DNA from: Prasinococcaceae sp. CCMP 1430
Lineage: Eukaryota > Plantae > Prasinodermophyta
Direction of reading: 5' to 3'
Length of the DNA stretch: 64,000 nucleotides
Assembly: GCA_013416795.1 (NCBI GenBank)
Contig: RQSC01001125.1
Span: 9,892-73,891, forward strand
The position numbers were made by a program, and so were the translations under genes. Numbering within the stretch: the stretch's first letter is position 1; each line of letters starts with the position of its first letter. The notes under the pieces were generated by a model. The model did no database searches. It was not told the origin of the DNA and worked only from the letters and a program-made list of their open reading frames with translations. Shown here one piece after another: positions 1 through 64,000 of the stretch.

Positions 1-350
1 TTGGGGCTTCCCGCGTCACCTTTCGAGAGCTCCCTCCGCCCTGTAGCTGCGCGCGGCTGGCGACGTTCGCTCGTTCGATGGGGGACGACAACAGCCTCGA
101 CGTCGAGGCGCGTTGATCAATGAACAATCTGTACACAGTACTACACACACGCGCAGGCCGCCCGCGCAATGCGCGCGGGGGGCATCGGGCTGGGAATGTG
201 GCATCCTGCCACGTCCTGCGAGCTGGCGCAGCTCGTTTTGGGGGACGCGCACGCCGCACCGGAGGCGCGAGCGGCCGGGCGAGCGCGGTCGGCCTCGTGC
301 GGGCGGGATAGACGCTGGCAGCCAGGGGCGGGGGCGCACCTCCGCGCCGC

Positions 351-3018
351 TCACGCGAACATGGCATCGATGGCGGATTCTCCAGGGGGCTCAAGCAGGC
401 CTCGACTGCCGTCGCCGCCGCCGTCACCGCCGCCCCCGTCGCCGCCGGTGAGGTCGACGATGTCGCCGTCACCGCCGGTGAGGTCGACGACGTCAACCAC
501 GCCCATGGCCGCTTTGGCGGCTTCGACCGAAGCGGCGAGCTCGAGCTGCGCCCGCCGGCGCACGGCCATTCGCACCCCCGCGCCCGCGCCCTTGCTCGCA
601 GCGCCGCCGGCGGGCGGCTTCGCCACGCCCGCGCGTGCCACCTTGAGCCGTTCCTTGGACTCCTGCCGGCGCTCCTTGCGCAGCTGCGCGCGCGTCTTGC
701 CGCCAGGCGCCCCGGCACCGTCGTCCTCGCCGGCGCCCCCGAGCCGCCTGCCCGCCGGCGCGACAAGCACGCCGCCGGCGCCGCTCGCGCGCGCCTCGAA
801 GCCATCGGCTGAGTCGAGACCCTCGAAATCCTCCATGGGCCGGCCGTCGAGCACGGCGTGCAGCAGGCTTCCGGGGGTCGCCTCGCCCGGCGCGGCGCGC
901 TCCGCGGCGGCGGGCGCGCCGGCGAGGACCGCGTATTCGTAGCGGCCCTGCTCGCCGGCGTCGTGCGTGTACCAGCCGCACGCGGCCCGCAGCGCCGCCG
1001 CCGCCTGGCGGAAGGCGCCGCGCCAGCGCTTGAACTGATGCGCGCTGCTGCCGATGTCGCGCCCGCGCTCCTGCGGGTCCTCCGCGGCGAGCATTCCGCG
1101 CCGGCGGCGCGGGTCGGAGAAGTCCACCAGCGAGCGCTTGGCGCGTTTGCCGCCGTGCTGCAGCGAGAGCGCCTCGGCGTCGAAGTCGAAGGTCGGGTGC
1201 GAGGCGCTGGCGTCGCGGCCACCGAAGCGCGTGAAGAAGGTGCACAGCAGGGATGCGAGCGTCGGCTCGCCGCCCGGGCGCGGCTGCTCCCTTGAGCGCG
1301 CGGAGGCGCCGGCGCGGGCCATGCGCACGTGGCACGCGGCCATGAGCGTGAGCACGTACGAGGATATGCCGCCGTTGAAGGCCTCGTTGAGCCCGCGCGC
1401 GCGCAGGAAGGCCTTGAGCGCCAGCACGAGCGGTGCGAGCAGCGGCTCTTCGCGCTGCATGGCCAGCACGGCGCCCACGGCCTCCAAGCCATTGGTGGAG
1501 CCCACCGACACGTCGGCAGCTATGCCGTTTCGGAACACCAGCTTGATGATGGGTACGCGCGCTTTGGATATCACCTGTGCCTTGGACACCTCGCTGCCAG
1601 AGCGCAAGCGGTTGGCCAGCCTGTGGGAGTCAGGCAGCGGGGCGCGCGGGTGGGATGGCGCGGGTGCGTGGGTTCGCGGGTTGGGGAAAGGTGGATGTCA
1701 GCGTGCCAGTGGCGGGAGCCGGGCGCAGTGAGCCGGGCGCAGTGAGCCGCGCGCAGCGCCCGCGCGCGTCGGTGTCTCCCCGCGGGGATCTCGCCCGGTG
1801 AAAGGCCACCTCATGCAAAGCGTCGATGCGAGGGTGGTGAGTAGTGGGCTGGCTCGCACAGGCCGACGTGCGCGCGGGCGCGGGCGTCCGGGCGCGCACC
1901 TGAAGAGGGCCGACACAACCCGTTTCTTTTCGGTGGACGTGTACCCGCCGCCGGCCTTGTTGTTCTGCACGCCGATGCCAAGCACGCACGCGTCCACATC
2001 GGCGCCGGGAAGCGACAGGCCATTCGCGCGGCTGCCGAACAGCTCCACGCGCGCGGCATTGCCGATGGTCGCGCGGCAGGCCGTGCGCAGCTCCTTCATG
2101 ACAGGCGCGAGGCTCGCGTCGCCGTGCGTCGCCGCGTGCTTCGCGCAACGCGCGTGAAAGGCCGTCATCTCAGCGCTAAGCACGTCGTCGGCTGAGGCAC
2201 CTTGCGTCGAGGCTGCCGCGCCCGCGCTGCAAGACGGCTCGCCCTGCTCGCCCTGTGCGTGGCGCCGCGTCGTCGCGAGAGCGGGCGCCCGTGGGGTCAG
2301 CATCCCGTCGCGTGCACGCGCGGGCGAGCGAGCGCGCGAGCGCGGCACATGAGCGCGCGTCTCCTCACCTCGTTCCCCGCGCCACCGGCCACGCTCGAAA
2401 CGCCCAGCACATCGGCCCACTCTGCGATGAGCGCGGCCTCGCCCGCGGGCTTGACGCGGCCTGGCGCCGCGGGCGCGGTGTCAAAGAGGGGGCGCACGCT
2501 CGCGGCGCCACGCGCTCGCGCCGCGCGCGCCTCGTCGCGCGCTCGCCGCAGCCACGCGCTCGCGCCGCGCGCGCCTCGTCGCTGTCGGCGCCGCCCCCTC
2601 GCGGCGCTCTCGCCTTGGGCGCGGCGCTCTTGGCCTTTGGCGAGGAGGCCTTCTTGGCCCGCCCCGAGGCTGCCTTTGCCGCCTTACCCGCCTTGCCACT
2701 CTTCTTTGACCCCGGCGGCGCGCGCGCGGCGGCCGGCGCGCCGCCCCTGGTGAGCTCCTGCAGCTGCTTCGCGATGCGCTTGGCGGGCGGGGCGTGCGGC
2801 GTGTGCGCGCTCTCCGAGAGCTTCGCCCACGTCCCGGCGGCCACCTTGCGCTTCGATACCAGCGCGGCCGCCCCGCCCTTGGCTCCTGCCTTGGCGCCGC
2901 CGTTGGCCGGCTTGCGCTTCGCGACTGCGCCAGCGGGCGCCCCGGCGCGCCCCTTAGCGCCGGCGCGCGACGGCCTGCTCGCCACCGCGCGCGTGTGGCA
3001 GCCGGCGAGCCGCCGCAA
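351..3018 (-). CDS. Non-canonical poly(A) polymerase, TRF4/PAPD5-like, with Lys-rich N-terminus; 5' end unresolved
   Basis: Nucleotidyltransferase motif ELFGSRANGLSLPGADVDACV, then ARVPIIKLV...ADVS, LKAFLRARGLNEAFNGGISSY and a PAP-associated region LAAEDPQERGRDIG. GT-AG introns 1621-1899 and 2253-2368 keep the frame. Frame break at about 2500-2580 (see findings). No in-frame ATG found near 3018. Confidence 0.85.
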
Positions 3019-3540
3019 CCAACAGCCGCCGCCGCCGCCGCGCGGCGCACCGACCGAACGCCGAAAGAGGGCGGAGCGACCAACCGAAACCGAAACAACG
3101 AACGAACGAACGACTCATCCAACCATCGACCAATGCAATTCACGCCCCCAACCAACGAATAATCGCGATTCGAATTCGATCTCGCCCTCGAATGATCGAT
3201 TCATGGCCGGCCCGCCAACAAAAATCAATCAATCAATGGCGCCAACCGGCGCTCGCCGACCTGTCCAAGCGCTGGCCGCGGGCGAAAGCGCATCGGAGAC
3301 GGCGTTGCCCGTCTCTGCGCGCGCGCGGCTCTGCCGGCAGGTGCGCCGCGGCGCGGCGGCAGTGCGTGTCTATTCTCCACCCACCCACCCACCCACCCGG
3401 TGCTTGACGAGCACGTCCGGCATCACCAACCAACCCAAGTGCCGGCACAGCCGTTGACACCGACAACAGACAAGACGCGGGGATGCTCCATTACTTCGCT
3501 AGCGGCCGTGCGTTGGGCGTGCCAACGGCCAGCGCGGCAA

Positions 3541-6500
3541 TCAGAGCGCGTCTACGACGTCCAGCCGGACGGTGAGCGGTCTCTGCGGCACCTCCGCTGG
3601 TCGCGCCTCGAGGGTTGCCGCCACGAGCTCGTCGAAGTCCTGCTGCGTCTCCAGACGAATGAGGTCACCCTCGCGGTCCAGGTAGCGCATCTTCAGCGCG
3701 GCGGGCGGGGCGCAGCCGATGGCGGTGGCCACGCGCGCGATGACGGTGGCGAGCGCAGCTTGCGCGGCGGGCATGCGCACCCGCACAGTTTCGCCTCCGT
3801 ACCTGCGCGTGATACATTGTCGAACGCGAAGATGCGCAGCGGCATCACGGGTCAGCCACGCGGGTGTGGTGGTGGTGGCGTCGTGTGTGTGGTGGTGGTG
3901 GTGTAGCGCAGTTTTCACGAGTGGCACGAGCGTCCAGGGTGAGCGCACGCACTTGGCTTTGATCACGATGTCTCCGCTGTCTCCGCACGCAGTCACGTCG
4001 GACCCCGGCTGCGTAATCTGCTGCTGCTGCAGCGCGTTGGTCTGTGGCAAGTTCTCTTGGTGCACGTAGCCGCTCGCAGTGGGGTCGTTGGTGTTGCCCC
4101 CCTCGGGGAAATTCGACGCCTCCTCGGGCGAGCCGTCCTTTCCAGCACCGCGCGGCACCACGTGGTGGGGCGCGGGCGGGGCTGGGCCGATGGGAAGGGC
4201 GCCGACCGCCAGGGGTGGCACTCCTGCCAGCCTTGCGAGGATGTGATGCGGGCCAGCGTGCGGGAGCTCTGCTTTCTGCATCAAGTGCGCGGCCTGATGG
4301 CCCGCCGAGCCGCCACAGTCCTCGCCATTTGCAGGCGTGCTGACGCCAACGAGCTGTGCGAGCATGCCGGGCGTCAGGGCATGCGTCGCCAAAGCGTAGG
4401 GGGCGTTAGTCTGCCCAGGCGTGGCCGGAAGGCTCCCGGGGAGGGGCGTCAGCGGAAATGGCGACATGCCAGGGCCGAGCGGCGTAAAGCCTTGCAGGCT
4501 CAGCAGCGGCGGCGTATGGCCCGACTGTCCCAAGGGGAGGGAAGCGCCTAGCCCCGCCATCATGCCCCGCGGGGGCACATCTCGTGGCATGACCCCTTGT
4601 AACGTCTGCGTGCCGTACTGGTATGGTGAGAGCTGAGGAGGGCCGCCTCCTTGCCGAGGGGGGGCGACCGCGGCGTCGCCATTGCCCGCATCAGGCACGG
4701 CCTCGGTGTGCCCGTAGAGACCGGCGGACGCCGCTAGCCTCTCGCCGTGGGGCAATGACGACGGTGTGCGCGCGTGCTCGCCAGCGACACCGCCGCCGTC
4801 GGCGCCAGATGGCGTTGCACCAATCGACCCCAGCGCCCCCCCGCTGACGTCCTCGTGCAGCTTGCGCAGATCAGAGTCCATAACGTCCATCTTCTTGAGC
4901 TTCCTGCAAGGCCAGCGCATGATGCCGTGCGCGCGGCAGATGCGCTTTAGAGTAGTCGTGCAGACGCCGAGCGCCTTGGACGCGTCGACGAGCTTCATGT
5001 GGAAGTGACTCTGCAGCGTCTGGATCGAAACGCCTCGATCAGACTGCTTTCGCTTTTTCGCGCTCTGTTTGTCACCCGCCGTGTCGCGCGCCGATGGGTT
5101 GGGATCATCGGCAACCCCTGTGGCCGCAGCTCGGGCGACATCCGTCGGCTGCGCTGCCCGCTCGTCGTCTTGCTGCACGAGCTCGATGCGTTTGAGCTTT
5201 TGCAATTTGTTTCGATGCTTGGACGAGCCATAAAATGTGCCGCTGTCCTCCTCCACCGCGCTCGATGGGGCGTGTGCTGGCGCCGTCGTGGCGCCACCAG
5301 CCGCGGTTGCAGCGGTCGCAGCAGCTGCAGCAGCGGCGCGTGCGGGCAACTCGCCAGCTAACGCCTCCTCCGCTCTCTCCTTGGCCTCGGAGTCCTCGCG
5401 TGCTCGCCTCTCCCTCTCGAGGCGGCCGATGTCATCGGGCAGCACCAAGCGCACATCGACTCCGCATTCCTTCGCGCCAGTGCGCGTGAGCTCTGCAAGC
5501 TGAGCGATGACCCTGGCAGCGGCGGTGGCGACGGCGTCGCTGCTGCGGGAGGCCATCCCCCGAAACACAATCTCGACAACGACGCGGCATGTGCGGCTCT
5601 GCTCTGCGTCGCCTGCCGCCACCGTATGTGTCTGTGCCATCTCACGCGCTCGCTCCTCCCCCGTGCTCCCCGCCACCGTCTGCTCTGCGGGCGCTCCATC
5701 TCTCTGAGAGCCGCCGTCCTTGGTCCCTCCTTGCCGATCGGCCTCCGGCTCGCGTGCGCCCGGCGCACTGTCCTCGGGTAACGGCATTTGGACAGCGTCT
5801 ATTGCGCACGAGGCCAAGCTGGTCGCTCCGCTGATGCGCGCCACGTCCCGCAGGGGACACTCGAAGAGGTCGGCGGAGGCGAGGTCGGCCGTCACCACCA
5901 GGGAACCCTCGTCGAAGGCCCGCACGACACTGGGCGTTCGTGTCGATGCCTCAGATTGCCGATAGCTCGCCGTCGACGTGTCGTAACTCTGCGAGCAGCA
6001 CACGCGCCGGTAGCCCCAGGCGGCACTGCCTTTACCTGAGACAGCGAACGGGAAGCGCGCGGCGGAGAGGCACGGCGGGCTTGGTGCAGTTCGCAGGGCA
6101 TCCGGCTGCGGCCCCCGCTGTTGCAGTTCGTCGCCCCCCTGGCCGCTCAGGAACCTTGCTGGACCGCCGTCGTCGAGCGCCCAACACTGAACCAGCATCA
6201 CCTCGACGTCGCCCACCGCGCCGCCGCCGCTGCGAGCACAGTCGAGGCCAGAGTCACCACTGAGGAGTTTGATCATCGCTGGCGCGAGTCCTGCCGGCAC
6301 GGGAACGCGCGGGACGCCGGCGAGGTCGGCGCTGCCCCACGCGCCCGGGGGGACCGCCACGTCCACGCTGCCCGCCGCCGCTGATGGCGGCGGCGGCGGG
6401 CTCGTTTCGATCCCCTCCTTTCGTAGCAGCGCCTTCACACGCCCGCACATCTCCTCTTTGAAGTGGATATCTTCCGCCAGGCTGGTGACCTCGAGCACGC

Positions 6501-7151
6501 CGTACGCGCCATTGAAGCCGTGCGGGGCGGCCCCAGGCGTCGGCTCCTCGCTCGCGCCGATGAAGAGCGGCAGCGCCATGGTCGCGCGCACGCCCAGGGA
6601 GTATGCTTTGCCGAGCCGTAAGAATTCTTCGTCTCGATAGAGGCTGACGTTCGGGCTGAATTCCGGCCGGCCGCTCAGCAGCACGCGCCCGGGCATGTGC
6701 GCGCGCGCCGCGCCGCGCGCGAGGCGCATGTCGAAGTCACAGCTGTGGGTGCGATACCGCGCGAGCGCCCCATTCGGGCTGCGCGACGCTCCGCCCGCAC
6801 CCAGCGCGAACGGCTGCCCGAGCGTCCTGGCCATGTGCGAGCCACCCTTTGACTGGACGACGCGCCACACCTGTGCGATGCAAGCGAGCGGTGCGAGCGC
6901 GCGACGCCGTTGCTGTAAGCTCGGCAGGGCGTGCGCGGGCGTGCGCGTCGCATGTTTTTTTGGCGGCGCGCTCTGATCGCACTACGCCGGGTGGGTCTCC
7001 CCTCCGACCCGCGCCGCGCGGCGGGGCGCGGAGGCGCGCAGACGCTCTCGCCGACATCCCGCGCGCCACGTACCTGCACGAGAATGTCATCGGAGCTCTC
7101 CGCGGCTCGCGTGCACACGCGCTGAAGGGCGGCGTTGTAGTCGTCGGACAT
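3541..7151 (-). CDS. NLP: NIN-like transcription factor (GAF-like x2, RWP-RK, PB1)
   Basis: RWP-RK: IQTLQSHFHMKLVDASKALGVCTTTLKRICRAHGIMRWPCRK. NLP-type N-terminus LVQVW...TLGQPF...MPGRV...FSPNV..Y...EFLRL. After removing intron 3803-3952 the PB1 reads VIKAK|YGGETVRV...MRYLDREGDLIRL. First intron 6871-7073 joins MSDD...ILVQ|VWRV. The ATG at 7151 could be preceded by exons lost in the gap. Confidence 0.92.
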
Positions 7152-7462
7152 ATTTCAGGGAAACCCCTCTCTCCCCTTCCCTCGGTGCGTACCACCAGCG
7201 ACGAGCCACAGGGTGGCTCGCCGCCACTCTTGACGGGCGCACGCGCGTCGCTGGCGCCCCCGCACGCGCACGGCCGGCCGTCAGGGCGGCCGGCGCCTCG
7301 TGCCAGTCGGGCCCGAGATGCCCACTGGCTGGCGGCGGTGCGCGCGCGCTGCCCCGGGGCGCCGTTTTTGCTGTTTGGCGCCGAGCGAGAGGCGGCCGAG
7401 GAAAAAAAAAACGCGGTCCCACGAGCGGCGCTCGGGCGCTCCCGCCCGCGCGGCCGCTCCGC

Positions 7463-8118
7463 NNNNNNNNNNNNNNNNNNNNNNNNNNNNNNNNNNNNNN
7501 NNNNNNNNNNNNNNNNNNNNNNNNNNNNNNNNNNNNNNNNNNNNNNNNNNNNNNNNNNNNNNNNNNNNNNNNNNNNNNNNNNNNNNNNNNNNNNNNNNNN
7601 NNNNNNNNNNNNNNNNNNNNNNNNNNNNNNNNNNNNNNNNNNNNNNNNNNNNNNNNNNNNNNNNNNNNNNNNNNNNNNNNNNNNNNNNNNNNNNNNNNNN
7701 NNNNNNNNNNNNNNNNNNNNNNNNNNNNNNNNNNNNNNNNNNNNNNNNNNNNNNNNNNNNNNNNNNNNNNNNNNNNNNNNNNNNNNNNNNNNNNNNNNNN
7801 NNNNNNNNNNNNNNNNNNNNNNNNNNNNNNNNNNNNNNNNNNNNNNNNNNNNNNNNNNNNNNNNNNNNNNNNNNNNNNNNNNNNNNNNNNNNNNNNNNNN
7901 NNNNNNNNNNNNNNNNNNNNNNNNNNNNNNNNNNNNNNNNNNNNNNNNNNNNNNNNNNNNNNNNNNNNNNNNNNNNNNNNNNNNNNNNNNNNNNNNNNNN
8001 NNNNNNNNNNNNNNNNNNNNNNNNNNNNNNNNNNNNNNNNNNNNNNNNNNNNNNNNNNNNNNNNNNNNNNNNNNNNNNNNNNNNNNNNNNNNNNNNNNNN
8101 NNNNNNNNNNNNNNNNNN
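7463..8118. other. Assembly gap (N run)
   Basis: 656 consecutive N. Confidence 1.
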
Positions 8119-8583
8119 CGCGCCGCGGCGCGCGGCCGCGGCGGCGCACGCGCTGGCCATCGCCATTGCCGCGGCGGGGGCGGGGGAGCGGAGTGCGACG
8201 AGCCTCGCGCGCGACGCCTGGAGGCCTTCCTGGGCGGCGCTCCTCGTGCGCTCCGTCACCGGCGTGTGGCACCGACGCCACCCAACCGATTGCAACCGAC
8301 CCCGCCGTCCGCCGGGCGGCCGCTCTCTTTTTGATGGCCTTTTGCGTCGCCGCCGGCAGAATCTTTTTCCCGCGTGGCGTCGCGCGGCCGGATCGTTCGG
8401 CCAGGGTGGCAGCCCGGCAGGGGAGATGCGGCGCACAGACACAGGCCGCTGCACTTTCTTAGAGTTACAGTTGGCAGCACCTCGCTCCGTAGCCGCACCC
8501 GAGCAGCATGGGGGTCTCACCCTCTAGTAGATACTCTAGTCGGTAAATCCTCGACGCGTCGGCGCCGCCTGCGAGGGACCTAC

Positions 8584-10872
8584 CTACCTGCGCAGGTTGG
8601 CGAAGATGCCGTCCAGGTTGTCCCTGCCGCCGCCGGGCGCGCTGCGTCCTTCGCCACCGGCGCCCGCGCTGGCCGCGCGCGATGCGAGGCGCGCCTTGGC
8701 CTCCTCCCACGAGCGGTCGCCGCCGCCGCCGCGAACGGCGCTCCCGGCGTACCTGCCGCCGCCTCCGCCTCCGCCGTAGCGCGACTGCTGCCCCACCTCG
8801 CGCGTTCCGCGCAGGGGCCGCCCGTCGGCCGAGCCCGTCTCACCCACCAGCAGCTCAGAGGCTTCGCCGCCGTCGCCTCCCAACGAGAGCTCATGGCGCT
8901 GAAGCAGCCGCCGGCACCTCTCCTCGAGCGCCACCATCCTGTCACCCCCGTCGTCGTCGTCAATGTCCGCGTACTCGTCCGCGCTCGAGCTGAAGAAGCG
9001 TCCCACAAGCCGTCCGCAGCACCCGCCCACATTGAGCAAGGATAGCGCGCACACCACCACGAGCACAATGGGTGCGTACGAAACGAAGTCGCGCCCGCCG
9101 AAGATGGGGATGCGGTCCATGACGTGCATGGTCTTTGAGAACGCCGTCGCCGCGCCCTCGCGCTTTGCGCCAGGGCACCCGATGGAGCCGTAGGGCGGTG
9201 TGTGCAGCACGGCCAGGAAGTTGTACGCGAGCGGCGCTGCGAGACGAGCCATAAGTGCCGCGTTGAGAGTAAGGCTCACCGCGTCCGAGTGCCCGGGCGT
9301 CAGCGAGTAGTGGTTGAAGAGCCTCACCTTGAAGAGCGAGTAGTAGGTGCACACGACGACGTACAGCAGTGGCAGCAGGGTGTAGGCGGCGAGCAGCCAC
9401 CCGTCGTCCGAATCCTCCGTGCCCTCTCCGCCGCACGCCGAGCGGACCAACGCAGAGAACGCGCTTAAGTCCGAGCTCAGGCCCGTGTACGAGGCGGCCG
9501 TCACCTCGGCGAGCACGGTGGCGACCGAGGCCGCCGCGAGTGCCACCGAGCCCGCGCGCCGCACCCACGGCTCAACAAAGCACACCCACATGCGTCGCAC
9601 GCCCGAGCCTGAGAGTGCGCCCGCGCCGTACGCTGCTCCGCTCGCCTCCTGCGCGCACGCGTCGGCGGCGCGCGCAGCGCGCGCGGCTCGTGCGGTGGCG
9701 TCCTCCCAGCGCGCGACCGTCGCACGCGCGCGCCGCAGGCGGCGCCGCAGCGCCGCCACCCCGGCGACGTCCGCGTCGTAGTCCTCCGCGCCGCCCTCCT
9801 CAACCGCCGCCTCCACGTCACCCTCGTCGACCTCGCACGCCCACGAGCTTTCGCGCGACTGCGCCTGGGCGCGCGCGCGGGCCTCCGCGTCCTCCTCCAG
9901 CACCACGTTCACGTACGGTCGCAGCTCATCCCGGCGGCTCATCTGAACGTCGACGGCGCCCAGCGCTCCGCGCGCCGCGCGCAGCTCCGCCGCGGCGCCG
10001 CGGGCGCTTCTCGCGCACGAGTCGAGCTCAACAAAGGCCCAACGGCGGCGGGACGACACGCCGGCGTTGCGCCACGCGCTACGGGGAATCTCCACCATCC
10101 CGTACCCCAGCGCAGCGAGCGCGACGAGCAGGCCCCACGCGTTCGACGCTGCCATCGCGACGCCCGCGAGGCCGCCCACGCTGAGCTCACCGCTTGCAAT
10201 CAGCAGCACTACGCCCAATGCGCCCACGCCGCCGACCGCCGCATAGAAGAAGGCGTTGGTGCGCAGCGCGTGCTGCGCGCGCGCGCGCGCGCTGAAGGCG
10301 CCGCTGTCCGCGTACATCTGCACGAAGGGCAACAGCGCCCACGTGAGCACAAACATCGACCAGTAGACGCCCGACCACAGCGACGTGAGCACCGCCTCGG
10401 CGTCGTGTGTGCCGGCGCTGCTCTTCGCAAGCGTCGCCTGCACGTCGGCCGGCGTGAGGGCCAGGATCGACAGGCAGCACGCCCATGTGTACCTGTCAGT
10501 GCGCGCGCGTTGACCGGGTCGGGTTTGGGTAGGAGGTCGGGGAATGTGGGTCAGTGGCAAAGCGCTCATCTGGAGAGGACAGGAGGGTGGCAGGCGCGGG
10601 AAGGAGCAGCACGCGAGGGCGAGACCACCAGACAGCGGCGCGCGCAGTGTCGCGCGAGGTGGCGGGCCCGTATGCGCGCAGATGCATGACAGAAAGAAGG
10701 GATGCGGGAGGGGGCGCGTCTCCGCTCGTTCGCTCGCTGGGCGCGCGTACCACGTGATGGCGAGCGTCGCCGCGCCGTTGACTTTCAGCCCTGCCGAGAA
10801 GCGCATGAGCTGCAGGGCGGCAGCAAGCGCCGTGGCGGGAAGCAGCAGGGCCAGCGACAACGGCACCGCCAT
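8584..10872 (-). CDS. LMBR1-domain multipass membrane protein (LMBRD2-like)
   Basis: Multiple TM helices. Motifs W|YTWACCLSILALTPADV, YWSMFVLTWALLPFVQMYADSG, LGYGMVEIPRSAW, YYSLFKVRLFNHYSLTPGHSD, RLAAPLAYNFL. In-frame intron 10493-10750. ATG at 10872. Confidence 0.9.
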   Translation of the reverse strand: MAVPLSLALLLPATALAAALQLMRFSAGLKVNGAATLAITWYARPASERAETRPLPHPFFLSCICAHTGPPPRATLRAPLSGGLALACCSFPRLPPSCPLQMSALPLTHIPRPPTQTRPGQRARTDRYTWACCLSILALTPADVQATLAKSSAGTHDAEAVLTSLWSGVYWSMFVLTWALLPFVQMYADSGAFSARARAQHALRTNAFFYAAVGGVGALGVVLLIASGELSVGGLAGVAMAASNAWGLLVALAALGYGMVEIPRSAWRNAGVSSRRRWAFVELDSCARSARGAAAELRAARGALGAVDVQMSRRDELRPYVNVVLEEDAEARARAQAQSRESSWACEVDEGDVEAAVEEGGAEDYDADVAGVAALRRRLRRARATVARWEDATARAARAARAADACAQEASGAAYGAGALSGSGVRRMWVCFVEPWVRRAGSVALAAASVATVLAEVTAASYTGLSSDLSAFSALVRSACGGEGTEDSDDGWLLAAYTLLPLLYVVVCTYYSLFKVRLFNHYSLTPGHSDAVSLTLNAALMARLAAPLAYNFLAVLHTPPYGSIGCPGAKREGAATAFSKTMHVMDRIPIFGGRDFVSYAPIVLVVVCALSLLNVGGCCGRLVGRFFSSSADEYADIDDDDGGDRMVALEERCRRLLQRHELSLGGDGGEASELLVGETGSADGRPLRGTREVGQQSRYGGGGGGGRYAGSAVRGGGGDRSWEEAKARLASRAASAGAGGEGRSAPGGGRDNLDGIFANLRR

Positions 10873-11210
10873 GGCTGCCCGCGAAGCACCCCGCCTCGCA
10901 ACCACGGCACTCCGCCTACCCACAACCCCACCCCGGATGCGCTCGCCCGGGTGCCGGGCCGGGCCGGCGCACGCGCCGTGCGCGCTCTCTATGCCACCTC
11001 CGGCGCCCACCCGCCAGCCCGCGCGCCCGCCCCCCTCCCTCCCGCGGGCGCGCGCCGCGCCCGCCCCCATCACGGCAGCGCCAGGCGCTCGGGGAACCCA
11101 CCCCGTCCTCGCGGGTGCGTTTTGCACTGCGTTCCCAAAAAAGCAACAACCAACATAGACCCTAAAAATAACCCTATATATGGTTAGGGTATGGCAGCGC
11201 GTCCGCGTGG

Positions 11211-11959
11211 TCATTGCGCTCGCGCCTGCCTCGCGATCCGCCGCTGCTCCTCGAGCACCGTCAGCAGGGCCGCCTTCGTGTCCTCCATGCTGCAGCCGGT
11301 GTCAATGACCACGTCCGCCCTCCTGCGCTTCTCCTCGTCGGGCATCTGCTTTGCGAGGATGGCGTCGAGCTTGGCAGCGCTCATGCCAGGCCGCGCGAGC
11401 ACCCGCTCGCGCTGCGCGGCCTCGGGCGCTGATACCACCAGCACGGCATCTAGCACACCCGCGCAGTCGAGGCGCGTCTCGTAGAGCAGCGGGACGTCCA
11501 GGACGACCACCTGGCGCGCGCCGCGAAAGAGGGGTCGCGAGTGCCGGCGCGAGGGAAGTCAGTTGCAGTTGCCGCGGCGGACCGCGCGCCCGGCGGCGAG
11601 AGCGGAGCTGGAGGCGCGGGCGGGCGCGCGCGTACCTCGTGCCCCTCCGCATCGCGCTCCTCGAGCCAGCGCTCGCGGTGCGCCGCGACGAGCGGGTGCA
11701 CGACGCCCTCGAGCGTCTTCATCGCCGCGTCATTGCCCACAACGAGGGCGCCGAGCGCGCGCCGGTCGACACCGCCGTCGCCGCCGAGCACCTCGCGGCC
11801 AAAGGCCGCGGCCACCGGCTCGACCGCCGCGCCGCCTGGCGCGTACAGCTCGTGCACTGCGGCGTCGGCGTCCGCGACGGGCACGCCCGCGTCGCGCAGC
11901 ACGGCCGCACACGCGCTCTTGCCCATGCCAATGGATCCCGTGAGGCCCAGCACGCGCAT
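11211..11959 (-). CDS. coaE: Dephospho-CoA kinase, bacterial (alphaproteobacterial-like) type
   Basis: P-loop [71 protein letters not shown]. One intron 11511-11635 joins GHE|VVVLD. Confidence 0.95.
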
Positions 11960-22683: not shown

Positions 22684-24003
22684 GATGCCAACATCGAGAT
22701 GTGGAAGATCAAGCGCCTTGTGAAGGCGCTTGAGGCCGCGCGCGGCAACGGCACGTCGATGATCTCGCTCATCATGCCGCCCAAGGACCAGGTGAGCCGC
22801 GTGCAGAAGATGCTTGCCGATGAGATGGGCACGGCCACCAACATCAAAAACCGCGTCAACAGGCAGTCGGTGCTCGGCGCGATCACCTCCGCCCAGCAGC
22901 GCCTCAAGCTCTACAGCAAGGTCCCCCCCAACGGCCTCGTGCTGTACACCGGCACCATCCTCACTGACGAGGGCAAGGAGAAGAAGATCAACATGGACTT
23001 CGAGCCCTTCAAGCCCATCAACACGTCGCTGTACCTGTGCGACAATAAGTTCCACACCGAGGCGCTCTCCGAGCTGCTGCAGGCCGACCAGAAGTACGGC
23101 TTCGTGGTGATGGACGGCAACGGCACGCTCTTCGGCACGCTCTGCGGCAACCACCGCGAGATCCTGCACAAGTTCAGTGTCGAGCTGCCCAAGAAGCACG
23201 GTCGCGGTGGACAGTCGGCGCTGCGTTTCGCGCGCCTGCGCCTCGAGAAGCGCCACAACTACGTCCGCAAGACGGCCGAGCAGTGCACGCAGATGTTCAT
23301 CACGAACGACAAGCCCAACGTGGCGGGCCTCATCCTGGCGGGTAGCGCCGACTTCAAGACCGTGCTCAGTGAGTCCGAGCTCTTCGACCCGCGCCTGAAG
23401 GCCGTTGTGCTCAACATCGTGGATGTGTCGTACGGCGGCGAGAACGGCTTCTCGCAGGCGATCGAGCTCTCCGCGGAGTGCCTGGCCAACGTCAAGTTCA
23501 TCCAGGAGAAGAAGCTGCTGTCGAAGTATTTCGACGAGATTTCGCAGGACACGGGCAAGTACGTCTTCGGCGTGCGCGACACCCTGTGCTGCCTCGAGAT
23601 GGGCGCCGTGGAGACGCTCATCGTGTGGGAGAGCCTCGACGTGACGCGCCACGTGCTGCGCAACTCTGCCACGGGCGAGGAGACGGTGGTGAACCTCTCG
23701 CCCGAGCAGGAGGCCGAGTTCTCGTTCCAGGACAAGGAGACAGGCGTGGACCTCGACAAGGTCGAGTCCAAGCCGCTGCTGGAGTGGTTTGCCGAGGAGT
23801 ACAAGAAGTTCGGCTGCACGCTGGAGTTCGTCACCAACCGCTCGCAGGAGGGGTCCCAGTTTTGCAGGGGCTTCGGCGGCATTGGCGGCACGCTCCGCTA
23901 CCAGGTGGACTGCAGCACGTTCGACGAGGAGCAGTACGAGGCGTACGAGGACGACGCCGACTCGGGCAGCGACGCGTGGGATAGTGATGAGGACTTCATC
24001 TGA
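22684..24003 (+). CDS. eRF1: Eukaryotic peptide chain release factor 1; short 5' exon unresolved
   Basis: [75 protein letters not shown]. Acceptor CAG at 22681-22683. Strong GC3 bias. Confidence 0.98.
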
Positions 24004-24335
24004 GCTGCATTGTCCACATACATTCACACACACACACACACACACACAAGCCGCCAACGCCACCTCGTGATTAGCGTGGGCGGCGGCAAGGCCTGTGCGC
24101 TCGCGCGCGTCGCCCGCCCAGGCACGCGCGGGTCACATGCCGCACCACATTATAATACTTTCGTGCGAGGCATCGGCGCACACCTGCGTCGTTCAAACCT
24201 GCGCGCGTTCGCGATGTGTCGCGCGTGCGCGCTATGTCTATGCTGTGCCAAATAAAGTAATGGTCGCATCGCACGCGCCACAGGGCACTGCTGGCACGGG
24301 GCCGATGGGAGTGCACCAGAATCGAGCTCGCCGCA

Positions 24336-27300
24336 CTAGGCAGCTATCCCGCCGCCCGCCTCGTCGACAATGCCGAGCTCCACCTTGAACGCCGCAAGCA
24401 TTTTTTGGTACACCTTCTCCTCGGCCTTGATGGTGAGGTCGTCGTCGGTGTTGCTCTTCCCCCCGTCGCCCTCGCCGTCGCCGCCGAGCTCGCTGTCCGT
24501 ATCCGCGCTGGCGTTGACAGCGCCAGAGCCAAGCCCACCCGCCGAGCTCTCCTGCGCCGGTCGTGCGCGTGTTGCCTCGCCTGACCCTCCGTCGCCGCGG
24601 GCTGACAGCAGCTCTGCGAAGTACTCCACGCGTGCCTCCTCGCGGCTGAGGAAAGCCGCCATGGTCGCCTGCTCGCCTGCCACCGGCCGGCGCAGACTAC
24701 GGGGCATCTCAACGATGTGCAGCACGCCGCTCTCGTCACCAGCCGCGAGCAACTGCGGCGTGGCCTGCGACGAGAATTCCAGAGAAGTGACGGCGCTGCT
24801 CGCAACGGTCGCCACCATCGAGGGCTCGTGAGAGCGGTCGAGGAGGTCCCACGCCTCTAGCAGGCCGTCGGCGCGAGCGACAAAGAGCACACCGGGCCGA
24901 CTGGGCGACCAGCAGCCTGATGTGAGGTACGTGGCCGCCGAAGCGCTCGAGAAGATGGGGCTGCTCTTGCCCTCGCGCCACACACGGAACGAAAAGTCCG
25001 CCACGGTCATCACCACATCCGAGAAGAACGGCGAGCGGGCCACGGTCTTGACTGGCCCACAGTGCGCGTCGTTGCTCCAAAGCATCGTGCCGTTTCCGCC
25101 TGGCGACGCAGGAACGCCATCCGCGCCCGCGCCTCCCGGCGCCCCCCCCACTGCTCCATCCCCCGCGTCGCCAGCCCCCGCACCCCCGCCCCCGCCGCCG
25201 GACTTGTCGAACGAGGCGAATACTACGTCGCCATCCTCAGACGCGCAGAAGAATCGCGCCGGGGCCGCCGAACCGGGTGCGGCTAGGCAGAGCTTGAGCG
25301 CACCCAGGTCGCCCGCGCCATCAAGCCTGGCGAGGGGCGTGACGTGCGCGGGCACCCACTGGGGCTCGCCCTTTTTGCCCGAGCTACTGATCGACAGCTG
25401 CCCCTTCGCGCGGTAGTCCCAGAAGCACAGCCGCCCGTCGGCTGCGATTGTCGCAAAGAAGCTCGTGTCAGCGCTGCTACCCGACCGCAGGTGTCCGCCC
25501 CTGGCAATCCCCATATCCGCAGGTAGCCACTCGAGCCCGGTGATGGCCATCTTGTGCGAGGCCTCGACGGCGCTCAGCCGGCTGGTGGACACCACGGAGA
25601 CGCCCGCAGCCGCGCCCTCGTGATCGGCATCCGCAGCTGCCAGCGCGTCCTGCGTGCGCGAGCGATCTGTATTGCGTCTCTCCACCTTGCGCGTGTCCCA
25701 CAGCGCCACCTGGCCGTTGTACATGCCGCCGGCGACGATCTCGGGCCGCCGCGGGTTGAAGCGGAATGCCATGACGTCCGCGGGCGACTCGAGCACAAGC
25801 TGCGGGTGGATTGGGTCCACGAAGTTCCAAACGAGCACGGTTGCAGTGCCGACGGCGCCGGCGTTCTCGAGACGCTCGTCGAAGCTCTGGCGCGCGGCGC
25901 ACGCCACGCCCACCGCGCCGTGCTCTCCAGGCATCCAATCGACAGCGCTCACCACCTTCGACTTCGAGTACGTCAGGTGTGTGAACGACTGGAACTCTGA
26001 GATGACATTCTCGAGCCTGTTGCCCGGCGCGCTATCTTCATCGGCGAGTGCCGCAAGGTCGTCTAAGAAGAGATCTGCCACCTCGTTTTGCTGCAGTGCG
26101 TGGCCCATCCGCGACGTCACGCTCTCCAGGAAGGACGCAAGGGCTGGCGCGCCGACGGCGGCCTTGCGCTCGGCTTTGGTGAATTGCAAGGGCTCCGACT
26201 GCGTTGCCCCGTTGCGAGGCCGCCCGGGCGCCGCCTGCACGCCCGCATCGGCCGTCGGCATGACACCCTGGCACCCAACCTCCATCTCTGCTCGGCGAAG
26301 CTCAAAGTTGGGGTCCTTGTGTGGGCGGCACTCCATCTGACCGCTCGACCAGAGCTCCTCCGCGTCGCGATCGGCGAGCTTCAGGCGCTCGCCGAAGCCG
26401 CGGCGGGGGCGCGAAAAGGCCATGCGCACACGCCCGCGCAGCGGGTGCACCGCGCGCTCCGCCAGCTCCGCAGCAGACCCCAGCTCCATCCACGGCTTGG
26501 CCTTGGGTCGCCCGCGGTTTGCTTTGCGCTCGGCCTTCTCCCGCGCGATGCGCTCGATGTCCTCCTGCTCGCGGCGCTTCTCTTCCTCGTATGCCTCGCG
26601 CTGCGCCTCGACGTCCGCCATGAGTTGGGCCTGCACCTCGGCGCTGACCACGAGAATCCAGTTGTTGCCGTCGCCAAATTTGTCGTTCGGATTGTACAGC
26701 ATGGCGAGCTCGTCCCCTTCGACGGCCTCGATCTTTTTCTTCGAATTGGCGAAGTCGGAGATGGCGCCGCGGAACTGGATGTCGTCGAGCACCTTCTGCT
26801 TGTCCAGCAAAAACAGCACGCCAACCTCGGCGGCCTCCTCGTCCACCTCGACGATCTTGAGCGTCGCAGCCGTGAGAAAAACCGACTCGACCCCCTGGGG
26901 GACATCGTTGGCCGAGCCCTCGCCGAAGATGGCGTCCTCGTCGATCTTAAACACGGGCTCGGGCTCGGGCTCTGGTTCCGCGGCCTCCTCGGCGTTCACG
27001 GCCTCGGTGACCTCGGCCGCAGCGGCCGCCTCGGGGTTCGCGATCAGCTGCATGTGCGAGCGCAGCGTTTCAATGGCGCCCGCCGTGGAGCAGATGATGA
27101 AGTTGTTGCCGTCACCGAACTTGTCGTTCTCATTCACAAGCAGGGGTACCGACTCATACCCATCGAGCGACTTGAGCCCGTCCTTGGCGCAGTCGAAGTC
27201 CGATATCGCGCCGCGAAACTTGAGGTCGTCGAGCATCTTGGCGAGCGACACGAACACAGGTGTGCCGACGTCGCAGTCGACGGGATCTACGTCGACGATG

Positions 27301-27953
27301 CCGAGAGTGGTGCCAGAGAGGAACGCGGACACGAACCCTTCGGGCACGGGGTTGCCATTGCCCTCGCCGAAGAGCTGCACGCATGGGTTCGAGGTGGGCC
27401 GGGGGTGGGGTGGGGTGGGGGGGGTACCACGCGCGCGTCAGCACTCGAGTAGTCGAGCAGCCAGCGGAGCGCGTGGAAAGAGAGCCAGAGGAGCTGCAAC
27501 ATCTGCCGCGAAGGCACCCCGCTGGCTCGTTTGCCGCACGCGCGTGCAGGCGCGCGCAGGACGCCGCAGCATGCGCCGCGCATGGCGCGCGGTGTCGCGC
27601 CGCGTGCCCCGCGCTGCCTCCCGTTGCCGGTGCCGCCGTCACTGTAGCGTGCGCACCTTGTCCTCGTCGTACTCAACGTCGGGCCACGCAGCCGCGAGTG
27701 CATCGGCGCCCTCCCCTTCCCTGTCGGCCTCAGCGGCGCCCTCCGCCGCGGGCGTGACCCCAGCATCCGCATCGCCTCCCCCCTCGTTGCCGCTGTCGGC
27801 GACAGCCTCTGCGTTCTCCGCGACGGGCGCCGCGCTGCCGTCGGCCCCGCCGGCGTCGGCGCCGTTCGACGCCTGCTCGGCAGGCTCTGCGACCTTCTCC
27901 GCGGCTGAAGGCTCCGCCTCCGCGGGCGGGGCCGCTGTTTCACCCTCCGCCAT
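24336..27953 (-). CDS. DNAI3: Axonemal inner-arm I1/f dynein intermediate chain (IC140/WDR63/DNAI3-like)
   Basis: Acidic N-terminal exon (ATG 27953), intron 27375-27656, duplicated FGEG..VP.G...FL module, LQQNEVADLF, WNFVDPIHPQLVLESP, GGMYNGQVALWD, RSPFFSDVVMTVADFSFRVW, WSPSRPGV, WDLLDRSHEPS, GDESGVLHIVEMP. Confidence 0.88.
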
Positions 27954-28144
27954 CGCGTGCCCCCACGCCTGCCCCCCGACGCTCACCGCGCAAGCACTTC
28001 GAACGCGCGGGGGAGCACGCGCGCTCCGATCGGACACGGTCCCCTCCCCCCAGCCCCCGTGCCCCCTCGCGCACGCGCGCGCGCGCTCCGGGCCTCTCGG
28101 GCCTCGGCACGCGCGCCGAGCGCGCGGCTCGGCGCGCGTGTGGC

Positions 28145-28146
<2 letters not shown>

Positions 28147-28196
<50 letters not shown>
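28147..28196. repeat. Poly-C homopolymer (about 50 nt)
   Basis: Uninterrupted C run in the divergent spacer between IC140 and the Cys-rich gene. Confidence 0.95.
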
Positions 28197-28995
28197 ACGC
28201 CATCTCCACCCCGACCCCCGCGCGCGCGCGTCCGCCGAGCGCGGCCACAGCACCGCCCCAAACCCAGCCACAGCCACGACCGCCGAGGACCGGACCCGGT
28301 ATTCACCGGGCAGACCCGGCTGAGCACCCCATCTCCCGAGAACGACCCCGGATCACCGCCGGCCGTCCCCGGCGTCCGAATGCGGCGCTGCGCGCGCCGC
28401 GCCGCGCGGCCCCTGTCCCGAAATGGAAATGCCATCCGCAGAATTCCACACTCATGAGGGATTTGGATTTGATACGTACCATCAGGATATGTAGTACAAA
28501 CGACGGAATCCAAATGGCGCTGGCTCTTTGCAAAAAATGCATCTGTTTTGACGTGCGTGTGCGCGTAGCGCGCGCGCGACGCGCCCGTCCTTCCCGCGCC
28601 CAGGAACGCGCATGCGTTTTGACTGCAGGCGACCGGCCGTTCCCCGACCGACGGGCGCGCGCGCGACGCGCCGCGCGAGCCATCGACTCGAGCCGCGCTG
28701 GGGCACACACCGCCGGCCCGCCCGCCCGCCCGTATCTTGCTGGCCGGAGCCCAGGCATTACTCAGTCCCGTCCGTTTCTCACGTCAGGCGGGCCGGGCCA
28801 ACCAACCGCCCGGCGCCCCTCGCTCCAACGACCCAGGGAGAATCTAGCTCAGATCCCAAGGAGGTGGGGGTGGCCCCACAGAGCGCGCCCGCGCGCTCGC
28901 GGGGTGTGGGCGCACGCGCGCGCGGGGGGGGGGGGGGCTGAAGGCAACAGCGACACGGCGCCCGGCTGCCCGCGACCGGGGTGGAGTCGCGAGCG

Positions 28996-31900
28996 ATGCG
29001 CGCGCCGGCGCGGGCGGCGCAGCTCGCCGCGGCGTGGCTGCTCGCACTCGCGGCGGCGGCGGGGGCGCAGGTCCTCCCCGAGATTGGAGCGAGCGGCTCA
29101 AACTCAACCGCTGGCGGCAGCGACAGCCCCTGCGCACGCGCGTACGAGTACGTGCCGCGCGGATGCATGCGCTACCGCACGAGCGCGCGCTGCGAGCGGC
29201 GCTCCTAGCGCCCGCGCGCCTACCCCTCGGTCGCCCGCGACTGCGCGCGCACTCCCTGACGCAGCAGCGGCGCCGCGCTCCCGCTGCGCGCGCGAACGCA
29301 GGCTTGGCGCCACATTCGGCTCAGCGTGCCCCAAGGACTGCTCGTACGACGTGGGCGAGAGCGGCTCCGGCCCCGAGTGTAAAAGGTATCAGCCCGAGTA
29401 CGGCGTCAGGTGCACCGCGACGCGCTCGCAAAGCGACGACTGCCTCGCGGTGCTCCAGGAGATCCTTGGCGACGACGACGCCAAAGCATGCCTGGCCGCC
29501 GACCTTTCCATCAGCGAGAAGGAGCTCGTCAACGGCGTGGAGTACATCGCGGGACGGTGTGCTCTCGTCAGCGACGACGCCGAAGAAGGCCCCGATGCTT
29601 GCGCAGCCAGCTTAACCGGCCCGTGGCAAGACTTTTCGAACAACTGCCCGAAGGTGCGCAGAGACGCCCGAGGACGAGGCTTCCAGAGGGCGCCAGTCTG
29701 CCCAGGCGCGGGATGGTCGGCGTCACGCGCGCGCGCGCGCGCGCGCCCGTCGCCCGAACGCGAGCGCAAACTCTCACGCGCGCCCCCTGGCCTCGCCTGC
29801 TGACCCCCTCACCGACCCACAAACGCCCCCCCTGCCTGTCATGCTCACTCGTGCAGGACTGTACAAATGATCCCAGCGAATACGGTCGCTACCGCGCCTG
29901 CGAAAGCGAGGAGGAGCAAGAGTACGGTAATGCGTGCTCGGAGCCTTCGCTCAACTGCGTTGGGACCCTAGACGCACTCACCGCGGAAGACTTCGCGTGT
30001 TTTGCGCAGGCGTACCTTGGCAATGCCATCGCCGGAGAGGACCTGCAAGGCATCTTCCTTCTGTACCTACGCCCCGCCTGCGCAGGCGCAGCCACAGGCG
30101 AGTGTGCCGCGTCGAACGCGCGCTGGGCGCGCTGGCCGCAGATGTGCCCCCAAGACTGTGCCGACTGGTGAGAGGCGCGCCTCCGCGGAGCGATGCGGCA
30201 ACGCGCGAGCGAGCGTTGGCGCGCTGAGCGCGCGAGCGCTCGCAGCGAGCTCGTCGCAACATTTGCGCGCGCAAACGCGCGCCGCGCTGCGGGTATCGGT
30301 GCTGACTGCGCGCACCACGCCAGCTCGGAGGACCCAGACTCCGAAATGCGCTGCTGCGAGAGGGGTGAGGAAGAGTATGGACACGCCTGTCGCGAGAGTG
30401 AATGCGCGGCATACCTCTCCTCGTTCACTCACGAGGACTTGGAGTGCCACCCCTCAGTGATCACCGGCGATCTTCCGATCGACTCGCTGGTGGAATATAT
30501 GGGGCAGTTCGCATCTGTGTGCTCGCCGGGTGCGTCAGAGTGTCACGAAGCGCCCAACTACTTCCAAGAGGTAGACGAAGCGTGCGAGCGCGACTGCACT
30601 ACGGATGATGACGACCGTGACTTGCCGCAATGCGAGCGCGGGCAATACGAGCGTGGCAAGAAGTGTGCCGGGGACAAGAAGGTGCGCCCGCGCGTTCGTG
30701 CGGGGCGGCGCGGGCCTGCGGATACCCGGGCGATCGGGCGCGCCGCGCGCGAGCGCGCTTCGTTCGCTCGCAATACGCTGCTCACGCGCGCGTTTGTGCT
30801 GCGGTCTCACAGTGCTCCAGGGCCTTCGAAAAGGCATTCACCGAGGAGGCTGCGACGTGCTTCATCGAGGCGGCTCAGGGACGCCAGACGGCCGCCATCG
30901 AGTTTATGGTCAATGTTGTCGGCCCCACACTAGGTGCGCAGGGCGCAGGGCGAAAGGCGTAGGCGTCCTCTGCGCGTGCGTGCGTGCGCACGGGCGGGCG
31001 GGCGCGCGCGCGCGCGTGGCCGCGTCTTCACCTTTGCACTCGCGCGGGTTTCTCTGACCCCAGCGAGCGCTGCAGGGTGTGACGCCGACTTTGATTGCGA
31101 CGTGGACGATCTATCCTGCATCGCGGATGAGGAGTGCGGTGAGTCATTCCAGGCGGTTACCGTTGACAATTACTGCGAGGACATCGAGTCCTTGTTGACA
31201 GGCCCGTGCCTCAAGAGTTGCAACAAGTGCGTGAAAAAGTACGTGATTGAACGCTTCCAGAAATCGGTGTGCGGCGATCGCAGGTCTGGCCCGGCCGACC
31301 TGACAGGCGAGCCGGCCGAGGCATCGTGCTCGACCAAGACGCTCTATCAGTGTGGCCTGGACTCGAGCTGCTTCTTTTCGCAACCGCTGCGGCGCTGCTT
31401 CGACAAGCCCAGCGGCTGCGTGGGACTGGACCAGGCGGCGTGCGGCGCCGCGGCCTCCATGGGCTGCTTCTTTGATCCCGATTCCGCGCTGTGCCTCAGC
31501 TTCTCTCCGGCTGAAGCCGGGTGTCGCGCTGTGGAATCACTATTCAGCGCATGCCCCGCCGATTGCACCAACGACTACGAGGGCGTGACTCCGTGGCTGC
31601 CGCTCTGTGACGGGGCGCCGCAATACGGGCGTCTCTGCAGCACGAGCAGCATGTGCGCGGATGCCATCCGCGACGCCGACCCCGAGTTGCTGGGGGCGGC
31701 GCTGCGCGAGCCGTCTGACGAGTCGCCTGAATCCTTTTGGAGTTGGTCGCTGTTGGAGCTGCTCTATCAGTGTCAATCCGAAGCCGCGGAGGACTTCCCG
31801 TTCTATCCAATGTGTGGTGACTCCTGCGACTTCGACATATCCCAGGACGTCTGCGACGGCGTGGAGGACTTCTTCCGCAGCCGCGACTGTCTCGATTCTT

Positions 31901-34900
31901 GCAGCCCCTTGCAGGTACAGGCCCTTGAACGCGCCAACGTGAAGTTGGGCTGCCGCAAGAATGAGCGCGACTTCAGCGATCACGAGGCCACCGGCGCATG
32001 TGGAGGCATAGGCAGCAACGACGAGTGCGACGACGACGACGAGTGCATGTGGTCGGCTAGTGCACAGCGCTGCCTCGACCGCGAAGACCACCTCGAATGC
32101 CACCACTTCTCGGCTCAGAGCTGCCCCGTGGGCGACGAGGAGGAGCGCAGGACATTTGCTCTCTCAGAGGACGTACAAGTGTGCCGCGAAGTCCAGCACA
32201 GGTGCCAGCATCATGCCACGCGCGCCGAGTGCGATGCGGACGACGACCTTTGCGTGTGGTATAGCCTCAACGAAAGTGCGTACGGCACGTGCGACAAGCC
32301 CGCCGACGACTGTTACGAGTATCGCACCGCAGACTCGTGCACCGAGACCTATCACGCAGAATGCAAGTGGAATGCAGCGGTGGGTGGAGGAGGCGCGTGC
32401 GAGAGGATGCCGGAAGGCTGCGCGCGCTTCAGCGGGCGCGATGAGTGCGAGAGCGACGAGGCGCGCACCGAATTTGGGTGCATATATGACTCCGCCCAGG
32501 CGAGGTGCATGGACCCACCGAACTCGTGCTACGAAATCACCTCAGAGAGCACTTGCGCTGCGGTGTTTGACTTGTACTCGGAGGGCGTCCTGGATGATGA
32601 GACCTTCAAGGGCGGCTGCAAATGGACCAATGCGGATGGGTACTCGTACTGTGGGTACCCGTGCAATTGCTGCAACGACCATGGCAGCGATCGATACACG
32701 TGCTCTGCCGATCCCCAATGCTACTTCGTTGAGGAGGGAGAGGAGCAGTCGTGTAGGGAGCTACCATCAAGCTGTTGGGAAGTGGGATCAGAGACACACT
32801 GCCGCGCTCCGTGCTTGTGGCATGACGACCGCTGCCAGAACCCTCCCGAAATGAGCTGTGGGGAAATCAAAGACACTTTTGGCGCGGAGGCGTGCGAGGC
32901 TTTTGACGACTACAAGAAGTGCGTGTTGCTGGAGGACGGCGCATGTGAGGAAGCCTCGTGCAGCTCGTACACGAACGCCTTCCAGTGCGACACGCGATCC
33001 AATGGCCAGTGCCGCTGGGACGGCCCGCACGGCTCCGGCAAGTGCCGCAAGTACATGGGTTGGTGCGATGGGTACAATCAGGACTACATGGCGGGGGAGA
33101 CGGAGGATTCGCGAAGAGAGGACTGCGAGGCGACGCGCAATTTCTTCTACGAGTGGAGCAAGCCCTGTACTTGGAGAGACGGACGGTGCGCTGATACGGT
33201 GGACGAGCAGGTCCACATCTGCAAAGGCGAGGAGTCTGGGCGGGTGCGTTTCACACGCGCGCGTGGTGCAACCGAGCGAGTATGCGTACTACTCATTCGG
33301 TCGCTCTGCCCGCCGCGTCCGCCCGCAAGTCTCGCTGCGCGCCGGCGCGCCAGCCCGCTGCGCTCGTGCTGACGCGCCGTCGCCGGATGCGTGCGCGCGG
33401 CCGCGCCCGTGGGCGCTACGGGTGCCGTTTTGGCTGGTTTCCATCACCGGCGCCGACGCCGCCTCACCCCGCATCCCCCCCCCCCTCCCCCCCCCCTCCC
33501 TCGACACCCCCGTCGACGACGTCATGCCGCATGGACAAGGCCTGCACTGGCGTCAGCCACTGCGAGTGGGTTCCAGGCTCCGAGGACTATGAAGGCATGG
33601 TCTGCCGCCCCAAGTCCTGCCGCGAGGCCACTGACGCGGACGCTTGCAACATGCTGTCCGAGGCCATGCCCTGGTGCTACTGGGAGCCCGAGGAGGGCGT
33701 GTGCGTCACGCAAGCGCGGGAGTGCGTCGACCTCTCTGGCGACCCGCTCGCTTGCGAGTTGGACGGGCGCTGCAAATACCGCCCCGCAAGCGAGCTCGGC
33801 GTGGTGGGTGGTGCCCACGGAACGTGCGAAAACAAATGGGATAGTTGCAGGCCTTTCGCAGGGCGCGACGAGATGTGTGGGAACGGGGAGTTGTTTGGCT
33901 TCAAGCAATGCAAGACCAGTCCGGTGGGTGGCACGGGCAACATCGTGCGATGCGACGAGTCGAGGCCAGACGACTGCGGCTCGTTCTCGGACGCGGATAG
34001 CTGTGCTGATGCGAACGCTTGGCGTTCAGGCTGGGATTCGCGGAGGTGCGTGTGGCGCCCCCGCCTCGGTGGTGACGGCGGCGCCTGCATTGACACAGAT
34101 GAGAACGACAAGTGCGCGGCGGCGACGACCGAGGAGTCCTGCGAGAACACAATGGATCAAGCTGGGGAGATCTGCCACTGGGCAACGCCCGAGTACTTCG
34201 AACCGATGTGCATTTCGCGCCCTTGGAGCTGCTGGGACGTGATCGACCAGAAGGGATGCGCAGCAGACATGACAATAAGTGGGAACGAGTGCATGATGTA
34301 CACGGAGAAAAAAGAGTGGGCAAGTGGCGACAATATCTGCCAAGACTTCAGCTGCCACGAGCTTGCCAACGATCGATGCGAGGGCGTTCTGGGTGGAGCA
34401 CGTTGCATGGTGAACGACTGGGGAGGGTGCGAGGATTGGAAGTGCGATCGATTCGGCGACAGCGAGGACGAGTGCGCTGCCGCTGGTGGCGGGGGGTTGT
34501 GCCTCATGCATCCGGAGCGCAGGGAGTGCTTGCCCGCGCCGTGCTCGTCGTTCGACTCGCAGGACACATGCGAGGACGACAGGGGCGGCTCGCGCAAAGC
34601 GAGGTGTGGCTGGCTGGATGGCACATGCATAGAGATGCTTGGCCACTGCGGCGAATACGACCACCACAACGCTGATATGGGGAGACCTTCCCAGGACGCC
34701 TGCATGTGGCACGAAGGCGGAGGCCACTGCAGGGTCCGTCGCTGGGGCTGGGATTCCCATGCAACCAGCTGCACCGAGGTGGACGACGAATGCGCGGAGA
34801 TTTCAGATGCGGGCGAATGCGAGGACGAAGGCTGCGCCTGGCACTCCATCCGGCTCCCCGGCGGCGGCGAGGCACACGCGTGCTTCGAAGGCGGGTATTG

Positions 34901-36522
34901 GTCATGCGATGATGGCGCCTACAGCGAGGAAGCGTGCGAAGTGGCTTCCACTGCCGACCGGCGATGCGCGTGGTTCCCCGACGCGACAAGCCGAGCAGGC
35001 GTGGGCAGGTGCAAGGAGATTCACGACGAGAACCAGTGCGAGGCACGCTCCTCGCGCAGGAGCTGCGAGGGTAGTTGGGAGGACTGCATGTGGGCAAGCG
35101 GCGAGAGGTTCACGCGCTGTCAGAGCAGCCCTCAGTCGTGTCACGAATACAGCGAAAACGACGGCGAATTGATCTCGGCTTGCGCATCGCACGGCGACGG
35201 CACGACGTGCGCAGTGCGAACAGACTTGGAGTGGTCCAGCTGCGAAGATGTGCAATACGGCATACCTGGCGGCTGGAGTGTCGACCGCACTTATTGTGAC
35301 GACGCCTCCGTAGAGGGGTGTTCGAGCAAGAGCAACCGCAAGGTTGGCTGCGTGGTGAGCGAGCCCACCTGGATGCATCCCGAGGGCGTGTGCGTTCTTG
35401 GGGCCACCGTCGCCGACGTCACCGAGCTCGAGATCGTCAGGGGGCGCGCGACGAGCGCCCTCGTGGGCACACGCGTGCGCGTCGAGGGAATCGTGACGGC
35501 GTCCGGGGTGGGCCCATCCGAAGAGTTCTCGTATGTGCAGCACGACGGCGCCGGCGTGGCGGTGCGATTGCCCTTGCGCAGGGGGCAGCGCGTTGCGATC
35601 ACCGCGTACGTGGGCTACGAGGTGCGACCGTGGATGCGCGCTCGTTCTCGCGTGGCGCGCGCATGCGCTTGGCGCTGGCGCGAGCGCCCATGCAAAGGTA
35701 GCTGACAGAACGGGGCGGCGTCCCGCACGCGCGCGACGCGCACGCACACACTCACTACCGCCGAAAAGGACGGGCGGGCATCTCTCGCATTCCCCTCGGT
35801 GTCCTATCTGGGCGCCGCCACCAGCAAGGAGCTTCGGAATGCTGTGGCCGAGACCACCATCTCCGCGCTGCAGTACGACGTGGCCGTAGGCACGCTGGTA
35901 TCTATACAGGGAGTGATGCTCGGCAACTCCTGGGGTGAATGGGACTACCCCAGGCGTTTCGACGCCTTCGATGGCAACTTCCGGGAGCTGCGAATCGCAT
36001 TCAGGTGGTACCTCAAGGAGGACGAGGACGATCATGACCTGGGCGAGCTGGATGTCTCCTCCGGTGACTACCTCGCGTCGGTCGTGGGGTTGGTGCTCAT
36101 CATTGATGGTGCGCAATGCGCACGTGTGTGTCCGCCGCCTGCGCGTACAGCACTGCTTTTTCGTGGGTCGGAGTAGAGAGTGGCGTGGTGGGTGGTTTGC
36201 AAAGAGGACAAGCGTGCAATGTGCTAACGCGATCCACCGCGGTCGGGCCCGCCGCCGCCGCGCCGCAGATGAGCTCACGCTCGTGCCGAGGGACCGCGAC
36301 GACGTCGTGGTGGGCAGGCCCCCCGCGGACGACGACTCGAAGAAGAAGAAGAAGAAGAGCAAGAAGAAGGAATCGGCCAAGAAAGCCAAGAAGGCCAAGA
36401 AACTCTCCAAGAAGCAGGTCAAGAAGCTCTGCAAAAAGGCCAAGTCGAAGAAGAAGTGCAGGAAGGGCGACGCCAAGAAGCACTGCTCCTTTAGCAAGAA
36501 GAAGGGCTGCGCCCCGAAATAG
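28996..36522 (+). CDS. Very large secreted cysteine-rich repeat protein with C-terminal tandem OB-fold-like domains and a poly-Lys tail (about 2,050-2,100 aa)
   Basis: Signal peptide MRAPARAAQLAAAWLLALAAAAGAQ. Frame-consistent introns 29148-29301, 29654-29856, 30168-30323, 30682-30812, 30934-31075, 33244-(33353 or 33539), 35622-35768 and 36109-36268. About 30 four-Cys CxW repeats. OB-like SALVGTRVRVEGIVTA...YVQ...GQRVAITAYVGYE and GDYLASVVG...LTLVPRDRDD. TAG at 36522. Confidence 0.85.
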
Positions 36523-36873
36523 GCACAGGGCGCCACACGCGCTCGGGCGCCTGTAGCAGAAGACACGGGCGTGCACCTGCCCATTAGCGCACGCTCGGGG
36601 AAGGCAAGCCCGCAGCGCACGGGCTGTGCTCGTCATCGAGCGTGCCGCGGCTGCGCCCACGCGTTCGTAAGTCTTCCTGACGTTCCTGGCGCCGGCGCCC
36701 GCTTCCGTCGCGCGAAGCAGACAGAGGGGGGAGAAATGGAGGCTCGTTTAAAAATAAAAAATGGGGGCTTGTCCGTCCGGGAGACCTGGCACGCCGCTGC
36801 GCGCCACACGCACGGGCGCGCGCGCACGCGCGCGCACACGTGCGTGCGAGCACACACACACGCACACACGCAC

Positions 36874-37518
36874 ATGAGTTATCTCATCCCGCACCTGGCC
36901 AACGGCTGGGAGGTTGACCAGGCCATCCTCAGCGAGGAGGAGCGCGTGGTGATCATGCGCTTTGGCACCGACGGCGACGCGACGTGCATGCTCATGGATG
37001 AGGTCCTCGCGGGCATCATGGACAAGATCAAGAACTTCGCAGGTGTGGAACGCCGGGCGAGAGCGCGCGAGCGCGAGCGCGAGCGCGAGCGCGAGCGCGA
37101 GTGCGTGCGCGTGCGCGTACGCTTGCGCCGCAGCCGCAGATGCGGCGCAACGCTGACGCGCTGCGGCGCAACGCTAACGCACCGGCGCGCCGCTGCTGTG
37201 CCCGTCTACCCCACGCTCCCACCCACCCATCCCTCGCGTGCGCTGCGGACGAGTGCAGTCGTGTACTGCGTGGACAACCAGAAAGTGCCGGACTTCAACT
37301 CGATGTACGAGCTTTACGATCCGTGCACGGTCATGTTCTTCTTCCGGAACAAGCACATCATGGTGGACCTGGGCACGGGCAACAACAACAAGATCAACTG
37401 GGCGCTCACCGACAAGCAAGAGTTCATCGACATCGTGGAGACCGTGTTCAAGGGCGCGAGGAAGGGCCGCGGCCTCGTGGTCTCGCCCAAGGACTACTCC
37501 ACCAAGCTCCGGTACTAG
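36874..37518 (+). CDS. TXNL4A: U5 snRNP thioredoxin-like protein Dim1
   Basis: MSYLIPHLANGWEVDQAILSEEERVVIMRFG, VPDFNSMYELYDPCTVMFFFRNKHIMVDLGTGNNNKINWA, GARKGRGLVVSPKDYSTKLRY. Intron 37043-37258. Confidence 0.98.
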   Translation: MSYLIPHLANGWEVDQAILSEEERVVIMRFGTDGDATCMLMDEVLAGIMDKIKNFAGVERRARARERERERERERECVRVRVRLRRSRRCGATLTRCGATLTHRRAAAVPVYPTLPPTHPSRALRTSAVVYCVDNQKVPDFNSMYELYDPCTVMFFFRNKHIMVDLGTGNNNKINWALTDKQEFIDIVETVFKGARKGRGLVVSPKDYSTKLRY

Positions 37519-37693
37519 CACCTGGGGTCGGGCAACCCACATACAGTATGTATACCACTCCCCAGTGTATTTGTATTCTTGCCGATGGCCCATCGCCCGC
37601 GCGCCTGCGCGCGTGGGCTGGCGCAGTGCGGTGCTCATGAGGGCGCGTGCTGCGCGCGCGGCCCTGCGCAGAGCAACATGTTCTTTACTGTGC

Positions 37694-38706
37694 CTACCAG
37701 GTTCCGACGGCGTGCTGCGAGGGGTTCTCATAGGCCTTGAGGTCCCACTTTGTGCCCACGGCGAACGGCTCGCTGATTTTGACACCCGCGTCCGTGACTG
37801 TGCCCATGACGAACTTGTTGATTGAGTTCTTGTCGCGGTAGTAACACACGGACAGGCAGCGCTCCATCAGCGCGCGCGCCTCCACGGCGCTCATGTCCGG
37901 CCTGTGCTCAGCGCGCAGCAGCGGGATGGCCAGGTGGTTGCCGAAGCCCGTGGCAATCATGTCATCTTTGTACGCAATCCCCAGCAGGTTGACCGACCCC
38001 AGGAAGCTTTCCCCCTTGCTGCGACCGGCGACCACGAGCGAGTTCCACAACGGGTCGAGCTTCGAGCGCCTGTTGTACATCACGCGCGTCAGGTAGCTGT
38101 GGACCTCCTTGGGCTCCAGCGGTGCGCCGTCATCCTCACAGAAGTCGTCGGTGGCGATCTCGTCCAGGTACTTCATGATCTGTGTGGCGTCCGACACCTC
38201 GCCGCCGAAACCAAGGCACGTCGTCTCGTTCACCTTCTTAATGCGCACGACGTCCTTGTAGCGCAAGGTCGAGCCGTAGGCGGCCAGTGTGTCCGCGGCG
38301 ATCATCACGCCGTCCGCGTACGTGAACGCCACCACGGATGTGCCCGTCACGTACTGGGTTGCGCGCGGCAGCGGCAACAGGCGCAGGCATCAGACCGCGT
38401 TTTCGCACCGCGGCAGCGAGCGTTGGGCGAGGCGAGTGGGTCAGCGTACGTGCTCGGCCGCGCGTGAATGGCACTCGCAGCGAGCGCGGCCGTGAGCAGT
38501 CAATCAAAGGTCGGCGCTCTGGGAGCGGCATTCCCGAGCGCCCCGCCGCGGTGCTCCTGCGCAGCGCCATGCTGCACGCACCGGGTACTTTGTGTGCGAC
38601 TTCGGCCCCGCGCGCCCGGGCAGCTCCACCGCCGGCGGCGCCGACCGCGCGGGCGCGACGCCACGCGAGCGAGCGCATGCGATCCTGCCGGCATCTGGAA
38701 CGCCAT
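37694..38706 (-). CDS. PSMB4: 20S proteasome beta-7 subunit (PSMB4/PBG1); 5' end unresolved
   Basis: HTKYP|YVTGTSV across intron 38354-38581, IAADTLAAYGS, YNRRSKLDPLWN, ATGFGNHLAIPLLR, YYRDKNSINKF. No ATG is in frame with the HTKYP exon nearby. Confidence 0.93.
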
Positions 38707-39302
38707 ATCGCGCGCCGTCGCCCGCACGGGCGGGGGTGCGAGGCGGCGCCCCTCGCGCCTCGTGCGCGCAGTGGGCTGCGCAGCACGTGCCGAGCGCGTC
38801 GCGCGCGCGCGCGCCGGCAGATCTTCCGCTCGCCGAAACCGCTGCGCCGAAAGCGCTGCGCTCCGCAGTTTCGATTGGCGATCCGCAGCCCGCGGCGCGC
38901 ATGGGCGCCCATAGCGGAACGCAGAGCGCAGGACCGGACGGGACTTTGAAATCCGCACGCGGGTGCCAACGCGATACCAATGCGCAATGCGAACATATTG
39001 ACATTGGTGCATGCAGGTGCACCTGCACAGCGCACGCGCGGTCCTCCACTGCGTGCGCCGCGATGAGCGGCCAGTGAGTGCGGGCGCTGCAGAGCCCCCC
39101 GTGCACGGCATGGCACAGCGCGGTGCAGGCAGGGCTGCACAGAGCGCGCGCAGCGCAGGGGAGTGCGGTGGAGCGAGAGCGAGCGGTGGAGAATTGATTG
39201 AAGGTGTTGTAGTTACATGTGCGGCGCCGCTCTGTGGTGCCGCCCCGCCGCGGGGAAGAGTGCCCGCGCGGCGAGGCCCTGGCAGAAAGGCGTAGCTTAG
39301 AA

Positions 39303-39842
39303 TTACTTGGCGACAGGGATGGTCGCCTTCACCGCAGCGGCGAGATCCGCGTCGGTGGTCCACGGCGGGAAGCTCCACTTCTTGTCCACCTTCGCGAGCG
39401 GGCGAGCGGGCGGGCGGGCAGACGCATTCGCAGCGAGCGCGAGGGATCACGCGGCGCGGCGCAGGCAGAGGTCAGGGCGCGTGCGCATGTCCATGTCAGC
39501 GCTAGCGCAGGCATGTGCGCGCTTGCCGGCGCGCTGCACGCAGGATTTCCCAACGAGCGCTTCCGCCGCGAGCGTTGCCGGCAAGGCCGCGCGGTCGCGC
39601 ACAGGCGAACGCACCATCGTCGTGACGTCGTACTCGTGGTCCGGGACCGCCGGCTGAGTGTTCTCGATGAATTTGCCGTAGAAGCGGCCGGACAGAGTGA
39701 GCCAGTCCGTGCCGCGGACATGGACGCCGGCCTCGAGGAGGCCCCAGTAAATCATGCCGAGGCAAACGTAGAGGGTAAGCAGGATTGCCGTGATGCGCGC
39801 CCAGTCCTTGGGGTAGATGCCAAGGATCTTGCCGGCGTTGCT
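39303..39842 (-). CDS. Small single-pass membrane protein of unknown function; 5' exon not located
   Basis: Exon 39615-39842 (SNAGKILGIYPKDWARITAILLTLYVCLGMIYWGLLEAG...DVTTM), intron 39390-39614, and exon VDKKWSFPPW...IPVAK-stop. Coding-like codon usage and canonical splice sites. Confidence 0.7.
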
Positions 39843-40745
39843 CTGTTGAAGAGGATCAGTGGGGATGAGGGGAGGGGGGGGGGGGGTAGAAGGACCGTCA
39901 GTGCGTGCGCTGCACGTGCACTTGTGCCGGCGCACATCACATTCCTTTCCACACTGGGCACAAGCACGCGCGCGCACGCCCACACGCAGACGGCACCGGG
40001 ACCGCTCGGCAGCGTGGGCCCGCGAGCACGCATGCACGACCGGGCGCGATCCCTACGGCGCCTGCAGGTGCATCAGCGGCAGCGGCCGGCCGCGGCCACC
40101 GCTGCTGCAGCCGCCCCGCCCACTGGCGGGTGGGCGGTGGATGGGTTTGGGACGGAGCGGCGCTGCCATTTTTCCTGCCGCATTTCGTGCGCTTTTCCCC
40201 AGCAGGCTTGCGGGCGCGCGCGCCGGGGTGTGCCCACTCCTCCCGCCTCCCTCCCTCCCTCTCCACGCCCCCGATCGACGCGCTCGAGGTTCGGGCGGGA
40301 CGCGCGTCGCAAGTGCCGTGATGGCATCGCGGAGGTGCGCGCGCGGGCGTGCAGGGATAGGCGCGCGCGGCCGACGTCGCGCGCGCGCGCGCGCGAGCAC
40401 CCCCGCCCGCCCACCCCAAAAAGCCCAAAAAACGGTGCAAAAAGTGACAAGAGAAAACCCTCAGCGTACACACGCACGCACAGGGGCGCGGGCGTGCACG
40501 CACTGGGGCCACGCCGTCGCCAACCGACGCGCGCACCTGCCAATCGCAAACACGCGTCCGCGCGCCTTCGGATTGGGAGCAGTCAAGCAGCGCGTCGATT
40601 CATGGAGTCTGGTCAGAGGCGCGGAGCGAGACTCAGGGGCAAGTGTCAAACTCAAGTTTTGCGTTCAACAACATTGGCGTGTGTGATCCAGCGACAAGCG
40701 CAACGGCGTCTGTCGCCACGGGTGGCGCGTGGGCCGTGCCGACGC

Positions 40746-41000
40746 TTAGCGGCCGGCATCCGCGACGATGAGCTCCAGCGGCTTCTGCACGGTGGGGGCG
40801 TACACGCCGCTGGCGAACACCAGCGCCACGCCCGAGCCCACGATCACCAGGGTGAGGATCCAGCCGAGGACCACCTTGCCCAGCAGCTTGTAGTTGACGC
40901 CCTTCGAGCCCTCCATCCACGCAACGGCGGAGGTGGCGCCCACCTGGCAATGCGTGGTGGACAGCGGCCAGCCCTGGCGCGAGCCGATGATGATCACCAG
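40746..41000 (-). CDS. C-terminal fragment of a PiT/PHO4-family phosphate transporter, cut at N join 41001
   Basis: GWPLSTTHCQVGATSAV...GVNYKLLGKVVLGWILTL matches the PHO4 C-terminal signature. Confidence 0.85.
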   Translation of the reverse strand: MVIIIGSRQGWPLSTTHCQVGATSAVAWMEGSKGVNYKLLGKVVLGWILTLVIVGSGVALVFASGVYAPTVQKPLELIVADAGR

Positions 41001-41547
41001 NACGCGCGCGCGCCGGGCGACCGGCCGCGGGACGCCGCGTTTCGGCGCCGCGCCACCGCGTTTTATTAGACTAGACTAGACTACATATTCGTAGTTTTAT
41101 TTGGCTCCCGCCGTGACACATTCTCTGACGCGCGGCGTGGGGCGAATGCGCTTTGACGAGTCAAAATCAAAATCAAAATAAAAATAAAAATAAAAAAGCC
41201 GTCGGTGGCACAGGCCAAACAGCAGGCAGCAGGAGCGTGCGACCCACGAAAAAGCAACACGAAAACCTCTCAACCGCACGCACTTTTTAATCTAAGAAAA
41301 AGAACAGAAAAGAAGAGAAAAACGGGCGAAAAAAAAAGGCGGCCGGACGCGGCACCCGAACGGGCGGGGAGCGGCGACGCGCCGGTCCGCGCCGCGCGCG
41401 GGAGCGCAGCGCTCGCGGCGGCGGGCGACGCGTCTGCGGCGTGGGTGCGTGTGCGTGTGCGTGTGTCTGTGTGTGTGTGGCCAGGGGGCGTCAGACGCAC
41501 GCCTTGGCGCGCGGGGGGTGCCGGCGCGGGCGCGCGCGGGGGTAGCG

Positions 41548-42096
41548 ATGGACGAGGACGAGCAGGGGCTCACCGAGGAGCAGCTCGTCGACCATGAGGA
41601 GATGGACACGATCATCCGCGAGGTGCGCGAGCGGCCGCGCGGGCGAGGCGGGCGCCGCCGGTGTGTGGACGAGTCGGAGGCCGCGTGACAGCGCGCGTTG
41701 GCGAGTGGCATGTCCCTGGCGCGCGCGATCGGATGTTCCCGTCGCCTGCGCGCGCCCCCCTCGGCGCGGCTGGTGTCGGCGAGAAAGCGCTGACGGCCAT
41801 GCGCACGCGCGCACGAACCGCAGTCGATCGAATCGGTGCTGAACGACCAGTCGTTCGCGCTGGCAAAGATTGACACGTGGTCGAACAACGTCATCGAGGC
41901 ATGCCTCAAGCGCTGCTCGGCGCTGGGCAAGCCTTTCAAATACGTGGCCACAGCGCACCTCGCGCAGAAGGCCGGCGCGGGCATGCACGTGGCGAGCACG
42001 AGCCTCACCGACCCGCGGACCGATGGCAAACTCTCAGTCACGTGGGGCAACAACACCATGCAGTGCGTGGTCACTGTCTACTGGGTTTCTATCTAG
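41548..42096 (+). CDS. DYNLT1: Dynein light chain, Tctex-1 type
   Basis: TIIRE|SIESVL across intron 41623-41823, WSNNVIEACLKRCSALGKPFKYV, AGMHVAS...DG..SV.W.N.TMQCVVTVYWVSI. Confidence 0.93.
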
Positions 42097-42293
42097 CTAG
42101 GCACGCGTACATGCGCACGCGGGCGTGGGAATGGCGTCGCGACCGCGGACACGCGCGCGCATGTTTGTTCAATATGTGCATGAGTAGGACAGACTCTCTC
42201 CCTCTCTCGCGCGCGCTTGCGCTGCGTGCGGGAAGTTGTGTACATACATTTACAGCAGCACGTCCTGATGGCTCGGTTTTGTGGCACGCAGCC

Positions 42294-44090
42294 TCACGGC
42301 AGCCTGTGGGTGGCATCTGCCAACAGGCCGGCGTGCGTGCACTCGAACGCACGGTGCTTGTAGACGAACATGGCCACGTGCGTCACGGCCACGTATGCGA
42401 GAGCGAGCGCCGTGCGCGTGCTCATGCCTCGAGGCAGAACGCGCGTGGCACCGCGCGAGGTCGACGTCGACGGCTTGGACGTGCGCGGCTCGCCATCCTC
42501 CGCCTCGATCGTGATGCTCGAGAGCGGAACGTGCAGGCTCTCGAGAGCACTCTTGCGCGGCGCGCGCCGACTGGCGCTTGCTGTCGTCGCCTGTGCGTGC
42601 GCGCGCGCATCCTCGGCATCGCGACGAGCGTGCTCCGCGGCATCCTCCGCAGCGGTGACGCGCGCGCGAAGCGCGGCGATTTCGTCGGCGCCGACCTCAG
42701 CAACACTTGCCCTGCGAACAGAGCTCGCCTCCTGGGCGCGCTCCGCCGCTGCGCGCGCCTCGGCCTGGGCAGTCGCAGCGCGCTCGTCTGCGGCGCGGCG
42801 TGCCATGGCGAGCTCGCGTGCGTCGTCGTTTGCTGCGGCGGCGCGCACCTCGGCCTCGGCGATCAGCTTGCGCGCATTGGCAAGCTCCCCCTCAGCGGCG
42901 GCCGCTCGCGTCTCGGCCGCACTCGCCGCAGCCTCGACCGCGGAGAGCTTGGCAGCGCTTGCCGCGTGCGTACTCGCGAGTGCAGCGGTGAGCTCCTCCT
43001 CACGCGCGGCACGCGACGCGGCTTCGGCGCGAAGCGCCGCATTGCGCGAACGCTCCGAGTCTGCCTCTTCCGCTCTTGTCGCGGCCTCGGCGCGTGCCAT
43101 GACCAGTGCGTCGCGTTCGCGCGCGAGCTCGGTTCGCAGCGCCGTGACTTCCGCCTGCAGCGCACCCTGCACGTTCACGGCCTCGTCGCGCACCCGCGCT
43201 GCAGCCGCATCGAGCGTTGCGCTGAACGTCGCCGCGCGTCGCGCGTTCGCCTCCTCGACTTCAGCAACGCGCGCCTCGGCGGCGTCTGCTCGCTGGATCG
43301 CCTCCGAAAGCGTGCGCTCTGCGGCCTCGGCGCGCAGCATCGCCGCCTCTCGTGCGCTCTCCGCGGCGAGCGCCGCGTCCCTCGCGAGCGCCGCGTCCTC
43401 GCTCGCCGCTCGTGCGGCCTCGCGCAGCGCTCCTGCTTCGGCGCGCTCCGCCTCAGCAACGCGTTGGGCAGCTGCGCAGCGCTCCTCCAATGCGAGCGCC
43501 TCAGCGGCGCCGCCGTTCGCTCTTGCAGCGCCACGCTTCAGCTCTGCCAGCTCCGCGCCCACGCGATGCGCCTCCGCGCGCGCCTCCTTCGCCTGCCGCC
43601 TGTACGCGTCGGCCGCTCCAGCGCTGCTCTCGGCGGCGTCGCTCGCACGCGCGCGCTCGCCAGCAGCCGCGCGCAGCTCCTTCTCCGCGCGTGCGCAATC
43701 TGCCCGCAGCGCGTCTCGCTCGGCACGCAGGGCGGCCGCCTCGTCCGCGGACGCGTCTGCCTCAGCCTGCAGGCCCCGCATGCGCGTCTCCAGGCGCTCG
43801 GCGAGCGCCGCGACGCGCGCCTCAGTCGCGCGCCTCTCGTCGGCCTCTCGCGCCGCAGCATCGCGCGAGGCGGCGGCGTCCGCCTGCGCCACCGCCAGCG
43901 CCGCGCGTAGCGCCGCCTCCCCCGACGGCCCGCCCACGTCCCCTGTCCCGACGCCGACGCCCGCCCCGCTCCGCGCGCCCGCCGCCGCGCCGCAGCCCCT
44001 GGCACGCCCTCGCGGCTCTCGAGCCCCCCAGCCCCCCACCACCCTCCTCGGGGAGGCGCACCTGCGCCGCCCGCGTGCCTGTGCCACCAC
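42294..44090 (-). CDS. Long Ala/Glu/Arg coiled-coil protein with a C-terminal TM anchor (golgin-like tail-anchored)
   Basis: About 500 aa of heptad-like A/E/R sequence, then TALALAYVAVTHVAMFVY and a short tail. Start unresolved. Confidence 0.7.
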   Translation of the reverse strand: MVAQARGRRRCASPRRVVGGWGAREPRGRARGCGAAAGARSGAGVGVGTGDVGGPSGEAALRAALAVAQADAAASRDAAAREADERRATEARVAALAERLETRMRGLQAEADASADEAAALRAERDALRADCARAEKELRAAAGERARASDAAESSAGAADAYRRQAKEARAEAHRVGAELAELKRGAARANGGAAEALALEERCAAAQRVAEAERAEAGALREAARAASEDAALARDAALAAESAREAAMLRAEAAERTLSEAIQRADAAEARVAEVEEANARRAATFSATLDAAAARVRDEAVNVQGALQAEVTALRTELARERDALVMARAEAATRAEEADSERSRNAALRAEAASRAAREEELTAALASTHAASAAKLSAVEAAASAAETRAAAAEGELANARKLIAEAEVRAAAANDDARELAMARRAADERAATAQAEARAAAERAQEASSVRRASVAEVGADEIAALRARVTAAEDAAEHARRDAEDARAHAQATTASASRRAPRKSALESLHVPLSSITIEAEDGEPRTSKPSTSTSRGATRVLPRGMSTRTALALAYVAVTHVAMFVYKHRAFECTHAGLLADATHRLP

Positions 44091-44732
44091 CCTCCCCGCG
44101 CCTGCCGCTGCTGCCGCTGGCTGTCGCGAGGGACCCGAGCTGCGAGTTCAAACTCTGGCATGCACAGTCAACCACAGACCCTATTTTATGCCAAGGCGAT
44201 TTTATCATCATGACTTTACTGTATGGCGCTTTAGTGCGCATGCAAACCTTAATGTAGTAAACCTAAACCTCATCGCGCGCGCGCGCACGCGTTCCGTCCC
44301 GGCTGAGTCAGCGCCGGCGCCATATCTGGCAGCGCGGCGGGCGAGCGCGCTTGCGGCTCTGTACCGCGGGGCGTGTGACCGCACGTGCGTGTGCGTGTGG
44401 GTGGGTGGGTGGGTGGGTGCACGTCCCTACGTGAGCGTGCGTGCGTGTCTGTACGCGTGCCTGCGTGCGTGTGTGCCTTGTGCGTGCGGTGCGCGCGGCG
44501 GCGGCATAGCAGAGGTGTGGGGCGCCGCCAACTCGGGCCGCGACAGGCGCTGTGCCTGCAGCGACTGCTCGGTACGGAGGACGCCTTGGCTGTGCCGATG
44601 GCGGCGTTGGTGCAATCACTCTCGCACGTACGCACATGCGCACGCGCACGGGCACCCTCGCTCGCGCGCGGGCGCGCGGATGTGAGGGTGCGCGTCTTTC
44701 CCACGCGGCGCTGCGAGCGGCTGCTGCCGCCG

Positions 44733-44969
44733 ATGCACGCCACCAAGGAGGGCAGCGCTGCAGGGGGTGAGGGCCGCGACGTGTCGCCGCAGCCGCGCGA
44801 CACGTCGGGAATGTACAACCCCGACCGCGCGGGCGTACGCGCATCTGAGGACCCCGAGCACACCGTCGAGGCGCTCTTCGACTCGGTGATCGTCGTCGGC
44901 TTCCTCGCGCTGCTGGCGCTCGTCGGCGTTGTCGTCGTCGTCCTCGCGCCGGCCGCGGACAACTACTAG
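44733..44969 (+). CDS. Hypothetical small membrane protein
   Basis: Ends in hydrophobic SVIVVGFLALLALVGVVVVVLAP before TAG. It may have an upstream exon (ATG 44599, donor GTACGC). Confidence 0.4.
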   Translation: MHATKEGSAAGGEGRDVSPQPRDTSGMYNPDRAGVRASEDPEHTVEALFDSVIVVGFLALLALVGVVVVVLAPAADNY

Positions 44970-45335
44970 GCGAAGAAGAGGGGGGGGGGCTACACACGTA
45001 CGTGGTCTATGACAATGCAAAGAACGACCGAGAGCGCCGCTTCGAAGACGGACGCAGCCGTCCCAACGCGGCAGACGCCGGACAGCGCAGAGAAGAGAGC
45101 GATGATGAGGATCGCCGTGCACAGCACCGACACACACACGCGCCTGCCCCCACCCCCCCACCCCCTACCCCCAACACACGCAAGCAGGTGTGGACACGCT
45201 GCGACCTCCATCGACTGCTGCTGTGCGAGTGGGGCGCAGGCGCGCGTCCACGACGGCTGCGCCCCCCTCCCTCCGCTCCTCCCCTCCCTCGCCGGAGGAC
45301 GAGTGCGTGAGGTTTTGAGGTTTGTTTTTAAGGTA

Positions 45336-45343
45336 TAGGGTTT
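45336..45343. promoter_or_regulatory. Telo-box-like motif TAGGGTTT in an AT-rich spacer with degenerate copies
   Basis: GGTTTTGAGGTTTGTTTTTAAGGTATAGGGTTTCATAGGGTCT at 45310-45353. Confidence 0.3.
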
Positions 45344-46433
45344 CATAGGGTCTAAAAAATGCGTGCGCTGCCGCGCGGCGTCCTCCCAAAGACCTCGGCG
45401 GCGCTCCTCTTCCCCTCCCCCTGGCCGGCCCCCGCGGGGCGTCACGCGACGGCGAGGGCGACGGCGGCGAAGACGGCCGCTGCGGCGGCGAAGCACGACG
45501 CGGTGATGGCGGCGAAGGCGCCGGCGCGGCCCATGCCGAGGCGGCTGGCGGAGCAGCGCGAGCGCTCGCGCACGCACCAGCTCATCTTCATACTCGGCCT
45601 CCACCGCCGCGCGGCTTGGCTGAGCAACCGCGCGCATGGCGCACTGCTGGGTGCTTGCGCGACGACGCCCCGCCCCGCACTCGCCCTTGCCGGTGCTACG
45701 CAAGACAGCTCCCGCGCGCGCTCAAGCGCGCGCGGAAAGCGCAGCCGCCGCGGCACGCAGGCTCGCGCGCCGCGCCGCCAAAAAATCGCGCCACGTACGG
45801 CGAGCTGTCGGCAGGCTGCTCACGTCCTCCTGCGGCGACGCCTTCCGCGCGCTGAGTGGCGCCCTCCTCCACACACTCACACCCTTACCCCGCAACCTGC
45901 GGAGCAGCCCGCTCGCCTCCCCGCGCCTGACGGGACCGCGGCACCCGCCGTCGCCCGTGTGTGTGCGAAAGAAGCATATCCCCCTCCCCGGAGAGAGCCC
46001 TGCGGTCCGCTGCGGCCACGCAGAGGCCAGAGGGCGCCGCCGCCGCTGCCCTCCTCGCCGCCGTGGCCGGCGTCGCCAGCGCCCTCGCCGAGGACCTCAC
46101 GCCACGTGCCCGCCACGTGGCATATCTTTTTTTTCTTTTTCGAGCCCCGCTTTTGACGTCGCTTAAATGTACCCACGGGAGACTCTGTGAATGTCAAAAT
46201 GAATTGGAAAATTCGAAACTGTTTTTTTTTCGAACGCGAGCGTTCGATTCGCCTGCCAGCGAGGGACTGCAGGGGACGGGACGGCGGCGGTGCCACGCAC
46301 AGGAGGGGCGGCGCTGCCGGCGCGAGGCGCGGCGCGGTGGGCGACGCCGCGGCGTCACGAGCGCCCGCACGTTACCGTCCGCGCGCGCGAGCCGGGAGCG
46401 AGCGCCGCGCACCCTGGGGCGCGCGAGAGGGGG

Positions 46434-48382
<1,949 letters not shown>

Positions 48383-48756
48383 NNNNNNNNNNNNNNNNNN
48401 NNNNNNNNNNNNNNNNNNNNNNNNNNNNNNNNNNNNNNNNNNNNNNNNNNNNNNNNNNNNNNNNNNNNNNNNNNNNNNNNNNNNNNNNNNNNNNNNNNNN
48501 NNNNNNNNNNNNNNNNNNNNNNNNNNNNNNNNNNNNNNNNNNNNNNNNNNNNNNNNNNNNNNNNNNNNNNNNNNNNNNNNNNNNNNNNNNNNNNNNNNNN
48601 NNNNNNNNNNNNNNNNNNNNNNNNNNNNNNNNNNNNNNNNNNNNNNNNNNNNNNNNNNNNNNNNNNNNNNNNNNNNNNNNNNNNNNNNNNNNNNNNNNNN
48701 NNNNNNNNNNNNNNNNNNNNNNNNNNNNNNNNNNNNNNNNNNNNNNNNNNNNNNNN
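48383..48756. other. Assembly gap (N run)
   Basis: 374 consecutive N. Confidence 1.
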
Positions 48757-49010
48757 AGCGGCACGGAGTCGGGCACCCGCGCGGACGGTGCGAGCGCGAC
48801 GCACCTGACGGGCCTGCGGCGCAGCGAGCTGGAGGCGTGGGCGGCTGGCGCGCTGCCGGAAGGCCTCGCGACGCCCGCGCGCGCACGTGCGCTCTGGCGA
48901 GCGCTGTACGCTGCGTCGACCGACCCGGACGCCGTGTGGCCTGCCACGGCCGAGTCGCTCGTCGCGGCGGGCGTGGGCGGGAAGTACGTGGCGGCGGCGG
49001 CCGCTGGGAG
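48757..49010 (+). pseudogene. Fragment resembling the N-terminal helical region of RlmN/Cfr radical-SAM RNA methyltransferases
   Basis: HLTGLRRSELEAWAAG...PARARALWRALY matches the recalled L.GL.R.EL....RA.QLW.WLY pattern. No radical-SAM CxxxCxxC core follows. Confidence 0.45.
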
Positions 49011-49029
49011 CTCGCGGCCGAGCACGCGG

Positions 49030-50092
49030 CGGCGGCACGGCGCTGCCGGCGCCGCTCGCGGCGGCGGCGTGCCTGTTTTGCTTCACGCTCGGCGCCACGC
49101 TCAACACGATGGATGCGCTGCCGTCGCTCGGCGCGGGCGCCGGGTTCGGGCCGCACGGGACGGCTGTCCGTGCACACGTGCGGCGAGCAGCGGCGGAGGT
49201 CAAGCGCATCGGCGCGATTGATCCTGTGCCTGGTGGGGATGCACGCTCGGGCGGGCCGCGCGACGTGTTTGCAGCTGATTCCGCTGCAGCGAGCGGCGGC
49301 GGTGGTGCGAGTGGCGGGGACGCGCACTCGGGAGGGCTTCACGGCGTTCCGCTGCCCGCTGGCGCGCAGCAGTACCGCACTGCGAGCGCGGTGGGCGCCA
49401 CGGGCAATAATTACCTCAGCGTGTACCCCTTCCAGGTGTTGAGCTGGTCACCGCGAGCACTCTACTTTCCAGCCTTCGCCAACCACTCGTTGTGCGAGGA
49501 GATCATCAAGATGAGCGAGCGGCGGCTTGGCCCCTCGGCGCTAGCGCTGAAGCGCGGCCAGACCGCCAAGGGTACGGAGGACATACGCACGTCGAGCGGC
49601 ACCTTCTTATCGGCCAATAGGGATGGCACCGGTGCGCTCGCCTGGGTCGAGAGGAAGATTGCCGAGGTGACTGGCGTGCCGCCCTTTCACGGGGAAGCGT
49701 TCAACGTGTTGCGCTACACTGCAGGCCAGCACTACGACCAGCACTACGACACCTTCGATCCGGCTGAGTACGGCAAGCAAAGCTCGCAGCGCATGTACTC
49801 ATTTCTACTGTACCTCAGCGACGGCGTGGAGGGCGGCGAGACCATTTTTCCGAAGAACGACGAAAACCTGCTGAGGAGCGTCGACTACAAAAGTTGCGAC
49901 GTCGGCCTCAAAGTGAGCCCGCGCCGGGGCGATGCGCTGCTCTTCTACAACATCGCGGTGAACGGCACCTTCGACAAGGCCAGCCTGCATGGCGGTTGCC
50001 CGGTGAAGCAGGGGACCAAGTGGGTGGCGACGAAATGGGTACGCGACAACGCCCACGGCGAGCTTCGGGACGGGCCCTTCGACGCGTGGTAG
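49030..50092 (+). CDS. P4H: Prolyl 4-hydroxylase (2OG-Fe(II) dioxygenase, plant/algal type); start codon unresolved
   Basis: N-terminal TM ACLFCFTLGATL, VLSWSPRA, RTSSGTFL, GEAFNVLRY..GQHYDQHYD (HxD), LYLSDGVEGGETIFP, LHGGCPVKQGTKWVATKW. Confidence 0.92.
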
Positions 50093-50733
50093 AAGCCTAC
50101 GCGTTACGCTGCTGAGCAGCCAGCGGTGTGCAGCGAGCTCGTTCCCCAGCGGCGATCACCGGCCCGCGATGGCGCCGGTCACCCTCCTTCTCGCATGTGA
50201 ACCCTAATAAGGCAACCCATTGTCACCCCAAAACTCCCATTTGCTTTCGAGTCTCATTTCATCCAGTCAACTTGCATTGAACCCAAACGTCCCCAGCGAC
50301 GCGTCGCGAGGTCAAAACGAAGGGTCGGGAACGCACACAGGGAAAATTCCATCAGAAACGCTGATCCGATCGCGCAATACTGCGGCCGGCGCCACAGCGC
50401 GCGCGCCGGGGCGACGGGCAGGCGGGCGGGGCGGTGTGGCGCGGCGCGGCCGGGGCGCTCGCCAGTGAGGCCCGCGAGTCGGGCGCGTNCGCGCGAGCGG
50501 GCGAGCGGGCGCGGCTGCGGGCTGGCGGCCGGCCGGCGGCGAGGCGGATAAGGCAGGCGAGGCGCATGGCGTGTGGGCGAGCGATGCGATCGATGCGTAA
50601 GCCCGAGTGAGCTGACATGACCCGCCCGCCCTCGCCGTGCCGCGGACGCCGACACCGACGACACCGCCGCTGGCGACGACGACGTTGTTGCTGCCGCACG
50701 CAATCGCACACGCGCCCCAATTCGTGGACGCAG

Positions 50734-51918
50734 ATCACCATCGCCTTTGCCGCCGTCGGCATCATATACGTCGGTGCGCTGATCGCCAAGTTGTTCACCT
50801 ACACTATCGCGTGGGTGCGCCCGGGCCGCAAGCTCCGCAAGTACGGCCAGTGGGCGGTCGTGACCGGAGCCACCGACGGTATCGGCAAGGGTGTGTGCAC
50901 GCGCGTCCCCCCCCCCCCCCCCCCGACCCCACCCCCTGGGTGTGTTGTCTGCGCTCATGCTCTTCGCGTGCTCGCGACGCGCTGACGCTTCGTGTGCCGC
51001 AGCGTACTGCTATGAAATGGCTAAGCAGAAACTCGACGTCGTGGTGATGGGCCGCACCGAGTCCAAAGTGAAGGAGCTCTGCTCGGCGCTCGAAACCAAG
51101 TACGGCGTCAAGACGCTCGCGCTGGTTGAGGACTTCAGCGCGGCTGATCAGGCGATGTTCGACCGCGTCGCGGGAGCCCTCAAGGGCCTTGACGTGGGCG
51201 TGCTTATCAACAACGTGGGCATGTCGTACCCCCACGCGAAATATTTCACGGAGTGCGTGCATCGCGCGGCGCCCGCCGTCCCCGAGTGACACACACACAC
51301 GCACACACACACACACACCAACACCCCGACACCACAACACCCGCCCCCACGCCCCCTCGCCGTGCGCGCGCATGCGATCTTGCGTGTCTGTGCTGACAGG
51401 ATGCTCGCAGGGTGGACTCGAAGCTCATCGATGACCTGATTCGCATCAACATCTACACGACGACGCAGATGACCAAGACGGTGCTGCCCGGCATGGAGGC
51501 GCGCAGGCGCGGCGCGGTCGTCTTCATCGGGAGCGGGAGCGCGACTGTGCTGCCCACCGACCCGCTGTATGGTGTGTACGCTGGTGCCAAGGGCTACGTC
51601 GAGCAGTTCGCGCGCGCGCTCGCCGTCGAGTGCAAGCCGCGTGGGGTGGATGTGCAGTTGCAGGCGCCGCTCTTCGTTGCCACCAAAATGGCGAAGATCC
51701 GCAAGGGCTCGCTCACCGCGCCGGCGCCGGCGGTATACGCGCGCTGGGGCACGGGCGCCATCGGCTACGAGACCGTCACGACGCCCTACTGGGTGCACAC
51801 CATCATGTGGGGCATCATCTCGCTCATGCCACTCAAGCTGTGGGACGCCATCCGCATGTCGCAGGTGCGCTCCATCCGCAAGAGGGCGCTCGCCAAGAAG
51901 GGCAAGAAGTCTTCCTAG
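50734..51918 (+). CDS. KCR1: Very-long-chain 3-ketoacyl-CoA reductase (KCR1/HSD17B12-like SDR); first exon unresolved near N 50489
   Basis: YGQWAVVTGATDGIGK|AYC across intron 50891-51002, LINNVGMSY, intron 51253-51410, YGVYAGAKGYV (YxxxK), VATKMAKIRK. Confidence 0.92.
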
Positions 51919-52350
51919 GCAGAGCGGGCGGAATGCCTGGGGCCTAGCGCGCATGCGGCGCGCCTTAGGGTGCTGTAGATGTCGTGCTTGCGAAAATGTC
52001 TTTAAAAAGTAACGTGCTGGCGTGCGTTGCGTGCGTCGTGCATTTCGTCGTGCATGGATGCATGCGCGCGAAGCGATGCGTGCACACCGTCGTTGGGTGT
52101 CATCGCGCGCATGGAGCCAACTGCATTGAGGAGGCAGGCACTGCTGTCCACATGATGGACGATAGGATCGATAGATGACATGGTAGTGACATAGTAGTGG
52201 CGTGTGAAGGTGAGATGTCAGTGGTAGAATCGGCATTCGTGGTGGTTCTCGGGCGGACACAGTGGGCATGACGCGCTGCCGGTGTGTGCGTCGGTGCACA
52301 CGGCGTGGGCGTCGGCACGGCGGCGATCCGGACGATCGTTGGAGTCAGTG

Positions 52351-55300
52351 TCAGAAGAAGAAGCTGAAGGCGCTCATGTTCGGATCCAGGAACTGCGTCG
52401 AGCGCGCAGGTTGGTCAGGCGGGGTCGTCTTCGCCGCGGACGCCGCCTGTGCCATATCGGCAGCACGGCTGCGCGCTGATGAGTCGTCATGCAGGACGCC
52501 CCTGCTCGCCTCAAAGTGAAGCGATTTGGGCGCATCGAGCGCGTCAGGGTGAAGCAGGGGCAGCGGAAGAGGCGGGGGAGCTGGGCGAGTACGAGGAGAG
52601 ATGTCCGTGTTGGCAGTCGGAGGCGTCGGTGTTGGCACAGGCGCGAGCGTGTGGCCATGATCGTCGTGCAAGCGTGGCTGCCGCGTCGTAGGCTGCTGCG
52701 GGCTCCTCAGGGCCGAGATGCGGTTGGGCACAGCAGGAGTTGACCTGCTGCTTGCGAGCGGCTGACGAGCCGATGCCGGGAGGCGTTGCTGCGAACATTC
52801 ATTCAGGGCCCCTTGCCGCTGCTGCGCGAGAATGTCGCTGGCCATGCGGAAGGATGAGAATGGGCTGTGCCCAGCCCCAGCACCCGGTACCCCCGCCGAC
52901 CCGCGTGGTGAGACGCGATCCCTTGCTGCAGACGAGAGGTCACGTGACGAGGACGAGGACTGCCTCTGTCGCAACGCTGCGAGGCGAGCAGCTTCTCCGG
53001 GGGGCGTGCCCGTATCGCTCGATTGCTGCCGTGTCTGCGGCTGCTGGATGAAGTGCTGCACCGACACCCCGTCTCCCCCAGCGAGGTCAACAGAATGAGC
53101 GCCCTCATCAAGGTGCTGCAGATCATACAAGAAGGATCCTACTGGTGAAGGCACTTGTTGGACTCTGCTGCTGGGAGTGACATCAGATGGTGGCGGGCGC
53201 GTCGTCGGCTCCAGCGGGTGTGGCTGCTGGTGCCGGTCATGTGCTGAAAGCCAAAAGCCACTGCCGCTCCCCCCGTGCACCGGTGCTTGTTTGGGTGGTG
53301 CTTCGTGGGTGGCCGATGGTGGTGCTGGCGCTGCGTCTGTTGCTGCACCCAGGCCACTGACACCAATCTGATGCCCCTGTTGATCAAACGCGGGCGTCGT
53401 CATCGCCGCCGCTGCCATGCCTCCGTGCGTTGCGGCCCCTACCGAGGCCCCCTGCCGCAAGGTGTCGAGAGCTGCGGGTGTCCTTTCACCAAGAGCGAAT
53501 CCTGCGTGGGCGTCGCCACCGGCATTGTCTGAAGGGGTGTCGACGTCGTTTGTGAGAAGGGGCTGACGCCGTGGTGCCTTGCGCGAGCTACCGCCGGAGC
53601 TCGTGCCTAGTGTTCGTTTTGCAGCGGGTGCCTTGCTGGCGGTCTTGCGTTTGCCAGGTTCGCACTCGGCAAGCGACTTTCGCCAACGTGACCAGTCGTC
53701 GTCGTCCCACATGAGACCCCTCTTGCTGCAGGAGCGTCGCCATCATGTGACGGTGATTTGAGTTTGCGTAGTGGAAAGCGGATCGAGTTTGAGATCGCGC
53801 GCGCGCTGATTAGCTACTGCCAGTTCGAGCTCTACTCACAATGCTGGGATAAGTGCGCGCCGCATGGCTTTCCTTCCGCTGGTCCGCCGCGCTTGGCGCG
53901 CGCTGAGCGCATGCGTACCAGCACATGTGCTTGCATGTAGTGCGGTCTTTGCAACGGCACTTGCAAGGCGGACGCCCCTGCATCCCAGTTTTCTGCTTCT
54001 TCTTTTGAAGTTCCTGAGCCTGTTCCAGCCGCTGCTGCTGCTGCTGCTGCTGCTGCTGCGTCTGTGCATCAAGGTCCACCTGGAACTCGCTATCGGTTGT
54101 GCTAGGCGTGCCGTTGCCGAGAAGATCGAACGCACCGCTGCCAATCTCCAGAGAATTGCGCGCAGGCGGCGGCTTTGCAGCAGCAGGGCTCGGCGACATC
54201 GTGCGGTTGAGAGAAGACTGTACCATGCGACGTTGTGATTGCTGCAGTCCCCCGGCGGCGCCAGCGGGACTGCTGGTGGGGCTGCCGTTGCTGCCAGCAA
54301 TGGTGATTGCCCTGTCGCAACCGACGAGACGCTCGTTGATGAGCCACGCACGGATAGCCTCACCTGGCCCAAGCATGGATGGCACCTGCACGGTCAATTC
54401 GAGGGGAGAATTGAATCTGCACAAGTCGATGCGCTCGCGCAGGAAGATGGACTGGGTGCCCGTGGAGCCGAGGCAGACCACCGCCCAGCGCGCTCCCGGG
54501 TCGGGCTCGGGCTGGCGCGCCGTCGCTCCCGCGTCGTCGGTGCGAGAAAGAACAACACTCACGCGCATGTTGCCGCCAGGTGCCGCCGACGTGGAGGCGC
54601 GCAGCTGCACGTCTGGAGGCAGCATTGCCGCCACCTTGCCCTTGAGCTGCTGGCCGAACGGGTAGTCCTTCATGCACGCGCGCTCCAGGAGGCGAGTATC
54701 GGCGTTTGCAATTGAGCTGAAGCTCGTGAAACCGGCGCTAGCCAGGCGCTGACTCAGCACCGGGCCGATGTCGGGCAGCTGGCGCGCCACCAACTTCGAG
54801 TCGTGCCACAGGCGCTGGCGTGATGCTTTGGCCAGTCGCATGGCACCAAGGTACATGTCGAGCCTCAAGACGCTCGTGCAAGTGAAGTACTCTGCCATGA
54901 CTTTGCAGAGTCGCGGCACGACGTTGGCGAGCCCTCGCTCCTCGTTTATGCATTCAGCCGGCAGTGCATCTCGCCCGCTGGATGAATCCGAGCCAGCCCG
55001 AGCGCCGCCGCCGCCGCCGGATCCGGGGGTCTGGTCGAACTCGGGTGGTGGACCAATCATGTGGTTCATGAGGATCTTGGTTTTCTCTTGTCCTGAGGCG
55101 ATACGCTTGCGCACCTTGGCGTGATCGTCTGGATCGCGCGCCGGGAAGCGGCAGGCCGCCTTGTTGCGATTGAAAGCGTTCAGGCCGTTTTTCTCGTTGC
55201 GGCGAAGGCGCACATTCGAGAGCTCCGCAGATGCCGCGACCGTGTTGATGACAGCCTCCTCGGCGCTGATCCCCTGCGCAGGCCGGGCAGAGACGATGCG

Positions 55301-57148
55301 CTGCATCGTCGGCCAGCGCACGCACCAGCGAGCCATGATCACACCTGCTTCGGTCGACTCGAAGGACCGCCCGTCTGGCTTGAGGGTCAGCATGCCCGCC
55401 GCGCCGAGCTCCTTGGCAGCAGCTGTGGCGAGCGCCCGCAGCTTTTCGGACACGATCTCCGCATTTGCGCGCGCAGCGGGAGGAAGGCCGTAGTGACTTG
55501 GGTTTGACTTCATGCGCTGAAACATGAATGTTGTCTTCATCCAGTCTGCAGCCCGGTCGACGTCGTTGACCGTGAGCAGCGCGGCCTCGACATTCATTTG
55601 CTCGACCATCGTGGTCGCGAAGGCGCTCTCCAGCGGCTCGCCCTTGCCGATCATGGCACGATAGCGCGCCTCCTGCGTCCCGCGGCCCATGATCACGCAG
55701 GTACCGCTGTCGTCGAACTGCGGCCGACCAGCGCGACCCACCATCTGCTGGATGTCGCTCATTGGGTACTCCACATGACTAGCCTGGCCCGCGACGTAGC
55801 GTGCTGTCCCGCACACGATCACAAGGTGCGCGGGCAGGTTGACGCCCACCGCAAGCGTCGTCGTGGCCGTCACAACAGCAAGGTCGCCTGCAATGAACAG
55901 CCTCTCGACGAGCTCGCGGTCAGCAATATCGAGGCCAGCGTTGTGATGCGCGACGCCAAAACGGATTGATGCCCTCAGCTCGCGATCCTTAGCGAGCGCT
56001 GCCGCGCGGTCGAGGCGTTGGGCCTGTTGCTGCGTGCATACGAATGAGTTGGCATTGGCGCGTGAGTCCTCTGCCAGCCTCTTCGCGCACTCCACGGCTT
56101 CTTTGCGCGTGGCCAGAAACACCAGCGAGGGCTTGGAGTCTGAGTACTTGTTCACGACCGAAAAGAGCTGTTTCTGCAGCGTAAATTTGGTGAACATGAA
56201 GTCTGACGAGCGCGTGTCATTGAAGCCAAGCACAACGCGCTTGAGCTGCACCGGTCGGTGCTCCTCGCCAAAGCGTTTGATGTTCTGCGGCTGGCACTCG
56301 AGCCACTGCCCGACGTCCTGCAAGTTCGGGATCGTCGCTGACACGGCAACGACGCGCAACCTACTGATAGGCGCGTTTCTCAGCTCAGGGAAGCGCGAGA
56401 GCAGCCGCAACCTGCTCACCACAGCTTCCAGGATCGAACCGCGGTCGTCGCCGACGGTGTGCACCTCGTCGAGCATCAGCAGGCCGACCTCGCCGTAGAA
56501 GCTCATGCCGCTCGTGCCGCCTTTGTTCTGCAGGTGCCACGGCGCACGGCTCGTTGAGTCCAGCTTTTCTGCGGTGCACACAAGCACGTCAGCGTCCGCG
56601 AGCGCCGCGGCGTCTGCCGCCTCATCAGTGTCTCCGGTGAGCTCGTGGAGCTTGATGCCGAGCAGGCCGAGCCGCTTGCGCCACTCCCTGAGCTTCTCCT
56701 GAATGAGGCTCTTCAGTGGCGCGATGTAGAGCGCCTTCACATCGCGCATGGCATGCGCCTCCGGCGGAGCGTTGGGGGGCGCAGCTCGCGCTGCGGCGCG
56801 GAGCTCGAGCATGCGCAGGATGGCGAGCTCGAAGGCGACCGTCTTCCCGCTGCCCGTCGGGGCTTGCAGCACGACGTTGTCGTCCGCACCGCGTACCGTG
56901 GGCAGGATGTTGCTCTGCAGCGCGTTGAAGAAGCGGAAGGAAAAGCACGCGCGCTCGCGCTGCGGCAGGGAGCTCACAGGCACGAGCGCGTAGTCCTCGT
57001 TGCTGCCAGCCGCAGCGCCATCCCCGCCATCGCTCCGCCGCGAGGAGGGTGCCTCGTTCCAGCTGCTGGGCCCGCCACCTCCAGCAACAGCGGAGGCTTG
57101 CGCGCCGCTGCTCAGCCGCCGCACCTCCCTCGCCGCAGCGCCCGCCAT
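52351..57148 (-). CDS. MER3: Meiotic crossover DNA helicase MER3/HFM1 (about 1,534 aa)
   Basis: FNALQS, APTGSGKT, LDEVHTVGDDRGSILE, SATIPN, ATTTLAVGVNLPAHLV, QMVGRAGRPQFD, then a Sec63 region. Zn-finger CKCRCKDRTTCKHMC|CK is completed by intron 53726-53918, followed by a long disordered tail. Confidence 0.93.
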
Positions 57149-57886
57149 CGATCGCCGCCTGCAGCCCGGGAGAGCGCGGCGCGGCCCGCTCAGGAGAGCG
57201 GCAGGCGCAAAAAAAACGCGCCCGCGGAGAAAGAATAGAGGCGCAGCACGAGGATGCACGGCCCCGCGCGGCGCGGCGCGGGGGCGGGGGGTGGGGAGTG
57301 GCACACTGCGCGCGAGTGGACGCACGGACGCCTCGCCTGCTCGCCCTCCCCCTGTTCTTTGCTTCGTTCCCACCGCACAGGCTTTCGGTCGAGATGGCGG
57401 CCTCGCGGGCGGCGGCGGCGGCGCCGGCGGCGCGCGAGCGAGGGGCGCGCGCGCGCGCACGCCCCTCGCCCCTCGGCACTGCCGCAAGCTTGTAGGAGAG
57501 GGCGGGGCGGGGGAGGGTGCAGAGGGGGGCGGGGCGCGCGGCGCGCGCGCCGTGTGGCGCGCCGCCGCCAACAATGCCAACAACGTGCGCCGGCGCAGCA
57601 ATTGCGATTTTCCGGGTTTGCGAAGCTGCGGATTTCGGAGACTCCGCACGAAACGGAACGCCGCGCTCGGACCCTTCCGCATGTTTGGCTGTTGAGTGCG
57701 TTCGCGCATCAAAGACGGAGAAAGCGCGGAAAGCGGCGCACGCGATCCGCGATGCGATGCCGATGCGATGCGATGCGATGCGCCGCTTGCCGCGGCGCGC
57801 AGTGCGGGCGCGCGGGCGGCGTGCCGCTGTCACACCCCGTCCCGGCCACGGCCGCTCCCTGGCGTCCCCGTGCTCGCTCGGGGGGG

Positions 57887-58498
57887 ATGGCAGCTGTGGC
57901 GATGGTCGCGCCCGCCGCCAAAGCCGCGCGCGGCGGCGCGCGCGCACGGCGCGCCGGAGCCCTGGGCCGGCACCCGAGGAGCACGAGTGCTCACTCGCGC
58001 TTGCATGGCCCGTGCCACCGCGCAGCAGTGCGTTCGCTCGCTGCGCCTACTGGGCTCCAGGCGTTGCACATCGTCGAGACGGGCGCCGAGACGACAGTGG
58101 CGCTCTCGCTCGTGGGGGGCGCGCTCGCTGCGACGCTGACAGGCTCCCTCAGTCCGGCCGCTTGGGTCGAAGCCGAGGCCGAGTCACGATTCAAGGGGGA
58201 GATCGCGGCCGTCGCGGGTGCTGGCGCCTTGGCCGTCCTCGTCGCAGTAGAGGCGGCTCATGCGCTCGAGCCAGTCGCGCCATTCCTCCTGCGCGTGTGT
58301 GGCATGCTCGGCATTGCTGGCGCGTGCATTGTAGCGCTTGACAACGACGAGTGGGTGGCCGACCTGCGCGACGCGCTCGAGTACGAGTTCTCGGTCGGCG
58401 TTCTGAACGATTGGCGGAAAAGCTCCACGCGCGAGCAGAACGTGAAGGGGAAAAAGAGAACGCCGCGCGTGCGTAGGCGGGGCGAGAAGATAAAGTGA
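57887..58498 (+). CDS. Hypothetical membrane protein with a transit-peptide-like N-terminus (weak CAAD/CURT1-like resemblance)
   Basis: Ala/Arg-rich N-terminus MAAVAMVAPAAKAARGG, 2-3 hydrophobic segments and a basic tail. Confidence 0.55.
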   Translation: MAAVAMVAPAAKAARGGARARRAGALGRHPRSTSAHSRLHGPCHRAAVRSLAAPTGLQALHIVETGAETTVALSLVGGALAATLTGSLSPAAWVEAEAESRFKGEIAAVAGAGALAVLVAVEAAHALEPVAPFLLRVCGMLGIAGACIVALDNDEWVADLRDALEYEFSVGVLNDWRKSSTREQNVKGKKRTPRVRRRGEKIK

Positions 58499-58650
58499 GC
58501 AGGGTTCCGCTGACCCTCCGAGCGCAGGAGCGAGGACGTAGCTACGGACGCCAACGTGCGCAGACGGTCGCCTTATAGTGTGGGGGCGCGCACCCGGGCG
58601 ACTAGTCTGCAGCACATCCACGAAGAGTGCAAATATGAAATGCGAGCGCA

Positions 58651-60060
58651 TCACGGGGTGACATCCATGAGGAAGTCAACCAGGCTCTGCGAGCTCATAA
58701 TGTCGAAGCCCAGGCCTTCGTGTCCAGTCGGGAGCGGTGGCACCAGCAGCTCGGCGGCAACAGCGGGATCCTCCGCGGTTGCCACGCCCGTCGCCATCGC
58801 TTCGGCTGGCGCTCCACCGTAGTAAAAGTGTTTGCCTCCAATGGGCGTGCCTGCTGTAGCTGCCATGGCTTCGTCAACTTCCGCTGCTCCATCGCATGCA
58901 CAAGCACCGGCACCAAGAGGATCGCCAGCGTGGGCAACATGCGCTGGACTTGTATTTTCTTGCCCGCCGTCGACGAGAAATGTCTTGGCACCGTGACGCC
59001 CCCCAGGCGGCGTCGATGCTACCGTCGGAGGGGCGCGCGTAGCGCCAGGTGTGGCCTCGTTGGCAGGTCGCACGCGCAGGCCACGCGCGCGTTTCTTTGG
59101 CGGCGGAGACGCGTCCACAGCCCGCCCCGCCAACACTGCCGCTCCTGGTGCCAGCGCGGGCGAGCAGGTCGGGGCACCAGGGCCGCCCCCCTCCTCATGC
59201 TCACTTGCAACACCATGCGAGACGATGTCCACGAGCGGAAAAAGCTCTTCGAATCGTTGCCACAGCGGTCTGCACCGAGCGTCGGCCGTTTCTTCGTCGA
59301 ATTGGCGTTTGAGCTTGGCCTGGTGGCGTAGCAGGCGGTGTCGCGCGCTGTCGCGGTCGTAGCCGTGGCGCAGGAGTGCCTCGATGGCCTCCACATTATC
59401 GCGGACACTCTTGTTCAGGGAGAGCGTGGTCGGCTTGAGAGAGCCCCCCGCTCGTGGGCGCTTCGCGTTCCTCTCCTGCTGCGCGCGCTCTGCATGCTGA
59501 CCAGCATGTAGGCACGAGCGCAGCGACTCGGACAGCCCGTCCGGATCGCCGGCGCCATCTTTGCTGCCACAGTTGAGAAGGTGCGCCCTGAGAGACGCTG
59601 CGCGGTGCGGCGCTCCCCCGAGCGCGGCGTCCACGTGCGCGAGGAGGTGGTCGCGCGGGTGCGCGACGCTTGAGCCAAGGCTGCGTGCGAGCGACTGGGC
59701 GCGTACGCGGGCGGCATCCGTCACAGCCGGACGACGGGCAGCACGTGATGGTGGGGGACTCACCGTCAGCACGCATCGATAAATAGGCCACACGCGCACA
59801 CGAGACCACACACAGCTCGCCGCGCGCAGCGACCGAGCAAAAGTCGCGCGCGCAGCGACGCTTACATGCAGCGCCACCAGGTTCTGGCTGTCGCTATTGA
59901 ACTCGCTCAGCAAGGGTGGCAGCTCGAGCGCAAGGTCGAATTTGGACGCCGCGCCGGCGGCGGCCGCGCCCCCCCGCGCCCTGCCTTGCCGCGGCGCCCG
60001 CTGTTGCTGCTGCGCTCGCACCCGTACTACCGCGTGCCGCTGCTGCCCGTGCCCACCGAG
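58651..60060 (-). CDS. Hypothetical protein with basic, possibly nuclear motifs; exon structure incomplete
   Basis: Protein-like segments SKFDLALELPPLLSEFNSDSQNLVALH (GTAAGC donor at about 59865) and RNAKRPR...NKSVRDNVEAIEALLRHGY...LWQRFEELFP. Confidence 0.5.
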   Translation of the reverse strand, partial: LGGHGQQRHAVVRVRAQQQQRAPRQGRARGGAAAAGAASKFDLALELPPLLSEFNSDSQNLVALHVSVAARATFARSLRAASCVWSRVRVWPIYRCVLTVSPPPSRAARRPAVTDAARVRAQSLARSLGSSVAHPRDHLLAHVDAALGGAPHRAASLRAHLLNCGSKDGAGDPDGLSESLRSCLHAGQHAERAQQERNAKRPRAGGSLKPTTLSLNKSVRDNVEAIEALLRHGYDRDSARHRLLRHQAKLKRQFDEETADARCRPLWQRFEELFPLVDIVSHGVASEHEEGGGPGAPTCSPALAPGAAVLAGRAVDASPPPKKRARGLRVRPANEATPGATRAPPTVASTPPGGRHGAKTFLVDGGQENTSPAHVAHAGDPLGAGACACDGAAEVDEAMAATAGTPIGGKHFYYGGAPAEAMATGVATAEDPAVAAELLVPPLPTGHEGLGFDIMSSQSLVDFLMDVTP

Positions 60061-61033
60061 AGCACCAGGCAACACCCCGCGCTCGCCCGCCCGCGCCCGC
60101 GCCCGCGCGCGCGCACACGCCCCGGGCGCGCTCCACGTCAAAAAGCATGCCGCGACACGGCCTGCACATGCACCCGAAATATCCGGCCGGCCTACTACAT
60201 CAGAATGCAATGCGCCGAGCGCAACACTCACATTTCCGCGTTTTCGCGAGAAGAGATCTCAGTTTGTATGCTGTTTATGCACAAAGAGAGGTTTTTGGTG
60301 TGTTTTCGACAAAAAACAGATCCGGATCGCGCCACGCTGGCAAGCTCCGCCAGCGTGGCGGCGTCCGCCAACCCAGGCACCGGCACCGGCACCGCACGAC
60401 ACACCGAAAAAAAACGGCCGCCGGGGTTTCGCGCGGGAGCGGCGGGCGCGCGGCCGCGCCGCGTGGTCGCCGCGACGGCGCTGCGCTGCGCTGCGCTGCA
60501 GCGCGCTTCGCACCGCCGTCGCCGCGCGGCGTTCGAGGCGGCGGGGGAGCCCCATTGCGGCGACGGCAACGGCAGCGTTCTGGTGGGCCCGAGGGCCGAG
60601 CTCGTCGCGCTCGCCGCATGATCGCGGAGAATAGGCGCCCGATCTCGCGCGGCTGGAGCGGCGGCGCGAGCGCGGCTCCACCACCGGCGGGAGGCGACTC
60701 TGCCAGCGGCGCCCCCCCTCGAACGAAGCGACCGCGCTTTTCTTGCGCGCGGATGCGCCAGGTCGCCCATGGGCTGCCGTGCGCGGCGCAGGCGGGCGCG
60801 CGGCACGCGGATGGTCCCTACCGTGCGCGAGAGGGTCATGTGGCTCGCCATAGTGCTCCGCTGGCGCGACGGATGCGCCCCGAGGCGCCCGGGCACGGCC
60901 GCGTCGGCGCGCCCCGCTTCTCGTTCGCCGCCCACTACCCGATCACTCGCTCACGTCCACCGCTTTTCCCACGCACGCGCAAAACCCACCCCCTCTCGCC
61001 GCGCGCGCGCCGCACGCTCCAGGTAACACCGCA

Positions 61034-61375
61034 ATGGCCGCGTCCGCGGCCGTCTTCGACGCCCTCTCCAAGGCTGTCGACACCAAAGGCGCGGAGCTCG
61101 TCTCCAAGTTCAACGGCGTCGTACGCTTCAAGATCGACGACAAGGAGTGGCTCGTCGACCTCAAGAACGGCACCGGGTCGGTCAAGGAGTCCGGCGATGG
61201 CAAGGCGGACATCACGGTGACCGTTGCAGACGGCGACTTCGTCAAGATGGCCATGGGCAAGCTCAATCCGCAGAGTGCGTTCATGAGCGGCAAGCTCAAG
61301 GTGGCGGGCAACATGGGGCTCGCCATGAAGCTCGGCCCTGTGTTGGCCGCGGCCAAGCCCTCGGCCAAGCTGTGA
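61034..61375 (+). CDS. SCP2: Stand-alone SCP2 sterol/lipid carrier domain protein
   Basis: WLVDLKNGTGSV, ADITVTVADGDFVKMAMGKLNPQSAFMSGKLKVAGNMGLAMKL. Ends in AKL, a PTS1-like peroxisomal signal. Confidence 0.95.
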   Translation: MAASAAVFDALSKAVDTKGAELVSKFNGVVRFKIDDKEWLVDLKNGTGSVKESGDGKADITVTVADGDFVKMAMGKLNPQSAFMSGKLKVAGNMGLAMKLGPVLAAAKPSAKL

Positions 61376-61568
61376 GCGGTGGCACGTCCACAGCACGGGT
61401 CCCCCTCCATAGGTACACTTTGAGCTCCCGTAGTTCATGCCACACGGGCACGTGCTCGCGCAGGGCGGGCAGGCACCGTCCGTGCGAATGTGCTGGCAAC
61501 ACCTCAAGCGCGCGTCTCTGCCTTTACCTTATCATTTTTACGTGGGTGCATTTCATTTGCATACGCAC

Positions 61569-64000
61569 TCACGCGCTCCCCTCACGCGCCATGCGCGCGA
61601 GCTCTCGCAGTATGTGCGCCGCGCGCAGCGGCGCCCGTTCGCCTCGCACACACTCGCCGACAACGCGTGCCAGCCGCGCGCGCCGGTGCTCCAGCGCAGC
61701 GTTCAGTGCGGCGTCGGCGGCCTCTGCGGTGAGCTCAGCAGCCGGCAGCGGTTCGGGGCACAATCCCCGCGCGTGCAGCGCCGCCGCGCGCGCTCGCTGG
61801 TCGTACTCGGACGGTGCGCACAATGATGGCACGCCCGCCTGCAGAGCACATGCACATGCAAGCGCCGAACCCGTGTGAACGTACAGGCGGCAGCGCTCCA
61901 GCAGCCACGCGCGCGGCACCGCCTCGGATGCGTCGAGCTCATGCACAAGGCTCTGCGTGCCCGAATCGCACAGCCCCGCGAGCGACCAGTCGGTGGTATC
62001 AGTCATCACATGCCCGCCCGTGGACACAGCCTTGCGTCTAATCACCGCGCCGGGCTCCAGCACGCAGCGACGCGAGCGATGGCCCATTGCGCGCAACAGC
62101 ACGCGCAGCTTGGCCTGCGGCAGCCCGGCCTCGACCAGGATGGGGGCATTGGTCGACTTCCAGCGCTCGCAGAAGTCAACGAGCGTGCGAGGAGGGGTCC
62201 AGACCTCTGCGCGGTAGCGCGCGCGCAACTCTCGCAGCTTGGTCTGCCGGTAGGTCAGGCCTGTCTCGGAGTCGACCATCTGCTCCATGCGGTCCCGCAC
62301 GCCCTGGAAGCGCTTGCGGTAGTCAAAGTCACTCTCTCGCGCGTCCTTGGGAAATTGCCTCTTGACCTCGCCGTCGAGCGCAGCGCACACGGTGTCCGTG
62401 GGTACGATCAGCTCGTCACCACCTGCGAGCGAGCCCACGCACAAATCGCTCTCGCCCCAATCTGAGGGCGGTGGGAACAGCTCCGGCGAGCGCAGGTGCA
62501 AAGTTGGGGTCGCCCGTGCTCGCAGCAGCGCGAGCGTGCCGCCGCGCGCGCACGCGCGCGCGGCGGGCACACTTCCGAGCGCGCACTCGAGCGCATCCTG
62601 CAAGGGCGGCAGTCCATTGTCCGCGCGCCAGCGCGCGGCGACCCCTGCAAAGGGCGCGTAGCTGAGCGCCTCCGCCTATGCACGGGAGCGAGGGCAATGG
62701 ACGCGCATTTATTTGTCGGGGCATGGCCGCCGTAGTCAGCGCTCCTCACACGCTAGCGCCGCGCGCGCGCGCGCGAGAAACGAATGCTACGAACCTCCAA
62801 GCAGCTCGCACGCCGCCAGCCGCGATCGCCGTGCCTCTCCCTGAGCGCTCTCTTGACGGCACCCATGCCTGCCCCCGCCAGTACAGGGCTCTCCTCCTGG
62901 TCCGAGTGCGCAGCAACTCCATACGCAGGCGCCACCGCCGCAGCCGGGCAGCCCAGCAGCTCCGCCAGCAGAGAACCGCACACGCCGCTCGCGCCCTCGT
63001 AGTTGAATACTAGGAGGTGCGGCACGCTGCCCTCACGTGCGAGCTGCACAAGTGGCTCACACGCGGCGAGCATGTGCTCAAGTATCGCTGGGGACTGCGC
63101 GCGCGTGAGGTCGGAGCACTCGGGCCCGGGAACAGCCATGTGCTGCGCGATCGCGCACGAGCATGCGCACGAAAGCGTGATTGTGCCAATGTGAGCGAGG
63201 CGGTCAGAGTGTGCACACGTACTCACACGGGCGCGCTCGCGAACACACGCTCACGTGTGCGCAGCTCACCAGCATCCCCAGCGCGTCCACGTCTGTAAAG
63301 AATCGTTTGTCGCACAACACGATGGCGTTGTCGCCAAGAGAGCACACGCCCGCGGCGAGCTCCAGCATCGGTGCGAAGTCCTCCGTTCCACCCGGCGCGA
63401 GCACCGCCACCCGCCGCCGCTCGCTCGGCTGAGCGCCTTCAAGAGAGGGCGCATATGTGCACGGTCGCTCTTTGTTGTCGTGTGTGAGCGCACTCGTGCG
63501 TGTGATGCGGCCTTCGCTCTCGCTGCAACTGTCGATGTCATCCACCCCCTCCTGTCGACCGACCAGCGCAGAGAGCGAGCGCCCGGCGCCCTCGTGCTCA
63601 GCAGCCTCGGACGCAATCCGCGCGTCAACAGCTGCACGTGCGCGCGCCACGCACGCACGTATAGTCGCCGGCGCGTACACGAATGCACAGCGCACCAGCG
63701 AATCTGTGCATGTGTACATATGCGTCAGTGCCAACTTTGCCAGCGCTCAGGTGCGCATGCGCGCGCGCGTGCGCGCTCATCCCCACCTGCTCCTTCCCCA
63801 ATGGGTACATCCTCGCCCACTGTCGCGCGTGCGGCCACGCGCGTGCGCGGGTGCACCTCCCCCAGGACGTCGGTGCCTGCCATTACGCCAACCCCCACAC
63901 CGTCAGGCACGTCGCCATCGCCCGTCGCCATCGCGTGGCAGGCGCAGGCGGCGCAGGCGGCGTAGGCGGCGTAGGCGGCGTAGGCGGCGGCGCGCGCGCG
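61569..64000 (-). CDS. GT-B glycosyltransferase, GT1/GT28 sterol-glucosyltransferase (UGT80/ATG26)-like; 5' end outside window
   Basis: VAVLAPGGTEDFAPMLELA (GT28-N), LLAELLGCP, LRSPELFPPPSDWG, VPRAWLLERC..YVH, LQAGVPSLCAP..YDQ. Multi-exon; boundaries are approximate. Confidence 0.72.

Follow-up and report, generated by a model that had tools for sequence, protein, structure and literature searches.

An expressed nine-exon gene of Prasinococcaceae sp. CCMP 1430 for a giant secreted Cys-repeat protein with a polycationic tail

In a window of 64,000 nucleotides from the picoplanktonic Prasinococcaceae sp. CCMP 1430 (contig RQSC01001125.1), one locus raises the question of what a very large, Cys-rich protein with an unusual C-terminus might do outside the cell. 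A first-pass annotation, made from the letters alone, had described a giant secreted Cys-repeat protein ending in a non-catalytic Cys-free pair and a polycationic tail, all encoded by one transcript, and this architecture proved essentially right. It had also assigned bacterial nuclease-type OB-folds to the pair and had proposed the capture of extracellular DNA or other polyanions, and these proposals fared less well. The locus is one real, expressed nine-exon gene, and its product is a well-documented orphan, most likely a surface protein, rather than a demonstrated new system.

Gene structure and transcript

The coding sequence occupies 28996-36522 on the plus strand, which carries all the features described below, and in the nine-exon model it is translated into 2,045 aa, with no stop before the terminal one. 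Four introns with GT..AG joints, at 30934-31075, 33244-33539, 35622-35768 and 36109-36268, are confirmed by marine metatranscriptome contigs. One of these, an 859-nt RNA contig, links 35203-35619, 35767-36107 and 36268-36326, and together the RNA contigs show that one mRNA carries the Cys-repeat region along with the C-terminal units and their Lys tail, as had been assumed. Transcription and splicing as a single mRNA are thereby shown for the 3' 5.8 kb of the gene, and RNA coverage extends at its 3' end to 36578. The four 5' introns (up to 30812) are predicted from GT-AG sites, from the reading frame, from the restoration of a CPKDC motif split between CPK and DC, and from exon/intron divergence: compared with strain L009, intron 29654-29856 shows 5.4% divergence and an indel, against 0-0.9% for the flanking exons. 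The downstream neighbours of the gene are DIM1 and a proteasome subunit, and word depths for the gene in marine RNA are about 5-20.

Exon 1 (28996-29147), delimited by ORF, hydropathy and a GT-AG/frame search, carries the start codon and the signal peptide and leads into the mature protein; it has an alternative donor between 29141 and 29142. Exon 2 (29302-29653) encodes the first of five CxxDC modules and ends within the CPKDC of the second, so that splicing restores CPKDCTND. Exon 3 (29857-30167), placed by its splice sites and the divergence of the preceding intron, encodes module 2 and runs into module 3. Modules 3 and 4 lie in exon 4 (30324-30681), whose end matches a loose RNA end, CGGGGACAAGA, found before 30811. 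Exon 5 (30813-30933, 121 nt) supplies the end of module 4, and an RNA contig joins 30811-30931 to 31074. Exon 6 (31076-33243), with RNA joints at both ends, comprises Cys-rich segments, module 5 (31540-31881) and, from about 31999, the first 11 or so four-Cys units. The following intron, 33244-33539, contains an in-frame, Pro/Ser-rich stretch, and a metatranscriptome contig composed of 33120-33242 and 33539-33705 joins 33242 directly to 33539. The Pro/Ser linker previously placed at about 33450-33520 lies inside this spliced-out sequence and is thus not part of the protein. About 16 further four-Cys units fill the first part of exon 7 (33540-35393). They are followed by Cys-free unit 1 (35403-35816), split by intron 35622-35768, by Cys-free unit 2 (35862-36312), split by intron 36109-36268, and by the Lys/Cys tail with the stop codon (36340-36522). 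Hand-splicing had earlier given a product of about 2,050-2,100 aa; the present model is slightly shorter and adds the exon at 30813-30933, which had been missed.

An acidic Cys-repeat body with a basic end

The N-terminus (aa 1-24) resembles a signal peptide (MRAPARAAQLAAAWLLALAAAAGA followed by QV) and forms one of only two hydrophobic peaks of the protein, in agreement with the signal peptide proposed earlier. The other peak, aa 1942-1968, includes D/E residues and is probably a beta-strand. Hydropathy and sequence revealed neither a transmembrane segment beyond the signal peptide nor a GPI-type hydrophobic end, the C-terminus (...KKHCSFSKKKGCAPK) being devoid of such a GPI anchor signal. 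The protein contains 176 Cys (8.6%) and only two N-glycosylation sequons, and in its mature form has a net charge of -181 and a pI of 4.5. Scans of every exon with Pfam/NCBIfam profiles found no nuclease, EEP, SNase, 5'-nucleotidase or other catalytic domain, in line with the earlier statement that no endonuclease/exonuclease/phosphatase domain is present.

The five N-terminal modules, first described as CPxDC, were found in the wider form CxxDC (CPKDC, CPKDC, CPQDC, CERDC and CPADC at C60, 166, 265, 359 and 591); with pairwise identities of 27-36%, they are homologous to one another. The acidic four-Cys array likewise exists with its C-x-W pattern, but it counts about 27 units rather than about 30. 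These units span aa ~740-1772 and follow the pattern C-x8-C...C-x-W...C. Alignment of 12 doublets revealed five invariant positions (C4, C13, C21, W23 and C69) and two near-invariant ones (C40 and C49).

Two known repeat types resemble these units. The Pfam profile Paramecium_SA (PF01508) matches the piece 31075-33237 marginally (E 2.9e-4, 21.7 bits for a cut-off of 21.2), falls under its cut-off on the piece 33522-35621 (18.9 bits), and matches 6 of the 12 doublets at E<=1 (best 5e-4). Like the protein described here, Paramecium surface antigens are secreted giants of about 2,000 aa or more, with about 9-10% Cys, which recur strictly at roughly eight per 75 residues. Our protein differs from them in lacking a GPI-type hydrophobic C-terminus, in carrying five CxxDC modules, a Cys-free tandem pair and a poly-Lys tail, in the invariant C-x-W of its unit, and in showing no multigene family within the window. 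The second resemblance is to PSI domains (PF01437), whose signature C...C...C-x-W...C is common to our units; one doublet matches this profile with E 0.014 and 16.2 bits, under the cut-off of 23.1. An AlphaFold model of one doublet (pLDDT 80.8) had as its best Foldseek matches the PSI domains of plexins such as plexin A2, semaphorins and attractin (3al8_B, 3oky_A, semaphorin 4/5), followed by VSG C-terminal domains and Paramecium proteins, all of them statistically weak (E 0.05-9, TM 0.35-0.45). Canonical PSI domains have eight Cys, whereas our units have four, and the tandem array of about 27 units is without sema or IPT neighbours. The repeats can be called PSI-like or Paramecium-surface-antigen-like, with Pfam matches that are marginal and fold matches that are weak.

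The C-terminal tail (aa 1986-2045) is as basic as had been noted, with 33 K+R versus 2 D+E and a net charge of +31. It holds four Cys spaced by 8, 8 and 7 residues. All wild strains possess it. At ten wild-strain loci the ORF is intact and 97-99% identical, and the only indels, all in-frame, affect the Lys run. The strains diverge by about 1.2%, with 22 synonymous and 31 non-synonymous codon changes, two of the latter gaining or losing a Cys. The resulting dN/dS of about 0.47 indicates moderate constraint at best, since it derives from just 53 changes. These copies from ocean metagenomes are the sole relatives found in protein, metagenome, viral and bacterial searches, with nothing significant in the viral genome scan. 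The gene is thus an orphan, confined to a narrow lineage as far as length-limited searches reach.

The Cys-free C-terminal pair

A Cys-free stretch of 243 aa (aa 1773-2015) contains the motifs that had been attributed to OB-folds. The two units that had been recognized there, aa 1776-1864 and aa 1880-1976, do align in register, with 30% identity, whereas their OB-fold identity is a pattern match only. In the alignment, the acidic insert of unit 2, YLKEDEDDHDLGELDVSS, falls at the place where OB folds carry a helix. Unit 1 is neutral (pI 6.8) and unit 2 acidic (pI 4.05), and aa 1773-1985 have a net charge of -15. In the ESM Atlas, the language-model neighbours of unit 2 are headed by DUF5689 (0.92; 40 of 100 matches) and include tRNA_anti-codon, and those of unit 1 (0.89) are unnamed bacterial clusters, tRNA_anti-codon, DUF5689 and DUF6359. 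Two non-overlapping halves are thus independently nearest to the same kinds of bacterial cluster, with low shared-feature counts (136-148 of 256, and 136 of 256 for unit 2 with DUF5689). By the tool's own rating such matches are leads, and the recognition value of unit 2 lies under its reliability line.

Other searches returned nothing significant beyond near-identical strain fragments. Since an intron divides each unit, the profile scans took exon pieces rather than whole units, and at E up to 10 these pieces gave no match to OB, tRNA_anti-codon, DUF6359 or ExeM/NucH profiles (Pfam, NCBIfam), nor, with hmmscan, to DUF5689 (PF18942). The sole Pfam/NCBIfam matches were DUF5818 (E 0.019) and DUF5666 (E 0.064), both far under the cut-offs. 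A PDB sequence search with the pair found nothing significant, and AlphaFold2, run on the single exon 35769-36107 without an alignment, reached a pLDDT of 36. With unit 2, phmmer against 1.84 billion representatives retrieved just a 95% identical strain fragment and spurious SEL1/repeat matches; a unit profile had no match in 185,579 bacterial and archaeal genomes, and tblastn of unit 1 against plasmids gave noise. The assignment to YhcR/ExeM-type folds thus found no support in any of the profile, PDB sequence, phmmer or genome searches, and the idea of a bacterial origin met with no bacterial relative. In fold, the pair is likely to be a small OB-like beta-barrel, whose kinship with bacterial nuclease OB-folds is not demonstrable at the level of sequence.

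Two bacterial systems provide comparisons. The YhcR-like double OB region of ExeM, Xds and YhcR (PMC6085458) belongs to secreted proteins and consists, like our pair, of two consecutive small beta-rich units; our motif V.VEG.VTA...F.YVQ...G.AV...G..V.I.. resembles the pattern proposed earlier for such regions, and OB clusters of the tRNA_anti-codon type are among the neighbours of our units. The algal protein differs in having no significant profile match and no LTD, EEP or SNase domain, in its acidic unit 2, in its eukaryotic host and in the introns that split both units. The Bacteroidota surface proteins with DUF5689 (DdbD, RA0C_RS04920) are non-catalytic and extracellular, as is ours. In contrast to these, our protein shows no PF18942 match, has a type-I-like signal peptide instead of a lipoprotein signal, lacks a TonB-dependent partner, and carries its units between a Cys array of 1,750 aa and the poly-Lys tail.

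Possible roles: surface coat, lattice, recognition or capture

The best explanation, offered tentatively, is that the gene encodes a coat or adhesion protein of the cell surface, restricted to one lineage of marine planktonic eukaryotes. It is based on the single transcript, the ORF kept in the wild, the signal peptide, the charge split and the repeat anatomy. Each four-Cys unit would form a PSI-like disulfide knot, and the series of knots would make up a stiff acidic rod, a principle shared with the giant surface antigens of Paramecium and their periodic Cys. The basic tail would keep the protein electrostatically on an anionic surface, which may be the glycocalyx of the plasma membrane, an acidic surface polysaccharide or neighbouring acidic rods, perhaps aided by the adjoining beta-rich pair. 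This anchoring role is pure inference. Apart from the tail, no part of the protein is a candidate anchor, which would put the pair at the base of the rod and probably not at its tip, where the first-pass annotation had placed it; the CxxDC modules, rather than the pair, would then be exposed at the tip and make contact with ligands, partner cells or viruses.

Two other readings share much of this anatomy. The protein could be a self-assembling extracellular-matrix or scale/wall-associated protein, arranged head to tail, in which each molecule attaches its tail to the acidic rod of its neighbour, or to acidic polysaccharide, to yield a surface lattice and not single anchored stalks. The extreme charge asymmetry within one polypeptide (-181 against a +31 tail), the rod-like periodic disulfide units, the tail Cys spacing that echoes the C-x8-C of the body units, and the absence of a membrane anchor would all suit such a lattice; the modest marine RNA depths count against it, though contig depth is a poor measure of expression, and overall we regard it as rather unlikely. 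A fast-evolving recognition molecule, for instance an adhesin of gametes or mating cells or a virus-receptor decoy, with its specificity in the Cys modules and the pair as a spacer, appears improbable. Its orphan status in searches that covered billions of proteins as well as metagenomes, viruses and bacteria, the excess of non-synonymous over synonymous changes, those involving Cys included, and the likeness to protist variant surface antigens point in this direction. Nevertheless, the divergence among the sampled strains is too low for positive selection to be shown, the window holds no sign of a multigene family, and length-limited searches may have missed full-length kin.

The capture of extracellular DNA is a minority possibility. 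In its general form, in which an acidic stalk ends in two non-catalytic OB-folds and a poly-Lys module that bind DNA, polyphosphate, virus particles or acidic polysaccharide, it is unlikely; still less likely is the specific claim of a picoplankter with a DUF5689/YhcR-like tandem OB module and a poly-Lys clamp on a disulfide rod that captures dissolved DNA, polyphosphate or viruses. The language-model neighbours of both halves, the register of the units with the insert of unit 2 at the OB helix site, and a tail that would bind any polyanion all speak for capture. So do the bacterial precedents: the YhcR-like double-OB region is essential for the nuclease activity of ExeM (PMC6085458), and proteins with DUF5689 have been linked to the binding of exogenous DNA. 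In a model, DdbD binds the substrate as partner to a TonB-dependent transporter, and it resembles the dsDNA-binding p202 HIN domain (bioRxiv 10.1101/2025.03.18.642099); RA0C_RS04920 of Riemerella is needed for natural transformation (PMC8459023). Against this, no OB family matches significantly by sequence or by profile, and the shared-feature counts are low. Moreover, the acidic unit 2, the neutral unit 1 and the negative charge of the region as a whole are unlike nucleic-acid-binding surfaces, the body, polyanionic throughout, would repel DNA, and nothing points to a partner nuclease, phosphatase or transporter. A DNA-capture function is thus unsupported and somewhat disfavoured. If true, it would provide a eukaryotic parallel to the surface proteins with which bacterial DNA-utilisation loci bind DNA.

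The surface proteins with which small marine algae and other picoeukaryotes face viruses, grazers, mates and nutrients are almost unknown. The gene described here, expressed in the ocean, would add to them a clear design in which a Cys-free pair and a cationic tail follow an acidic disulfide rod. A C-terminal pair that proved to be an OB module with DNA-binding activity would suggest that dissolved DNA is captured at a eukaryotic cell surface.

Gene structure and its genomic surroundings

The gene occupies 28996-36522 on the forward strand, where an ORF scan reveals a chain of long frames without stops. Introns were modelled by searching for GT-AG pairs that preserve the reading frames, and the resulting nine-exon product is 2,045 aa long. 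Splicing was checked by mapping contigs to 30700-36650; they came from one DNA run and three marine metatranscriptomes, and the strain behind the RNA contigs shares about 98-99% identity with the window. Four GT..AG joints are seen in these RNA contigs (30934-31075, 33244-33539, 35622-35768, and 36109-36268). An 859-nt contig links 35203-35619, 35767-36107, and 36268-36326, and a second one links 33120-33242 to 33539-33705. Exon 33540-35621 is one open frame that holds sixteen Cys units and the first of two C-terminal Cys-free units. These joints and this uninterrupted exon place the Cys array, the Cys-free region, and the Lys-rich tail on one mRNA, as the first-pass annotation had proposed. 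The gene is real and expressed. The hand-splicing of that annotation overlooked a small exon at 30813-30933, and the Pro/Ser "linker" it described lies inside intron 33244-33539 and is spliced out.

For the four introns located 5' of 30812, the RNA check is partial and the structure is otherwise model-based: only the fourth is touched by RNA, at its 3' boundary and through a brief contig overhang that matches the end of exon 4. These introns are nevertheless supported, because each has one or two frame-compatible GT-AG solutions, because one junction rebuilds the repeated CPK/DC motif (the slash marking the joint), and because divergence is concentrated in one of them: intron 29654-29856 differs from a wild strain by 5.4% plus an indel, against 0-0.9% in the adjoining exons. 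Across the gene (29148-36268), six of the eight introns start with GTGCG, and most measure 131-203 nt, with one of 296 nt. This uniform donor and size class may aid gene modelling elsewhere in the genome.

Contig depth in the DNA run rises 2- to 6-fold over a baseline of 39-40x at 30700-30898, 33287-33684, and 36073-36470, and the DNA contigs break there. Since the depth was raised in three introns, introner elements were considered, but blastn within the window found no shared intron copies and matched only GC-rich simple repeats. The depth rise and the contig breaks appear to be due to these GC-rich simple intron repeats and to the (AAG)n Lys run. Elsewhere in the window, 15400-21100 contains, on both strands, long dinucleotide microsatellites of the (TG)n/(CA)n and related types, which translate as CVCVCV/THTHTH; near 18150-18210, one or more N (X when translated) may mark an assembly gap in this repeat-rich region. 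Just upstream of the gene, within the ORF region 26422-28323, a coding-looking (CCN)n tract of about 17 codons (27940-28280, both strands) reads as poly-Pro/poly-Gly.

Protein architecture and the Cys repeats

The protein begins with a typical signal peptide, and the sole further hydrophobic peak in the hydropathy profile includes acidic residues. Five CxxDC modules of about 100 aa each follow, starting with CPKDC, CPKDC, CPQDC, CERDC, and CPADC and sharing 27-36% mutual identity. Then come about 27 four-Cys units of the pattern C-x8-C...C-x-W...C (about aa 740-1772), a region with no Cys at all (aa 1773-2015), and a tail, formed by the final 60 residues of the protein, with 33 Lys/Arg to 2 acidic residues and four Cys at regular intervals. 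The mature protein has a net charge of -181 (pI 4.5), and the tail one of +31. In one metatranscriptome strain, the end of the tail (36480-36519) reads ...NCKYTKKKGC instead of ...HCSFSKKKGC, so that the Cys positions are kept and the intervening residues differ.

Overlapping three-unit segments of the array could not be usefully aligned, and the repeats were therefore compared as 12 non-overlapping doublets of adjacent four-Cys units, in which the Trp and four of the Cys do not vary and two further Cys are nearly invariant. The sole Pfam domain matched by the repeats is the Paramecium surface antigen, which scores just above its gathering threshold at 31075-33237 (21.7 versus 21.2 bits) and below the cut-off at 33522-35621. 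Taken individually, six of the 12 doublets match this domain, and one weakly matches PSI. An AlphaFold2 model of the two-unit segment aa 841-912, supplied with the twelve internal doublets as alignment, reached a mean pLDDT of 80.8. In Foldseek, the model came closest to PSI domains (plexin A2, semaphorins, and attractin), trypanosome VSG C-terminal domains, and several Paramecium proteins. As all of these matches are weak (E 0.05-9, TM 0.35-0.45), calling the units PSI-like disulfide knots reflects resemblance and not demonstrated membership. The N-terminal CxxDC module matched nothing named in Pfam or in a PDB profile search, and its language-model neighbours are bacterial clusters without a name (0.85). 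A literature search for comparable Cys-repeat proteins in Micromonas or Ostreococcus returned nothing relevant.

The C-terminal pair and the DNA-capture proposal

The two intron-split units of the Cys-free region (35403-35816, aa 1776-1864, and 35862-36312, aa 1880-1976) align in register with 30% identity. An acidic insert in unit 2, YLKEDEDDHDLGELDVSS, falls where OB folds carry a helix. The first-pass annotation had assigned the pair to the OB-folds of bacterial extracellular nucleases. All sequence-based tests of this kinship were negative, so that membership of the YhcR/ExeM type is not shown and the assignment stays a lead. Folding and profile searches of this region used the separate exon pieces. 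With these pieces, Pfam and NCBIfam gave only sub-threshold DUF5818 and DUF5666 at E values up to 10, and neither single pieces nor a two-unit profile matched PDB sequences significantly. An exhaustive phmmer search of 35769-36107 against 1.84 billion representatives found, besides spurious repeat matches, a single strain fragment with 95% identity; the SEL1-repeat kinases (P0002, P0004) and a repeat protein (P0003) were rejected because the match was restricted to a short WY/KED-rich stretch. No relative of the C-terminal units was found in 185,579 bacterial and archaeal genomes (pattern and tblastn searches), in viral contigs, or in plasmids (tblastn). Modelled alone, exon 35769-36107 gave an AlphaFold2 pLDDT of 36.

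The one positive signal for OB kinship comes from the ESM Atlas. There, the nearest neighbours of 35769-36107 are DUF5689 clusters (0.92, 40 of 100 matches) and a tRNA_anti-codon cluster. Those of the non-overlapping piece 35385-35621 are unnamed bacterial clusters (0.89), then tRNA_anti-codon, DUF5689, and DUF6359. The shared-feature counts (136-148) are under the level for a reliable family call by the tool's own statistics, and recognition of 35769-36107 also falls under its threshold. The convergence of two independent pieces on the same families is suggestive, and we consider an OB-like barrel somewhat the better bet for the pair.

A functional role had also been proposed, in which the OB pair and the tail would capture extracellular DNA; this is a lead that we regard as improbable. 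DUF5689, a neighbour common to both C-terminal pieces, is tied to exogenous DNA in bacteria. One model pairs Bacteroides DdbD, as the DNA-binding component, with a TonB-dependent transporter (bioRxiv 10.1101/2025.03.18.642099), natural transformation of Riemerella requires a DUF5689 protein (PMC8459023), and the activity of ExeM depends on its essential YhcR-like double-OB region (PMC6085458). The idea thus has genuine bacterial precedent, but the charge of the algal protein speaks against it: with pI values of 6.8 and 4.05, units 1 and 2 are neutral and strongly acidic, respectively, the region has a net charge of -15, and the 1,750-residue body of the protein is polyanionic. DNA-binding OB surfaces are typically basic.

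Distribution, constraint and a possible surface arrangement

Three queries were used to look for relatives: the Cys-array exon and each of the two C-terminal units. They recovered nothing but ORF fragments in marine metagenome assemblies, TARA Oceans among them, with 94-98% protein identity and the same gene neighbourhood (DIM1 and a proteasome subunit downstream). The phmmer and homologue searches likewise gave only unspliced strain ORFs (P0001; P0005, P0006). The exon-exon junction was absent from JGI metagenome contigs in an exact search, and a protein-guided scan was also empty. No diverged homologue emerged from an exhaustive search with one exon or from a word-indexed search within length windows; given this coverage, other genera may still hold full-length relatives. 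The downstream neighbour at 36900-37700 on the forward strand (3423-4048 of the strain locus L001) encodes DIM1, a thioredoxin-like U5 snRNP protein (PF02966 on strain ORFs), with at least one intron; on strain contigs the gene after it, encoding the proteasome subunit, lies on the opposite strand, and this synteny is identical across all TARA loci.

Two scaffolds span the gene from end to end, with 98.8% identity to it. When the exon model was applied to ten loci, the reading frames were intact in all ten, with indels only in frame and in the Lys run. Compared with one strain, 22 codon changes are synonymous and 31 non-synonymous, two changes gain or lose a Cys, and the rough dN/dS is 0.47. 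Together, these comparisons indicate a gene that is functional yet fast-evolving.

The original observation of a giant Cys-repeat gene was largely correct. The most fitting description of the gene product is a lineage-restricted giant surface protein that combines a predicted disulfide rod, PSI-like or Paramecium-antigen-like, with a Cys-free pair that is possibly OB-like. As neither a transmembrane segment nor a GPI signal is present, the polycationic tail is the sole candidate for cell retention and would probably hold the protein on an anionic surface. Attachment by the tail would leave the CxxDC modules exposed at the tip, with the C-terminal pair at the base.
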